Part shown: positions 1 through 64,000 of the stretch, piece after piece | How the letters are laid out: each line of letters opens with the position of its first letter | Position numbering within the stretch: position 1 is the first letter of the stretch | From: Candidatus Multivoradales bacterium | GTDB lineage: Bacteria; Acidobacteriota; Thermoanaerobaculia; Multivoradales; JAHEKO01 | Length of the DNA stretch: 64,000 bases | NCBI GenBank assembly: GCA_965223855.1 | Contig: CBDCXM010000009.1 | Span: 1,824,001 to 1,888,000 of the forward strand | Direction of reading: 5' to 3' | The notes under the pieces: model-generated | The model's database searches: none | What the model was told of the DNA's origin: nothing | What the model saw: only the letters and a program-made list of their open reading frames with translations | Program-made: the position numbers and the translations under genes

Positions 1-36
1 ATGGAGACGTTCCTCTCCCGGGGCGAAGAGAGCTGA
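1..36 (+). CDS. 3' end of an upstream gene (partial, unidentified)
   Basis: Frame 1 reads METFLSRGEES* and its TGA overlaps the probable CTG start of thiE. Confidence 0.4.
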   Translation: METFLSRGEES

Positions 37-692
37 CGCCGGCGCATCCGCGCTCTGCGCCGATCCCGCGCCTCTATGCCATCGCGGATGCCGACGCGCT
101 GCGGCCGGCAGAGCTTTCGGAGGGAGTTGCGCGCCTGGCCGGGGCCGGGCTGGGGTGGATTCAGATTCGGGCGAAGGGGCTCGCAGACGCCGCGCTGTGG
201 GCCGAAGTCGAGAAGAGCGCGCGGGCCGCGGAGGAGCACGGCGCCTGTCTGTGGATCAACGACCGCGTGGATCTCGCGCTCGCGTCGGGCGCCTTCGGGG
301 TTCACCTGGGGCAGCAGGATCTCGCTGCCGAGGCCGCCCGGCGGATCCTCGGGCCCGAGACGTGGATCGGCGCCTCGACCCATCGCCGATCGGAAGTGAC
401 GGCAGCGGTCGGCAACGCGGCGGTCGACGTCGTCGCGGTAGGGCCGGTCTTCGCGACATCGAGCAAGGAGAATGCGGAGCCGGTAGTCGGTCTGGAACTG
501 GTGCGTTGGGCCGCGTCGAGAACGGACAAGCCGATCGTCGCGATCGGCGGCCTCGACGCGGGCAGGGCTTCGGAGGCGCTGGCAGCCGGTGCCTCCTCGG
601 CGGCGGTTCTCGGCGCGCTCACGGCTGGCCTTTCCTCCGGACACTCGCTGGAGGCCAACGTGCGGGCGCTGCTCACCGCGGTCGACGCCTGA
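33..692 (+). CDS. thiE: Thiamine-phosphate synthase
   Basis: Frame is open upstream of ORF 267..692: PRLYAIAD, WIQIRAK, LWINDRVDLA, GVHLGQQD, IGASTH, GPVFATSSK, PIVAIGG. Start codon uncertain (CTG at 33). Confidence 0.9.
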   Translation: MTPAHPRSAPIPRLYAIADADALRPAELSEGVARLAGAGLGWIQIRAKGLADAALWAEVEKSARAAEEHGACLWINDRVDLALASGAFGVHLGQQDLAAEAARRILGPETWIGASTHRRSEVTAAVGNAAVDVVAVGPVFATSSKENAEPVVGLELVRWAASRTDKPIVAIGGLDAGRASEALAAGASSAAVLGALTAGLSSGHSLEANVRALLTAVDA

Positions 693-750
693 TCGGGGTG
701 CGTGCGAGAATGCCTCGAAATCCGTAGAAGTTGGAGATCCGGAGGTTGCG

Positions 751-2190
751 ATGAGTGCTCGAGAGCAGTTCGGCAGTCGCTGGGGGCTGGTGCTCGCCAC
801 CCTCGGGATGGCGGTCGGTACCGGCAACATCTGGCGCTTCCCGCGCATCGTCGCGACCAACGGCGGCGGCAGCTTTCTCGTCGCGTGGGTCGTCTTCCTG
901 CTGATGTGGTCGATCCCGCTGATGATGGCGGAATTCGCCTTCGGCAAGCGCACCCGCAAGGGGACGATCGGTGCGGTGGGAGAGCTCGCCGGCGAGAAGT
1001 TCGCCTGGATGGGTGGCTGGGCGGCACTGTGCGCCACGGCGATCGGTTTCTACTACTCGGTCGTCGCCGGCTGGTGCGTCCGCTACCTGTGGGCCTCGCT
1101 CACCGGAGAGCTGGCGCGCGTCCCCTCGGCACAGCTCTGGGCGAGCTTCACCGGCTCCTGGCAGCCGGTGGTCACCCATCTGATCGTCATCTCGACCTGC
1201 GTCTCGATCGTCTGGTTCGGCGTTCGCGGTATCGAGCGGGTGGCGAAGATCCTGATCCCGACGCTCTTCGTCCTGGTGGTGGTTCTCGCCGTGCGGGCGC
1301 TGACCCTGCCGGGCGCCGAGCGCGGGCTTGATTTCCTGTTCCGCCCCGACTGGTCGGCACTCGCCGACTACCGCATCTGGCTGGCGGCGCTCACCCAGAA
1401 CGCCTGGGACACCGGCGCCGGCTGGGGGCTGATCCTCACCTATGCCGTCTACATGAAGCAGCGCGAGGACGTTCCGCTCAACGCGTGCCTGATCGGCTTC
1501 GGCAACAACTCCGTGTCGCTCCTTGCCGGCATCATGGTGCTGTGCACCGTCTTCGCCATCAATCCGGACGCGCAGGCGGAGATCGTCGGTGCCGGCAACG
1601 AAGGGTTGACCTTCACGTGGATGCCGCAGCTTTTCGCCGAGATGCCGGGCGGCTCGTTCTTCATGATCCTCTTCTTCCTGGCGCTGACCTTCGCCGCGAC
1701 GACCAGCATGATCTCGATGCTCGAGCTCGCGGCGCGCAATCTGATGGACCGCGGCATTCCTCGCCGGAAGGCGGTGGCGACCATCGGTGCAGCGGTGGCG
1801 GTGTTCGGTATCCCGTCGGCGTTGTCGCTCGATGTCTTCAACAACCAGGACTGGGTGTGGGGGGTCGGCCTGATGCTTTCGGGTCTCTTCTTCGCCCTCG
1901 TCGCCCGTCGTTTCGGCCTCGAGAAGCTGCGCAACGAAGAGCTCAACGGTGAGGGCAGCGATCTGAGGGTCGGTCGCTGGTGGAACTTCGCCCTCGGGGT
2001 TCTGGTGCCGGTTCAGGCGGTGATCCTGATGGTCTGGTGGCTCTACTCGGCCGCCCAGGACAATCCGGACTGGCTGAAGGTCCTCCATCCCTACAGCGTC
2101 GGCACGGTGCTGGTGCAGTGGGCGATCGGCCTGACGGCATTGATTCTGTACAACCGGTGGCGCCTCAAGCGCCGGGGGGCGAAGTCATGA
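751..2190 (+). CDS. Sodium-dependent transporter, NSS/SNF family
   Basis: REQFGSRWG, GMAVGTGNIWRFP, NGGGSFL motifs and many TM segments. GGAGG precedes ATG 751. Confidence 0.92.
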   Translation: MSAREQFGSRWGLVLATLGMAVGTGNIWRFPRIVATNGGGSFLVAWVVFLLMWSIPLMMAEFAFGKRTRKGTIGAVGELAGEKFAWMGGWAALCATAIGFYYSVVAGWCVRYLWASLTGELARVPSAQLWASFTGSWQPVVTHLIVISTCVSIVWFGVRGIERVAKILIPTLFVLVVVLAVRALTLPGAERGLDFLFRPDWSALADYRIWLAALTQNAWDTGAGWGLILTYAVYMKQREDVPLNACLIGFGNNSVSLLAGIMVLCTVFAINPDAQAEIVGAGNEGLTFTWMPQLFAEMPGGSFFMILFFLALTFAATTSMISMLELAARNLMDRGIPRRKAVATIGAAVAVFGIPSALSLDVFNNQDWVWGVGLMLSGLFFALVARRFGLEKLRNEELNGEGSDLRVGRWWNFALGVLVPVQAVILMVWWLYSAAQDNPDWLKVLHPYSVGTVLVQWAIGLTALILYNRWRLKRRGAKS

Positions 2191-2294
2191 GCCAGAGCGC
2201 CGTGGTGATGATGGTGCTGATGTGCGGGTTCGTCTGGGGCGGCTTCCTGCTGCTGCTGCGCAGGGCGATCCGCAGCGAGAGTCGAAAGCGCTGA
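2187..2294 (+). CDS. MetS-like small subunit of NSS transporter (35 aa)
   Basis: MSQSAVVMMVLMCGFVWGGFLLLLRRAIRSESRKR: one TM helix with VWGG. ATGA overlap with the transporter stop. Confidence 0.8.
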   Translation: MSQSAVVMMVLMCGFVWGGFLLLLRRAIRSESRKR

Positions 2295-2797
2295 CGCCAC
2301 TGCGGGTCTTCCTGACCGGCTTCATGGGAGCCGGAAAGACGACGCTCGGCCGGGCGCTCGCCGAGCGGGCCGCGGTTGCCTTCATGGACGTCGACGCCGA
2401 GATCGAGGCGGCGGACGGGCGAACGATCGTCGAGATCTTCGCCGAGGAGGGAGAGGAGGCGTTCCGGGCGATCGAAGGCTGTGTCCTGCGGGAGCTCGAC
2501 CTGCCGGCGGAGTTCGTCGTCGCGACCGGTGGCGGCGTGCCCGTCGAGCCCGAGCAGCGAGCGTGGCTGCGCGATCGGGGGACGATCGTGTGGGTCGATG
2601 TCCCGTTCGAGGAGTTGGAGCGGCGCCTCGCCGGCGACGCGACCCGGCCGCTGTGGCGCGATCCCGGGCGGGCCAGGGAGCTGCTCGAGGCGCGGAGGGA
2701 GAGCTATGCCGACTGTGACGTGCACTTCGAGCCCGGCGATGTCTCGATCGCCGACACGGTCGACCTTCTGTTGGAGCGGCTCTCGAAGCCGGCCTGA
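2291..2797 (+). CDS. aroK: Shikimate kinase
   Basis: VFLTGFMGAGKTT P-loop, GEEAFRAIE, VVATGGG, TRPL. Start uncertain (CTG 2291 overlaps the previous stop). Confidence 0.9.
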   Translation: MTPLRVFLTGFMGAGKTTLGRALAERAAVAFMDVDAEIEAADGRTIVEIFAEEGEEAFRAIEGCVLRELDLPAEFVVATGGGVPVEPEQRAWLRDRGTIVWVDVPFEELERRLAGDATRPLWRDPGRARELLEARRESYADCDVHFEPGDVSIADTVDLLLERLSKPA

Positions 2798-2884
2798 CCA
2801 CCCCGGCCGGTTGCACCCACCGGTTGCCTCCGAAGGGGTGCACGGCTACGCTGTGAGCCGGAAGAAGGAGCTGAGGAAACGGCA

Positions 2885-3598
2885 ATGGCGACCAGCACGG
2901 TAGAGGACTATCTCAAGACCATTCTCCTTGCCGAGAGCGGCAGCTCCGGGCTGGTGGGGATGGGACGGATCTCCGAGGACCTGAGTGTCGCCCCCGGCAC
3001 CGTCACGGCGATGGTCAAGACGCTGTCTCAAAGCGGATTGGTCGACTACGAACCGTACGCCGGCGTGCGTCTCACTGAAGCGGGGCGGCAGCTCGCTCTT
3101 CACGTGCTGCGCCGGCATCGGCTGGTCGAGCTGTTTCTCGTAGAGGTGCTGGGGCTGAGCTGGAGCGAGGTACACGAGGAGGCCGAACAGCTCGAGCATG
3201 CGGTCAGCGACCGGATGATCGAGCGGATGGACGAGATGCTCGGCTTCCCGTCCGTCGATCCTCACGGGGACCCGATTCCGGATGCCGACGGGGTCCTCTC
3301 CGAGGTCACGGCGGCCGCGCTCGCGGAGAGCAGTTCCGGTGCGGTGGTCGAGATTCGACGGGTGGGAGACCAGGGCGCCGACTTTCTCAGGCTCCTCGAT
3401 CGATTGTCCCTGGTGCCGGGATCGACCGTCGAGGTGGTCGAGATCGATCCCGCCGCCGACACCGTGACCCTGCGCAACCCCTCCGGTGAACGGGTGCGCC
3501 TCGGGCTGCGCGCCGCGCGCAAGATCTTCGTCGAGCCGGTCGGACAACCCGGGCACCCGGGGCGTTCGGGGCGACTCGAGCGACCCGTCGGTGCCTGA
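2885..3598 (+). CDS. DtxR/MntR-family metal-dependent repressor with C-terminal FeoA/SH3-like domain
   Basis: [37 protein letters not shown]. Confidence 0.9.
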   Translation: MATSTVEDYLKTILLAESGSSGLVGMGRISEDLSVAPGTVTAMVKTLSQSGLVDYEPYAGVRLTEAGRQLALHVLRRHRLVELFLVEVLGLSWSEVHEEAEQLEHAVSDRMIERMDEMLGFPSVDPHGDPIPDADGVLSEVTAAALAESSSGAVVEIRRVGDQGADFLRLLDRLSLVPGSTVEVVEIDPAADTVTLRNPSGERVRLGLRAARKIFVEPVGQPGHPGRSGRLERPVGA

Positions 3599-5609
3599 GA
3601 GGGACGTGGGCCTGTCGAGGAAGCTCTTCGGCGCCGTTGCGGTAGCGGCGACGGTCGTCCTGTATGGGTGCGCGGGCGGAGGCGCCCTCGAGGCGCCTGC
3701 CTCGGTACCCGGCCTCGAGGCTGCACCGCCGCCTCACCTCGAGGAGCGGGCGATGCTGCTCCTGCTCGTCGATCAGCAGCTGTTCGACCCGTTCTCGGCG
3801 CGGCGTGCTCTCGAGTTGGGGCCCGCGATGAGGATCGAAGCGGCACGGGCGATCGGCCGCGCGGGAGACCCACGAGGACGGTCGGTGCTCGAAGAGCTGT
3901 CGGTCGACGACAACGCGGAGGTTCGCAGGGAAGCGGTCTTCGCGCTGGGGGTGCTGGGCGATCCGTTGGGAGCCCAGGCGTTGCGCCGGGCGTCGAGAGA
4001 TCCCGACAGCGAGACCGGCCGGCTAGCCGTCGAAGGGTTGGCGAAGCTCGAGATCCCTCTGGCGCGCGTGCTCGAAGCCCTCGAGGGACTCGACCCGGTG
4101 GAGATGTGGAGCCGCCTGACGCCGGCGTTGCTGCGATTCCCGATCGAGACCTCGCTGCCGGTCTTGAGAAGGGCGCTCCTCGAAGGAGGGGACAACGCCT
4201 ATCGGGATGCGATGTACGTGCTGGCACGCAAGGGAACGGCCGACGTACTGCCGATTCTGCGGGAGCTGGTCGGGGACCCCGACCCGTGGCTTCGGGGTTG
4301 GGCGGCGAGGGCGCTCGGTCGCCTCGGAGGAGGAGAGGACGTCGCGCGTCTCGAGCCGCTGACGAACGACCGCGATGCGGGCGTGGTCATCCAGGCGCTG
4401 CGCTCGGCTCGACGCCTGGTCGGCGCCGGCGCCGTCGCTCCGCCGGAGTCCTGGCGGCCGGTGTTGCGGCGGTTGATGGACGATCCGCGCCCTGGAGTGA
4501 GGTTCGCCGCTATCGAAGCAGCTGGAGCGTGGGGGCGGGACGGCCTGACGGCCGAACTCGCGGAGCGGTTCGACCGCAGCAGCGGACGTGATCGCGAGCT
4601 CGCTCTGCTCGCACTCGCGGCCGCCGGAGACCCGGGGATCGCCGAGCGGGCCGGTCGTGCGGCGGCCGGAGATTCGATTGCGCTCCGCCGCAGCGCCGCA
4701 GCGGCGGCGGGCCTTGGAGGTCTCGACGCGCTGTTGGCACGCCTCGCCACTGACGAGTCGCCGGCCGTTCGGACAGCCGCGTTCGCCGAACTGCTGCGGG
4801 AGGAGACGACGTCCCGCCCCTGGGCGGTGGAGGCGCTCGCGGATCCCGACGCCGTGGTCCGCTCGCTCGGCTTCGACTGGGCGGCCGAGCATCCGGTCGT
4901 ATCGGCCGCGGAGCTGCTCACCGCCCTGGCGGGCGTCGGCAGGAGTGACGTCGATGCGCAGAGCTCAGCTGTGGCCGCCATCGCGGCGAGAGCCACCGCG
5001 GCGGAGCAGGAGCGTGAGTTGGTGGTGCCGGCGCTCGAGCTGTTCGCCCGCGAGGGAGCCGAGCGGGTGGCGGAGCGGGCGGTGGAGGCTCTCGAAGCAC
5101 TGGGGGAGAGCGTGCCCCCTCGCGCGGTGGCCGATCGCCATCGCGGGATGGAGGCGTATCGCCGGATCGCCGTGCGGGCGTCCGAGCCCCGTCGCGTGCG
5201 CTTCGAGACGGCAGCGGGCAGCTTCACTATCGAGCTCGACTGCCCCGCGACACCTCTGACATGCGTGAACTTCCTTCAGCTCGTGGGACAGGGCTTTTAC
5301 GACGGTCTCGCCTTTCATCGGGTGATTCACGACTTCGTCGTCCAGACCGGTGACCCGCGCGGCGACGGCCACGGGGGGCCCGGCTACTCGATTCGAGACG
5401 AAATCCACCATGATCGCTACGAGCGCGGCAGCGTCGGCATGGCCCTGTCCGGCCCCGATACCGGTGGTAGCCAGTTCTTCATCGCCCTTTCCGCGCAACC
5501 GCATCTCGACGGTGGCTACACCCGATTCGGCGAGGTGGTGGCAGGAGACGACCTGCTCGACTCCATCGAGCAGGGGACTGTGATCACGAGAGCGTTCGAG
5601 ATCGAGTAG
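3591..5609 (+). CDS. Lipoprotein with HEAT repeats and C-terminal cyclophilin-type peptidyl-prolyl isomerase
   Basis: Lipobox VLYG-C. HEAT repeats (DNAEVRREAVFALG, DPDPWLRGWAARALG). FHRVIHDFVVQTGDP, GMALSGPDTGGSQFFI, HLDGGYTRFG. Confidence 0.85.
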   Translation: MPERDVGLSRKLFGAVAVAATVVLYGCAGGGALEAPASVPGLEAAPPPHLEERAMLLLLVDQQLFDPFSARRALELGPAMRIEAARAIGRAGDPRGRSVLEELSVDDNAEVRREAVFALGVLGDPLGAQALRRASRDPDSETGRLAVEGLAKLEIPLARVLEALEGLDPVEMWSRLTPALLRFPIETSLPVLRRALLEGGDNAYRDAMYVLARKGTADVLPILRELVGDPDPWLRGWAARALGRLGGGEDVARLEPLTNDRDAGVVIQALRSARRLVGAGAVAPPESWRPVLRRLMDDPRPGVRFAAIEAAGAWGRDGLTAELAERFDRSSGRDRELALLALAAAGDPGIAERAGRAAAGDSIALRRSAAAAAGLGGLDALLARLATDESPAVRTAAFAELLREETTSRPWAVEALADPDAVVRSLGFDWAAEHPVVSAAELLTALAGVGRSDVDAQSSAVAAIAARATAAEQERELVVPALELFAREGAERVAERAVEALEALGESVPPRAVADRHRGMEAYRRIAVRASEPRRVRFETAAGSFTIELDCPATPLTCVNFLQLVGQGFYDGLAFHRVIHDFVVQTGDPRGDGHGGPGYSIRDEIHHDRYERGSVGMALSGPDTGGSQFFIALSAQPHLDGGYTRFGEVVAGDDLLDSIEQGTVITRAFEIE

Positions 5610-6044
5610 CGGTGGCTCGTCCTTCCCTGGGGCCTCTTTGGAACGGGGCGGAGGACGGTCGTCTTCAGAAGCCGTGAGTGCCGAGACCGGCAGAGGCTGG
5701 TGAGAAGGGACTCGGGTAGGGAAGGGGTAGCGGCGACGGTCTTCGGCTGCGACTCCCCGTGGTCGAACGAAGGGTCGCGGCCGCGTCCTTCGGGAGCCCG
5801 CGTGCGAGGGCTCGGCGATCGCAACCCGAAGGAGGCGAGTCTCCGGAAGGCGAAGAGGACTCCTGGCCCACCTGGTGGCAGAGCAGAGCTGCATGCTCGC
5901 CGGACGCCTTCCCTACCTGGACAGCGAAGCTGCATAAGTCTCGTCCGCTTCGGTCTCGAGAACGTCGTCCCGACCACGGTCGAGAGCTCGAGGTGCGTCA
6001 ACCTGTCGAGTCTCTGGATCGCGGTTATAGACTCGCGGCGCTCG

Positions 6045-6209
6045 ATGAAAGAGACGATCGGATTCACTCTGCAGTTCCTCGCGCTGGTGCTGGTGGGTAC
6101 GGCCCTTCTGGTGGGTCTGCTCTACGATGCCCTGCGGACAGAGCTGGTGATGCTCGCCGTCGGCGGGGCGATGTTCCTGCTCGGTCGCGAGATGCAAGGC
6201 CCTCACTGA
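6045..6209 (+). CDS. Small two-TM membrane protein (54 aa)
   Basis: MKETIGFTLQFLALVLVGTALLVGLLYDALRTELVMLAVGGAMFLLGREMQGPH. A -10-like TAGACT lies just upstream. Confidence 0.65.
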   Translation: MKETIGFTLQFLALVLVGTALLVGLLYDALRTELVMLAVGGAMFLLGREMQGPH

Positions 6210-6237
6210 GGGTCGATCCGGAATCTTGAATCGAAGC

Positions 6238-6263
6238 TGCAACCTTGATCGGCGGCGAGCGTA
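6238..6263 (+). promoter_or_regulatory. ECF (SigW-type) promoter TGCAAC-N16-CGTA, probably autoregulatory and leaderless
   Basis: One mismatch to TGAAAC-N16-CGTA, and CGTA ends 6 nt before the sigma ATG. Confidence 0.65.
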
Positions 6264-6269
6264 GGAACC

Positions 6270-6854
6270 ATGGCAAGGGAGAGTCCGACACCGACCGATG
6301 TGGAGTTGGTGAACGCGACCCTCCAGGGCCGCCAGGAGTGCTTCGGTGATCTCGTCGATCGATACCAACGACCGCTGGTCAACTACCTGCACCGCATGCT
6401 GCGTCAGGCCGACGACGCGCACGACGTGGCGCAGGAAGTCTTCGTCAAGATCTATCGGGCGCTCGACCGCTATGACTCGCAGTACAAGTTCTCGACCTGG
6501 CTGTTCAGGATCGCTCAGAACGCGGCGATCGACCGCATCCGAAAACGTCGGCTTCAGGTGGTCTCTATGGACCGGCCGACCGACGATTCGGAGGACGGAA
6601 CCTGGGAATTTGCCGACGACAGTCCTGATGCGTATGCCGACGCGCGCAACCGCGAACGGCGGGACGCCATCCAGGAGGCGATCGACGCCCTCCCCTGGGA
6701 GTATCGGGAGCTGATCGTGATGCGGCACTACGGAGAGCTCTCCTACGAGGAGATCGCCCGGGCGAAGGACATGCCGTTGGGCACCGTGAAGAACAAGCTC
6801 TTCCGCGGCCGCAAGATGCTCAAGGAAGTTCTGGACGACTACCTCACGGATTGA
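6270..6854 (+). CDS. ECF RNA polymerase sigma factor (SigW/RpoE-like)
   Basis: DAHDVAQEVFVK, KFSTWLFRIAQNAAIDRIRK, LSYEEIA..MPLGTVKNKLFRGR. Confidence 0.93.
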   Translation: MARESPTPTDVELVNATLQGRQECFGDLVDRYQRPLVNYLHRMLRQADDAHDVAQEVFVKIYRALDRYDSQYKFSTWLFRIAQNAAIDRIRKRRLQVVSMDRPTDDSEDGTWEFADDSPDAYADARNRERRDAIQEAIDALPWEYRELIVMRHYGELSYEEIARAKDMPLGTVKNKLFRGRKMLKEVLDDYLTD

Positions 6855-6861
6855 TGCGACG

Positions 6862-7506
6862 ATGACAGACAGCACGAAAGATCGTGACGCCCTCGAGGAG
6901 CTGCTCTACCTCGAGTCAGACGGCTTCCTCGGCGAAGAGGACAAGAGCCGGTTGGACGAGGCGTGCCGCGACAACGCCGACCTGGCCCACGAGCGCGAGG
7001 AGCTGCGACTCCTGGCGACGAAGCTCGAAGAGTCGCGCATCGAGGTACGGGAGGGCTTCCGCGAGGAGTTGATGGAGTCGCTGCCGGCGGTGGGCTGGAG
7101 CTCACGCCATCCGCGCACCTGGTGGCTGGCGGCGTCGGTGCTGGCCCTGCTCGGCGGTGCGGCGGCGATGCTCACGGGTCTGAGCGCGGCCCGTCTCGAG
7201 CCGAGTTCGCCGTTCGTGGGAGCGATGCGGGCGGTGGCGGACATGATGGCCGCTTCGCTGGCCGCGGGAGCTGGGCTGGTCGGTGCGTCCTGGCAAGGTC
7301 TGGCGATGGCTCTGGAAGAGTGGATCGGCCTCTCGGCACCCAACGCGATCGCCTTCGGCGTGCTCGTCGTCGGTGTCAACTGGATGGTGTGGCGCAGTCT
7401 GCGGCGACGGGAGCGTGCGGTCGAGGCCCCTACAGCCGGACGCGTCCAGAACAGGGTGGGCCACGACAAGTCCGGCGGCGAGACCGACCGTCACGAAACC
7501 GACTAG
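6862..7506 (+). CDS. Membrane-bound anti-sigma factor (putative)
   Basis: Directly follows the ECF sigma. N-terminal ASD-like helical region (LLYLESDGFL..RLDEAC) followed by TM helices. Confidence 0.7.
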   Translation: MTDSTKDRDALEELLYLESDGFLGEEDKSRLDEACRDNADLAHEREELRLLATKLEESRIEVREGFREELMESLPAVGWSSRHPRTWWLAASVLALLGGAAAMLTGLSAARLEPSSPFVGAMRAVADMMAASLAAGAGLVGASWQGLAMALEEWIGLSAPNAIAFGVLVVGVNWMVWRSLRRRERAVEAPTAGRVQNRVGHDKSGGETDRHETD

Positions 7507-7612
7507 GCGGGCTCCTCGCCACAGGTCGGGGGCGCGGGCCGGGAGCGGGTCGAGTAAGCTCTCCTTCCATGGGGGGCTCGTTCGTTTCTCTTACACCCTT
7601 GCGGGAGCGAGT

Positions 7613-8527
7613 GTGAAGTCGACCGTGTTCGCCGCCCTGCTGCTCGCCCTCTCCGGCGTGCCGGGAGCTCGGGCCGAGACGGCGATGAAGATCGTCGCCG
7701 GGTCGATTGCACGCAGCGAGGTCGTCGCCCTCGGGCGTGACCTCGTGGTGGAGGGAGAGGTGACCAGCGACGTCGCCGTAGTCAACGGCGACGCGACGGT
7801 CTCGGGGCGGATCGCCGGCGACATCGTCGTCCTCGGCGGGTCGGTGCGCCTCGAAGAGGGTGCGCAGGTCTCGGGAGACGTCTTCGCCCTCGGCGGAACG
7901 ATCGATACCGCCGGGGCGATCGAGATCGGCGGCCGCCTCGTCGCCTATCCGACGATCGGCGCAGCGTGGCTCACGCTGCTCGAAGGGCCCAGTCTCGGCC
8001 TCTCTGCCGGGTCGCGGGTGGTGCTCGCCGCAAAGCTGGCGTTGCTCACCGCCTGGCTGGCGTTGTCGCTGCTGCTCCTGGCGGTCAACGGTGGAGCGGT
8101 GCTGGCGACTTCCCAGTGGGTGCTCGCCGAGTCGCTACGCAACTTCCTGGCCGGGCTGACCGGAGTGCTGGCCCTGTTTCTCCTGGCGTTGGCGCTCGTC
8201 ACCTTCGTGCCCGGCATCGCCGGCGTGCCTCTCCTCGTACTCGTGGTCGTCTTCGGGCTGCTGCTGAAGCTCTGGGGAATGGTCGCTGTGTTCCATGCCC
8301 TCGGAGAGTGGGTCGGCAACGCGGCGCTGCGCCGCCGGATGCAGCCGCTCAACGCCGCCACCCTGGGGCTTGTGATCCTCGGCGCGATCAAGCTCCTGCC
8401 ATGGGTGGGAACGGTGGTCTGGTGGACGGCGACGTTCGTCGGAATCGGCGTCGCCCTGCGGACGAAACTCGGTCGTCACGAGCCGTGGATCGAGCCGGCG
8501 CCGCTGGCGGAACCTTCGCTGTCCTGA
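7613..8527 (+). CDS. Bactofilin/polymer-forming-repeat membrane protein
   Basis: Signal peptide, beta-helix-type repeats (VVALGRDLVVEGEV.SDVAVVNGDATVSG.IAGDIVVLGGSV) and several C-terminal TM helices. Confidence 0.7.
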   Translation: MKSTVFAALLLALSGVPGARAETAMKIVAGSIARSEVVALGRDLVVEGEVTSDVAVVNGDATVSGRIAGDIVVLGGSVRLEEGAQVSGDVFALGGTIDTAGAIEIGGRLVAYPTIGAAWLTLLEGPSLGLSAGSRVVLAAKLALLTAWLALSLLLLAVNGGAVLATSQWVLAESLRNFLAGLTGVLALFLLALALVTFVPGIAGVPLLVLVVVFGLLLKLWGMVAVFHALGEWVGNAALRRRMQPLNAATLGLVILGAIKLLPWVGTVVWWTATFVGIGVALRTKLGRHEPWIEPAPLAEPSLS

Positions 8528-8584
8528 GGCGGCGCTCGCCGCGGCCTCCGGGTGTCCGAACGTAAGGGCGGCTCCAGCCTGAGT

Positions 8585-10843
8585 TCAGGCCGGGTTCAGC
8601 TCGTGTCCGTCGGTGTCGCCGCAGTCGGGGCGGCCCGAAGGGTGTGTGGAGCGGGCTCGTGTCGGCTCCAGGCGGTCGGCAGGGCGCGCGGTTGCGGTGG
8701 GCTCGAGCACCACGGAGAGGGAGTTGAAGCCCAGCGAGAGGGTGAGCTTCCAGAACCGTTGCCACCAGGTCGCCAGACCGCTCCGATAGGCCGGGCGGAC
8801 GGTGAAGCCGTAGCGGGCGGCGAAGCGAACGAACTCGCGATAGCCGAAGTAGTGCATCTCGGCCAGTGTCTGCCGATCGCGATAGGAGCGCTTGGTGCGG
8901 CGGCGCCAGCCGATGTAGCGCTCGGCCCAGGAGCGCGGCATGAAGTTGATCCACCAGAGGTGGTAGTGGGGGTCGTAGTGCGCCCAGCGGTTGATCACCG
9001 TGACCACGCAGCGGCCGTCCGGCCGCAACACCCGAGCGATCTCCGAAAGCAGCGCTTCCGGGTCGTCCACGTGTTCCAACACCTCCATGCAGGCGACCGC
9101 GTCGAAGGTGTCGTCGGCGAACGGAAGGCTGCCGGCAAGCGCGTTGACCGAGGTGGCGGCGAAGCCGTAGCGGCTCGAACGCCAACGGGTCACGGCACAG
9201 TTGCGGAATCTCAGGTCGACGCTGGTGGTGGAGAGCCCTGTCGCCTGCAGGGCCACCGCAAGCCCTCCGCGTCCGCAGCCGAGGTCGAGGACTCTGGCGT
9301 CCCTGCGCCCGCCCGTCAGCGCCGGGAGGAGTTTCGGCAACCGACGGGCCTTGATCACTTCGTCCCACATCCGTCGCCGGGCCAGGCGGTCGAGGTCCGG
9401 CCGCCACGCGTTGGCGTCGAGACCCGGGCGGATGGCGCTGCGAATTCCCGACTCGGCCGACTCCCGGCGGCGCGGTCTGGTGCCCAGCAGCTTCTTCGCC
9501 TTGCGAGCGAGTCCGCGTTCCTTCCAACCCGCCGTGTCGGCAGCGTCGAGCGCCCGAAGAACCGGTGCGCCGACGATCGCGTGGAATCGCCGGGCGAGCG
9601 GCCGGTTGGTGGAGCGATAGTCGAGCTCCGCGATCCGCTCGGAGGCGGCGCGGCCGAGCGCTTCGGCGCGGACAGGGTTCGCCAGCAGCGAGTCGATCGC
9701 CTGAGTGAGCTCCTCGCGGCTGCCGGGCTCGCACAGCAGGCCGTGGACCCCGTCCTCGATCCTCTCGCGGAAGCCGGGCAGGGACGTGCCGACGATCGGG
9801 GTCCCGGTGGCCATCGCTTCGATCAGGACGTTCGGGACGCCGTCGCGATTGCCGTCGGCGAGCTCGCGGAAGGGGAGCACGACCATCGCGGCGCGGCGGT
9901 AGAAACCGGGCAGCTCCTGCTGATCGACGAAACCGTGGAGCCGGACTCGATCCTCCAGTCCGAGCGTGCGGACGGACGCTTCGAGGTCAGGCCGCAGGCG
10001 GCCGTCGCCGACGACGTCGAGGGAGAGGTCCGGGTAGCGGTCGACGAGCCCGGCGCAGGCTTTCAGAAGGAGGGGCCATCCCTTCTTCTCGGTGAAGCGA
10101 CCGACGGCGAGGAGCCTCGCAGGCTGCGGCTGCCGGTCGCCGGCCGAGAAGAGATCGCGGTCGAAGCCGTGCGCCACATACAGCACCTTGGCCCGTTCGT
10201 CGGCAGGCAGGAGCCGGCGCATCGTCTCCACCCCGTGGTGGTGGCATCCGACGGCGAACTCGGCATCGCGGAGGCGGCGTCGCAGGCGCGTCTCCGGCGC
10301 GAGATACAGGTCTTTCGCATGAGCGGTGAAGGAGTAGGGCAGCCCGATGAGCTTGCGCACCAGATGCGCGACCCGCAACGGCTCCCCTGCGTAGTGAGCG
10401 TGGAGGTGGCGCACCCCGCAGCGGCGCGCCTGGCGCGCTACCGATACCGCCCAGGAAAAGCGGCGCAGCCGCTTGCGCAGGAGGGTCCGGTTCTTCCGGT
10501 CGGGGCGTGCGATCGCATCGCGGACGATCGTTCCCATCGCGCTCGTCCAGCACCTCCGATAGCCGGCCCGCTCACCGAGGAGGAAGCGCACATGCGCCAT
10601 GAGATGGCGCGGCCATGCTGCCGGCCGCGACCAGGCGGCCCTGGCGACGGTCGACCCGATCTCCGCGGTCGCTCCCTGGCGCAGGGTGGCAGGAGGAGCC
10701 TTGAGCGAGAAGAGAGCGAGCGGCACCCCCTCCTGCTCCATCGCCCTGACCTCGTTGAGGATGAAGGTCTCGGAGACGACGGGGAACTCCTTGAGCAGGT
10801 AGCCGATCCGCGCCCGCCCGGACTCCTCGTTCAGGGGAGGCAT
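8585..10843 (-). CDS. GT4 glycosyltransferase fused to class I SAM-dependent methyltransferase
   Basis: IGYLLKEFPVVSETFILNE, HLHAHYA, YSFTAHAKD, DGVPNVLIEAMA, then VLDLGCGRGG, LPFADDTFD, EVLEHV. ATG 10843 preferred over the ORF-track extension. Confidence 0.85.
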   Translation of the reverse strand: MPPLNEESGRARIGYLLKEFPVVSETFILNEVRAMEQEGVPLALFSLKAPPATLRQGATAEIGSTVARAAWSRPAAWPRHLMAHVRFLLGERAGYRRCWTSAMGTIVRDAIARPDRKNRTLLRKRLRRFSWAVSVARQARRCGVRHLHAHYAGEPLRVAHLVRKLIGLPYSFTAHAKDLYLAPETRLRRRLRDAEFAVGCHHHGVETMRRLLPADERAKVLYVAHGFDRDLFSAGDRQPQPARLLAVGRFTEKKGWPLLLKACAGLVDRYPDLSLDVVGDGRLRPDLEASVRTLGLEDRVRLHGFVDQQELPGFYRRAAMVVLPFRELADGNRDGVPNVLIEAMATGTPIVGTSLPGFRERIEDGVHGLLCEPGSREELTQAIDSLLANPVRAEALGRAASERIAELDYRSTNRPLARRFHAIVGAPVLRALDAADTAGWKERGLARKAKKLLGTRPRRRESAESGIRSAIRPGLDANAWRPDLDRLARRRMWDEVIKARRLPKLLPALTGGRRDARVLDLGCGRGGLAVALQATGLSTTSVDLRFRNCAVTRWRSSRYGFAATSVNALAGSLPFADDTFDAVACMEVLEHVDDPEALLSEIARVLRPDGRCVVTVINRWAHYDPHYHLWWINFMPRSWAERYIGWRRRTKRSYRDRQTLAEMHYFGYREFVRFAARYGFTVRPAYRSGLATWWQRFWKLTLSLGFNSLSVVLEPTATARPADRLEPTRARSTHPSGRPDCGDTDGHELNPA

Positions 10844-10845
10844 CG

Positions 10846-11748
10846 TCAGAAAGCGAAGAAGATCCCGACCTCGGCGACGTTTCCGGTGTAGTTGCGATCG
10901 AGGCGGGTCGAACTGCCGTCGCGGTAGTTGTCGCGCACGTAGAGCCCGAGTTGCTCGGTGACGGTCCACCGCACATTGAAGTTGATCTCGTCCGTGGTGT
11001 CCGATCGGCCGAAGTTGCGATCGTCGGGGAGAGCATCCAGGTAGTCGCGATCGCGGGATCGGAAGCGCAGGAACCAGGTCAGCGTCTCGGAAGGGGTTCC
11101 CTCGAAAGCCACCTCGAAGCCGTCTCCCTCGCGGTTGTTCTCGGGACCGGTCGCCGTACGGCTTTCGTCGATCCACCCGAAGCGAAGACCGAGTTTCGGA
11201 TGAACGGCGACCCTGGCGGTCAACGAAGTGCGATCGGTGTCCGAGTCTCGCTCGTTCTCGGCGGCGTCGAAGTCCCATTCCGACGTCTGGAAGCGGAGCC
11301 TGACCCACCAGCGGGTCCCCAGTGTGACCCGCCACTGGAGGTCGAATGCGCTCTCGTCGAAGAAGACCGCTTCGCCCGACTCCGAGTAGAGACGGTTGAG
11401 AAGCTGCGAGTGGCCGAGCTGGAAGCGGTGGCTCCCCCGGCGATAGGTGCCGGCGATACCGTAGCTCTGGTAGTTGGCATTCGGAATGTCGGAGACGTCG
11501 ACCGCCGAACCGGAGAGCTCCAGAGCGAAGCGGGAGGCGTCGCGCTTCCAGGTTCTCTCGGCGACGACGTAGCCCGTCAGGAGATCCGACTCCGGCGCGG
11601 GATTCCCCTCGCCTCGGAAGAAGAAGTTGTCGTGCTGGCCGAAGAGCAGGCCGACCTCTCCTTCCCAGTCGCCTTCGGCGGCCGCCGGCGAAGTCACGAC
11701 GATCGCCAGGCCGAGCAGAAACCAACAGAACTTTCGGGAACACTTCAT
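10846..11748 (-). CDS. Outer-membrane beta-barrel protein
   Basis: Signal peptide MKCSRKFCWFLLGLAIVVTSPAAA, alternating amphipathic strands, C-terminal Phe (VGIFFAF). GAGGA RBS and ATGA overlap. Confidence 0.75.
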   Translation of the reverse strand: MKCSRKFCWFLLGLAIVVTSPAAAEGDWEGEVGLLFGQHDNFFFRGEGNPAPESDLLTGYVVAERTWKRDASRFALELSGSAVDVSDIPNANYQSYGIAGTYRRGSHRFQLGHSQLLNRLYSESGEAVFFDESAFDLQWRVTLGTRWWVRLRFQTSEWDFDAAENERDSDTDRTSLTARVAVHPKLGLRFGWIDESRTATGPENNREGDGFEVAFEGTPSETLTWFLRFRSRDRDYLDALPDDRNFGRSDTTDEINFNVRWTVTEQLGLYVRDNYRDGSSTRLDRNYTGNVAEVGIFFAF

Positions 11749-12977
11749 CCGGACTTCCTCCATGGTTCGGCCCCCCGGCCGGAAGTGCCTTCGGCGGAGC
11801 CGAGGCTGCGTGTCTGATCGCCAGCCCAGCGGGCGAAGTCTTCGACGGAACCGCCCCGACAGGCGTGAACGCAGGCAATGCGGATGGCTGCCGCGGCCCG
11901 GTACCATCGCAACCGCCGTCGGTCGGGCACGCTCCCCGCAACCTCACTGTAGGCGGCGACGAGAGCTTCCTCGAAAGCGACGGAGGCCTGGCGCCCGTCG
12001 AGATGGTCGAGATGTGCGAGAAGGTTGCCGAGGTCGAGCTCGGGCTCGGCGAGCGCGCAGGTATCGATGTCGAGCAGGGTGAGGGTGTTCTCGTTCACGA
12101 GGATCTGGGCGTCGTGAAGGTCTCGGTGCGAAACTACCCCGCGATGTCGGTCGAGGCGGTGTGAATGCCTCCGCAGTCTCGCAGCGGCCTCTCGCAGCGC
12201 TTTCGGGCAGGCGAGGAGTGGCGCAGCCACCGCGATCCAGCGGTCGAGCGTTTCGAGCTCGTCCTCCCGGGTATGTCGTGTCGACAGCCCGACCGGACAG
12301 AGATGGAAGCCGCCGATCGCCCGGCCGACCCTGTCGAGCAGCACGTCGGACCGCTGCGGCGACGAGGCGAGCGCTCGCGCCAGCGGCCGGCCGGCGGCGG
12401 GCGACCAGGTGAGGGTGTCCGGGCGCAGAGCGAGGTCGGTCAGCCGGGCCACCTCGAAGGTGCCTACCGTGCGTGCCCAATCGCCGAGCACCGCGTGCCG
12501 TTCGGCGAGCCGGGCGGCACTGCCGTCGCGCAGATGCTTGACGTAGGCGATCCGCTTGCCGCTGCGGTCCCGGTAGCGCACGACCGCTCTGCGCATCGGT
12601 TTGTAGCTGATCAGCCGCGCCCTCAGATCGCGGTATTTCGCGGGGTCGGCCCGGCAGGAGCTCGGCCTCAGTCTACCGAGCGCCGCCGCTCCGACGACCG
12701 GGTCGTCGCGGAGTCGCCAGGCGAGTGCGCCGATCTCCAGCAGCCAGACGGCTCGTCCCTCCTGGTGGAGGCGGCGCAGCGACCGCGGCAGCTTTCCCCC
12801 GGGCCGCAGCAGAGCCCAACTGTCGCCGTCGAGGCGCCCGTCCACCCGCGCCCGCGCCAGCCAGCCGCCATCCAGCGGCCAGATCCGGTCACAGACCGGG
12901 GTGTCGCCGGACTCGGAGGCCCCGAGCCGCGCGAGGGTGCCGGATCCCCGGGTGAGGAGACTGTCGAGAACCTGCAT
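11745..12977 (-). CDS. Aminoglycoside phosphotransferase/choline kinase-like kinase
   Basis: SHRDLHDAQIL catalytic loop, LLDID, EPELDLGNLLAHL, LISYKPMRRAVVRY. Confidence 0.8.
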   Translation of the reverse strand: MQVLDSLLTRGSGTLARLGASESGDTPVCDRIWPLDGGWLARARVDGRLDGDSWALLRPGGKLPRSLRRLHQEGRAVWLLEIGALAWRLRDDPVVGAAALGRLRPSSCRADPAKYRDLRARLISYKPMRRAVVRYRDRSGKRIAYVKHLRDGSAARLAERHAVLGDWARTVGTFEVARLTDLALRPDTLTWSPAAGRPLARALASSPQRSDVLLDRVGRAIGGFHLCPVGLSTRHTREDELETLDRWIAVAAPLLACPKALREAAARLRRHSHRLDRHRGVVSHRDLHDAQILVNENTLTLLDIDTCALAEPELDLGNLLAHLDHLDGRQASVAFEEALVAAYSEVAGSVPDRRRLRWYRAAAAIRIACVHACRGGSVEDFARWAGDQTRSLGSAEGTSGRGAEPWRKSG

Positions 12978-14854
12978 CACGAGCCTTCGCCGCTCTGCAG
13001 CCGTCTCGGTCCGGAAGGTGCTGCGCCGTCTTCGCCGGAAGGATACTCGGAAGCCTGGCGCCTCCAGTTGCGCCGGTACCATCCGTCGGCCTCGAGCAGG
13101 CTTTCGTGGGTTCCCTGCTCGACGATCCGCCCCTTGCGCAGCACCGCGATCCGGTCCGCGTGCTGAACAGTCGCCAGCTTGTGAGCGACGATCACAGTCG
13201 TCTTGCCTCGGGTCAGCTTCTCGATCGCAGCGAGCACCTCGGCTTCCGAGGTCGCATCGAGGCCGGTGGTGGGCTCATCGAGCAGCAGAATCGGGCTGTC
13301 GCGCACCATGGCGCGAGCGATTGCGATGCGCTGGCGCTGACCGGCCGAGAGGTTGGCGCCCGCCTCGGCGATCGGGGTGTCGATGCCGTTCGGAAGGCGG
13401 GCTGCGAAGCGATCGACTCGCGCGTGGCGCACCGCCCTCGCGATCTCGTGCTCCGAGGCATGGGGACGGCCGAAGGCGATGTTCTCGCGGATCGAGTCGC
13501 CGAACAGGAACGGCTCCTGCAGAACGACACCGAACTGGTGGCGTATCGTCTCGATCTGATAGCGCCTGAGGTCGCGGCCGTCGATGCGGATCTTGCCTGC
13601 CTTCGGGTCGTAGAGCCGCAGCAGCAGGGAGAGCAGCGTCGACTTGCCCGATCCGCTCGGACCGACGAGGGCGACGGTGCTTCCCGGCTCGATGTCCAGG
13701 TGGATTCGATGAAGAGTCCGACGGCGGCCCGGGTAGGCGAAGGAGACCTTGCGCAGCTCGATCCGCCCCTCGATCCGCCGGGCCCGCTTGGCGCCGGGGA
13801 GGTTCCGCACTTCCGGCTTCTCGCGCAGGATCTCCTTCACCCGGCTCGCGCAGACCGTCGCCTTGGCCATGCGGCTCGACACTCTCGAGAGCCGCCTCAC
13901 CGGCTTGAAGCTGGTGGCGACGTAGGAGACGAAGACCAGCAGGTCGCCGGGGGTAAGCGCGCCCGCCTGAACCCGAACGACGCCGAACCACAGCACTGCG
14001 GCAGTTCCGGCGGCGAGCAGTACCTCGATGGTGCGCGACATCGACGCCTCGAGCCGGGTCGTTCGCAGCCCGGCGCGCAGCCCGCGCTGATTGACGCGCC
14101 CGAGCCGCTTCTCGCGCAGCCGCTCCTGGCCGAACGACTGAATGACCGGGAGGTCACTCAAAGTTTCGTCGAGGATCGCGGCGACCCTGCCTTCGTGGCG
14201 GCGCTGGCGCTTCGCTGCCGAGCGGATGCGGGAGCTGAAGCGGAACGTCGTGATGACGAGCACCGGCAGGAGCGCCAGGACGACGAGTGCGAGCTGCCAG
14301 TCCATCCACAGGAGCACCGAGAGCATGGCGACGAGCAGCAGCGTCGAGGCGACGCCCTGCATCGCCGAATTGACGAGCATGTCGCGCAGGAGATTGATGT
14401 CGCCCGTCAGTCGCATCAGCAGATCTCCCTTGCGACGGCGACGCAGATAGTTCAGGGAGAGTCGCTGCAGGTGGGAGTGGACTCGCTCCCGCAGCTCGTA
14501 GACGACCGTCTGACCCGCGCGCGCGGTAAGGAGGCTCTGCCCGAACGAAAAGGTCCCCCACAGCAGGGAGATGGTGAGCAGGGCGCCACACGCGAGGAGC
14601 AGGATCGTGGAGGTCGAGAGCTCGCCCAGCAGCGGCCAGCGCTCGAGCAGGGTGTCCGACGGCAGCAGGACGCCGTCGAAGATGACCTTCATCGGCCAGG
14701 GGCGCAGCAACTGCATGGCGACGGCGCCGGCGCCGCATCCGAGCGCACCGGCGAGCCAGGGAGCGCTTGCCTCGAGGTGGCGGGCAAAGTAGCTCCAGGC
14801 GCGCGAGAGCTTCGCGGGGTTGAGGTCGTTGATGCGAAGGCGCTCGAACATCAT
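12977..14854 (-). CDS. ABC exporter (fused TMD+NBD, MsbA-like)
   Basis: GPSGSGKS, LSAGQRQRIAIARA, ILLLDEPT, VAHKL, with an N-terminal TM domain. Confidence 0.92.
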   Translation of the reverse strand: MMFERLRINDLNPAKLSRAWSYFARHLEASAPWLAGALGCGAGAVAMQLLRPWPMKVIFDGVLLPSDTLLERWPLLGELSTSTILLLACGALLTISLLWGTFSFGQSLLTARAGQTVVYELRERVHSHLQRLSLNYLRRRRKGDLLMRLTGDINLLRDMLVNSAMQGVASTLLLVAMLSVLLWMDWQLALVVLALLPVLVITTFRFSSRIRSAAKRQRRHEGRVAAILDETLSDLPVIQSFGQERLREKRLGRVNQRGLRAGLRTTRLEASMSRTIEVLLAAGTAAVLWFGVVRVQAGALTPGDLLVFVSYVATSFKPVRRLSRVSSRMAKATVCASRVKEILREKPEVRNLPGAKRARRIEGRIELRKVSFAYPGRRRTLHRIHLDIEPGSTVALVGPSGSGKSTLLSLLLRLYDPKAGKIRIDGRDLRRYQIETIRHQFGVVLQEPFLFGDSIRENIAFGRPHASEHEIARAVRHARVDRFAARLPNGIDTPIAEAGANLSAGQRQRIAIARAMVRDSPILLLDEPTTGLDATSEAEVLAAIEKLTRGKTTVIVAHKLATVQHADRIAVLRKGRIVEQGTHESLLEADGWYRRNWRRQASEYPSGEDGAAPSGPRRLQSGEGS

Positions 14855-16098
14855 CAGCCTCCAGCCGCCACGAGCCCGGGCGTGTCGCGGTCGCGCAGGA
14901 GTTCTTCGATCCGGCCTGCCACGCGGTCCCAGGTGCACTCGGCGAGCGCGAGACGGCGCGCCTGACTTCCCAGCCTCTGAACCTCCAGGGGGGCGGAAGC
15001 GAGTTCGACGAGCTCGGCCGTGAGAGCCGAAATGTCACCCGGTGGCACCAGACGGCCGGTCTCGCCGTGGACGATCTGCGCCCGCAGGTGCCCGAGGTCG
15101 CTGGCGACGACCGCCAGTCCGGCAGCCTGGTACTCGACCACCTTCATCGGCGAAAAGTAGAAGTCCTCGAGAGGCGGATAGGGAGCGACACCGACGTCGG
15201 CGAATGCGAGCCAACCGGCGACCTCTGAGTGATCGATGGCGCCGGTGAGGGTGATCCGGTCGCTGCCGAGCTCGCGAGCGAGGTCGGCGACGCCGCCCCC
15301 GAGAGGGCCGTCTCCGATCACCAGCAGGTGCGTCTCCGGGCGGGCCTTCGCCAATTCGCGAAAGCTCTCGAGCAGAATCTCGACACCGTGCCACGGCTTG
15401 AGGCTGCCGGCGAAGGCGACGACGAATCGTCCTTCGAGCTGCGGCGCTTCGGGTCGAGCCGGGTGGCGGAAGAGCTCCGGATCGACGGCGTTCGGCAGGC
15501 AGCGGATCGTCTCCGGTCGCGCCCCGAGGCGGGCGGCATGGCGCTCCAGCGCCCGCGACGGCACGACCACTCCGCTCGCCCGTCGCAGTAGATCGTGCTC
15601 GAGGACCCGCGCGATCTCGAGCAACTCGAGACGCCGGTAGCGCTGTTGCTCGGCGACGAGCGGAGCGTTGCACTCGACCACGTGGGGGATTGCCCGCGAA
15701 GCGGCAAACTCGAGCGCTCCCCAGGACCAGAGACTGTGCCGCTCGTAGAGGGCATCGATCTTCTCTTCACGGTCGAGCGCTTCGAGACGCTCCACGAGCA
15801 CCAGGCCGAGCAGGATGGCGTAGGTTTCGCGAGCCGCCTCGCGCCCGACGCCCCGGGCGATCATGCGCTCCCGAAGCCTCTTCAAGGCGGAGTGGTGACC
15901 GGAGGGGACGATCTGTGGCAGGAAAGCGTCGCCGACGTCGGGGCCGGGATGGGTCGCCACGATCGAGACCCGGTGCCCACGGCGGGCGAGGGCTTGCGAC
16001 ACGGCTCGCACGTGGACCGAGGCGCCCTTGGTGCCGCCGATGGGCACGCCGCGATCGCTGCACACGTAGGCGATGTGAAGGGGGCGGTCCATGTTCAT
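14854..16098 (-). CDS. GT4 glycosyltransferase
   Basis: IAYVCSDRGVPIGGTKGASVHV, FAGSLKPWHG, FYFSPMKVVEY. Confidence 0.88.
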   Translation of the reverse strand: MNMDRPLHIAYVCSDRGVPIGGTKGASVHVRAVSQALARRGHRVSIVATHPGPDVGDAFLPQIVPSGHHSALKRLRERMIARGVGREAARETYAILLGLVLVERLEALDREEKIDALYERHSLWSWGALEFAASRAIPHVVECNAPLVAEQQRYRRLELLEIARVLEHDLLRRASGVVVPSRALERHAARLGARPETIRCLPNAVDPELFRHPARPEAPQLEGRFVVAFAGSLKPWHGVEILLESFRELAKARPETHLLVIGDGPLGGGVADLARELGSDRITLTGAIDHSEVAGWLAFADVGVAPYPPLEDFYFSPMKVVEYQAAGLAVVASDLGHLRAQIVHGETGRLVPPGDISALTAELVELASAPLEVQRLGSQARRLALAECTWDRVAGRIEELLRDRDTPGLVAAGG

Positions 16099-17354
16099 GC
16101 TTCGACGACTCTCAGCGGCTGAGCGGCGATCGGGCGCTCGGCCCGCGAGGCCGAGAACCACTCTGCAAGGCGGCCGACGTTCGTCGAGAGGTCGAAGAGC
16201 TCTTCCGTCCGTCGCCGTCCGGCGGCGCCCATCTGCCCCCGAAGATGCGGGTTTTCGGCCAGCTCCGAGATCGCTTCGGCGAGAGCGAGCGGGCGATCGC
16301 TCGGCACGATGAGCCCGGTCTCGGAAGGTACGACGATCTCGGCGATCCCGCCAACCGGGGTCGAGATGCACGGCCGGCCCAGCGCCATTGCTTCGAGCAG
16401 CACCGTCGGCAGCGCGTCCTGGTCGCCCGACCGGGCAACTCGCGCCGGCAGCACGAAAAGGTCGCTCGAGCCGACGTGCGCGAGGGCATCCTCGTGGGGC
16501 AGCAGGCCGGTGAAGGTCACCCGTTCGCCGAGGCCTGCTTCGTCGGCCTGCTGCTCGAGTTCATCGCGCAGCGGGCCGTCGCCGACGATCACAGCCCGCG
16601 TCTCGACTCCGCGCCTGGTCAGCAAGGACAGGCCTTCGAGAAGGGTGTCGATCCCCTTCTTCTCGATCAGTCGCGCGATGCAGGAGATCGACACCACCGA
16701 GTGTCCATCCGGTCCGGCCTGCGGAGGCGACAGCCGTGTCAGGTCGACGCCGTTGTGAAGCATGAGAATCCGGCGGGACGCCCGCTCCGACAGCACCCCT
16801 TGGAGATGGCGCCGGTTGTCCTCGGAGACTGTGACGCTGAAGCTCGATCGCAGGACGATCCTCTCGAGCAGCGGTGCCGGCAGCGCCTTGGCGTAGAGGT
16901 CCTTGGCATGAGCGGTAAACGAGAACGGTAGCCCCGACGCGAGATGGCCCAGGTAGGCGACGAAGGCGGGGTCGTTCGCAAAGTGCGCGTGGAGGTGCCC
17001 GACGCCGCGCTCGAGCGCGGCTGCGGCGACGGCGACACTCTCCTTGAGTCGGTGCCGCCCGCGGCGGTCGGGGTAGGCGAACGCCTCGAGCACGGCTCGC
17101 TCGGCACCTCCCTGCGCCTCGGGGCGCCGTCGATGCAGCCACTTCCACGCTTCCGACAGCGGCAGGTCGCCGCAGTGGACGACCTCGGCCTCGATCTCCC
17201 CGAGCCATCCGTGCTCCGCCGCCGAGTCGTTGGGCCACAGGGTGAAAACGGAGACCTTCACCCCCTGCCTCTCCAACTCGAGGATCTCCTGTGCGATGAA
17301 CGTCTCCGAGGAGCGCGGGAAGCGCTTGACGACGTAGCCGACATGGAGCGTCAT
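16095..17354 (-). CDS. GT4 glycosyltransferase (WcaL-like)
   Basis: VGYVVKRFPRSSETFIAQE, HLHAHFA, FSFTAHAKD, DALPTVLLEAMA. Confidence 0.88.
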   Translation of the reverse strand: MTLHVGYVVKRFPRSSETFIAQEILELERQGVKVSVFTLWPNDSAAEHGWLGEIEAEVVHCGDLPLSEAWKWLHRRRPEAQGGAERAVLEAFAYPDRRGRHRLKESVAVAAAALERGVGHLHAHFANDPAFVAYLGHLASGLPFSFTAHAKDLYAKALPAPLLERIVLRSSFSVTVSEDNRRHLQGVLSERASRRILMLHNGVDLTRLSPPQAGPDGHSVVSISCIARLIEKKGIDTLLEGLSLLTRRGVETRAVIVGDGPLRDELEQQADEAGLGERVTFTGLLPHEDALAHVGSSDLFVLPARVARSGDQDALPTVLLEAMALGRPCISTPVGGIAEIVVPSETGLIVPSDRPLALAEAISELAENPHLRGQMGAAGRRRTEELFDLSTNVGRLAEWFSASRAERPIAAQPLRVVEA

Positions 17355-18505
17355 GCCGCGGCTCCTTCGAGCAGAATCGCCGCCCGTCCTGCCGCTGCCG
17401 GCCCGCCGGGGAAGGCGTGGCGGCTCGAGGGCGGTTCCCCGAGCAGCCGTTCGACCGAGGCCCACAGCGCGTCCGGCGAGAGCTCGTCGGGCGCCAGGAG
17501 GAGCGTCCGGCCGCTCCGGGCCCATCGGCGAGCGCGCAGCAGCTGCTCCTGACGGGGGGTGACCCGCGGTACGAGCACGGCAGGGCGGCCGCTGGCGAGG
17601 ATCTCGCAAACGGTGTTGTAGCCGGCCATGCTGACGATGACGTTGCTCGCGGCGAGCCGGCGAGGGAGGTCCGTCACGAACGAGGCGACGTCGAGCCGGC
17701 GTCGGGGCCTGGGCGTGAGGACCGGACGGTCGTCACGCGGGTAGTCGGGACCGAGGACCAGGTGGCTCGTGACCGGCGGGCGGAAGGTCTCGACCGCGTC
17801 GAGGTAGGTCTTCATCAGCGGTGAGGCGTCGCGCCCTCCACCGCCGGTGACGAGCACGACCGGCCGACTTCCGGAAGAGCGTTCCAGGTCGACGCTCCCT
17901 TGCTCGTTCTCGTCGACGAAGCCGATGCGACCGCAGCGGTGGACCTTCGCCGCGACGTCGGCGAGCGGACCCTGCTCTACCAGCGTTGTCGTGTCGCCGT
18001 CGTCGCCGAACACCCAGACCTCGTCGAACAGCTCCTCGACCGCTTCCAGGCCGCCCGAGAGCTCCCACTGCACCCGCACCGTTCCGAGCTCGTCGAGCAC
18101 GTCGCGCAGCGCCAGGACCGAGCGCCCCCCGAGAGCTCGCACGCTCCTGAGAGCCGGCAGCGCCTCCCCCATGAGGCCGCAGGGCACGTTGTCGACCACG
18201 AACAGGTGAGGTCTGTAGGCGGTGAGCCGTTCCTCGATCCGCTCCCGCCTTCGGGCCAGAAGCCCGACGAAGTCGGCTCCTGGGTCACGACTGCGATAGC
18301 GGCCGTCGCGGCCCTTGACGACCGGTGGGAGCGGATCGAATCGAAAGCCAGGTGGTGGCGTGAACAGACGATGCCAGGGCGATCCGGTGAGGATGTACCC
18401 CTCAGCCGACGGGAAGTGGTGCCGCAGGTGCTGAGCGATCTTCAGGCAGCGACGCAGGTGGCCGAGCCCGAGCGTGTCGTGGGAGTAGAGAGCGATTCGC
18501 GGCAT
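17351..18505 (-). CDS. GT28-like predicted glycosyltransferase
   Basis: YSHDTLGLGHLRR, VTGGGGRD, SMAGYNTVCEI, LVPR..EQLLRA. Confidence 0.85.
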   Translation of the reverse strand: MPRIALYSHDTLGLGHLRRCLKIAQHLRHHFPSAEGYILTGSPWHRLFTPPPGFRFDPLPPVVKGRDGRYRSRDPGADFVGLLARRRERIEERLTAYRPHLFVVDNVPCGLMGEALPALRSVRALGGRSVLALRDVLDELGTVRVQWELSGGLEAVEELFDEVWVFGDDGDTTTLVEQGPLADVAAKVHRCGRIGFVDENEQGSVDLERSSGSRPVVLVTGGGGRDASPLMKTYLDAVETFRPPVTSHLVLGPDYPRDDRPVLTPRPRRRLDVASFVTDLPRRLAASNVIVSMAGYNTVCEILASGRPAVLVPRVTPRQEQLLRARRWARSGRTLLLAPDELSPDALWASVERLLGEPPSSRHAFPGGPAAAGRAAILLEGAAA

Positions 18506-18520
18506 GGGGCCGCATAGAGT

Positions 18521-18536
18521 TGCAGGATACGAGCCA
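18521..18536 (-). promoter_or_regulatory. sigma54 -24/-12 promoter of the glycosyltransferase operon
   Basis: Minus strand TGGCTCGTATCCTGCA, GG-N10-GC spacing, about 15 nt before ATG 18505. Confidence 0.65.
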
Positions 18537-18573
18537 GGTGCGGTGGAGGGAGAAGGCCGTGCAAGCCGCACCG

Positions 18574-18586
18574 AATCAACAAGTTA
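18574..18586. promoter_or_regulatory. IHF-binding site
   Basis: AATCAACAAGTTA is an exact match to WATCAANNNNTTR, AT-rich in a GC-rich background, lying between the enhancer and the sigma54 site. Confidence 0.65.
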
Positions 18587-18633
18587 CGCCTTGCCGGGCA
18601 GCTTGCACCGGGCCGGCCGGCCGTCTCAGCGTC

Positions 18634-20345
<1,712 letters not shown>

Positions 20346-20349
<4 letters not shown>

Positions 20350-22196
20350 TGCACCGTCTCCGAGCTGCGGCGGAAGGTCACGCCGAAGCGGGTCGATCCT
20401 TCGGCGCTGCCGTACTCGAGCTCGCCGCCGATCTGCTGGGCGAGGGCCGTGACGAGCCTGAGGCCGAGCGATCGAGTGGCGCCGATGTCGAAGCCGTCGG
20501 GCAGGCTGCTGCCCTGGTTGCGGACCTCGAGCCTCCGCTCGTCCCCCTCGGTACCGAAGAGCACCTCGACCGCTCCAGCCTCGTCACCGTCGCCCGCACC
20601 GTGCTCGAGGGCGTTGGCCACCAGTTCGTTGACGATCATCCCGCAGGGAATGGCGGTGTCGAGATCGAGCGGCTCGGAGGCGACGTCGAACCGGGTCTTC
20701 ACGTGACCGAGCCGGTCCCCGTACGAGGCGATCAGGTTCTCGACGAGTTCCTCGAGATAGGCGCGGAAGTCGATGCTCGCGAGGTCGGGCGAGCGGTACA
20801 GGTGCTCGTGAATGAGCGCCATCGAGCGGATGCGGTTCTGGCTCTCCACAAGCCCCTTGGACGACTCCGGAGAGTCCCCCTCCTGGAGGCGCAGCAGGCT
20901 GGAGACGATCTGCAGGTTGTTCTTGACCCGGTGGTGGATCTCCTTGAGCAGGAGATCTTTGTCCCGCAACGATTCGCGCAGCTCCTCCTCGGCCTGGCGG
21001 CGCTCGGTGATGTTGCGGGCAACGACGAGGAAGCCCTCGGTCTCGCCGCCGGACGATCGGAGTTCCGAGCGCGACAGCGATGCGGGGAAGGCCTCTCCGG
21101 TGGCGGCGCGCATCTCGAGCTCGGCGGTGCCTTCGACGAGGAGCGCTTCGGGCTCGGCGACGAAGTCCTCGAGAAGCCTGCCGCGCAGATCCTCCTCGGA
21201 GGCGGCGAGCTCGCGGGTGGCGACCTCGTTGGCCATCCGCAGCCGCCCGTCGACGTCGAAGACGAGCACCATCTCGGTCATCGACTGCAGGACATTGTCG
21301 AGGTAGGCGCGCGAGACCGTGGTTGCCTGGAGATTGGCCGCCATGTCGTTGAACGCCCGTGCCAGCAGCTCGAACTCGCTGTGGCCGCGGACCTCGACCT
21401 GCTGCTCGAGGTCTCCCTCGCCGAGCCTCAGCGCCGCGTCGCGAAGCTGGCCGAGGGGGCGCGAGATCGCACGCGAGAGCAGCAGTCCCAGCAGCACGGC
21501 GAGGGCGAAGGCGGCACCGGCGAGCCAGCGGTTGCGGCGCGTCGCCCGGTCGATCAGCGCCTCCGCCGCCTGCGCCTCGGTCGTCAGGTCGACCCGAGCC
21601 GCTGCGGCGAAGTCGCGGATCAGCGGCCGCAGCTGCTGGCGGTAGTGCGGTTCGAAGTCCTCGACGATGAACTCCCGGACCTGCTCGGTGGGGTGGTATC
21701 GCATCAGGTGGACGAGCCGCTCCTGGAGCTGCTGATGGACGGCGAACTCCCGCTCGATGGCACGCAGCCGCGAGCGGCGTTCCTCGAGCCCGCTGCCAGG
21801 AGGACTGTCGGCGCCGACGCTCTCGGCTCCCGGGCTCAGCCGGCTCGAGAGAGCCAGCGCCTGCCGGCTGCGCTCGAGGGAGTCCTCGAAGAGCTCGAGG
21901 CCGTCCTCGATCGCCTCGAGGTCGAGCCGTGGCACGGCGCCCCACTCCTCCTCGTGCGAGGCGTCGCCGGGACGCTGTCGATAACGCTCGCTGAGGATGC
22001 GGTAGGCGGCCGCCTCCGTGGTGCGCAGGGCCTTGTCCATGCCGTCGGCCGCCATGACCTCCTCGATCGAACTGCTGCGCAGATCGTTCATCTCCCGGCC
22101 GACGGCGGCCGAGGTGCGCTCGAGCAGAGCGCCGAGGATTCCGACCAGCAGGGCGATTCCGAGCAGCGAGATGGTGAGGAGGTGGCCGATGCGCAC
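20346..22196 (-). CDS. Membrane sensor histidine kinase (HAMP-PAS-HisKA_2-HATPase)
   Basis: Two TMs flanking a periplasmic domain, HAMP (ISRPLGQL..ARAFNDMA), PAS, LLKEIHHRVKNNLQ, NELVANALEH, SLGLRLV. Confidence 0.9.
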
Positions 22197-22235
22197 GTGG
22201 GTCGAACTCCGAAGCAGTTGTGGACATGACGCCCC

Positions 22236-22252
22236 AGCAAGCCCCCTGCCAG
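22236..22252 (-). promoter_or_regulatory. sigma54 -24/-12 promoter of the kinase-activator operon
   Basis: Minus strand CTGGCAGGGGGCTTGCT, close to TGGCAC-N5-TTGC. Confidence 0.7.
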
Positions 22253-22293
22253 CATCGGCAGGACGTCAGGTGAGGCTTTCGAAGGCCTCCGAC

Positions 22294-22330
22294 TGTATCA
22301 AAGTGTCTCAACGTGAGACACCGTGAGACA
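22294..22330. promoter_or_regulatory. Four phased heptamers TGTATCA/TGTCTCA/TGAGACA/TGAGACA (putative bEBP enhancer)
   Basis: Half-sites start at 22294, 22304, 22314 and 22324 (exact 10-bp period). The central pair is a perfect inverted repeat. Confidence 0.7.
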
Positions 22331-22428
22331 GATTGGCCGTGAAGGCTCCGGCAACCGCCGTCCCTTTCCTTTTGGCAGCCGATCCCGTAGCCTTGAAGCG
22401 CTCTCGAACCGTGGAGTGACTTCCTGAA

Positions 22429-23337
22429 ATGAGTGAGATGGACACTGTCGGCGTCGTCGGCGCCGGAACGATGGGACATGGCATCGCCCAGGTGGCGGCG
22501 CTGGCCGGCTACCGGGTGATCCTGAGCGATGTCGCGGCACCGGCGCTGGAGCGCGGACTCGAGCAGATCGAAAAGAGCCTCGGCAAGCTGGCTTCGAAGG
22601 AGAAGATCACGGCCGAGGCGGCGGCTGCGGCGGGAGAACGCGTCAGCGGCGCCACCGGGCTCGATGCTCTCAGCGAGGCACAACTCGTCGTCGAGGCGGT
22701 CGTCGAGCGCTTCGAGGTCAAGCAGCAGGTGCTGACGGAGCTCGACCGCCTCTGCCCGGACGAGACGATCCTGGCGACCAACACGAGCTCGATCTCGATC
22801 ACGAAGCTGGCCGCCGAGACCGGGCGGCCTGATCGGGTGATCGGGATGCACTTCATGAACCCGGTGCCGTTGATGAAGCTCGTGGAGATCATCCGTGGCC
22901 TGGCGACGAGCGATGCGACCTACGAAGCTGTGGCGGCCGCCACCCGCGCGATGGGGAAGACGCCCGTCGAGTGCAACGACGCACCCGGCTTCGTCTCCAA
23001 TCGCGTCCTGATGCCGATGATCAACGAGGCGATCTACTGCCTCTACGAGGGCGTCGGCGACCCGCCCGCGATCGACGAGATCATGCGGCTCGGCATGAAT
23101 CATCCGATGGGGCCGCTGGCGCTGGCCGACCTGATCGGTCTCGACGTCTGTCTCGACATTCTCCGCGTGCTGCTGGACGGCTTCGCGGACAGCAAGTACC
23201 GCCCGTGCCCGCTGCTGGTGCGGATGGTCGATGCCGGCTACCTCGGGCGCAAGGCGGGGCGGGGCTTCTACACCTATGACGGCGACGAGCAGTGTGCGTT
23301 CCACCCGACGCGCGGCTACGTTCCCGTGGCGCGCTGA
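22429..23337 (+). CDS. hbd: 3-hydroxybutyryl-CoA dehydrogenase
   Basis: [53 protein letters not shown]. Confidence 0.93.
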
Positions 23338-23376
23338 GTCTGGCGCGCTGAGACTGGTGAGCTGAGACCGCGCTCC

Positions 23377-25221
23377 ATGCTGTGCCAATCGTGCGGCGCC
23401 GAGAACGCCGAGGATCGCGAGCACTGCCTGCGCTGCCACCAGCGGCTGCTGGTGGTTTCGGGCACGCTGACCGAGGAGGACCTGTCCCTCGAGGCGGAGG
23501 GCGAGGAGGAGTTCTCGTTCGACGAGCACCTTCTGGAGCGGATCTCGATCCTCGAAGAAGCGGTGAAGCGCACCGCCGGCACCGTGCGGCAACTCCTGAC
23601 CGCCCTCGCATCCCAGGAGCGCGGCATGGTGGCGCAGCAGACCGGGCTGGCGACGCTGCGTGAGCTGCTGGAGGAAAAGCGGCTCCTCCATCGAGCCGAG
23701 TGGTTGGAGCGCTGGGAAGGCAAGATGGAGTACCAGCTCCTCGCGCTCGAGAAGCGGGAGCGCTTCGGGGAGCTCAAGGAGCGCATCGAGGCGCTCTTCC
23801 AGGGGAAGAAGGAGAAGCTCTTTCGCGAGCTGATCGAGGACGCCGAGTACGCGCTCTTCGCGGTCGACATCGAGCGGGCGCTCGCTGCGCTCGAAGCGGC
23901 CTACAAGCTCGACCGCGACAACTACGAGCTGGCGTTCTTCCTCGGTGAGACCCACTTCAACGAGGGCGACACGACGATCGCGCTGTCGTACTTCGAGCGG
24001 GTGCTGCGGGTGCGGCCGGAGCACTTCGAGGGACTCGTCTACAGCGGTGTCATCCATCAGGAGCGGGGTGACGCCGGTCGCGCGGAAGACCTCCTGCGAC
24101 GCGCCGTCGAGCTCTATCCGGACGAGTTCCTGCCGCTCTTCAGCCTCGGCGCCGTCTTCGCCGGCCAGGGGCGACTGACCCATGCCGTGACCCTGCTCGA
24201 GCAGGCGGTCGAGATCGACGGCGTCACCCAGGCGAGGTATCTGCTGGGCAACTGTCTCTACGAGATGGGCCGGCTTGGGCAGTCGATCCGGCAGCTCCAG
24301 GAGGTCGTCCGACAGGATCCCGCCCACGAGGAGGCGCACTACCTTCTGGGGCTCGCCTACCTGGACCGGGGCTGGAAGCGTAAGGCGCTCGATGCCTTCC
24401 GTCGTGCCCAGCAGCTCAACCCGAGCCGGATGCGCTACCAGGATCTGGTGCGCTACCTCTCCGGCCAGGGCGGCTCGCCGCTGCCGGCGGTCGGGAGCGA
24501 CGCACGCCGCTGGTTCGACGAGGGAGAAGCGCTCGCCGCCGATCATCCGGCCCGCAGCCTCTCCGCCTACCGCCGGGCGATTCAGGAGGAGCCGGAGAAC
24601 CCGACCCTCCTGATGTCCTATGCGATGGCGTGCATGAGGGCCCAGCGCCATCAGGAAGGGGAGCTCGTCAGCCGGCGGGTGCTCGAGCTCGATCCCGACC
24701 CGATGCTCAAGGCGACCGCGTATGCGACCCTGATCGAGGCGCTGCGCTCGTCTGGCCAGTATCGGGAGGGGAACCGGGTCGGGCGCCAGCTCCTCGACGA
24801 GGGAAGTTCCGACTACGCGCGCACGATCGCCTATTACGAGATGGCGTTCAATCTCGCCGAGATGGAAGAGGATCTCGACGTAGCCCTCGACTACGCCCGG
24901 CGGGCGCTCGACCTCGCCCCCGAGGAGCTGCGCCAGTTTCCGCTGGCGGCGGTCGGCTGGGTGCACTACAAACGCAAGGAGTTCGACCAGGCGATCGAGT
25001 ACCTGGAGCGCTCGAGCGACCTCGGACCCTCGGCGACGACCCTGACCCATCTCGGCATGGCGCTTCTCGCCTCGGGAGACGAGGGGAAGGCACGGCGGGC
25101 TCTCGCCGAGGCGAGGGAGTACGATCGCTCGGGTCCGTCGCTCGAACGGCGGATGATGGAGTGCCTGAAGGCCAGTGATCGACTGATCGCCCGCGTGCAG
25201 GACGCGCGGCGGAGGAGCTGA
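23377..25221 (+). CDS. Cytoplasmic zinc-ribbon + coiled-coil + TPR protein
   Basis: CQSCG..CLRC at the N-terminus, many TPR units (ARYLLGNCL, AHYLLGLAY), no signal peptide. Confidence 0.8.
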   Translation: MLCQSCGAENAEDREHCLRCHQRLLVVSGTLTEEDLSLEAEGEEEFSFDEHLLERISILEEAVKRTAGTVRQLLTALASQERGMVAQQTGLATLRELLEEKRLLHRAEWLERWEGKMEYQLLALEKRERFGELKERIEALFQGKKEKLFRELIEDAEYALFAVDIERALAALEAAYKLDRDNYELAFFLGETHFNEGDTTIALSYFERVLRVRPEHFEGLVYSGVIHQERGDAGRAEDLLRRAVELYPDEFLPLFSLGAVFAGQGRLTHAVTLLEQAVEIDGVTQARYLLGNCLYEMGRLGQSIRQLQEVVRQDPAHEEAHYLLGLAYLDRGWKRKALDAFRRAQQLNPSRMRYQDLVRYLSGQGGSPLPAVGSDARRWFDEGEALAADHPARSLSAYRRAIQEEPENPTLLMSYAMACMRAQRHQEGELVSRRVLELDPDPMLKATAYATLIEALRSSGQYREGNRVGRQLLDEGSSDYARTIAYYEMAFNLAEMEEDLDVALDYARRALDLAPEELRQFPLAAVGWVHYKRKEFDQAIEYLERSSDLGPSATTLTHLGMALLASGDEGKARRALAEAREYDRSGPSLERRMMECLKASDRLIARVQDARRRS

Positions 25222-25224
25222 AAG

Positions 25225-26934
25225 ATGCGTTGGAGCCGCTACTACCTCTTTACCAGCCGTGAGGTGCCCAAGGACGCCGAGGTGACGAGCCATCAGCTGA
25301 TGGCGCGCACCAGCATGATCCGCAAGGTCGCCGCCGGGATCTACAGCTACCTGCCTCTCGGCTGGCGCAGCATTCGCAAGCTCGAGTCGATCGTCCGGCG
25401 GGAGATGGAGCGGGCCGGCTCGGTCGAGCTGTCGATGCCGGCGGTCCATCCGGCCGAGCTGTGGCAGGAGTCGGGGCGGTGGGACCTCTACGGCCACCTG
25501 CTGCTGAGGATGCAGGATCGCAACGAGCGCGAGTTCTGCTTCGGGCCGACCCACGAGGAGGTCGTCACCGACATCGTCAGGCGCGACGTCAAGAGCTATC
25601 GCCAGCTGCCGCGCAACCTCTACCAGATCCAGACCAAGTTCCGCGACGAGATCCGGCCGCGCTTCGGCCTGATGCGCGGCCGCGAATTCATCATGAAGGA
25701 CGCCTACACCTTCCACGCGAGTCAGGAGTCGCTCGACGAGGCGTACGAGGCGATGCGGGCGGCCTACTGCCGGATCTTCGAGGCTTGCGGGCTCGAGTAC
25801 TCGATGGTGCAGGCGGACAGCGGCACGATCGGCGGCTCTTCCTCCCACGAATTCATGGTGCTGGCCGACACCGGCGAGGACGCGATCGTTCGCTCGCCCT
25901 CCGGCTCCTACGCCGCCAACGTCGAGCGGGCCTCGATCGCCCCGCTCGAGGCTCCGGCGGCCGAGTCCCCGGCCGAGATCACCGAGGTCGAGACTCCCGG
26001 CAAGACGACGGTGCCGGAGGTCGCACGGTTCCTCGACGTGCCGATCGAGCGCTTCGTCAAGACTCTGCTCTACGAGACGGAGGAGGAGTTCGTCGCCGTG
26101 CTCATTCGCGGAGACCGCGAAGTCAACGAGGTCAAGCTGGGCAACCTGCTCGACTCGACCCATCTGAGCCTCGCGGCCGAAGCCAAGGTGCGCGAGCTCA
26201 CAGGTGCGCCGGTCGGCTTCGCCGGGCCGGTCGGCCTGCCCGAGTCGGTCCGCCTCGTTGCCGACGAGTCGGTGCGCGCTCTGACGAATTTCGTCTGCGG
26301 TGCCAACGCCGCCGACCATCACTACACCGGCGTCAACTGGGATCGCGACACGACTCCCGGCGAGTGGGCGGACCTCGTCCTGGCCGAGGAGAGCGACGGC
26401 AGCCCCGACGGCGACGGAGCGCTCGAACTCCATCGCGGCATCGAGGTCGGCCACATCTTCGATCTCGGCACCAAGTACTCGACATCGATGCAGTGCCTCT
26501 ACGCCGACGAAAACGGCGAGCTCCAGCCGATGCTGATGGGCTGCTACGGCCTTGGGATCGGACGCACCGTAGCGGCCGCGGTCGAGCAGAACCACGACGC
26601 CGACGGCATCATCTGGCCGGTGCCTCTGGCGCCGTTCGAGGCGCTGATCGTCTCGCTCGACCCGGACGACGAGGCGGTGTCGAAGACCGCCGATCGCATC
26701 TACGAAGGGCTTCTCGAGGCGGGAGTCGACGTCTTCTACGACGACCGCTCGGAGCGCCCCGGAGTGAAGTTCAAGGACGCCGACCTGATCGGCTTCCCGG
26801 TGAGAGTGGTGGTCGGCGCGAGAGGGCTCGCCGAGGGGAAGGTCGAGGTGTCGTTGCGTCGCGACCGCGAGAAGCACCTGATCGACCCCGCCGAAGCGGT
26901 GGCGGCCGTCCGGTCGCGGCTGGCGGAAGGCTGA
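25225..26934 (+). CDS. proS: Prolyl-tRNA synthetase (bacterial type with editing domain)
   Basis: GPTHEE, YQIQTKFRDEIRPRFGLMRGREF, GIEVGHIF, MGCYGLG, RPGVKFKDADLIG. Confidence 0.97.
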   Translation: MRWSRYYLFTSREVPKDAEVTSHQLMARTSMIRKVAAGIYSYLPLGWRSIRKLESIVRREMERAGSVELSMPAVHPAELWQESGRWDLYGHLLLRMQDRNEREFCFGPTHEEVVTDIVRRDVKSYRQLPRNLYQIQTKFRDEIRPRFGLMRGREFIMKDAYTFHASQESLDEAYEAMRAAYCRIFEACGLEYSMVQADSGTIGGSSSHEFMVLADTGEDAIVRSPSGSYAANVERASIAPLEAPAAESPAEITEVETPGKTTVPEVARFLDVPIERFVKTLLYETEEEFVAVLIRGDREVNEVKLGNLLDSTHLSLAAEAKVRELTGAPVGFAGPVGLPESVRLVADESVRALTNFVCGANAADHHYTGVNWDRDTTPGEWADLVLAEESDGSPDGDGALELHRGIEVGHIFDLGTKYSTSMQCLYADENGELQPMLMGCYGLGIGRTVAAAVEQNHDADGIIWPVPLAPFEALIVSLDPDDEAVSKTADRIYEGLLEAGVDVFYDDRSERPGVKFKDADLIGFPVRVVVGARGLAEGKVEVSLRRDREKHLIDPAEAVAAVRSRLAEG

Positions 26935-26967
26935 TTCGCCTCGAGCCAGCTCTGCCCGAGGCCGCCC

Positions 26968-29151
26968 TCAGGGCCGCCATCGGAGAGTCAGTCGGCCGCT
27001 GCGGCGCTCGAGAGGATGGAAATGTACGTCCTCGACCCCTTCGACCGGCTCGCCTCGAAGCCGTGAGGCGTAGTAGTACTCGATGTCGCTGTCCTCGCGG
27101 TCGAGGAGGTTGAAAGCGGCGAGTTCCAGGTCGAGGCCCGGTCGGAGCTTCCAGGTCGCCTTCGCGGTGACGTTGGAGGCGGACGCCCAGACCGCGGATC
27201 GATCCTCGATGAGCGGGGTGTCGGCGAAGTAGCGCCAGCGGAGGCTGCCGGAGAAGCGACCGAGGTCGCGCACGGTCACGCCTGCGGCGACCGTTCGGCC
27301 GATCGCTCCCGGGATGGCGTCGCCCGCGGGATCGGTGTCGGTGAACTCGGCGTCCGTCCAGGTGGCATCGGCGTCCAGGGTGAGCCAGCGGCGAGGGCGC
27401 CAGGTGTGGCTCCACTCGACGCCGAGTCGATGGCTTGGGCGGCTGGCTTCGGTCGCCCCGCCGTCGCCGACGAAGAGAAGCTCGGAGTCGAGCTCCAGCG
27501 AGAAGAGCGAGAGCGCCGTCGTCCAGACGCCGGATCCGGTCCGGACTCCGATCTCTGCACCGCGTGCGGCGACGAGCGGATCGACCGCTTCGACCGACTC
27601 TCCCGACGCCGGATCGACCCGGATCGTCGCCCCGCGGGCGTCGTTGCTGTGAAAGCCGCCGCCGTAGCCGAGGAAGTACTCGGTTCTGCCGAAGGGACCG
27701 AAGACGAGCGCGAGCTTGGGGGAGACGATGAGGTCGTCGGCGCTTCCCGAGTTCTCGGGGCGGGTGGCGGCGACCGTCGCGTCGTAGCCGTCGATGCGCA
27801 GGCCGAAGGTGCTGCGGAAGCGGTCGCTCCAACGCACGACGCTCTCGGCCCAGACTCCCACGCCCAGCTGCTCGATGCTGTCGTCGCGGACCGTGTCGAA
27901 GCGCTCGAGCTCGGTGGTGCGGAAGAGTCCGTTGTCGATGTCGTCGTAGCGCAGGTCGAGACCGGTTCGATTCGTCACCCGACGCTCGCCGAAAGAGCTC
28001 AGCCACTCGTGTCGGGTGCCAAAGCCGAGCACGGTCCGGTCGTCGACCTGCTCGAACTGGTCGCCGAGAGCAGGGTTGTCGAGGAGATAGGTGAAGTTCG
28101 AGATCAGCCGGAAGTCGTAGGAAACCAAGTAGCCGGCGACGGTCGTCAGCGACTGTTCGTTGCCGCGATGGAGCTCGGCCGAGAGCTGCAGCCGTCGGGT
28201 TTCGCCTCGCGGCCCGGGGTCGATCAGGTCGAAGCGACCGATCGCGCCCGACTCGACGGCGCGCAACGGCACCTGGTCGGTCGACAGCCAGGAGCCGTCG
28301 TAGGCGAGCGCGCTGACCGAGAAGCCGCGGGCGGGATCGCCGCGATGAAAGCTCACGAGAGCGTTCGCCTTCTCGAACGAGCCGGGCCGGGTCCAGGGAC
28401 CGTCTTCGTGCGAGAGGTCGAGGGCCGCGGTCAGGTCGCCGCCTCCGGTCGTCGTGCTGCCGGCAACGAGCGCTCTGCCAAAGCCGAAGCTGCCGCCCGA
28501 AAGCTGGATCAACGGCTCATCGAGCCTTCTCACGAGCCCGAGGTCGGCCGAACCGGCGGCCGAGAAGTCGCCGACCTCGGCATCGTAGGTGCCCTTGCGA
28601 TAGGAGACTCGATCGACCAGCTCCGGGATCAGGAAGGAGACGTCGATGTACCCCTGGCCGTGCCCGTGCGACGGCATGTTGACCGGTACCCCGGCGACGC
28701 GGATGCTGAAGTCGGTGCCGTGGTCGAGATTGAAGCCGCGCAGGAAGTACTGATTCGCCTTGCCGCCGCCGCTGTGCTGGGTGGCGATGATGCCGGGGAC
28801 CGTCTCGACGAGCTCTCCGGCGCGCTGGATCGGCCGCTGTTGCAGATCTTCGGCGCCGGTCGTGCCCTCGCTGGCGGCGTCGGTGAGCCCGGTGAGGTCG
28901 TCGGTGCGCCCTCGCACTTCGACCCGGTCGTAGACGTCGAGACGATCGTCCTCCTGGTCGGGGTCAGGGTTGGCGGTTTCGGCCGGGGCCTCGTTGTCGA
29001 CCGTCCGAGGTGCTTCGACACCGGCAGGAGCGGTCTCCTGAAGGGGCGCGGAGGGCGCGGAAGACACCTCGGCGCCGGCAGGCCAGCCGACGAGGAAGAT
29101 CGTTGCCAGAACGGGGGGCAGGATTCGGATTCGTGTTCGGATTCGGAGCAT
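26968..29151 (-). CDS. TonB-dependent receptor (probable metal uptake)
   Basis: Signal peptide. Plug TQHSGGGKANQYFLRGFNLDHGTDF and PVNMPSHGHGQGY. FHSNDARG, FNLLD, EDVHFHP. Confidence 0.9.
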   Translation of the reverse strand: MLRIRTRIRILPPVLATIFLVGWPAGAEVSSAPSAPLQETAPAGVEAPRTVDNEAPAETANPDPDQEDDRLDVYDRVEVRGRTDDLTGLTDAASEGTTGAEDLQQRPIQRAGELVETVPGIIATQHSGGGKANQYFLRGFNLDHGTDFSIRVAGVPVNMPSHGHGQGYIDVSFLIPELVDRVSYRKGTYDAEVGDFSAAGSADLGLVRRLDEPLIQLSGGSFGFGRALVAGSTTTGGGDLTAALDLSHEDGPWTRPGSFEKANALVSFHRGDPARGFSVSALAYDGSWLSTDQVPLRAVESGAIGRFDLIDPGPRGETRRLQLSAELHRGNEQSLTTVAGYLVSYDFRLISNFTYLLDNPALGDQFEQVDDRTVLGFGTRHEWLSSFGERRVTNRTGLDLRYDDIDNGLFRTTELERFDTVRDDSIEQLGVGVWAESVVRWSDRFRSTFGLRIDGYDATVAATRPENSGSADDLIVSPKLALVFGPFGRTEYFLGYGGGFHSNDARGATIRVDPASGESVEAVDPLVAARGAEIGVRTGSGVWTTALSLFSLELDSELLFVGDGGATEASRPSHRLGVEWSHTWRPRRWLTLDADATWTDAEFTDTDPAGDAIPGAIGRTVAAGVTVRDLGRFSGSLRWRYFADTPLIEDRSAVWASASNVTAKATWKLRPGLDLELAAFNLLDREDSDIEYYYASRLRGEPVEGVEDVHFHPLERRSGRLTLRWRP

Positions 29152-29354
29152 GAGCCTTCTCTCTCTCCGGGCTTCGTAACCCACCCGGACGCCTCGGGTT
29201 CGCTCCCGCAAGGCTCGCGTTGCGAAGATCCGCGCGCACTCCGCGCGCACGAGCCTGCCGGGGAGAGGATCCGGGCAATCCGGAGGCCGGAGAATCGGGT
29301 CGATCGAGTCGGGTCGCTCGCCTTGCGGCGGGCGGCACGGCGGTCAGACGACTC

Positions 29355-29771
29355 TCAGGCGGGGCTGGGGGGAGCCCGGGCGGGTGACCCCGTGTGGTGA
29401 CGGTGGACGCTCGCCTCCCAGGCTTGCGCGACCGTTTCCGTGGTGACCGTGGGCTCGAGCAGGTCGTGCTCGGCGGCAGCGACGCCGAGCGAAGCTGCGA
29501 GCAGACTGACGAACCCCTCAGAGTCCTGCTCGTCCTCCGCAGGCGAAGGTCGTCCCTCCGGCTCCGATCCTCGGTCCGAGCGATCAGGCTCGTAAGCCCC
29601 TCCACCACCTGGCTCATGGCGATGCTTCCCCAGGTGCGGGTGGGTGTGGAACCCCTCGAACCCGCCGAGTAGGTGGAGGTGGCCGTGCGAGACGATGCCG
29701 AGGACACCCAGACTCGCCGCCGCCGCAACAGCCAACAGCAGAAGGAGGCGGGTCTGGGGGGCGGCTCTCAT
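29355..29771 (-). CDS. His-rich leader protein with C-terminal RAPP motif (DUF2946/CruR-like arrest peptide)
   Basis: N-terminal hydrophobic helix, 12 His, no Cys, ends SPARAPPSPA*. Lies directly upstream of the TBDT. Confidence 0.75.
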   Translation of the reverse strand: MRAAPQTRLLLLLAVAAAASLGVLGIVSHGHLHLLGGFEGFHTHPHLGKHRHEPGGGGAYEPDRSDRGSEPEGRPSPAEDEQDSEGFVSLLAASLGVAAAEHDLLEPTVTTETVAQAWEASVHRHHTGSPARAPPSPA

Positions 29772-29881
29772 GGGCAGCCAGCTTAGCAGTGTGCCACGGA
29801 CGGCGGACCGTGTGCCCGGTTCTTCCTCTCTACCTGAAGAGCGTAGTTCCGATCAGAGGGACCGTCTCGATTCCTCGAGTG

Positions 29882-30694
29882 CTACCGAGGCCGCGGACTG
29901 TACTGACGCGCCAGCAGCCGGCACAGTCCGTCGAGACCGGGGAAGAGCACCCTCTCGTTGACGTTCGCCTGGTCGAGCTTGTCGCGGATCTCCCATTTGA
30001 GCTCGTGCGGGATCTCGATCCGGCGGTAGACCTCGGGTCTCGGCAGCAGCCACTCCTCGACCGTCATGCGGGCGCTCGAGAGCACCGAGAAGAGGGCGAA
30101 CTGGTTGACGATTCGCGGGCTCAGAGACGGCGGTTCGAAGAAGACGAGGAAGGGGTCCTCGCGCAGCCCCTCGAAGTCCGGCAGGGAGGCGGCGACCTCG
30201 CCGAGCATCTCGGTGGAGAAGGCGTCCGCCTCTTCCCGGCGCAGAGACTTCAGCAGCTCGGGTGGGAGCTGCTTGTTGGTTCGCGTGTAGTCGATGCACC
30301 AGATCGTGCCGTCTTCGTCGAAGCGGCGGATGTCGTCGGTAACGAAGTGGAGCGCGACGAACGGGGAGTAGGTCCAGTCCAGCAGCCGGGTCGGCAGGCC
30401 GTGGTGCTGGGCCTGGGCGAGCAGGTTCCACATCGACCTCTGCTCGCCACCCTCGAGGTAGGCGTACTTGCGGAAGTTGCGGATCAGGTGACGCTCGAGG
30501 CGGGCGTAGTCCCCTCCCAGTCGCGAGAGGCTGGTCTGGAGCGGCCAGTCGCGCGACGCCATGCCGCGGAAGGCGTAGGTCGACCGGTAGCGCCCGATCG
30601 CCGGCTGCCACGATCCCTCGAAGAGCTCGTTCTGAAGCTCCGCCCAGCTCCCGACCCGGACGACCTTCGCCGGGCGTGCCCTCTTCTCCGGCAC
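29882..30694 (-). CDS. FRG-domain protein
   Basis: YAFRGM, AQHHGLPTRLLDWT.SPFVALHF, PRIVNQ, VLFPGLDG. Confidence 0.88.
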   Translation of the reverse strand: MPEKRARPAKVVRVGSWAELQNELFEGSWQPAIGRYRSTYAFRGMASRDWPLQTSLSRLGGDYARLERHLIRNFRKYAYLEGGEQRSMWNLLAQAQHHGLPTRLLDWTYSPFVALHFVTDDIRRFDEDGTIWCIDYTRTNKQLPPELLKSLRREEADAFSTEMLGEVAASLPDFEGLREDPFLVFFEPPSLSPRIVNQFALFSVLSSARMTVEEWLLPRPEVYRRIEIPHELKWEIRDKLDQANVNERVLFPGLDGLCRLLARQYSPRPR

Positions 30695-30702
30695 CGGGTC
30701 GC

Positions 30703-32064
30703 CTACTCCCCGGTCTCGGTGAGCGGCTCTTCGGAGTCCTGAAGGACGGCGCGCAGGCGGGTGATGCGGTTGCCGTCGAGATCCTGGATCTCGACCGACA
30801 TGCGACCGACCTCGACCTTGTCTCCCACCCGCGGCTGCCGCCCCAACTCCGAGAGGACGACGCCGCCGATCGTGTCCTCGTCGCGGTCCGAGAGCTCGGT
30901 CGCCAGCTCGTCCTCGAAGTCGGCGACCAGCATCGATCCGGCGACGTCGAACGTGTTGTCACCCCGGGCGACCAGCTCCGGCTCCTCCATGTCGAACTCG
31001 TCCTGGATGTCGCCGACGATCTCCTCGAGCACGTTCTCCATGGTGACGATGCCGCTGACGCCGCCGTACTCGTCGAGCACCGCGCTCATGTAGACGTGCT
31101 CGAGCCGCATCCGCCTCAGCAGCCGGTCGAGGCTCAGCGTCTCGGGAACGAACGTCATCGCCCGTTTCACCTCGAGCAGCGACGACGGCGGCGATTCGGC
31201 CCTGAAGAGATCCTTGATGTGGACGAGGCCGATCACGTGATCGAGGTCGCCGTCGCACAGCGGGAAGCGGGTGTGCCCGCTGTCGCGCGCCAGAGAGAGG
31301 CTCTCTTCGACGGGGTTCTGGATGTCGAGGAAGATCACTTCGTTTCTCGGCACCATCGCCTGTCGGGTGATGCGGTCGGAGAGCTCGAAGATGTTGTCGA
31401 GGAGCTCCCGTTTCTGGCCCGAGATGTGGTCGTCGTCGGCGCTCGCGAGCATCCTTCTGAGCTCCGCCTCGTCTCCCACCGAGTGGTGCTCGCTCATCGG
31501 TCGCATGCCGATCAGCCGCAGCAGCATGTTGGACGCCTCGTTCAGCACCCAGATCGCCGGGAAGGTGATCTTGTAGAAAAGCCACAGCGGCCACGAAATC
31601 CACAGACTCGTGCGCAGGGGCTTCCTGATCGCCACCGTCTTCGGCGCCATCTCGCCGAGCACGATGTGAAGGATCGTGATCGTCAGGAAGGAGATGACGA
31701 TCGCCACCTGATGGACGTTGGCGTCGGTCGCGCCCGGAAAGAGCCGCACGACCGGTTCGACGACCCAGGCGAACGCCGGCTCTCCGATCCAGCCGAGGGC
31801 GAGGCTCGCCAGTGTGATTCCCAGCTGACAGGCCGAGAGATAGGCGTCGAGATGCTCCACCATGTGGCTGGCGACCCGGCCGCTTCCACCGGCGGCGTGC
31901 GGCTCGAGCTGCGTCGGCCGAACCTTCACCAGCGCGAACTCGGCGGCGACGAAGAAGCCGTTGAGAAATACCAGGAGCATGCCGAAGAACAGGCCCCAGC
32001 CCGGGCTGAGCAGGGGTTCTCCGGCGGGCAGGCTCGCCAGTGGCAACAGAACCGTCGGATTCAT
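30703..32064 (-). CDS. HlyC/CorC (CNNM-CBS-CorC) family membrane protein, Mg/Co efflux-associated
   Basis: NGFFVAAEFALV, CQLGITLASLALGWIGEP, LGEMAPK, GHTRFP, DEYGG..GIVTMENVLEEIVGDIQDEFD. Confidence 0.92.
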   Translation of the reverse strand: MNPTVLLPLASLPAGEPLLSPGWGLFFGMLLVFLNGFFVAAEFALVKVRPTQLEPHAAGGSGRVASHMVEHLDAYLSACQLGITLASLALGWIGEPAFAWVVEPVVRLFPGATDANVHQVAIVISFLTITILHIVLGEMAPKTVAIRKPLRTSLWISWPLWLFYKITFPAIWVLNEASNMLLRLIGMRPMSEHHSVGDEAELRRMLASADDDHISGQKRELLDNIFELSDRITRQAMVPRNEVIFLDIQNPVEESLSLARDSGHTRFPLCDGDLDHVIGLVHIKDLFRAESPPSSLLEVKRAMTFVPETLSLDRLLRRMRLEHVYMSAVLDEYGGVSGIVTMENVLEEIVGDIQDEFDMEEPELVARGDNTFDVAGSMLVADFEDELATELSDRDEDTIGGVVLSELGRQPRVGDKVEVGRMSVEIQDLDGNRITRLRAVLQDSEEPLTETGE

Positions 32065-32230
32065 TCCGAAAGTGGTGGCGCGTACGACTGCCGATCGCGG
32101 TCCCGGGAGGGGGTGCGCGTCGTTACCGTGGTCTGGGGGGGCGAGCCGTGGTGCGGTTGAGCGGGTTCAGGGGGTTCGTCCATCAGTGCTGGCGGGATCG
32201 TACCACGCAGACACCGCCTGCCGGGGGTCG

Positions 32231-35200
32231 TCAGTCAGGAGTCCCGCTGCATCTGAGAGCCTCGGCGAAGGGACGATCGTCGACCGCGCGGCCCGGTGCG
32301 GGCGGGTGGGCGACGGTTCTGGCTGGCGGATAGGCGGTCATCGCGTGGTAGGGCATCGGTCCGACGGTCTGCGAGGCGGCGGTGTTGAGGTCACCGTCCT
32401 TGACCCAGCCGTCGGTGTGGAGGACGAAGTGCCGGCTCCATCCGTCCGGCAGAGGAGGAAGCTCGGTGGCGGGGTAGCGGACGGTGAGAGCGTCCCCGGC
32501 GTTCATGACGACGAGCCGGTCGTCGTTGCCGGCGAGCAGGGGCGAGACGGCGCCGTAGGAGGTGTAGCTGCCGATCAGATCGCGGAATCGGACCTCCGTA
32601 GTTACGCGGTCTGCGTCGAAGAGATGGGGGCCGAACGCGTCGTCCCGGTAGAGCCTGGAGAAGCCGCGGTAGGAAAGCCGGGCATCCCGTGGCCGCAACC
32701 GTGTGAGCCTGGCGTCGATGGTGCGCCGCTCGGCGACGGCGGCGGCGTCCCAGTAGATCTGGAAGTTGGTCGTCAGGCGGAGCTCGAACGGTGCGTCCCC
32801 CAAGCCGGGCGGCAGGTCGACCACGACCGCCTTTCGCTTTCCCGCGGGAATCCGGAAGCCGCCGGTGACTTCGGCCCAGTCGCCGCCGAAATGACGGTAC
32901 TCGAGGCGCGTCAGCGGCGCTGCGGGCGTGCGCTGCTGGGAGAGGGCGACATTGATGCTGGTGTCGGTCGGGAAGATCCACCCCCACAGGACGAGCTGCA
33001 GGTCACCGTCGCCGCGCCTCGAGACGCGATCGAACTCCAGTTCCAGCGTGTGAGGAGCCGCGACCCCCTGATAGCGGCCCAGCGGCAGTCCTCCGACGTG
33101 ACGACCGTCCCTGGCGGTGAGTCGGCGCGTCACGTCACGGCCGGAGTGATCACGTGCTGCCGTCGGTGGCCGCAGCTCGCCGAGCCAGGAGACGCTCGGC
33201 GCCGCCGGGTGAGGCGGCAGCGAGAAGCTCTCGTCGACGACGAAGCCGACCTCGGCCGGGGCATCGTAGACCCACAGCTCCTGGCGGTCGAGGTAGACCG
33301 CCTCCCACAGCTCCTCGGTGACGATCATCCAGTAGTCCCCCCCGACCGTCTCGAGAGCCGTCGGCGGGATGCGCACGAAGTCTCTACCCGACTGATGGGG
33401 TGCGGCGCTGCCGTCCGGGAAGGTCATCCCGAGCGGAGACTTCCACAGGAGATCGGTGACGAACTCGAAGCGCGACCCGTTCCAGGCGTAGAGGAACGGA
33501 CACGACCCCTTCAGTACCTGCTCCTCGTTCAGAATCTGGTCGGCGGCGAGGGCCGACCAGCTCTGGGCGAGGCCGTTGGTCCACAGCACCCGCAGGAGGT
33601 CCGCCTGGCGGGAGGCGCCGAGTCCGATGTGCAGGATGCGGCCCTCCGATCGCAGGTGCTGGTAGCGCCCTCCGGAGCGGACCTCGACCCGGGAGCCGTA
33701 CCCCTGCGAATGGTTCTTCGCGTTGTTCTCGACTCTTCCGGTCAGCGAGAGGCGGAGCCAGTGATTGAGATTGCCGCCTTCGTTGCGCCACAGGGCGAGC
33801 CCGTCGGCTGCCGATGCGACGAGGTCGAGGTCACCGTCCTCGTCCCAGTCGCCGGCCGAGAGGTGCTCCACGCGATTGTCGAGGGCCGCGACCTCCTCGA
33901 TCTCGAAGCTCCCGCCAAGATTCCTCGCAAAGTGGAAGGAACCGGCGGTGAGAACGGCGATGTCGGGGTCGCCGTCGTTGTCGAAGTCGGCGACCTCTGC
34001 CTCGTGCCAGGGAGTCTCGGCGATCTCGACGATCTCGAAACCGCCCGTCGTTCTACGGACGAGGGAGGCGCCGGAGCTTCCCCAGGCGAGGAGGTCGAAG
34101 AGGCCGTCGTTGTCGAAGTCGGAGACTTCGAGTCCCGCGACGCCCGCGGGATCGTCGAGCGGGATAGCGCTCGCCTCGAAGAGCCCGCGCCGCACGTTCT
34201 CGAGGTAGGAGAGGCCGTCGGCGGTGACAGCGACGGCATCGGAGTCTCCGTCGTCGTCGAAGTCGGCGCTCTCGAAGTCGGTGAGGATGCCGGTTAGGCC
34301 GCCGGGAAGTCCGGTGCCGTCCTTCCAGGCGTCGGCCTCCCAGGTGCCGTCGGCGTTGTTGCGCAGGTAGTGGCTGCGAGCTTCGTCGCTGACGACGAGG
34401 TCGAGGTCGCCGTCGTGATCGAGATCGACAGGCGCCACGAGGCCGACGTCGCCCGACACGGCAGTGAGCTCCACCTGCGCTCCGGTTCGTCCAGAGAGCC
34501 ACCACAAGCTCCCCGAGTGGTCGACGATGCGGTCGGAGCTCCGGTCCTGGTCGAAGTCGAGCCCGCTCCAGACGCGGACATCGACCCCGGCGTCGATCTC
34601 GAGCGCGCCGATCGACGATCCTGTGCCGCGCTGCCACCCCTCCTCGCTCCAGCGCATCTCCTCCACCCGGCCTCCGACGACGGCGAGCAGGATGTCGCCG
34701 CCGCGAACGATCGTCAACGGCCGGCCCGAGAGTTCCACCGGCCACCGGTTGCCGAGACTCCATCCGAAGGAGATGTCGCTCCCCCCCTGGATACTGGCCG
34801 GCAGAGGAGGGACGAAGTCGAGCTGCAGGAAGAAGCCGCGACCGACCTCGCCGCGGCCGACGAGCGGTCGCAGGTGTTGGCGGTAGAGCTCACCCGGCCG
34901 CAGCAGGTTGCGCAAAACCTGGGCTGCCGGTGCCGCGGCGGCTGGGTCTCCTTCCGGCGCGGCGGCATCGAGGATCGCCTCCGCCCACGGAGCCGCCTCC
35001 TCGTCGAAGCCGTCCAACCGGTCCTCGATCGCGTAGAGATCGTCGGCCATGTCGGGGCCGGCGACGGCCGCTGCGGTCACGAGCCGATCGACGAGCAGAA
35101 CCAGGTTCTCGGGGTCGGCCGCGGCGGCCCTCCTCGCCGCTGCGGCCGCAGCCTGCGGGTCGCCGTCCTCGGTGTGCCAGCGACTGGCCAGGTAGTACGG

Positions 35201-35617
35201 CCGCGGATCGCGCGGATGAGCGGCGGCGAACGTCTCGATCGCCGCCGTCCAGGGCCGGCCGAGCTCGCGCTCGAGGCGCGCCCTCAGATGGAGGAGGGAG
35301 GGGTGATTCGGGTCGAGCGCCGCAGCGCGATCGAGGGCGGCGCCCGCCGCTTCGAGATCGCCCGCCTCGAGGTGGCTGATCGCGAGGTTGAGGGGCGGCA
35401 GGAGGTTGTCCGGCAGCAGTGCCTCGAGGACGGTCAGCGCCCTGACGGCTCTCTCCCACTCCCCGGCATCGATGGCGACCAGCGCCTGACCGTGGACCGC
35501 TGCCGCCTCGCGATAGTGCTCTTCGGTCGCAGTCGAATCGGGCGATGTCGCGGCAGCGGTCGAGGTGGCGGCCGCCAGAGCCGCGGCCAGCGCGATCGCG
35601 ATCGGCAGAGACGTCAT
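32231..35617 (-). CDS. Large secreted TPR + FG-GAP + ASPIC/UnbV protein with additional C-terminal domain
   Basis: Signal peptide, TPRs, DFDNDG repeats, NHWLRLSLTG..YGSRVEV..HIGLG, then GSCPFLYAWNG, TEELWE, GWVKDGD. Confidence 0.85.
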   Translation of the reverse strand: MTSLPIAIALAAALAAATSTAAATSPDSTATEEHYREAAAVHGQALVAIDAGEWERAVRALTVLEALLPDNLLPPLNLAISHLEAGDLEAAGAALDRAAALDPNHPSLLHLRARLERELGRPWTAAIETFAAAHPRDPRPYYLASRWHTEDGDPQAAAAAARRAAAADPENLVLLVDRLVTAAAVAGPDMADDLYAIEDRLDGFDEEAAPWAEAILDAAAPEGDPAAAAPAAQVLRNLLRPGELYRQHLRPLVGRGEVGRGFFLQLDFVPPLPASIQGGSDISFGWSLGNRWPVELSGRPLTIVRGGDILLAVVGGRVEEMRWSEEGWQRGTGSSIGALEIDAGVDVRVWSGLDFDQDRSSDRIVDHSGSLWWLSGRTGAQVELTAVSGDVGLVAPVDLDHDGDLDLVVSDEARSHYLRNNADGTWEADAWKDGTGLPGGLTGILTDFESADFDDDGDSDAVAVTADGLSYLENVRRGLFEASAIPLDDPAGVAGLEVSDFDNDGLFDLLAWGSSGASLVRRTTGGFEIVEIAETPWHEAEVADFDNDGDPDIAVLTAGSFHFARNLGGSFEIEEVAALDNRVEHLSAGDWDEDGDLDLVASAADGLALWRNEGGNLNHWLRLSLTGRVENNAKNHSQGYGSRVEVRSGGRYQHLRSEGRILHIGLGASRQADLLRVLWTNGLAQSWSALAADQILNEEQVLKGSCPFLYAWNGSRFEFVTDLLWKSPLGMTFPDGSAAPHQSGRDFVRIPPTALETVGGDYWMIVTEELWEAVYLDRQELWVYDAPAEVGFVVDESFSLPPHPAAPSVSWLGELRPPTAARDHSGRDVTRRLTARDGRHVGGLPLGRYQGVAAPHTLELEFDRVSRRGDGDLQLVLWGWIFPTDTSINVALSQQRTPAAPLTRLEYRHFGGDWAEVTGGFRIPAGKRKAVVVDLPPGLGDAPFELRLTTNFQIYWDAAAVAERRTIDARLTRLRPRDARLSYRGFSRLYRDDAFGPHLFDADRVTTEVRFRDLIGSYTSYGAVSPLLAGNDDRLVVMNAGDALTVRYPATELPPLPDGWSRHFVLHTDGWVKDGDLNTAASQTVGPMPYHAMTAYPPARTVAHPPAPGRAVDDRPFAEALRCSGTPD

Positions 35618-35915
35618 GTGTGTGCGCCCGATCGCCGACACTAGCCCGGACTTCTCACGCCGGTGTGGTCTGGTAGGTCGTAGGTTGCTGAAGATACAAG
35701 GCTCCCGGTCGCGAGCACCGCAGGCTCGTCCGTAGCTGCGTCGAGGAGAGCAGCGACCGAAAAACGCAGTAGATTCAGTGACGTACGGCCTACCTGAGTA
35801 GTTCGGTGAGCAGTGCAGCGGCGTGAGAGGTCCGGGCCAGGAGACTGTAGCAGGCGGAACGGGCGTGGCAGCCACCCGCCCACGGCTGGTCACGGGCTGC
35901 CGGTCGGGGCCCCAG

Positions 35916-38165
35916 TCAGAGACCTGCTACGAGTCGCCACACCTGAGTGACGACGAAGCACAGCGCCAGCCCCATCACCACCGGCAGCAGCGCTGCGACG
36001 GCGGTCCACCGGGCGCTGCGCGTCTCTTTCCAGATGGTGTAGATGGTCGTCGAGCACGGGTTGTGGACGAGGCTGAAGAGCATCAGGTTGACGGCGGTGA
36101 GGAGCGTCCAGCCTCCCGCCTCCAGGAGACTGGCGGTCGCTTCCTGAGAATCGAGCTCGAACATCACGCCGGCGCCGGCGCCGAGATCGGCGCGCCCGAT
36201 CGCCAGCACCGTCAGCATCAGGATCGTCGGGATCACGATCTCATTGGCGGGGATGGCGATCACGTAGGCGAGCAGGATGAGGCCGGAGAGCCCCAGCGCC
36301 ATGGCGAACGGGTCCATGCCGGTCATCAGGATCTCGGCCAGACTGCGCCCGCCGACCTCGATGTTGGCCAGCAGCCAGATCAGCGCTCCCGCCGGCAGAG
36401 CGAAGACGACGGCTCGCCAGAGGACGATCAGGGTGCGATCGATGATCGACGTGTAGATCGTCTGGAGGATCCGCGGCGGCCGGTAGGGCGGCAGCTCGAG
36501 GTTGAAGGTCGACACCTCGCCCCGGAGCACGGTGCGCGACAGCAGCCACGAGGTGGCGAAGGTGAGGACGATGCCGAGCACCGCGATCGCGACGACCGAG
36601 AGGGCCGAGATCAGCCCTGCCAGATAGGCGGGCGCAAGACCGCCGATGAAGATCGAGGCGACGAGGATCTGGGTCGGCCAGCGACCGTTGCACAGCGCGA
36701 AGTTGTTCGTGAGGATCGCGATCAGCCGTTCGCGTGGAGAGTCGATGATCCGGGTCGAGACGATCGCCGCCGCGTTGCACCCCCAGCCCATCGCCATGGT
36801 CAGCGCCTGTTTGCCGTGGGCGCCGACCCGGTGGAACATCCGATCGAGGTTGAAGGCGACCCGCGGCAGATAGCCGAAGTCCTCGAGGAGGGTGAAGAGC
36901 GGGAAGAAGATCGCCATCGGCGGCAGCATCACCGACACCACCCAGGCGGTGGCGAGGTACATGCCGTCGATCAGCAGCCCGTCGAGCCACCACGGCATGG
37001 CGATCGCCTCCGCACCCGCCTTGAGGAGCGGATGCACCTTGTCGACCAGCAGCGTCGCCAGCATCGCCGACGGCACGTTGGCGCCGGCGATCGTGATCCA
37101 GAAAACGACCGTCAGCATGGCGAGCATCAAAGGAAAACCGAACAGGCGGCTCGTCACCAGGCGGTCGAGGGTGCGGTCCCAGTCGAAGCGCGGAGCTTCG
37201 CCGCTGCGGGTGACGGCCCGGTCGGCCAGCCGGGCCGCTTCCGTGTAGACCGCCTCGACGAGCTTCTGGTGAAAGTCCTTGCCGGCCTGCCAGCGCAGGC
37301 TCCTGGCGAGCTGCAGGAGTTCCGCGGCCTCTTCCGGCGCCGGTTCGTGGGCCGCCGGGGCTTCGTCGCCCGGTGTCAATCCCGCCTCGTTCTCCTGCAG
37401 CTCGCCGAGGGCTCCCGAAGTGGCGGCGGCGGCGATTCCCGTGTCGCCGTCGAGCAGGCGCAACGCCACCCACTGAGCGTTCGGCAGCTCCGGGTAGACC
37501 TCGACGACCTTGGCGGCGAGGTCGCGCACGGCGTCCTTCAGGCTCGACGACTGGCCTCCGACTCGCAGCGGCTTGCAGACGGCGGCACCGGTGGCGACGT
37601 CGCGGATCGCCGCGTTGAGCTCCTCGAGCCCCTCGCCGTAGCGAGCCGAGGTAGCGACCACCGGGACGCCGAGGTCACGCGCCAGCCGGCGATCGTCGAC
37701 CACCAGCCCCTTGCGGCGCGCCTCGTCCATCAGGTTGAGGCAGACGACCGCGCGATCGGTGATCTCCAGGACCTGCAGCACGAGGTTGAGGTTGCGCTCG
37801 AGGCGGGTGGCGTCGACCACGATCACCGTGACGTCCGGCTTGCCGAAGAGGATGAAGTCGCGCGCGATCTCCTCGTCGAGGCTCGACGAGAGGAGGGAGT
37901 AGGTGCCGGGCAGGTCGACCAGCTTGTAGCGATCGCCCCCGGTCGAGAATCCCCCCTCCGCCCGGGCGACGGTCTTGCCCGGCCAGTTCCCCGTGTGCTG
38001 ACGCAATCCGGTCAGAGAGTTGAACACCGTGCTCTTGCCGGTGTTCGGGTTGCCGGCGAGGGCGACGACGTAGTCGAAGTCCTCCATGTCGACGCCGAGC
38101 TTGATCAGGTTGCCGACGTGATGCGCCGGGCAGGTGGCACAGTTCTCCGGGCTCGGGCGGCTCAT
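35916..38165 (-). CDS. feoB: Ferrous iron transporter FeoB
   Basis: [57 protein letters not shown]. Confidence 0.95.
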
Positions 38166-39208
38166 GGCGCCTCTCCCTGTGCGGACGCGGGCTCGAGGGG
38201 CTCGATCTGCACCTGGTCGGCCTGCGACTTCCTCAGGGCGATGACGGCGCCGCGAACCGCGTAGCCGGTCGGATCGCCGCCGGGGCTTCGGATCTCCGCG
38301 CGAACCTCGGTGCCGGGGATGAAGCCGAGGTCGAACATCCGGCGTCGCTGCGGCCCGCGCAGCGCCGGTGTGAAGGCGACCACGCGGCCGCTCTGGCCCG
38401 TCTCGAGGCTCGACAGACGGGTGACGGAGCCGTCGATCGCCTCCTCCGTCGGCAGGGGGACGACCGAGAGGTTGGCGGCGAGCACCGGGGCGAGCACGTG
38501 CTCCTCGGAGTCGGCTTCGAAGGTGATCCGCTGCGGGGTGACCTCGATCACGCGCACCGTCATCCCGAGGTAGAGCCCTTCGGCGACGAGCTGGGCGTAG
38601 ACGGCGTCCGGCTCGTCCTCGATGTGCACGATCTCGCCGATGTCACCCGCTTTCAGCCCGCTCAGCGGCGACCCCTCGCGGGGAGCGATCTCGCCCCCCG
38701 CGGTGGGGATGGGATCGCCGTGGGGATCGAATCTCGGGTGTCCCATGCTCGCCGAGAGCTCCTCGACCTCTTCGCTGGAGAGGGTGTGCTCGAGCTGCTC
38801 GGCACTCTCGTGCCAGACCTCCGGCCTGTGGCCGGTTTCCTCCGAGAGATAGCGTTCCCAGAGCCGGTGGGCGCGCACGATGCGCAGCGCGTAGCGCCGT
38901 CCCTCGCCGGTGAGCCGCAGCCTGCCGGCGTCCTCGACGACGAGCTCGCGCTCCTGCAGCCGGGCGAGAATCTCGGCGGCACGGTTGCCCGACACGGAAA
39001 GGGCCCCCGACAGGCTCTGCAGATTGGCGGTCCGACCGTGGTACTCGCAGTCGAAGAGGTGCTTGAGGGCGTCCTCGCTGAGAACTCGCTCGGTCGCCCG
39101 CCACGCCCGCATCCAACGCCAGTACCAGCCCCGGGTCGGCCAGAACAGCAGGACCGCCAGCGCGACGACGCCGACGGTTGCGAGCAGGGAGAGGAGGGGT
39201 TGAGTCAT
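38162..39208 (-). CDS. Membrane-anchored DtxR-family regulator with two FeoA domains
   Basis: N-terminal TM helix, [34 protein letters not shown], FeoA motifs (EGLYLGMTV; [27 protein letters not shown]). Confidence 0.88.
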
Positions 39209-39250
39209 GGGCTAGGTGCTCATGGGTTGGGTGCCCAAGGGCTGGGTGCC
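39206..39250. repeat. Three imperfect 15-bp tandem repeats at the translation start
   Basis: CATGGGCTAGGTGCT / CATGGGTTGGGTGCC / CAAGGGCTGGGTGCC. Confidence 0.7.
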
Positions 39251-39269
39251 AGGCGCTTGTACCCGGTCG

Positions 39270-39290
39270 TTTTTTAGAGTACTCAAAATT
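39270..39290. promoter_or_regulatory. AT-rich palindromic operator, putative DtxR/MntR box
   Basis: TTTTTTAGAGTACTCAAAATT with GAGTACTC core, about 60 bp upstream of the DtxR-FeoA/feoB operon. Confidence 0.65.
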
Positions 39291-39386
39291 CTGGGAAATC
39301 GTCAAGCCCTCCCCCCGCCGACGGTTCGCGATCGGGAATACAGTGTGCCGATCCCGCCTCCATGCCCTCGAAGCGGTCGACGGCGG

Positions 39387-41810
39387 TCAGGGACTCGGCG
39401 AGCCGACCGGTGGAGGCGTGACCGGCCGTGCCGTGCCTGCGCCGAATCGCAGCTCGTAGCGCGCGCCGGTCGCGAGCCGCCCGAACCGCTCGCTACTGCC
39501 GTCGGGCCACAGCACCTCGACCTCGACGGAACTGCGCTCTCCCACACCAATATGCACCGAGCCGGCGCGATGACTGAGGTAGCCGCCGCCTCCCGAGACC
39601 GCGCGCCAGGCAGCGAAGCCATCGTCGTCCGTGACGAGGAGCTGCGCACCGATGGCGTCTAGGTTGACGCCGCGCTCGGGCGCGCCCACCAGGTCGAACA
39701 ACAGCCACGATCTCTCGCCGTGCGGCAGCTCGTTGCGGAACAGGCGCGCCTCGGCGTGGAAGGTGCTGACCGCCAGGTCGGGATCGCCGTCGAGGTCGTA
39801 GTCGACGCTCACGGCTCCGCGGGAGTTGTACCCCTGGAGCGCCAGGGCGGTCGCCACCGGCTCGAAGTCGAGCGGCTCGTCCCGGCGCAGCAGCAGGTTG
39901 GCTTCGCGACTGTTGTTGATCGGATAGGTCCTTCCGCTGCCGTCGGGATGGAGGCGGTCCTGCGTGAAGGTGAGGTAGTCGGTGAAGCCGTTGGCGACGA
40001 ACAGGTCCTCGTCGCCGTCGAGGTCGTAGTCGAGGAACTCGCCCGCCCAGGCCCAGCCGGTGTCGTGGGAGAGAAACTCGGAGTCCTCGAAGCGCCGATA
40101 GGTCGGAGGAGACTCCGGCGGGTCTCCGGGGGTCGCAGGGCCGGAGAGCAGCAGGGTGTTGGTCTCGATGGGGCTCTCCTCGATCGGATCCCAGACCCAG
40201 ATATTGGTGACGAAGACGTCGGGCTTGCGATCGCCGTCGAGGTCGGCGAACGACACGTTCATCCCGTGATGGCGATCGTCGGCCCCCGCCTGCTCGCCGA
40301 TCGATTCGAAGCGACCCTTGCCGTCGTTGAGGAGCAGGGCGTTGCGACCGAAGTCGTTGGCGACGTAGAGGTCCTGGTCACCGTCGAGATCGAGGTCCGC
40401 GTGCGAGAGCGCCTGCGCCCAGCCGGTGTTGCCGTCGTCGCTCAGGCGCTCGAACCGCATTCCCCCGAGATTGCGGAAGAGCACGTTCGGCTGCGCGTTC
40501 TCAGCGCTACCCCCGGACCACGGATGGTTGCCCTCGAGGTAGTTGCCGAATCGACCGACATAGAGGTCGAGCAGACCGTCGTTGTCGATGTCGACCGCAG
40601 TTGCGGGCCCGCTGATCGAGCCCGCCTCCCCGAGACCGGACTCGGCGGTGACGTCGGTGAAGCCTCCCTGGCCGTCGTTGGCGAACAGCCGGTCGGAGTC
40701 GCGCGCCACGGTGAAGAAGAGGTCGCGATCGCCGTCGTTGTCGAAATCGGCGGCGACCGCCATCCTCGCCTCGCCGTCGAACTCGAGCCCTGCCGCTTGC
40801 GTGCGGTCCTCGAAGGTACCGTCGCCGAGGTTGCGGAACCAGGAGCAGCCGCGCCCGCCGCAGAGGACGAGGTCGGGCCAGCGGTCGCCGTCGAGGTCGG
40901 CGGCCGTCACGCCGCCGCCGCTGAAGGTCGGCGCCAGGGGGCCGAAGCGCCGGAAGCTCGAAAGCCAGTCGCTGGTGACGTGGCGGAAGTCGAGTCCCGC
41001 AGCGGCGGTGACGTCGAGGAAGTCGTCGGCCGCAGGGTCGGGGACGGTAGGCACGATCTCGCTCGCATCGGCGGCGACGATCGTTCGCGCCGCGGCGCGC
41101 AGGTGCCGGGTGGCGACGTGAGGCTCCAGCTCGCTTCGCGCATGGAGACCAGCGAGACGCAGGACCAGGAGCGCGTAGGCGTTGACGCCGTCGTGAAGCC
41201 GCTCGAGGGCGGCGTCCGACAGGGGCCGCGGATCGCCGGCAGGGTAGAGGGCCCCCTCGTCGAGATCGGACAGGGCGCGCCAGGCGACGCCGGTGGCGGC
41301 GAACGACTCGAGGTCGATCGTCTCGACCGCGAGGCGGCCTGCCGGCGGCGCCGCGGGAAAGAAGATCAGCTCACCGAACTCGTTCGCCGAAGCCGGCAGC
41401 GAGTGGGCGAGGAGGCCGGCGACGAAGTCGGGAGTGACCACCCCCAACCCGGTCTGTCGCGCGCCTTCCTCCAGCGCCTGGAGGAAGCCGGCCGCGACCT
41501 GAGCGGTGATGCGGTGGAGCGTCCCGAGGAGTCGCCGGAACTCCGCCTGGTCCGTCGGCATCGGGTAGCGGGCCCAGTAGCGCGACAGGTTGCGCAGCAG
41601 GAGAGCCTCCGGGGAGTCCGAGAGCCGGGGATCTTCGGCCGCCCGCTCGAGCCGCTCGAGAGAGCGGCCCGAGATCGAGCCGGCGACCGGCTCCGCCACG
41701 CCCGATGCCTCTGTCGGAGTCTGCTGCCCGTGTTGACCGTGCACGCTCGTCGCGGTGACCCCGGCGACGAGCGCGGCGGTCACGACGGCGCGGATGCCGT
41801 CGATGCTCAG
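39387..41810 (-). CDS. Secreted FG-GAP/ASPIC-UnbV protein with helical N-terminal domain
   Basis: DLDGD/DFDNDGD repeats, NLDAIGAQL, GGGYLS, VHIGVG, VLWPDG. Start uncertain (CTG 41810 overlapping the upstream stop). Confidence 0.82.
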   Translation of the reverse strand: MSIDGIRAVVTAALVAGVTATSVHGQHGQQTPTEASGVAEPVAGSISGRSLERLERAAEDPRLSDSPEALLLRNLSRYWARYPMPTDQAEFRRLLGTLHRITAQVAAGFLQALEEGARQTGLGVVTPDFVAGLLAHSLPASANEFGELIFFPAAPPAGRLAVETIDLESFAATGVAWRALSDLDEGALYPAGDPRPLSDAALERLHDGVNAYALLVLRLAGLHARSELEPHVATRHLRAAARTIVAADASEIVPTVPDPAADDFLDVTAAAGLDFRHVTSDWLSSFRRFGPLAPTFSGGGVTAADLDGDRWPDLVLCGGRGCSWFRNLGDGTFEDRTQAAGLEFDGEARMAVAADFDNDGDRDLFFTVARDSDRLFANDGQGGFTDVTAESGLGEAGSISGPATAVDIDNDGLLDLYVGRFGNYLEGNHPWSGGSAENAQPNVLFRNLGGMRFERLSDDGNTGWAQALSHADLDLDGDQDLYVANDFGRNALLLNDGKGRFESIGEQAGADDRHHGMNVSFADLDGDRKPDVFVTNIWVWDPIEESPIETNTLLLSGPATPGDPPESPPTYRRFEDSEFLSHDTGWAWAGEFLDYDLDGDEDLFVANGFTDYLTFTQDRLHPDGSGRTYPINNSREANLLLRRDEPLDFEPVATALALQGYNSRGAVSVDYDLDGDPDLAVSTFHAEARLFRNELPHGERSWLLFDLVGAPERGVNLDAIGAQLLVTDDDGFAAWRAVSGGGGYLSHRAGSVHIGVGERSSVEVEVLWPDGSSERFGRLATGARYELRFGAGTARPVTPPPVGSPSP

Positions 41811-43761
41811 GGCTCCGTGATCTCGATGATCGACGATATCTCGAGCCCCTCGGTCACCTCCTGCCGCTCGCCGGACGGCCACTCCACGATCACGCGCTCG
41901 ACGGTGTCGGCGCCGCCGAGTCCGAAGTAGAGCGGCAGGGAACTCTGCGAGAGATAGCCGGACTTGCCGTCATGGGTCTCGGTGAAACTGCCGCCTCCCG
42001 CTTCCACCGTGACCCGCGCGCCGAGGCCGTCCCGATTCGACCGGGTGCCGATGAGTCGCACCTTGAGGAAGCGGATGTCCGCACGCTCGCTCAGGTTGCT
42101 CACGAGCACCTGCGGTCGGTCGTTGAACTCGCCGGTGACGATGTCGAGGTCGCCGTCGTCGTCGAAGTCGATCAGGAGTGAGCTGCGGGTGCCGACGTTG
42201 CCCATCACCACGTACTGGCCGCGCCTGGAGGCGCACATCAGATGCGGTGCGTCGGCGCCCTGGCAGTCGATCGTGAACCACGGCTTCTTGGTGACGAGGA
42301 ACGGCATCCGTGGGTCGAACCACTCCCGCTCCACGAGCCTCGCGCGGGCTCGACCCCGAGGATGAACTCGCTGTCGAGAAAGCGCTCGCCGCGGTTGTTG
42401 ATCAGCACGCTGTTGACGCCGTAGTGGTAGGGGAAGTTCATGCTCGAAGCGATGAAGACGTCGTCCCACCCGTCGGCGTTGAGGTCGTCGACGCTCACCC
42501 CCCACGGCCAGTAGTTCTCGGCTCCGATGGCGTCGGACACCTCGGCGAACGAGCCGTCCGGCTGGCGCTCGTAGAAGGCGTTGCCGAAGATGTTGTTGTC
42601 GCCGCCCTGAAGGGTCGCGTCGTCCCACTGCATGAGGGACTTGTACTTCTCGTACCCCGGCGTCACCTTGCGGCTCATGTCGGAGTGCATGTCGGTCAGG
42701 ATGAGGTCCTCACGTCCGTCGCGGTTGTAGTCGAAGAACTTGATCCCCATCGTTCCCCACGGGGTCTTGGGGAAGTAGTCGGCGGTGCGGTCGACGAAAC
42801 GCCGGCCCTCGACGTTCTCGAAGTACTGATCGTCGCCCTGCATGTTGAGCAGGTAGAGATCCTGGTACCCGTCGCCGTTCAGGTCGGTGAGACTGGCGTC
42901 GCCGCTCCAGATTCCGGTCGCGAGGCCGGCCGCCTCGGTCACGTCCTCGAAGCGGCCGTCTCCGAGGTTGCGGTAGAGGATCGACGCCTCCGTCCGGCTC
43001 TCGACGAGGTGTCCGGAGAACGCGTCCTTCTCCGGGTGGTCGGTCGGGATTCCGGCCCAGTACCCGGTGTTGGTCATCTGATCGACGGTGTACTTGCCGA
43101 CGTTGGTGACGAAGAGGTCGAGAAGGCCGTCGTTGTCGTAGTCGAAGAACATCGGCGCCGAGGAGTGCCCGACATGTTCGACACCCGCCTCGGCCGTGAC
43201 GTCGCGAAACCGCCCGTTGCCGTCGTTCTCGAAGAGTGCGTTCCCCATCCGTACCGTGGTGACGACGAGGTCGGGATCGCCGTCGTTGTCGTAATCGGCG
43301 AAGGCGGCACCGGCTCCCAGCCGATCGGCCAGCGCGACGTCGGCGCTGCCCGGCGCGAGCTCGAAGCGCCCGCCACCGAGATTGCGCCACAGTTCGTTGG
43401 CTCCCAGCTGGTTGACGAAGAAGATGTCGAGTCGCCCGTCGCCGTCGATGTCGGCACTGACCAGAGAGTTGCCGTGGTCGTAGTGATTGGGCTGGTAGAA
43501 CTTGCCCGAGTCGGGCGTGCTCCTGTGCTCGAAGGTGATCCCGCTCTCCGGCTGGCGCTCGGCGAAGGTGAAGTCGACGTTGACGTCGAACTGGTCGATC
43601 GTCTGCTTCTGGGCCCACTCGCGCACCTCGAGCATCTCCCAACCCCAGTCGTTCTCGGGGACGGCGACGACGGTGGGCCCCTGTCCCCGAACGGGGGCCG
43701 GGCCTGCGACGGCGAAGGCGAAAGCCGGCACCGCCAAGATCCAGTTGATCCTGGTTCTCAT
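41807..43761 (-). pseudogene. CRTAC1-like FG-GAP/ASPIC-UnbV protein split by a 1-nt frameshift near 42347 (pseudogene or sequence error)
   Basis: Similarity to the paralogues at 59599 and 61853 switches from ORF 42238..43761 to ORF 41807..42628 at LGVEP. Confidence 0.8.
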
Positions 43762-44033
43762 TCTCTGTTCTCCCTGCTGTCGGAGGCGATACGGGTGAGT
43801 CGGCAGCTCGAGCCGCGCGCGAAGGGACGCGGAGCCCGAAAAGCCTGCTGCCAGCAGGATGCTAGCACGGCATCCGACAGCGAGCTTTCGGGAAGTGCGG
43901 GGCCTCGTGAAGCGTTGTACAGGCGGGCGGAGGCCGCCATGCGGACTGCTAGGATGCACCCTGTCGCAGGCGCAAGGTCCGGGACGGTCCGCGGTTCGAA
44001 GACCCTGCCGCCCTCTGCCCATCGGAGCTGATC

Positions 44034-45803
44034 TTGCACGCGAGTCTTCATCGTCCTCAGCGAGCGCCGGAACGACCCTCGTTTCGCCCTCTGGGTGGAG
44101 CTGTCGTTGCGATTCTGTTGCTCGCCTTTCCCGCCGGCGCGAGCGAGCCGCAGTGGGTCGACGGCAGCGGTGAGACGGCACTCGACTTCGTGCACTTCAA
44201 CGGCATGACCGGCGAGCTCTATTTCTCGGAGATCATGGGGTCGGGCGTCGCGCTTCTAGACTACGACGGCGACGGCGACCTCGACAGCTACTGGGTACAG
44301 GGGGCGATGCTCGAGCCGGGGGACGACCAGGCGACGGCGCTGATCCCTCGGCGCGGCGTCGCGGGAGACCGCCTGCTGCGCAACGACCGGCTCGACGACG
44401 GAGGCCTGCGCTGGACCGACGTCACCGCGGCGAGCGGCCTGGCCGCCGAGGGCAACGGCATGGGGGTGGCGGTCGGAGACGTCGATGGTGACGGAGTTCC
44501 GGATCTCTACGTCACCAACCTCGGTGCGAACCAGCTCTGGCGCAACCGCGGAGACGGCAGCTTCGAGGACCGCACCCGACCGGCCGCCGTCGGCGACCGG
44601 CGCTGGGGGGTCTCCGCTTCGTTCTCCGACTACGACGGTGACGGCCGGCTCGACCTCTATGTCGGCAACTACGTCGGCTTCCGCCGCGCGGTGCACAAGG
44701 AGTGCCTCTCACCGACGGGCATCGCCGACTACTGCGGCCCGCTCTCCTACGAGGCGGAGCCGGACGTCCTCTACCGCAACGTCGGCGACGGCACCTTCGA
44801 AGACGTGACGCAGCGCAGCGGACTCGCGGCAGCCGGCGACGGCAGCACCCTGGGAGTGATCGCGGCCGACTTCGACGGCGACGGTTCGACCGACTTCTAC
44901 ACCGCCAACGATCAGGTGCCCAACCGGCTGTGGCTGCAGCTCGAGCCGGGGAGCTTCCTCGACGACGCGATGGTCACCGGCACCGCCGTCAACGAGGAGG
45001 GGCAGCCTGAGGCGAGCATGGGGCTCGTCGCCGCCGACTTCGACCACGACGGGTCGATCGACCTCTTCCTTTCCCATCTGACTCGGGAGACCAACACCCT
45101 CTACCTCAACGACGGCAACGGCGTGTTCCGCGATTCGACCCGGGACAGTGGGCTCGGCCTGTCGAGCTGGCAGGCGACCGGCTTCGGCGTCGGAGTGCTC
45201 GACGCCGACCTCGACGGCCTCCTCGACCTCTTCATCACCAACGGCGCGGTTCGTCGCCTGCCCGAGCTGGTCGCCGCCGGCGACGCATTTCCCCTGCGCC
45301 AGCCCGATCTTTTCTATCGCAACGTCGGCGCGGGCAGCTTCGAGGACGTGAGCGAGGCTTCCGGTGTCCTCGCTCTCCCGACCGAGGTGGGAAGAGGGGT
45401 GGCGGTCGGCGATATCGACAACGACGGCGATCCCGATCTCGCCGTCTCCAACAACTCGGGGCCGGGACTCTTTCTGCGCAACGAGACCACGGTCGGGAAC
45501 TCGTGGGTCGGCTGCCGGCTGCTCGACAGGACCGGTGCGACGACGCTGGGTAGTACGGTCGAGGCCCGGCGGTCGGGCTTCGTTGCCCGGACGACCAGCC
45601 GCACCGACGGCAGCTACGCCTCGGCGAACGACGCGCGGACCCTGCTGGGCCTCGGTTCGGACGAGGGGCCGCACGAACTGGAGATCGGGTTCCCCTCCGG
45701 TCGGCGTCTCAGGGTGAGGAAGGCCCCAACGGCCCGCTGGCTCACCTTCGACGGCGCCTCGCCCGGCGTTTTCGCAGACGGCGCGGTCGAGGCCGCGCAG
45801 TGA
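44034..45803 (+). CDS. CRTAC1-like FG-GAP/ASPIC-UnbV protein
   Basis: Signal-like segment, DYDGDGDLD repeats, EASMG, DGSYASAND..LLGLG. Start approximate. Confidence 0.85.
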   Translation: MHASLHRPQRAPERPSFRPLGGAVVAILLLAFPAGASEPQWVDGSGETALDFVHFNGMTGELYFSEIMGSGVALLDYDGDGDLDSYWVQGAMLEPGDDQATALIPRRGVAGDRLLRNDRLDDGGLRWTDVTAASGLAAEGNGMGVAVGDVDGDGVPDLYVTNLGANQLWRNRGDGSFEDRTRPAAVGDRRWGVSASFSDYDGDGRLDLYVGNYVGFRRAVHKECLSPTGIADYCGPLSYEAEPDVLYRNVGDGTFEDVTQRSGLAAAGDGSTLGVIAADFDGDGSTDFYTANDQVPNRLWLQLEPGSFLDDAMVTGTAVNEEGQPEASMGLVAADFDHDGSIDLFLSHLTRETNTLYLNDGNGVFRDSTRDSGLGLSSWQATGFGVGVLDADLDGLLDLFITNGAVRRLPELVAAGDAFPLRQPDLFYRNVGAGSFEDVSEASGVLALPTEVGRGVAVGDIDNDGDPDLAVSNNSGPGLFLRNETTVGNSWVGCRLLDRTGATTLGSTVEARRSGFVARTTSRTDGSYASANDARTLLGLGSDEGPHELEIGFPSGRRLRVRKAPTARWLTFDGASPGVFADGAVEAAQ

Positions 45804-47590
45804 GCGATGGCCGCAAAGGCCTCGCCCGGGGTCTGCTCGTGACGGTCGGAATCCTCGCAGCGGCGGTGGCGCCGGCTCGGGAGACGGTCCGGGAGCTCGA
45901 AGAAGCCGATTTTCCGGGATCGGGCGTCCCGCAACCACCGCTCGACTCACTGGAGCCGGAGGTGCGTCGGCACCTCGACGAGGCGATGGAGCGGGTGGCT
46001 GCCGCCGGGGAGAACCCGGAACTTCTTCCAGAGGCGCTCGGAGCTCTCGGTCAGGTCTACTACCTCTACGATTTCACCGAGTCGGCGCGAGCCGCCTTCG
46101 AGGCCGCGGCCTCGGAGGCTTCCGATGACTTCCGCTGGCACTACTACCTGGGTGCGCTGGCGAGGCTCGACGGGCTTCTCGAGGCCGCCGTCGCTCATCT
46201 CGAGCGGGCGCTCGAGCTGCAGCCGGACGATGTGCCGGCGCTGACGCGCCTCGCCGACGTGCGGCTCGAGCTGGGCGAGCGGGAGAGGGCACGCGAACTC
46301 TACCTGCGCGCCGAGGCGCTCGAGCCGGGGAGCGCAGCCGTCCAGTACGGGCTCGGCCGGATCGCCGAGTACGAGGGCGAGCACGAGAGGGCGATCGAGC
46401 GGTTCGAGCGAGCCCTCGCGCTCCAGCCGGCGGCGACATCGGTGCACTACCGGTTGGGTCTCGCTCATCGGGAGCTCGGTAACCGCGAGGAGGCGCGGCG
46501 CCAGATGAGCCTCAACCGCGGCGATCGGGTTCGCATGCAGGATCCGTTGATCGACGCCATCGGGGCGCTGGTGCAGGGGGGCGAGGTGTACTTCCGAGCC
46601 GGCGTCGAAGCGTCGAAGCGCGGGGAGTTCGAGGAGGCGATCGCGCTCTTCCGCCGGGCCGAAGAGGAGTCGCCCGAGGACGCGCAGGTGCAGTACAACC
46701 TCTCGCTGGCGCTGGGCAGGCTGGAACGGCACAGGGAGGCGCAGGCGGCGCTCGAGCGGGCGATCGAGATCGATCCCGAGTTTCGCAACGCGCACTTCAA
46801 TCTCGGTCTGGCGCTCGCCGAACAGGGCGACCTCGCAGGGGCGGAACGGCACTTCGGCACTGCGCATCGGATCGATCCCGAAGACGTCGACTCTCATCTC
46901 GAGTGGGCGACCGCGCTGGCGCTTCTCGGACGTCGCCCGGAAGCGATCGCCGAGCTCGAGGAGCTGGTCACCCGGGTGCCGGGGGCGGCCGCGGCGCACG
47001 AGCGGCTCGGCCGGCTGCTCGACGGTGTCGGCAGGTCCGAGGCGGCGCTGGACCACCTCGCGACCGCGGTCGAGCTCGAACCGGAACGGATCGAAGCGCG
47101 ATCGACCCTCGCGACCCTTCTGGGCCGCCAGGGGCGCTTCCTCGAGGCCGCCGCGCAGTTCGAGGCCGTGATCGAGGAGGACGGCAGTCGGCTCGAGACG
47201 CATTTCGGAGCGGCGATGGCGAGGCTGCTGGGTGACGACGAGGCCGGCGCGAGACAACGTCTGGAAGCGAGCGTCGCGGCGCTACCGGGGACGACCTCTC
47301 TGGAGCATCTGCTCGCCCGGGTGCTGGCGACCGCCGGCTCGGAGGCGGCGCGTGACGGCGAGCGGAGCCTCGAACTGGCGACTTCGGTGATGGGGCGGGA
47401 GAGGACGATCGAGCACGCCCAGACGGTGGCGATGGCGCTCGCCGAACTCGGGCGCTTCGACGAGGCGGCCGCTTTGCAGGAGCAGGTCGTGCAGCAGCTC
47501 GCCGGCGGCGGCGGAGCGACGACTGCACGGCAGAGACTGGACGGATACCGCAGGGGCGAGCCCTGTCGCCGGCCGTGGAGCGGTTCATGA
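45800..47590 (+). CDS. Exported TPR-repeat protein
   Basis: Signal-like N-terminus and many TPRs (WHYYLG, VHYRLGLA, AHFNLGLALA). GTGA overlap with the previous gene. Confidence 0.85.
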   Translation: MSDGRKGLARGLLVTVGILAAAVAPARETVRELEEADFPGSGVPQPPLDSLEPEVRRHLDEAMERVAAAGENPELLPEALGALGQVYYLYDFTESARAAFEAAASEASDDFRWHYYLGALARLDGLLEAAVAHLERALELQPDDVPALTRLADVRLELGERERARELYLRAEALEPGSAAVQYGLGRIAEYEGEHERAIERFERALALQPAATSVHYRLGLAHRELGNREEARRQMSLNRGDRVRMQDPLIDAIGALVQGGEVYFRAGVEASKRGEFEEAIALFRRAEEESPEDAQVQYNLSLALGRLERHREAQAALERAIEIDPEFRNAHFNLGLALAEQGDLAGAERHFGTAHRIDPEDVDSHLEWATALALLGRRPEAIAELEELVTRVPGAAAAHERLGRLLDGVGRSEAALDHLATAVELEPERIEARSTLATLLGRQGRFLEAAAQFEAVIEEDGSRLETHFGAAMARLLGDDEAGARQRLEASVAALPGTTSLEHLLARVLATAGSEAARDGERSLELATSVMGRERTIEHAQTVAMALAELGRFDEAAALQEQVVQQLAGGGGATTARQRLDGYRRGEPCRRPWSGS

Positions 47591-49233
47591 TCGCCGGCCG
47601 TTGCTCTTCGAGCCGCCTCCTTCTCATCGCTGGTCTCGCCCTGGCCGGCGAGGCCCGGGGTGACGACGCCTGGTTTCGCGACGCCGCCGAGGAGTGGGGA
47701 GTGGAGTTCCGGCATCACCACGGCGGCTCCGGTCGCCGCTACATGGTGGAGACGATGTCCGGAGGGGTGGCGATCGTCGACTATGACGGCGACGGCGATC
47801 TCGATCTCTTCTTCGTCGACGGCGGCGTTCTACCCGGCTACGAGGGGGAGGCGCCGAGCTCCCGGCTGTTGAGGAACGACGGCGGGCGCTTCGTCGACGT
47901 GACCGAGGGATCCGGCCTGGAGGTCGCCGGATACGGGATGGGTGTGGCGGTCGGCGATGCCGACGGCGACGGCCGGGTCGATCTCTACGTGACGGCCTAC
48001 GGTGCCAATCAGCTCTTCCGCAACCGCGGCGACGGCAGCTTCGAGGACGTCTCGGAGACGAGCGGGCTGGCGGATCCTCTGTGGTCCGCCTCCGCGGCGT
48101 TCGTCGACGCCGACCTCGACGGCGACCTCGACCTCTACGTCGGCAACTATCTCGACTTCGATCTCGAGAAGCATCGCGAGTGCCGCGACGCCAACAACGG
48201 CGAGCCGATCTACTGTCCGCCCAAGACCTATCCGGGGGTTCCCGATCGGTTCTATCGCAACGACGGGGGCGGGGTGTTCACCTCTGCGCGCGAGGAAGCG
48301 GGGTTGGTGCCGTCCGAGAACATGGCGGCTCTGGGCGTGGTCGTCGGCGACGTCGACGTCGACGGCTGGCCCGATCTCTACATTGCCAACGACGAGGAGC
48401 CGAATCTGCTCTTTCTCGCAAGGGGAGGCGGCCGATTCGAGGACCAGGGGCTGCTCTCGGGCAGCGCGCTGAGCGAGCGGGGCTCCGTCGAGGCCGGCAT
48501 GGGGGTCGATCTGGGCGACATCGACGGCGACGGCCTGCCCGACATCGTCGTCACCAACTTCGAGAAGGAGTCGAACGGTCTCTACCGCAACCTGGGGGGC
48601 GGTCTCTTCATCGACCAACGCTACCCGGCCAACATCGCGGAGTCGTCGCTCCTGATGCTCGGCTTTGGAGTCGCCCTCGCCGATCTCGACCACGACCGCG
48701 ACCTCGATCTGCTGATTGGCAACGGTCACGTGCGTGACAACGCCGACGACTTCGGAGACAGCAGCTACGCGCAGCGCAACCAGGTGCTCGTCAACGACGG
48801 CAGGGGTCGCTTCACCGAGGTGCCCCAGCCCGGATTCGGCCCGCCGCGGGTGACCCGCGGCCTGGCGTACGGTGATCTCGATCGCGACGGTGACCTCGAC
48901 TTCGTTGCGGTGAGCTCCAACGACCGGGCCGAAGCGCTCGAGAACCTGGCGGCGAACGGCGACTGGCTGCAGATCGACCTCGTCGGCGCGGGTGCAAATC
49001 CTCAGGCGCTGGGCGCTCGACTCGTGCTGCACCTGGACGGAGAAGCGATCCATCGCGAAGTGCGGACGACCGCGTCCTACCTGTCGCAGAACTCGAATGT
49101 CGTGCACTATGGCCTCGGTGATTCGGAGGTCGCCGACCGGGTCGACGTCACCTGGCCTCGAGGGCAGCGGCAGCGACTCGTCGCCCTGCCTTCGAACCGG
49201 TTCGTGCGCCTCTCGGAGACTCGATCGAAGTGA
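47587..49233 (+). CDS. CRTAC1-like FG-GAP/ASPIC-UnbV protein
   Basis: Signal peptide, DxDGDG repeats, EAGMG, SYLSQ..VHYGLG..VTWP. Confidence 0.88.
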   Translation: MIAGRCSSSRLLLIAGLALAGEARGDDAWFRDAAEEWGVEFRHHHGGSGRRYMVETMSGGVAIVDYDGDGDLDLFFVDGGVLPGYEGEAPSSRLLRNDGGRFVDVTEGSGLEVAGYGMGVAVGDADGDGRVDLYVTAYGANQLFRNRGDGSFEDVSETSGLADPLWSASAAFVDADLDGDLDLYVGNYLDFDLEKHRECRDANNGEPIYCPPKTYPGVPDRFYRNDGGGVFTSAREEAGLVPSENMAALGVVVGDVDVDGWPDLYIANDEEPNLLFLARGGGRFEDQGLLSGSALSERGSVEAGMGVDLGDIDGDGLPDIVVTNFEKESNGLYRNLGGGLFIDQRYPANIAESSLLMLGFGVALADLDHDRDLDLLIGNGHVRDNADDFGDSSYAQRNQVLVNDGRGRFTEVPQPGFGPPRVTRGLAYGDLDRDGDLDFVAVSSNDRAEALENLAANGDWLQIDLVGAGANPQALGARLVLHLDGEAIHREVRTTASYLSQNSNVVHYGLGDSEVADRVDVTWPRGQRQRLVALPSNRFVRLSETRSK

Positions 49234-50858
49234 GGCGGCCGAAGGCAACTCTCGCCGCGGCACTGATGGCGACCTGCGCAGTCGGGAGCTTGCCCGGAGA
49301 GACAGGTGCCTCAGGTTCCCTGCGCTTCGAGCCGGCGAGCTGGGGACTCGAGTTCCGGCATCGGCATGGCGGGTCGGGACGTCGCTACATGGCCGAAACC
49401 GTCATCGGAGGTGTGGTGCTCTTCGACTACGACGGCGATGGCGACGCCGACGCTCTCTTCGTCGATGGCGCAGCACTTCCCGGCTATGAAGGGGAGGCTC
49501 CCGCCAGCCGGCTGCTGCGCAACGACGGCGGTCGCTTCGAGGACGTGTCGCAGCGCTCGGGGATCGACTTCGGCGGCTACGGCAACGGGGCGGCCGCCGC
49601 TGACGTCGACGGCGACGGGGACGTCGATCTCTACCTGACCGCCCTCGGCTCGAACGCCCTCTACCGCAATCTGGGCGACGGCCGCTTCGAAGCGGTGCCG
49701 CAAGCCGGCGGTGCCGACTCTTCCGCCTGGAGCACCGGCGCGGCGTTCGGCGACGTCGATCGCGACGGTGACCCCGACCTCTACGTCGCCAACTACGTCG
49801 AGTACTCGATCGAAGAGCACCGTCCTTGCCTCACCCAGGGCATCGAGGTCTATTGTCATCCCGGCAAGTTCCCGGGTTCAGGGGATCACTTCTTCAGGAA
49901 CCGTGGCGACGGCAGCTTCGAGGAGGCAACCGCTCAGGCAGGGCTGGCTACCTCGACGGCGGAGGCGGGTCTGGGCGTCATTTTCTCGGATCTCGACAGG
50001 GACGGCTTTCCCGACCTCTTCGTGGCCAACGATTCCGATCCGAACTTCCTGTTCCGCAACCGTGCCGACGGGACGTTCGAGGACATGTCGCTCCTCTCCG
50101 GCACCTCCTACGGCGACTCGGGACGACCCGAGGCGGGGATGGGGCTCGACGTCGCCGACGTGACCGGAGACGGCCGGTTCGAGATCGTGGTGACTCACTT
50201 CGAGGCCGAAACCAACGCCCTCTACTCCTACCAGGGGCGGTGGGTGTTCAGCGATCTCCGCTGGGCCTCCGGCGTCGCGGAACCGTCTCTGAGCGAGCTC
50301 GCCTTCGGCGTCGGTTTCGCCGACTTCGACCACGATGGCGACTTCGATCTCGCCATCGCCAACGGTCACATCCTCGACAACGCCTCCGAGATCGTAGCCA
50401 CGAGTCGGTTTGCTCAGCCCAACGTGATCCTGGAGAACCTCGGGGAAGGACGATTCGCCCCGGAGCTCGAGGCCGGGCTCGACCAACCGGGTGTCAGCCG
50501 CGGCCTCGCCACCGGCGATCTGGATCTGGACGGCGACGTCGACCTCGTGATCGTCAATTCGAACGATCTGGCCGAGGCTTACGAGAACGTCGGCGCACGG
50601 GGTGGATGGGTGGTGTTCGAGCCCGTCGGCCCGGCGGGGGCTCCGGCGACAGGCGCGATCGTCGAGATTACCGCCGGATCCCGGAGTCGGGTCGACGAGC
50701 TCCACGCCGGCTCGTCCTACCTGTCGCAGCACGAGGCGCGGCTCCACTTCGGTCTCGGCGAGGAGTCCGTCGTCGAGTCTGTCGATCTCTACCGCCCGGC
50801 AGCCGGACGCTCGCGCTACCTCCGACTGCCGGCCGGGCGCCGCTACCGGTTGCCCTGA
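49230..50858 (+). CDS. CRTAC1-like FG-GAP/ASPIC-UnbV protein
   Basis: DxDGDG repeats, EAGMG, GSSYLSQ..LHFGLG. Confidence 0.88.
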   Translation: MRRPKATLAAALMATCAVGSLPGETGASGSLRFEPASWGLEFRHRHGGSGRRYMAETVIGGVVLFDYDGDGDADALFVDGAALPGYEGEAPASRLLRNDGGRFEDVSQRSGIDFGGYGNGAAAADVDGDGDVDLYLTALGSNALYRNLGDGRFEAVPQAGGADSSAWSTGAAFGDVDRDGDPDLYVANYVEYSIEEHRPCLTQGIEVYCHPGKFPGSGDHFFRNRGDGSFEEATAQAGLATSTAEAGLGVIFSDLDRDGFPDLFVANDSDPNFLFRNRADGTFEDMSLLSGTSYGDSGRPEAGMGLDVADVTGDGRFEIVVTHFEAETNALYSYQGRWVFSDLRWASGVAEPSLSELAFGVGFADFDHDGDFDLAIANGHILDNASEIVATSRFAQPNVILENLGEGRFAPELEAGLDQPGVSRGLATGDLDLDGDVDLVIVNSNDLAEAYENVGARGGWVVFEPVGPAGAPATGAIVEITAGSRSRVDELHAGSSYLSQHEARLHFGLGEESVVESVDLYRPAAGRSRYLRLPAGRRYRLP

Positions 50859-52582
50859 GCGGCCGCTCCCGGGGCGACGAGTCTCAGGCGCCGACCGGGG
50901 GGGAGGTCGCTCCAACGCTGGCGGGCTCCGTCGGGCCAGGTGACTTCGATGGCGTCGATCCGCTCTGCCGCCCCGAGACCGAAGTGGCGGGTCAGCGGCT
51001 TCTGCGAGAGGTAGGACGTCGCCGTAACCGCCGGCGCCGACTGTCGGCGGCCGGCCTCCACGTGAACGATCGCTCCGATGCCGTCGGTGTTGCTCCCACC
51101 CGAAGACAGATCCAGCTGCACGAAGTCGCCGGCCCCGGTCGTGACGTTCTCGTAGACCTCCGCCAGGTCGTCCGAGTTGACGGCGATCACGTCGAGGTCG
51201 CCGTCGCCGTCGAGGTCGCCGCTGGTCAGCCCGCGGCTGACCCGAACGATGTCGAGGCCGCAATCGAGGCATTCGGTGAACCGCCCCTCGCCGTCGTTGA
51301 CGAGGAGCTGATTGCGCTGTTCGTAGGACAGGCCCGGGAAACTGAGGTGGACGTTGTCGAGGATGTGCCCGTTGGCGATCAGCAGGTCGAGGTCGCCGTC
51401 CTGGTCGAGGTCGGTGAAGTCGGTGCCGAAGCCGAGCATCGACAGAGAAGGTTGCGCCACGCCGAGCAGGTGCCGGGCATCGGTGAAGAGACCGCCGCCG
51501 ATGTTTCGGTAGAGGGCGTTCGTCTCGAGGTCGAAGTTGGTCACGTAGAGGTCGAACCGCCCGTCGCCGTCGATGTCCCCGACGGTGACCCCCATCCCCG
51601 CTTCGGCCTTCATCCGGTCGCCGTGAGAGGTTCCGGAGAGGAGCGAATCGTCCTCGAACGTCCCGTCGCCGCGGTTGCGGAAGAAGTAGTTGGGGGTCGT
51701 GTCGTTGGCGACGTAGACGTCGATCGTGCCGTCGCCGTCGAGATCCGCGGTAACGATGCCGAGGCCCTTGCCGGAGGCCTCCGCGAGCCCGGCGGCAACA
51801 GTCACGTCCTCGAAGCCGCTTCCGCCGACGTTGCGGAAGAGCTGGTCCTGACCGCCCTCGAAAACCTCAGGGTGGCAGAAGCCGACGATCCCCTGGGGGC
51901 TCTTACAGACGGGCGCGTCCTCGAGTGAGTAGTCGAGATAGCTGACGGCGTAGAGGTCGAGGTAGCCGTCACCGTCGAAGTCGGCGAACGCCGCCGACGA
52001 GGTCCAGCGGTCGCCGGCGGCTCCGAAGCGATCGGTCGCATCTTCGAAGGAGCCGTCGCCCCGGTTGAGGTAGAAGCGGTTGGGGCCGTAGGCGGTGAGA
52101 TAGAGGTCGAGGTCGCCGTCTCCGTCGACATCACCGGCGGTGCCGCCGTTGAGGTAGCCCTCGATCGATCCGAGAGCAGAGTCGGTGACGTCGCGGAACG
52201 CTCGGCCGCCTTCGTTGCGGTAGAGGATCGTGCGCCCGGCCTCACCTTCGTAGCCGGGCAAGGCTCCCGCGTCGATGAACAGAGGATCGACGTCGCCGTC
52301 TCCGTCGTAGTCGAAGAGGACGATGCCCCCAGAGTTGGTCTCCATCATGTAGCGGCGGCCCGAACCACCGCTGTGATGTCGGAAGACGAGCCCCCACGCC
52401 TCGGACACTTCCCTCAGGGTGATTGCGGCTTCCTCGGGTTCGGCCGGCTGTGCGCCGGTCGGTGCGCTGTCTGACAGCGCGAGGGCCGGAATTGCGAGGA
52501 TCGCTGCGACGGCGACGACCGGCGCGGTCGCAGCGCGGCACCGGCAATACCCGACGGTGCCAGGATTCCCTGGGATGAGCAT
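50843..52582 (-). CDS. CRTAC1-like FG-GAP/ASPIC-UnbV protein
   Basis: DxDGDG repeats, EAGMG, SYLSQ..RHFGLG..VTWPDG. Start approximate. Confidence 0.88.
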   Translation of the reverse strand: MLIPGNPGTVGYCRCRAATAPVVAVAAILAIPALALSDSAPTGAQPAEPEEAAITLREVSEAWGLVFRHHSGGSGRRYMMETNSGGIVLFDYDGDGDVDPLFIDAGALPGYEGEAGRTILYRNEGGRAFRDVTDSALGSIEGYLNGGTAGDVDGDGDLDLYLTAYGPNRFYLNRGDGSFEDATDRFGAAGDRWTSSAAFADFDGDGYLDLYAVSYLDYSLEDAPVCKSPQGIVGFCHPEVFEGGQDQLFRNVGGSGFEDVTVAAGLAEASGKGLGIVTADLDGDGTIDVYVANDTTPNYFFRNRGDGTFEDDSLLSGTSHGDRMKAEAGMGVTVGDIDGDGRFDLYVTNFDLETNALYRNIGGGLFTDARHLLGVAQPSLSMLGFGTDFTDLDQDGDLDLLIANGHILDNVHLSFPGLSYEQRNQLLVNDGEGRFTECLDCGLDIVRVSRGLTSGDLDGDGDLDVIAVNSDDLAEVYENVTTGAGDFVQLDLSSGGSNTDGIGAIVHVEAGRRQSAPAVTATSYLSQKPLTRHFGLGAAERIDAIEVTWPDGARQRWSDLPPGRRLRLVAPGAAAQGNR

Positions 52583-52611
52583 CGACGCGAGGACAGTGAA
52601 GGAGCGGCCGA

Positions 52612-54270
52612 TCAGCCCTGATCGAGGCGCTCGAGGTTGGCGGCCGCCAGATCGTCGTCCGGTCGGATCTCGAGCGCCCGCTGCAACAGCTCTCGGGCCT
52701 CGTCCTCCTTGCCGGTTTCCATGAGCAGCACCGCGAGATCGTTGAGAGCGGCGGTGTGATCGGGAGAGCTCTCGAGAGCGGTCCGGAAATCGGCCTCCGC
52801 GCCGACGAGGTCGTCCGAAGCCATCCGGATCAGCGCGCGCAGGTAGTGGGCATCGGGGTGTCCCGGCGCCGCCTGCGTGAGCTGGTCGGCGAGCTGGGCC
52901 GCCTCGTCCTTGCGTTCGGCCATCAGCAACACTCGCCCCTCGACGAGCCGCGGCCGGATGTCTTCAGGGGCGAGTGCGGCCTCGCGCCGGGCGACACCGA
53001 GGGCGCGGTCGTACTCCTCCTCGGCGGCGAGTCGCATCGCTTCGCGGAGCTCACGGCCCGTCGGATCCTCGAGGTCTTTCTCGAGCTGAACACTTCGCAG
53101 GGAGGAGGGGACTTCCGAGGAGACGATCTTCTGGAAGCGATCGAGCGCTGCGCGAGCCTCGTCACGACGCCCTACCGCGGCGAGCGCCTGACCGAACTGG
53201 TGCCAGCTCTGCTTGTTCTCCGGTGTCATGCGGGTCGAAAGCTCGAGGTAGTCGAGCGCGTCCTCGTGCCGGCCTCCGGTGACGAGAAGCCTGCCGTACT
53301 CGAGGACGATCGAGGCCGCGATGCGCGGGTCGGGAGCCTGCCCCCCGGCGGCCAGGACCGGCTTGGCGAACGGCTCGAGCGTAGCCAGGGCTCCGTCGAG
53401 ATCGCCGCTCTGATAGCGCGCCTGGCCGAGCTGAAGCGCGACCGCTGGGTTGCTGCCGACCCAGCCGTCGAGCAGAGTCACCGCCTCCGCCGCCTGGCCG
53501 ACCGACGCCTGGGCGTCGGCGAGTGTGCGCCGGACATCGAGTGCCATGTTGTCCGGCGAGTCCTCCAGAAGCGGTTGCAGGGTGCCGATGGCTCCGAATG
53601 GATCGCCCTTCAGCAACAGCAGCTTGCCCCACAGCAGGCGGACCTGAGGGCGCTGCTGGGGGAGGTCGGAGAGCAGTGTCTCGGCATCGTTCGGCCGCTC
53701 GATCTGAAGTGCCGAGAGGGCGGCGATCAGGCGTGCGTCCTCGTCGTTCGGGGCGTTGCGAACCCAGGGCCTCAGAAGCAGGAACGCCTGCTCGTAGCGT
53801 CCGGCTCCTCCGTAGAGCATCCCCAGCTCCCGTGCGGCGGGACTTTGCGGCGAGAGCTCGACTGCACGTTGAAGGAAGGCCTCAGCCCTGGGGAAGTCTC
53901 TGAGGTTCAGTGCGGCACGTCCGGCGTTGTAGAGGAGGCCGGCATTGTCCGGTTGTGTCTCCGCCAAGGGTTCCAGAATCTCGAGCGCCTCAGCAGCGCG
54001 GCCCGTTTCCAGATAGAGCACTCCGAGAAGGCCGAGACCGCGATCGGGAATATCGCCGCGACCTCGAAGAGACTCGAGAGTGGAGATCGCCGCCGCCGTA
54101 TCTCCCTGCTCGAACTGGCGGGCAGCCTCGGCCGCAATCGCGATCGGGTCGGTCGCCTCTTCCGCTTCCTGAGCGCGCAGCGATGCCGGAGTGATCGGGA
54201 GCATTGCGGTCGCGACGGTCGCAGCGAGAGTGAGCCTGGCGAAAGAGGAACTGTCGAATCTCAGCTTCAT
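52612..54270 (-). CDS. Exported TPR-repeat protein
   Basis: Signal peptide (LTLAATVATAML..LRA) and TPRs (LLYNAGRAA, AHYLRALI, ALNDLAVLL). Confidence 0.85.
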   Translation of the reverse strand: MKLRFDSSSFARLTLAATVATAMLPITPASLRAQEAEEATDPIAIAAEAARQFEQGDTAAAISTLESLRGRGDIPDRGLGLLGVLYLETGRAAEALEILEPLAETQPDNAGLLYNAGRAALNLRDFPRAEAFLQRAVELSPQSPAARELGMLYGGAGRYEQAFLLLRPWVRNAPNDEDARLIAALSALQIERPNDAETLLSDLPQQRPQVRLLWGKLLLLKGDPFGAIGTLQPLLEDSPDNMALDVRRTLADAQASVGQAAEAVTLLDGWVGSNPAVALQLGQARYQSGDLDGALATLEPFAKPVLAAGGQAPDPRIAASIVLEYGRLLVTGGRHEDALDYLELSTRMTPENKQSWHQFGQALAAVGRRDEARAALDRFQKIVSSEVPSSLRSVQLEKDLEDPTGRELREAMRLAAEEEYDRALGVARREAALAPEDIRPRLVEGRVLLMAERKDEAAQLADQLTQAAPGHPDAHYLRALIRMASDDLVGAEADFRTALESSPDHTAALNDLAVLLMETGKEDEARELLQRALEIRPDDDLAAANLERLDQG

Positions 54271-56528
54271 GGTAGGGAACTCCGGTGTGCCCGGTGCGCG
54301 GCCGAGGAGGTCCGACCGAGCGAGAGCTTTGGGATTTCGAGGGGTTCGAGTACGGCGGCGCCCTGGCGGGCGAGGTAGAAGCGATCGGGTTGGACTCCGG
54401 GAAACGTCTGAGCAGCGGTAGTGCCCGGCCACCGGACCTCCACCGAGTCTATCGAGATTGCGTCACCCAGGCCGACTTCGAGTTGCAGACTCGAGCCGCC
54501 GAAGGAGCCGCCCGTGCCGACGATTCGGTGGACGCTTCGTGCACCGGCAGGGGAGCTGAGGTGGACGGTGACTCGAGCGCCGATGGCGAAGCGATTGGCA
54601 CCGTCACCATGGAAGCGCAGTACCAGCCATCTGCTCTCGGTTCCGGGGTTCTCGTAGAGAACGTTCGCGTAGGCGTCGTACGGGTAGGCCCCGCCCATCT
54701 GTTCGAACACGTCCTGGTCGCCGTCGTTGTCGATGTCGGCGAAGGCGACGCCATGCCCCTTCTGAAGATGGCCGAAACCGAACTCGAAGGTCACCTCCTC
54801 GAAGGCCCGGCCTTCCAGATTGCGGTAGAGAGCGTTGGGGAGGATCGCCCCGAAGTTCGGGAGTCCGGTTCCGAGGTAGAAATCGAGCCAGCCGTCGTTG
54901 TCCAGGTCGCCGAAGTTTGCGCCCATGGGGAGCAGCGGGCGGGTCAGGCCGGTCGAACGAGCGACCTCGGTAAAGCGTCCTCCGTCATTGCGGTAGAGCA
55001 GCGGATGTCCGGTCGGGACGACGATGTCGAAGTAGGAGGCGGCGACCTGGTCGAAGGGCGTTCCGTAGTCGGCAGCGAACAGATCCAGGTCGCCGTCGTT
55101 GTCGTAGTCGAAGAACCAGGTCGGGAAGCTGCCCTCGGGTTCTGTGACTCCGAGTTCGACGGCGACGTCGACGAATCCGCGTTCCCGGTCGTTCCTGTAG
55201 AGGCGGTTGGCGCCGAAGTTGGAGACGTAGAGATCAGGGTCACCGTCGTCGTCGTAGTCACCCCATGCGACGCCTTTCGCAAAACGCTGGTTCTGCACGC
55301 CGACCGCGCGGGCTACGTCGGTGAATGTGCCGTCGCCATTGTTGCGGAAGAGCTGCGAGGGGTATGGCTTTCCCACTCGTCCTATCAGGGTGGTCGGGTC
55401 GGCTGACCCGGACGGCGACTCATTGCCGACATAGAGATCCAGATCGCCGTCGAGGTCGAAGTCCGCCCAGGCTGCCGTTTGAGTGGGATAGGCGGGATGG
55501 GCGACTCCCGCTGCGGACGTCACGTCGACGAACCGCCCCGCATCGGTCCGGAGCTCGTTGCGCAGGAGTGAGTTCCTGATCCTTCCACCTTCGCCCCACC
55601 AGGCGCCGCGTAACACGAGAAGGTCGATGTGACCGTCGCCGTCGTAGTCGGCCTGCACGAGGTTGAGTCCACCGTACTGGCTGTCGAGGCCCCAGTCGGA
55701 CGAGACATCGAGGAACGTTCCGTCGCCGTTGTTGCGATACGCCTTCATCGCGGCGCAGGGATCGAGGGTGGAGCTGACGATGTCGAGCAGTCCGTCACCG
55801 TCGAAGTCGTCGATGGCAGCTCCTCCCGCGAGGTCGAAGGCATCGACCCCCAGGAGTGGAGCGATGTTGACCCAGTCCCTCTCGGTTTGGTTGAGAATCA
55901 TGTCCTCGCGAAGCCGGGCCGAAGCCGGCACTCCCTCGGGAAACTGGCCGGCGATGGCGCGAGACACGTTGAGCAACCAGCGCGCAGCATGGTCGCTGGG
56001 ATACTCGTTGACGAGAGAGGCGTAGAGGTCTCCCGCTCGGCGGGCCGGGAGCGGGTCACGATGCACGGCTTCCGGAGACAGCGGCAGAATGCAGCTCGCC
56101 GCGTTGTGGTCGTCGACGCAGTTCGCCGCCTCACCCTGTATCAGGTGACTGATCGCCAGGTTCGAAACCACCCATCGCCTGAGTTCGCGTTCCTCAGGCG
56201 TGGTCGCCCCTTCGAGCAGAGTTCTCGCTTTCAGGAGGGCCTCGACCGCCTCTTCGAGTCGCCCGAGTCTGATGAACTCCTGACCGAGTTGCGCCCGCAT
56301 CAGCGCCTCCTGCCGGGGCGCCGGACCTGCCTCGAGTCGCTCCTCGATGAGGGACACGATGCGCCGACCGAAGTACGGGTTGGAGACCTGGAGGTCCTTG
56401 CAGATTCGCTCGAACTCCGCGGCGTTCGCAGGGAACGCCGGCCTCGCCTCCGGCACCGATGGGGCAGTGGTCAGCAGGGCGACCAGGAGGGCGGGAAGGG
56501 CGGGCGCCAGGCTCATCTGACGGATCAT
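54267..56528 (-). CDS. FG-GAP/ASPIC-UnbV protein with TPR-like, Cys-containing N-terminal domain
   Basis: GEAANCVDDHNAASCILP, DFDGDG repeats, LRGAW, FGHLQKGHG, NRFAIGARV, GGSFG..EVGLG. Confidence 0.85.
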   Translation of the reverse strand: MIRQMSLAPALPALLVALLTTAPSVPEARPAFPANAAEFERICKDLQVSNPYFGRRIVSLIEERLEAGPAPRQEALMRAQLGQEFIRLGRLEEAVEALLKARTLLEGATTPEERELRRWVVSNLAISHLIQGEAANCVDDHNAASCILPLSPEAVHRDPLPARRAGDLYASLVNEYPSDHAARWLLNVSRAIAGQFPEGVPASARLREDMILNQTERDWVNIAPLLGVDAFDLAGGAAIDDFDGDGLLDIVSSTLDPCAAMKAYRNNGDGTFLDVSSDWGLDSQYGGLNLVQADYDGDGHIDLLVLRGAWWGEGGRIRNSLLRNELRTDAGRFVDVTSAAGVAHPAYPTQTAAWADFDLDGDLDLYVGNESPSGSADPTTLIGRVGKPYPSQLFRNNGDGTFTDVARAVGVQNQRFAKGVAWGDYDDDGDPDLYVSNFGANRLYRNDRERGFVDVAVELGVTEPEGSFPTWFFDYDNDGDLDLFAADYGTPFDQVAASYFDIVVPTGHPLLYRNDGGRFTEVARSTGLTRPLLPMGANFGDLDNDGWLDFYLGTGLPNFGAILPNALYRNLEGRAFEEVTFEFGFGHLQKGHGVAFADIDNDGDQDVFEQMGGAYPYDAYANVLYENPGTESRWLVLRFHGDGANRFAIGARVTVHLSSPAGARSVHRIVGTGGSFGGSSLQLEVGLGDAISIDSVEVRWPGTTAAQTFPGVQPDRFYLARQGAAVLEPLEIPKLSLGRTSSAAHRAHRSSLP

Positions 56529-56695
56529 AGGCCGAAGCGACCGGCTCTGCCGGAGCGGGTCGCACGCCGGGCATCCGATACGGTTGGCGGGCAGGAGAGG
56601 GTCTCGCCGCTTACGGTATCCTCGTCGCTGACTGCGGCTGCGACGAGCCGACGTATGAAGGTCGCCGTCGCGGTGGTGGCTTGTTCGCTCATCCA

Positions 56696-59290
56696 ATGAG
56701 GCTTCGTTCTCTCGGTCCGCCGGGGCTTCTCGCTGCGGTCGGTTTCGTTCTCGTCAACGCGACAGCGCGCGGTGACGTTCCCGGCGTGGCAGAAGCCGAG
56801 CGCCGGCTCGAGGACGGCGACAGCTCTCGAGCCGAGCTGCTCTTCGCTGAGGCCGCACGAGAAGGGCTGACCACCCGCATCGTCGATGGCTGGGTGCGCT
56901 CGGTGCTGGTTCAGGGGCGGATCGAGGAAGCGGTCGACCTGGCGAAAGCACTGGCGGAGGAGGCAGGGGAGAGGGAGCAGTGGCACATCTCGGCTGCCGC
57001 CCTGGAAGCGGTAGCTGAATCGAGAGTGGCGAACGGCGCTCTACACGCCGAGTTCGGTGTGTTTCTGGCGCTTGCCGAACGGTACAGAGACGCCGTCGAT
57101 GCGCTCGAGAAGGCCAGGGACGCGGGGCTCGACCGCCTCGACGTGGGCTTCTACCTCGGGTCCGCATTGTGGGAAGTCGGCAAGCCGGCTGAGGCGCTCG
57201 AGATCTTCGAATCGGCGCTCGACCGCCACGGCAGGCATCCGGCTCTTCTCGGCCAGTACGGCCGGTTGCTCGTCTGGTCGGGGAAGTTCGCAGAGGCGGT
57301 CGAGCCGCTCTCGGCAGCTGCGAGGGCTCGTCCCGGCGACGTCACCGTCAGGATCGATCTGGCGCGGGCTCTCGATGGAGCGGGTGAGACAGAGCGCGCC
57401 CTCGCTGAGTACACGCGAGCGGTCGCCCTCGCACCGGCACATGGCGAGTTGCGCTACCAGCTCGCTCGACTCGCGCGCGCCACCGGACGTGACGAGAGGG
57501 CGCTCCAGGAACTCGAAACCTACCGCCACCTCTATCGCGAGGAGCAGGCGCGGGTACGTCGCGAAGGATTGGCAGCTCTCGTCTCCCCTGGCGAGGAGCG
57601 GAGGAGCGTGGAGGGGGAGGCGACCCCCCCCGGCGCCGCCGGTGAAGCCCTCAAGCCGGGGATCGACGGCGAATGCGAGATCCGGCTCCACGACGTCGCT
57701 CCCGACGTCGGTCTCGACTTCGTCCACGATCGCGGTACCTCGCCGGCGCGGCACCTGCCGGAGACAATGGGTGCCGGGCTCTCGTGGCTCGACTTCGACG
57801 GCGACGGCTGGCTGGATCTTTACGCCGTCGATTCAGGCTCGCTCATCGGAGAGGGTCGCCCTCCCGACCGGCTGTACCGCAATCTCGGAGACGGCCGTTT
57901 CGAGGACGTCAGCGAAAGGGCGCGAACCGGCGGTGGGGCGGTCGGAGAGGTTGGCGGCCCCGGTATCGGCCACGGTGCCGGTCCTGGCGTCGGACAGGGC
58001 AGTCTGGCGGCGGACTTCGACGGCGACGGCGACGTCGACCTCTATCTCAGCAACTTCGGCCCGGACGAGCTTCTGCGCAACGACGGCCGCGGCGGCTTCG
58101 AACCGCTTCCGGTGACGGCTTCCGGCTCGGGCGCGGCCGGCTCCGCCGGATGGAGTTCGTCGGCCGCCGCCGCCGATCTCGACGGCGACGGCGATCTCGA
58201 TCTCTACGTCACCGGCTACCTCGACTATGCGCTCGATCACGGGCTCGACTGCCGCGATCGCCGGACGGGGGAGAAGCGCTACTGCGACCCTTCCCTCTTC
58301 GAGGGGGGTGCCGACCGGCTGCTCCTCGGAGACGGTGCAGGCGGATTCGAGGACGCGAGCGCCGCGGTCGAGCCCACGACCGGTGCCGGCAGAGGGCTGG
58401 GGGTCGTCCTCGTCGATCTGGATGGTGATCGCGACGCCGAAATCTACGTTGCCAACGACCTGACCCTCAACTTCCTGTTCGAAAACCTCGACGAGGGAAC
58501 GTTCGGCGACGCGACGCTGCTGTCCGGCACGGCGGTCAACGCGAACGGGCGCCCCGAGGCGGGGATGGGGGTTGCGGTTGCCGATGTCGACTCGGATCTC
58601 GATCCCGATCTCGCGGTCACCAACTTCGATGTCGAGACGAACACGCTCTACGAGAACGGCGGTCGTCTCGGCTTCGAGGACGTCTCGGCGACCTCGGGAT
58701 TCGGGGTCCCCTCGTTCAATCGGCTCGCCTTCGGCATCACCGCTTCCGATCTCGACTTCGACGGCGACCTCGACTACTACGTCGCCAACGGACACATCTT
58801 CGAACAGCCGGGACGCGACGATGTCGACTTCGCCCAGCCCGACCAGATCTTCGTCGGCGACGGTGCCGGCCGCTTCGAGGCCGTCGACTGCTTCCGACCG
58901 CGACCGACCGTCGCGCGCGGTCTCGCCCGAGCGGACTACGACCGGGACGGCGACGACGACATCGCCGTCCACGAGAACGGCGGGCCGCTTGGCCTTTTCC
59001 GCAACGAGGGGGCGGCCGAGCGCTGGCGGGGAGTGTCGCTGCGTGGCAGGGGCCGCAATCGCGGCGCGATCGGCGCCGTCGTCACTCTGAGGACCGACTC
59101 AGGGGACGCGCGGCGTTGGGTCGTGGCCGGTGACAGCTACCAGTCCTCGGGAGACCCGGCCGTCCTGCTCCATCCGGCGGAGGGAAGCGAGGTCCGATCA
59201 CTCGATGTCGAGTGGCCGCTCCGCGGCATGACTCGGATCGTCCATCCTCCGATGGGGCGATATCTGGTGCTCCCCGAGCAGGAGGAGTAG
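56696..59290 (+). CDS. TPR + FG-GAP/ASPIC-UnbV fusion protein
   Basis: Signal peptide, roughly 270 aa of TPRs, then PETMGAG, DFDGDG repeats, EAGMG, NRGAIGA, GDSYQS. Confidence 0.87.
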   Translation: MRLRSLGPPGLLAAVGFVLVNATARGDVPGVAEAERRLEDGDSSRAELLFAEAAREGLTTRIVDGWVRSVLVQGRIEEAVDLAKALAEEAGEREQWHISAAALEAVAESRVANGALHAEFGVFLALAERYRDAVDALEKARDAGLDRLDVGFYLGSALWEVGKPAEALEIFESALDRHGRHPALLGQYGRLLVWSGKFAEAVEPLSAAARARPGDVTVRIDLARALDGAGETERALAEYTRAVALAPAHGELRYQLARLARATGRDERALQELETYRHLYREEQARVRREGLAALVSPGEERRSVEGEATPPGAAGEALKPGIDGECEIRLHDVAPDVGLDFVHDRGTSPARHLPETMGAGLSWLDFDGDGWLDLYAVDSGSLIGEGRPPDRLYRNLGDGRFEDVSERARTGGGAVGEVGGPGIGHGAGPGVGQGSLAADFDGDGDVDLYLSNFGPDELLRNDGRGGFEPLPVTASGSGAAGSAGWSSSAAAADLDGDGDLDLYVTGYLDYALDHGLDCRDRRTGEKRYCDPSLFEGGADRLLLGDGAGGFEDASAAVEPTTGAGRGLGVVLVDLDGDRDAEIYVANDLTLNFLFENLDEGTFGDATLLSGTAVNANGRPEAGMGVAVADVDSDLDPDLAVTNFDVETNTLYENGGRLGFEDVSATSGFGVPSFNRLAFGITASDLDFDGDLDYYVANGHIFEQPGRDDVDFAQPDQIFVGDGAGRFEAVDCFRPRPTVARGLARADYDRDGDDDIAVHENGGPLGLFRNEGAAERWRGVSLRGRGRNRGAIGAVVTLRTDSGDARRWVVAGDSYQSSGDPAVLLHPAEGSEVRSLDVEWPLRGMTRIVHPPMGRYLVLPEQEE

Positions 59291-59598
59291 CGTAGGGAAG
59301 CCGATGGGAGGGGTTGTCACCCCCGTACTGCGCCCCTTCCCGCAAGGCCGATCGCTGTTGAATCTGCGCACCGCCGTTCTTCCGGGTAGGACGGCAAGTT
59401 GAGTTCGTCAGCGCGAGCGGCCGCCCTCGCTGGGCGTCGACCGCTGATGTCCCCTTCTCGAGTGAAGGCATCTCGAACACGTGGCTGCTTCGAGAAGGGC
59501 CTCCAGGAGGGACTTCCTACCTGGAAGCCGTTCTCGTGGAAGAAGCACACGCCGGTTACGGTGTTCTCCGCACCGACCGCCTCAAACAGCGGGTCGGC

Positions 59599-61593
59599 TC
59601 AGCCCGCCTCTTCGATCTCCATCAGCGTGTTGATCCCGAGTCCCTCGGTCACGGTCTGCACGGTCCCGGAAGGCCAGGTGACCTCGACCCTGTCGATCGT
59701 GTCGTGCTCTCCCAGCCCGAAGTAGAGCGGCAGGCCGGCACTCTGGGACAGGTACCCCGACTTGCCGTCGTGGTAGCGCAGGTAGACGTCGTCGCCGGCA
59801 AAGACCTTCACCCAGGCGCCGAGGCCGTCACGGTTGGACGCGGTGCCGACCAGTCGGACCTCGAGGTACCGCAGATCGAGCGCCTCTGAGAGGTCGCTCA
59901 CGAGGACCTGCGGCACGTCGTAGAACTCGTTGGTCACGATGTCGAGGTCGCCGTCCCCCTCCAGGTCGAGGACGACAGAGGAACGGGTCCCGAGCGTGCC
60001 GGTGACGACGACCGGTCCCTCTCTGCCTTCGCAGTCCTGATGCTCTACGTCCTCGCCGGAACAGTCGAGCTCGAACCAGTCGATGCGGTAGCGGCCGTCG
60101 CGCCGCGGCTCGACCCCGAGAATGAACTCGCTGTCGACGAACCGCCGCCCGCGGTCGTTGAGGAGCAGCGAGTTGACGCCGTAGCGGAACGGGAAGCTCA
60201 TGCTGGAAGCGATGAACATGTCCTCCCAGCCGTCGGCGTTGAGGTCGGCGGCGGAGAGGCCCCACGGCCAGTAGTTCTCGGCGCCGACCGGGTCGGAGAT
60301 CTCCCGGTACGAGCCGTCTTCGTTCCGCTCCCAGAAGGCGTTGCCGAAGATGTTGTTCGAGCCGTCCTGGAGGTGGTCGTCGCTCCACAACATGACCGAC
60401 TTCAGGTGCTCCTCGCTCGGCCCGACTTCGCGGCTCATGTCGGAGTGCATGTCGGTGATGACGAGGTCGAGCTGCTGATCCCTGTTCCAGTCGAAGAACT
60501 GGATTCCCATGGCCCCCCAGGGATTCCGGGGGAAGACCTCGGCGGTGCGCTCGACGTAGCGGACGCCTCCGTCGGCGTCGATCTCGCTCTCGAAGTAACG
60601 GTCGTCACCCTGCATGTTGAGGACGTAGACGTCGGGATGGCCGTCGGCGTCGAGGTCGGCGAAGCTCGCATCGCCGCTCCAGCCGGGGTCGACGAGGCCG
60701 GTCGCTTCGGTGACGTCCTCGAAGCGGAGGTCGCCGAGGTTGCGGTAGAGCGTGCTCGTCTCGGTCCGTTCCGGGAAGAGGTGGCCGCTGAAGGCGTCGA
60801 TGCGCGCCACGTACTGTCCGTCGGGCCCGATCCGGTCGTGGGTGTAGACGCCGACGTTGGTGACGAAGAGGTCGAGCAGCCCGTCGAGGTCGTAGTCGAG
60901 GAAGATCGCACCAGACGAGTGCTTGTCGTCCAGGAGGCCCGCCGCCTCGGCGACGTCGGTGAAGCGGCCCTTGCCGTCGTTGGCGAACAGCAGATTGCCC
61001 TGACGGACGGTGGTCACGAAGAGGTCCTGGTCGCCGTCGTTGTCCACATCGGCGAAGCTGGCCCCGATCGAGATGCGGTCGGCGACGGCGACTCCGGCGG
61101 TAGCGGTGACGTTCTCGAATCGGCCCTCCCCGAGGTTGCGCCACAGCTCGTTCTCGCCCGCCTGGGTGACGAAGTAGAGATCGAGCCGGCCGTCGCCGTC
61201 GACGTCGGCGGTCGCGACGCCGTTGCCGTGGTCGTAGTGGGAGGCCTTGAGGTTCTTGCGGTTGTCGTCCGTGATCAGGTTGCGGAAGGTGATGCCGCTC
61301 TCGGGCTGCCGATCGGTGTAGCGGAAGCCGTAGGGGACCGAGAAGCTGGTGGCCGTCTCGAGCTGCTCCTTCGCCCGCGTCTCGAGCGTCGAATAGCCGA
61401 CGTCCTCCGGAGGCACGTGGGCGATCGTCGGTGCTGAGGCCGCTGCTTCGGGGACCTCGGCCTCCGCCGTCTCCTGGGCCTGAGACGGCGCGGACACGGC
61501 GAGGAGCGAGGCGGTGAGGACGCCGGTCAGCATCTGCCGGGAGGGGTGGCGGGCGGACGTGTTTCCGGTTCGACTCCGGTGAGCGGCAATCAT
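59599..61593 (-). CDS. CRTAC1-like FG-GAP/ASPIC-UnbV protein
   Basis: HYDHGNG, DVDGDG repeats, TDMHSDM, NRDGLGA, GKSGYLSQ..LYFGLG. Start 61593 or 61533. Confidence 0.88.
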   Translation of the reverse strand: MIAAHRSRTGNTSARHPSRQMLTGVLTASLLAVSAPSQAQETAEAEVPEAAASAPTIAHVPPEDVGYSTLETRAKEQLETATSFSVPYGFRYTDRQPESGITFRNLITDDNRKNLKASHYDHGNGVATADVDGDGRLDLYFVTQAGENELWRNLGEGRFENVTATAGVAVADRISIGASFADVDNDGDQDLFVTTVRQGNLLFANDGKGRFTDVAEAAGLLDDKHSSGAIFLDYDLDGLLDLFVTNVGVYTHDRIGPDGQYVARIDAFSGHLFPERTETSTLYRNLGDLRFEDVTEATGLVDPGWSGDASFADLDADGHPDVYVLNMQGDDRYFESEIDADGGVRYVERTAEVFPRNPWGAMGIQFFDWNRDQQLDLVITDMHSDMSREVGPSEEHLKSVMLWSDDHLQDGSNNIFGNAFWERNEDGSYREISDPVGAENYWPWGLSAADLNADGWEDMFIASSMSFPFRYGVNSLLLNDRGRRFVDSEFILGVEPRRDGRYRIDWFELDCSGEDVEHQDCEGREGPVVVTGTLGTRSSVVLDLEGDGDLDIVTNEFYDVPQVLVSDLSEALDLRYLEVRLVGTASNRDGLGAWVKVFAGDDVYLRYHDGKSGYLSQSAGLPLYFGLGEHDTIDRVEVTWPSGTVQTVTEGLGINTLMEIEEAG

Positions 61594-61852
61594 GGGGTGA
61601 CTCCCGTGGGACGTTCTGAACGTTGGGTGGAGCTTGTGGGTCGGAAGTTGCTCAGCGCCGAGAGCGCCGTTTCCGGGTGAAACCCCGACGGGCTTGGGGG
61701 GATTCCAGCGTAGCATCCCGGTGTGGCGCCGTGGAGGGGGAATCGCCGGGAAGAGGCAGGGCTCGCGGGCGCGTTAGGATGTCCGAACCCTGCCTCACGT
61801 CTTGCCATCGGGCCGGAATCGGCCCTCCAAATCTCCTCGGAGGATCTACACC

Positions 61853-63790
61853 ATGTGTCGCCGCAACCTCACCGGATCCCACATGAAACTGCTGTGCGTC
61901 GCTCTCTTGGCAGGCGGTGCAATGTCCACGGCCGCGGCGTCGCAGGAGACCGCCGTCGGGGAGGCGGAGAGCAGCACGGTTCTTTCCATTCCGGAGAACG
62001 ACATCGGCGAGCGCCTCCTCGAGGCCCGGCAGACGGCGCAGGAGCGGACCCGCGGACGTTTCCGGGTGCCCCACGAGTTCGGCTTCACCGACACGATCGA
62101 AGCGAGCGGTATCGACTTTCTCCATCGGGTCGTCGACGATGCCGGGCGCTACTACAAGATGGTGCACTACGACCACGGCAACGGCGTGGCGGCCGCCGAC
62201 GTCGACGGCGACGGCCGCCTCGACGTCTACTTCGTCTCCCAGTTGGGGGGCAACGAGCTGTGGCGCAACCTCGGGGAGGGCCGCTTCGAGAACATCACCG
62301 AGAGCGCGGGAGTCGCTCTCGGCGAGAGAGTCAGCGTCGCGCCTGCTTTCGCGGATATCGACAATGACGGTGATCCGGATCTCTTCGTCACCACGGTGCG
62401 GGGAGGCAACGCGCTCTTCGAGAACCTGGGTGAGGGGAGGTTCCGCGACATCACGAGCGAGGCGGGCGTCGGCTACGTCGGCCACTCCTCGGGGGCGGTC
62501 TTTCTCGACTACGACCTCGACGGGCTGCTCGACCTGTTCGTCACCAACGTCGGCACCTACACGACCGAGGAGAAGGGCGCCGGCGATTACTGGGTCGGCA
62601 TCGAGAACGCCTTCGACGGCCACCTCCACGCCGATCGCAGCGAGCGAAGCCTCCTGTACCGCAACCTGGGCGGCAACCGCTTCGAGGAGGTCGCCCTGGC
62701 TGCCGGCCTGAACGACGAGAGCTGGAGCGGCGATGCCACGGCGGCCGACCTGGACGGAGACCGCTGGCCCGAGCTCTACGTTCTCAACATGCAGGGGGAC
62801 GACCACTACTGGGTCAACGCCGACGGGCGCTTCGAGGAGCGAACGGCCGCTCACTTCCCCAGCACGCCGTGGGGGTCGATGGGGGTCAAGTTTTTCGACT
62901 GGAACAACGACAGCCGCCTCGACCTCATCCTCACCGACATGCATTCGGACATGAGCCAGGAGGTCGGTCCGGACGCCGAGAAGCTCAAGTCCGAGATCAC
63001 CTGGCCCGAAGACTACGTCCAGGACGGCTCGAACAACATCTTCGGCAACGCCTTCTACGAGGCGGGGGAGGAGGGCTTCGACGAAATCTCCGACCTCGTC
63101 GGCGCCGAGAACTACTGGCCGTGGGGGCTGTCGGTCGCCGATCTCAACGCCGACGGCTGGCAGGACGTAGTGATCGCCTCGAGCATGAGCTTCCCGTGGC
63201 GCTATGGCATCAACACCGTGCTCCTCAACAATCGTGGGGAGTCGTTCCTGGACAGTGAGTTCCTGCTCGGCGTCGAGCCGCGGGCCGGCGGTCGCACGAA
63301 GACCCCCTGGTTCGAGCTCGACTGCTCGGGCGCCGATCGCGACTATTCCCGCTGCGCCGAGCGTGAGGGGAGTTTCTCGGTACTGGGAAACCTGGGCACC
63401 CGATCGACGGTGATCTTCGACCTCGAGGGGGACGGTGATCTCGACATCGTGACCAGCGAGTTTCACGCTCCTCCTCAGATCCTCTCGAGCGATCTCGCGG
63501 ACGACGGCGGGGTCAACTGGGTGGGAGTTCGTCTCGTCGGCACGGCTTCGAATCGGGACGGTCTGGGTGCGTTGGTCGAACTCCACGCCGGAGGCCAGGT
63601 CCAGGTGCGCTATCACGACGGCAAGTCGGGCTATCTGGCGCAGAGCGCCATGCCGCTCTACTTCGGCCTAGGCGAGGCGACGACGGTCGAGCAGCTCGTC
63701 GTCCGGTGGCCCTCCGGTAGCGTCGACACGCTGGAGAATGTCGCGTCGGGCGAGGTGCTCGAGGTGGAGGAGTCGGAGGGAGACGGCTAG
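61853..63790 (+). CDS. CRTAC1-like FG-GAP/ASPIC-UnbV protein
   Basis: GGAGG before ATG 61853 (alternative start 61883). HYDHGNG, TDMHSDM, GKSGYLAQ..LYFGLG. Confidence 0.88.
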   Translation: MCRRNLTGSHMKLLCVALLAGGAMSTAAASQETAVGEAESSTVLSIPENDIGERLLEARQTAQERTRGRFRVPHEFGFTDTIEASGIDFLHRVVDDAGRYYKMVHYDHGNGVAAADVDGDGRLDVYFVSQLGGNELWRNLGEGRFENITESAGVALGERVSVAPAFADIDNDGDPDLFVTTVRGGNALFENLGEGRFRDITSEAGVGYVGHSSGAVFLDYDLDGLLDLFVTNVGTYTTEEKGAGDYWVGIENAFDGHLHADRSERSLLYRNLGGNRFEEVALAAGLNDESWSGDATAADLDGDRWPELYVLNMQGDDHYWVNADGRFEERTAAHFPSTPWGSMGVKFFDWNNDSRLDLILTDMHSDMSQEVGPDAEKLKSEITWPEDYVQDGSNNIFGNAFYEAGEEGFDEISDLVGAENYWPWGLSVADLNADGWQDVVIASSMSFPWRYGINTVLLNNRGESFLDSEFLLGVEPRAGGRTKTPWFELDCSGADRDYSRCAEREGSFSVLGNLGTRSTVIFDLEGDGDLDIVTSEFHAPPQILSSDLADDGGVNWVGVRLVGTASNRDGLGALVELHAGGQVQVRYHDGKSGYLAQSAMPLYFGLGEATTVEQLVVRWPSGSVDTLENVASGEVLEVEESEGDG

Positions 63791-63812
63791 CCGAGGCAGC
63801 CGGAAGCGGTTC

Positions 63813-64000
63813 TCAGCCGCCCGCCAGCGCGGCGAGGTTCTCCGCCTCGGGCCAGCGGTTGCGGGCCTGACGCAACAGCGCCTCGGCGGACGCCGGGTCA
63901 CCCATGGCCCGTAGCGCCTTGACCGCCTCTCCGTGCGATCGCGGGCCGGGATTCGCCTCCACCATCGCCTGCAGCGTGCGCCCCGCCTCGGCACCCCGGT
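63813..64000 (-). CDS. 3' end of a helical/TPR-like protein (partial)
   Basis: Minus frame reads RGAEAGRTLQAMVEANPGPRSHGEAVKALRAMGDPASAEALLRQARNRWPEAENLAALAGG*. Confidence 0.6.
   Translation of the reverse strand, partial: RGAEAGRTLQAMVEANPGPRSHGEAVKALRAMGDPASAEALLRQARNRWPEAENLAALAGG

Follow-up and report, generated by a model that had tools for sequence, protein, structure and literature searches.

A histidine-rich RAPP leader ahead of a TonB-dependent transporter in Acidobacteriota as a candidate nickel-sensing arrest peptide

How is a TonB-dependent transporter (TBDT) gene controlled when it lies directly behind a short, His-rich open reading frame (ORF) that ends in RAPP? The question is raised by a locus in the 64,000-nucleotide stretch of a Candidatus Multivoradales genome analyzed here, hereafter the window. 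A sequence-only reading had seen in this ORF a nascent-chain sensor analogous to Bordetella CruR, in which His replaces CxxC and which acts as a translational switch responding to Ni, Co, or Zn. To our knowledge, copper is so far the only metal with experimentally proven nascent-chain control (CruR and CutF). We examined the conservation of the ORF, the genomic context of the transporter, and the spacer between the two genes. The features of the locus are as follows:

29355..29771, minus strand: leader ORF, 138 aa, Cys-free, member of a His-rich R[A/G/P]PP leader family without a name
29694..29759, minus strand: N-terminal hydrophobic helix, residues 5-26, after the Arg-containing start MRAAPQTR, predicted from an AlphaFold2 model and conserved hydrophobic columns in alignment A2
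29616..29687, minus strand: His cluster, residues 29-52, with candidate ligands H31, H33, H42, H44, H50, and H52; G48 is also conserved
29367..29378, minus strand: RAPP, residues R132-P135, three residues ahead of the stop, codons read directly; putative arrest motif by analogy
29260..29460, minus strand: C-rich, G-poor tract of the coding strand, a candidate rut region covering the 3' end of the leader and the upstream half of the spacer
29152..29354, minus strand: 203-nt spacer from the leader stop to the TBDT start; no intrinsic terminator found on the minus strand, TBDT ribosome-binding site (RBS) predicted open
26968..29151, minus strand: TBDT, 727 aa, with Pfam plug and barrel; probable nickel(/cobalt) importer

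The leader ends in ...HRHHTGSPARAPPSPA* (translation of 29355..29771, minus strand). Its motif codons read out as R132 (29376-29378), A133 (29373-29375), P134 (29370-29372), and P135 (29367-29369), which places RAPP where the sequence-only reading had put it, ahead of a TGA stop codon at 29355-29357. The other parts named in that reading, an N-terminal hydrophobic helix, the His cluster SHGHLHLLGGFEGFHTHPHLGKHRHE, and an acidic spacer, are all present in the translation. An AlphaFold2 model of the leader, made on alignment A2 (the 68 small leader proteins of the profile search described below), contains helix 5-26 with a pLDDT of 85-93 and a beta-hairpin (30-35/38-43) within the His cluster with a pLDDT of about 70-82; there is little beyond these two elements, and the mean pLDDT of 67 denotes low overall confidence. 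The helix is likely a signal anchor or a signal peptide, and from the positive-inside rule we infer an N-in/C-out orientation with periplasmic exposure.

The leader matches neither Pfam (E ≤ 0.1) nor NCBIfam, and when it served as the sole query of a word-index protein search, none of the 1396 candidates apart from the leader itself proved to be a match. Its family is visible only by profile and locus-anchored searches, and in source records the members are "hypothetical protein" or nameless. A single-sequence search of relatives yielded five genuine leaders, all ahead of a TBDT homolog and all with R[AG]PP. Two weak matches in relatives (L006 and L008) had neither TBDT nor motif and were rejected as spurious. 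The profile search, run against 1.84 billion representatives, returned 70 matches; 68 of them, the members of A2, are 118-176 aa long and have R[AGP]PP at most 17 residues from the C terminus. Within A2, H42, H44, H50, and H52 are invariant, while H31, H33, and G48 reach at least 90% conservation. R132, P134, and P135 are invariant as well, with Gly (31 sequences), Ala (30), or Pro (7) as the second motif residue, although the 68/68 invariance of RxPP is partly circular since the search profile included the motif. Outside the His cluster these R, P, and P residues at the extreme C terminus are the sole invariant ones, and a tail of 1-17 residues follows them. The last conserved His and the motif Arg are separated by 70-112 residues (median, 79; 80 in the window leader), a stretch of about 80 residues that is of low complexity, poorly conserved, and disordered in the model. 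Among Acidobacteriota loci found via the TBDT alone, 15 of 17 have an upstream His-rich ORF with R[AGP]PP (L017 is ambiguous and L016 has none); no conserved partner gene was found downstream among the Acidobacteriota loci. Three regex matches (L030, L040, and L049) look like chance frames, having neither helix nor His cluster, and were not counted.

Could the leader itself be a chance open frame? This genome has a G+C content of 68% and abundant long shadow frames, and the leader has no database family. The chance rate can be gauged from its six-frame ORFs of 100-220 aa, of which 98 in 14,196 (0.69%) carry R[AG]PP in the last 21 residues. Against a chance frame stand 68 relatives with the same invariant residues, a linkage to one TBDT clade that has been kept, and R-x-P-P codons that differ synonymously among 18 loci. 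Given these conservation data the chance-frame explanation is already refuted and deserves virtually no credence: the ORF is real and conserved beyond chance. Conservation of RAPP among homologous leaders, on which the sequence-only reading had in advance let its proposal stand or fall, was thus checked and found.

TBDTs combine a plug domain with a 22-strand barrel domain, and the product of the downstream gene matches both Plug (PF07715, 1.9e-13) and the TonB barrel (PF00593, 2.9e-16). Its 727 residues are counted from the ATG after GAGAGAAGG, which gives the 203-nt gap; an alternative GTG start at 29250 would leave 104 nt after the leader. The TBDT with His motifs that had been noticed about 200 nt 3' of the leader is there, with SHGHGQG at residues 161-167 (28651-28671) and VHFHP at residues 709-713 (27013-27027), and the motif His are invariant or nearly so. 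Of 561 confirmed relatives of the TBDT the best 80 were kept, and across 81 family members H126, H144, H162, H164, and H501 occur in 81/81, H710 in 77/81, and H712 in 76/81. The gene beyond the TBDT is a convergent proS.

What this transporter may carry is suggested by the neighbors of its orthologs. Within the best 80 of 561 loci, nikR adjoins the TBDT ortholog in 12: directly upstream on the same strand in 7, divergently in 3, and downstream in 2. Of these 12 nikR loci, 7 have a GTATGA-N15/16-TCATAC palindrome, which we take to be the NikR operator consensus, immediately ahead of the TBDT; 6 of the 7 copies are perfect, and none of the other 68 of the best 80 loci has a perfect one. NikR and its operator are nickel-specific. 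In the same best 80, genes of the HupE/UreJ type are close to the TBDT ortholog in nine loci, and a [NiFe]-hydrogenase large subunit gene is adjacent in five. According to our tree, the NikR-linked betaproteobacterial TBDT clade is the sister of the leader-bearing clade. The window TBDT is 44-49% identical to the NikR-linked orthologs over about 650 residues and has the same seven conserved His; by our orthology criterion it is an ortholog of TBDTs beside nikR and a NikR operator, for which nickel transport is itself a prediction from sequence, and the evidence comes from other phyla at that level of identity.

Direct nickel context inside the leader-bearing clade consists of a single HupE_UreJ_2 gene, which lies about 1 kb downstream in locus L012, together with the nickel superoxide dismutase (Ni-SOD) of the genome studied here (4e-30). 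Family scans of this genome for NikR, NicO, and urease gave no match, and tblastn with NikR, HupE, and [NiFe]-hydrogenase sequences from the other loci returned nothing; because the genome is 92% complete, these count as "not found" rather than "absent." NikR was found in 2 of 61 relatives. Among relatives, only 3 of the 6 genomes that have a credible leader were found to have Ni-SOD, versus 5 of the 55 others, and these genomes are kin and not independent. The substrate of the TBDT clade is probably nickel(/cobalt). Of the three metals proposed at the outset, nickel (or cobalt) is favored for the leader because orthologous TBDTs have nikR, NikR boxes, HupE/UreJ, or [NiFe]-hydrogenase genes next to them and because Ni-SOD occurs in a genome without a NikR match.

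The closest precedent in design is CruR (Bp2923), the DUF2946 (PF11162) leader of cruR-crtA(bfrG)-bp2921 in Bordetella pertussis (PMC9426467). The analogy holds well. Each is a small ORF with an N-terminal helix for export or anchoring, a motif of metal ligands, and a RAPP that stands three residues ahead of the stop; in both, a same-strand TBDT follows directly after a long spacer (162 nt in CruR and 203 nt here), and an excess of C over G extends across the leader's 3' part and on into the spacer. The replacement of CxxC by His is also borne out: the leader family has six conserved His, A2 has no conserved Cys column, and CxxC appears in 3 of 70 profile matches, whereas all 13 true DUF2946 comparison sequences have CxxC.

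The likeness does not extend to detectable homology. A comparison of the leader family with DUF2946 by hhalign aligned only 15 C-terminal columns with 8% probability, a whole-genome scan with PF11162 (E ≤ 1) did not match the leader locus, and among 68 leader family members there were six weak PF11162 matches, the best at 2.6e-4. The spacing from ligand to RAPP is 45 ± 2 residues in CruR and 70-112 in the leader family. The leader therefore has no homology to DUF2946/CruR detectable beyond the arrest motif. The metal context differs too, nickel at the TBDT orthologs against copper for CruR. Likewise, the window TBDT resembles TBDTs behind true DUF2946 genes at the plug level only (27% identity over 130 aa), and a PDB sequence search with it retrieved only the BtuB plug (2e-6). 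The CrtA-type copper TBDT (PMC12914433) has a PepSY_TM gene downstream, which is not the case at this locus with its convergent proS, and on sequence grounds the window TBDT is not of the CrtA type.

Taken by analogy with CruR, the 138-aa leader is, we think with some confidence, a cis-acting ribosome-arrest attenuator of the TBDT that senses nickel(/cobalt), probably via Rho. CruR is the published precedent for such a mechanism (PMC9426467), and its arrest has been demonstrated in vitro (PMC12992588). As the leader is translated, the N-terminal helix would carry the nascent chain to the membrane, and the ribosome would arrest with RAPP in the peptidyl-transferase center. The six-His cluster lies 80-101 residues ahead of R132 and should therefore be outside the ribosome, probably across the membrane, when the ribosome is at RAPP. 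The arrested ribosome would cover the end of the C-rich tract and keep Rho off, so that RNA polymerase could cross the 203-nt spacer and the TBDT would be made. Plentiful metal, most likely nickel or nickel and cobalt, would bind the His cluster, and folding or pulling force would free the arrest; the ribosome would terminate three codons on, Rho would load, transcription would end in the spacer, and uptake would be off. The leader may thereby fill, in this lineage, the role of NikR at orthologous TBDTs in Proteobacteria. Since the CruR signal peptide is reported as unimportant, the membrane step may be irrelevant in the His-rich leader too.

On the coding strand, C exceeds G in the C-rich tract by 15.4% when measured over 200 nt, which ranks the tract among the top 0.9% of windows of that size on the 3.2-Mb contig, and the peak is 50% C and 27% G at about 29361. 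A similar excess surrounds RxPP in 18 leader loci, and a rho gene is present in this genome. As evidence for a rut site the tract is weak: its C excess follows in part from Pro, Ala, Arg, and His codons, and C also exceeds G over a large part of the leaders and on into the 5' end of the TBDT. The same arrest peptide could instead act on translation, as in SecM or CutF, with the paused ribosome melting a structure that hides the TBDT RBS. Such a mechanism has been demonstrated for CutF-cutO (PMC9973294), and we estimate that some homologous loci have shorter spacers, of roughly 45-100 nt. In the window, however, the stalled ribosome would be about 200 nt from the TBDT start, the Shine-Dalgarno (SD) bases AAGG (29155-29158) have a predicted unpaired probability of about 1.0 and the AUG is predicted unpaired too, and the spacer, which matched no Rfam family, has an RNA-fold z-score of -1.0. 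The stretch from RAPP to the stop pairs with the SD region of the TBDT no better than shuffled sequences do (56% of shuffles equal it), and the best duplex anywhere in the spacer is matched by 24% of shuffles. We consider translational control improbable. The "translational switch" of the sequence-only reading is accordingly doubtful, as no masking of the TBDT RBS was found and the anatomy fits Rho-dependent attenuation better.

Two further explanations leave the ORF intact and change what it senses or does. The mechanism could be the same and the metal zinc, cobalt, or copper(II), all three of which are bound by His clusters as well, and His-only sites are nonselective on sequence grounds. 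The direct nickel context within the leader-bearing clade is thin, and HupE/UreJ proteins are tied to cobalt as well as nickel (PMC9973294). Nickel is favored over these metals by nikR and its operator beside orthologs and by the adjacent [NiFe]-hydrogenase genes; moreover, Rfam gave no riboswitch, of the cobalamin or any other type, in the window region or in 18 orthologous loci without a recognized regulator, and two other RAPP leaders in this genome, with CxxC and CruR-like spacing, precede other TBDTs and would be the natural copper sensors. Another metal is a possibility to be taken seriously, if an unlikely one. The conserved helix, the conserved His cluster with its possible beta-hairpin, and the constant pairing of the leader gene with a TBDT would also suit a stable, membrane-anchored periplasmic metal-binding chaperone or store, with RxPP as a pause aiding membrane insertion rather than regulation. 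Such a protein is difficult to reconcile with the low-complexity, poorly conserved stretch of about 80 residues between His cluster and RxPP, which is disordered in the model, and invariant R, P, and P at the C terminus before a variable tail of 1-17 residues form the pattern expected of an arrest motif, not of a folded domain. In addition, neither CruR nor CutF can be detected as a mature protein (PMC9426467 and PMC9973294). We regard a stable protein as quite improbable.

How much of this is new? RAPP/RGPP upstream ORFs ahead of TonB-dependent receptors have been described as a "TonB-related" class, reported to be universal in Gram-negative bacteria, and RAPP/RGPP arrest has been demonstrated for other proteins (PMC12992588). 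The window leader matches this class in its C-terminal RAPP, its predicted localization helix (5-26), and the TonB-dependent receptor directly downstream, with arrest itself presumed by analogy. In the main text of PMC12992588, nickel, zinc, or a His-rich subclass is not mentioned. ApdA, ApdP, and SecM are likewise RAPP/RGPP arrest peptides but monitor the Sec machinery, not metal. A second neighbor is CutF of Rhodobacter capsulatus (PMC9973294), which, judging the leader from its sequence, shares with it an exported nascent chain, an extracytoplasmic metal, a ligand motif, and a Pro-rich C terminus. The target of CutF is a stem-loop masking the cutO SD, and no such structure was found in the window spacer. 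Among CutF-like proteins, the His-only clusters 14 and 17 of the sequence similarity network (SSN) have HupE/UreJ neighbors, and the authors suggested that the His-only proteins bind Ni/Co (PMC9973294); the window leader family also combines a His-only ligand motif with a C-terminal Pro motif, but its neighbor is a TBDT, and HupE/UreJ genes occur beside orthologous TBDTs. The CutF-like lists were built from Proteobacteria-centered seeds (PMC9973294). Our literature searches (arrest peptides, RAPP, DUF2946, nickel, His-rich, and TonB-dependent) found no description of the leader family, with PMC9973294 and PMC12992588 as the nearest papers. As a kind, the leader is less novel than first claimed, since both RAPP/RGPP TonB-receptor upstream ORFs and His-only Ni/Co CutF-like leaders had been described in these two papers.

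A further-reaching account, which we put forward tentatively and hold to be rather doubtful, joins these points: the leader would extend metal sensing by arrest peptides beyond copper for the first time and would do so by reading the periplasm, and its family would have arisen independently of DUF2946, converged with it, and taken the place of NikR in Acidobacteriota. While the ribosome pauses at RAPP, the six-His cluster would pass through the translocon. Ni(II) arriving through the very TBDT that the leader controls would bind the cluster, the binding force would end the arrest, and Rho would shut the operon. The minimum His-RAPP spacing of 70 residues would reflect how long the chain must be to reach through both the ribosomal tunnel and the membrane.

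The TBDT family appears in different settings: with NikR in Betaproteobacteria, with other leader types or CnrX-like proteins in Verrucomicrobiota, and with the His-rich leader in Acidobacteriota. The NikR-controlled orthologs of Methyloversatilis and other Betaproteobacteria belong to the same target family and presumably follow the same logic, in which sufficient nickel turns uptake off; the regulators differ, since NikR binds DNA and represses in trans, whereas the window locus has a cis-acting leader peptide. These settings of one TBDT family make a clean case of regulatory displacement. A widespread, uncharacterized TBDT clade with seven conserved His gains a probable substrate, nickel(/cobalt), predicted from its gene neighborhoods. 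The locus also poses the question of how a His cluster at least 80 residues from the peptidyl-transferase center can release a RAPP arrest, and, with just two genes, it is a compact system in which to ask whether the nascent-chain principle senses nickel, and does so across a membrane.

The leader is an open reading frame (ORF) of 138 residues with no Cys, behind which a TonB-dependent transporter (TBDT) gene lies on the same strand. The two genes and their neighbors in the window are as follows.

25225-26934, plus strand: 569-aa ORF, probably prolyl-tRNA synthetase by sequence, convergent on the 3' end of the TBDT gene
26968-29151, minus strand: TBDT gene
29355-29771, minus strand: leader, with the RAPP codons at 29367-29378 and the TGA stop at 29355-29357
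29882-30694, minus strand: FRG-domain protein (3e-27), directly upstream of the leader
30703-32064, minus strand: CNNM/CorC-type transporter with CBS domains (1.9e-46), upstream of the leader beyond the FRG gene

Because the 569-aa ORF is convergent, no operon partner follows the leader-TBDT pair. A 2097-aa ORF that overlaps the 569-aa ORF (20584-26877, minus strand) resembles the shadow frames typical of G+C-rich DNA. Between the FRG gene and the leader are 110 nt; no sigma-70-like promoter was detected.

The leader starts with MRAAPQTR, followed by about 19 hydrophobic residues, the His cluster SHGHLHLLGGFEGFHTHPHLGKHRHE, an acidic Gly/Pro-rich stretch, and the C-terminus HRHHTGSPARAPPSPA, which ends at the stop. 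This build and the TBDT behind it agree with the sequence-only reading, and our codon reading places RAPP exactly where that reading had put it. Family scans assigned the leader to no Pfam or NCBIfam family. The TBDT has Plug (1.9e-13) and barrel (2.9e-16) domains in Pfam, while its NCBIfam subfamily matches are all below threshold. Its ATG lies behind GAGAGAAGG, leaving a spacer of 203 nt; an in-frame GTG upstream, at 29250, is an alternative start that would reduce the spacer to 104 nt, but a typical signal peptide follows the ATG.

A word-index search of 5.8 billion proteins recovered only the leader itself. Six-frame searches of 60 related genomes yielded seven weak matches, five of which (L002, L003, L004, L005, and L007) are small ORFs, each directly upstream of a TBDT homologue. 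In each of the five, a basic N-terminus and a hydrophobic helix are followed by a His cluster, an acidic spacer, and RAPP or RGPP in the C-terminal part; the remaining two matches were judged spurious on inspection. We built a profile (A1) from the window leader and the five relatives and searched it against 1.84 billion representative proteins at E <= 1e-3. Of the resulting 70 matches, 68 are 118-176 aa long and carry R[A/G/P]PP at most 17 residues from the C-terminus; the other two are a protein of 917 aa and a sequence that lacks the motif. In the alignment of the 68 (A2), H42, H44, H50, H52, R132, P134, and P135 (window numbering) are invariant, although the invariance of RxPP is partly circular because the profile included the motif. 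M1, H31, H33, G48, and P71 are conserved in at least 90% of the sequences, and no further positions are conserved. The motif Arg is followed by G in 31 sequences, A in 30, and P in 7, and is preceded by P in 45. There is no conserved Cys column: 25 sequences contain no Cys and 22 contain one, and CxxC occurs in 3 of the 70 profile matches.

Loci reached through the TBDT protein alone provide an independent test of motif conservation. This search gave 561 confirmed relatives, of which we kept the best 80; among these, 17 loci (L009-L025) are from Acidobacteriota. In 12 of the 17, an upstream ORF carries R[AG]PP within 25 residues of its end. The leader at L010 has RAPP 37 residues and RPPP 9 residues ahead of its stop, L012 and L014 have His-rich leaders ending in RPPP, the leader at L017 is ambiguous, and L016 has no His-rich R[AGP]PP leader upstream of its TBDT. 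As background, 98 of 14,196 six-frame ORFs of 100-220 aa in the window's own genome (0.69%) have R[AG]PP in their last 21 residues. R[A/G/P]PP is thus kept both in the profile family and in the TBDT-anchored loci, as would be expected of homologous leaders under the sequence-only reading. Across 18 loci, the motif codons vary synonymously (Arg CGC/CGG/CGA/CGT; Pro CCC/CCG/CCA/CCT), which shows selection on the peptide rather than on an RNA motif. The family is rare (7 of 301 sampled Acidobacteriota genomes at E <= 1e-5), and of 10 members looked up, the three with a source name are all called "hypothetical protein". The leader ORF is a real, conserved gene.

AlphaFold2 run on A2 models residues 5-26 as a confident helix (pLDDT 85-93) and residues 30-35/38-43 as a beta-hairpin of moderate confidence that bears the first His residues; the rest is modeled as disordered (mean pLDDT 67). 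Two N-terminal arginines suggest an N-in helix, an orientation that would place the His cluster in the periplasm. In the 68 sequences, 70-112 residues (median, 79; window, 80) separate the last conserved His from the motif Arg, and the distance is 70-88 in 61 of them. An estimate cited in the CutF paper puts about 30 residues in the ribosomal tunnel and about 17 across the membrane (PMC9973294); hence, the whole His cluster would be outside the tunnel with the ribosome at RAPP.

This build is common to the window leader and CruR, the copper-sensing leader of Bordetella, which heads a TBDT operon with a spacer of 162 nt (Roy et al. 2022, PMC9426467). The defining features of DUF2946, the family of CruR, are CXXC and RAPP at a distance of 45 residues (±1-2), with RAPP three residues before the end (PMC9426467). 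In contrast, the window leader has no CxxC, and its spacing from His to RAPP is 80. Neither the Pfam scan nor the genome scan matched PF11162 to the window leader, and 6 of the 68 relatives match it weakly. For comparison, we took 13 true DUF2946 genes, all with CxxC and R[AG]PP, from Burkholderiales-order genomes. Profile-profile alignment with A2 covered the last 15 columns (PR[AG]PP) only, with 8% probability, and the TBDTs behind these genes resemble the window TBDT at the level of the plug only. By sequence, the leader appears CruR-like in its working and is not a demonstrable DUF2946 member; the resemblance may reflect convergence or an ancestry too remote to detect.

The window's own genome encodes further candidate leaders. 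Two more small ORFs ending in RAPP(A/AA), L116:3758-4150 (-) and L117:4134-4547 (-) (G000:C6 and G000:C9:3063133-3063546), have a hydrophobic N-terminus, some His, and CxxC 42-44 residues before RAPP, a CruR-like spacing; neither matches Pfam DUF2946 at E <= 0.01. Each is directly upstream of a CarboxypepD_reg-Plug-barrel TBDT, so that this genome has at least three leader-TBDT pairs, of which only the window's is Cys-free. A 144-aa ORF, L091:1507-1938 (-) (G000:C8:353375-353626), ends in SPRGPPVLLS directly upstream of a Phenol_MetA_deg-type outer-membrane barrel (6e-08) and matches the leader profile weakly (E = 0.002), in its C-terminal part only.

In CruR, arrest at RAPP blocks Rho-dependent termination, copper relieves the arrest, and the rut region of cruR is marked by a C>G "bubble" (PMC9426467). 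The same arrangement is found at the window leader, where a C-rich, G-poor tract extends from about 29460 to 29260 (minus strand) and peaks at 50% C and 27% G over RAPP and the stop. C minus G reaches +15.4% over 200 nt, within the top 0.9% of windows on the 3.2-Mb contig. At 18 leader loci, the median of C minus G is +9 to +17% between -100 and +40 nt relative to the motif and falls to about 0 beyond +60 nt. The tract is still weak evidence: codons for Pro, Ala, Arg, and His are rich in C, and C exceeds G elsewhere in the leaders. The genome contains a rho gene. In a CruR-like model, a ribosome arrested at RAPP would block Rho and keep the TBDT on; metal bound by the exported His cluster would release the arrest, and Rho would then terminate transcription, turning the TBDT off. 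We infer every step of this model past motif conservation. The sequence-only reading had instead proposed a translational switch. Unmasking of the SecM/CutF type finds no support in the window: the Shine-Dalgarno bases and AUG of the TBDT are predicted to be unpaired, and pairing of the segment from RAPP to the stop with the start region of the TBDT gene is no better than that of shuffled versions. Transcriptional attenuation is therefore more likely. The spacer contains no intrinsic terminator on the coding strand, no Rfam family, and no unusual fold (z = -1.0).

The TBDT family is also marked by His. H126, H144, H162, H164, and H501 are present in 81 of 81 sequences, H710 in 77, and H712 in 76; both TBDT His motifs singled out from the sequence alone are among these seven, and no Cys is conserved. 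Among solved structures the window TBDT has no close relative, the only match being the BtuB plug (2e-6). In 12 of the 80 loci, nikR (called from NikR_C, 2.4e-29, and a ribbon-helix-helix domain) adjoins the TBDT gene: directly upstream on the same strand in 7, divergent in 3, and downstream in 2. A [NiFe]-hydrogenase large subunit is encoded farther upstream in 5 of the 12. We matched palindromes against the Escherichia coli NikR operator, GTATGA-N16-TCATAC. An operator-like palindrome lies just upstream of the TBDT gene in 7 of the 12 nikR loci and is perfect in 6, and the other 68 of the 80 loci have no perfect copy. In Methyloversatilis and related Betaproteobacteria (L038, L041, L046, L048, L049, L050, and L087; about 2785-2970), the interval separating nikR from the TBDT gene holds palindromes of the form GTATGAAGA ... 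TCTTCATAC, which resemble NikR operators. HupE/UreJ is directly upstream of the TBDT in 2 of the 80 loci and HupE_UreJ_2 is nearby in 7.

Other upstream genes occur at these loci. In five loci from Verrucomicrobiota (L051, L066, L075, L082, and L086; about 1470-2210), a membrane-anchored Metal_resist (PF13801)/LTXXQ protein with F-H-x-W-L-H and C-terminal His is directly upstream of the TBDT; PF13801 is the CnrX/ZraP-type family. A different leader family precedes TBDT orthologues in Opitutaceae and relatives (L042, L056, L064, L068, L071, and L085; about 1000-2800), and in L042, L056, and L071 it has a HupE_UreJ_2 gene on one side and the TBDT gene on the other. It carries W-x-C-A-N-x-P-Q and F-S/T-H-Q, ends in R-x-P-P ... 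(G/E)PPR, and has no Pfam family at the curated cutoff. Longer His-containing ORFs ending in RAPP/RGPP precede the TBDT orthologues of L032, L033, L060, and L062 (Verrucomicrobiota and Hydrogenedentota); the acidobacterial leader profile does not recognize them at E <= 0.01, and those of L032 and L060 fall into no Pfam family.

In a FastTree phylogeny of the 81 TBDTs, the Acidobacteriota (window and L009-L025) form one clade, all with a His-rich R[AGP]PP leader except L016, which lacks one, and the ambiguous L017. The sister group of this clade includes the NikR-linked TBDTs of Betaproteobacteria; two more NikR-linked TBDTs are located elsewhere in the tree. Searches of the window's own genome, which is 92% complete, did not find NikR, NicO, urease, HupE, or [NiFe]-hydrogenase but did find a Ni-superoxide dismutase (4e-30, above the cutoff). 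NikR is present in 2 of 61 relatives, both without the leader. Ni-superoxide dismutase is present in 8 of the 61; three of these belong to the 6 genomes in which a leader is credible, an overlap that is only a hint because these genomes are kin. The weak side of a nickel reading is that direct nickel context inside the leader-bearing clade amounts to no more than this enzyme and one HupE_UreJ_2 gene (L012). Rfam searches of the window region and of 18 orthologous loci with no recognized regulator revealed no riboswitch, whether for cobalamin or of another class.

RAPP/RGPP small ORFs are described as over-represented upstream of TonB-dependent receptor genes and as occurring "universally" in Gram-negative bacteria, almost all with signal sequences, and CruR arrest has been demonstrated in vitro; nickel, zinc, and a His-rich subclass go unmentioned in the main text of that paper (PMC12992588). 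Two CutF-like clusters have His-rich motifs only and HupE/UreJ neighbors, and nickel or cobalt binding was suggested for them (PMC9973294). The principle and the class, arrest leaders before TBDTs, are already published (PMC12992588, PMC9973294), so that calling the leader a new kind of switch was an overstatement. A copper TBDT family, CrtA, has also been defined (PMC12914433); the window TBDT showed no closeness to it in a PDB sequence search or in comparison with the TBDTs behind DUF2946 genes. We found no description in the literature of a His-rich RAPP leader before a nickel-type TBDT, although the supplements of the cited papers may list such leaders. What is new is the sequence family with its six-His signature and long spacing, together with its association with a NikR-type TBDT clade and its presence in Acidobacteriota.

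Comparison thus largely supports the sequence-only interpretation apart from its translational mechanism and its novelty, and narrows the suggested metal from Ni, Co, or Zn to nickel (or cobalt). We lean toward the leader being a regulatory arrest peptide that senses nickel or a close neighbor; we are more confident that it is a regulatory arrest leader, whatever the metal, and less so of the Rho step. Most simply read, the TBDT clade would be a nickel (possibly nickel/cobalt) importer, and the leader would occupy the place that NikR has in Proteobacteria.
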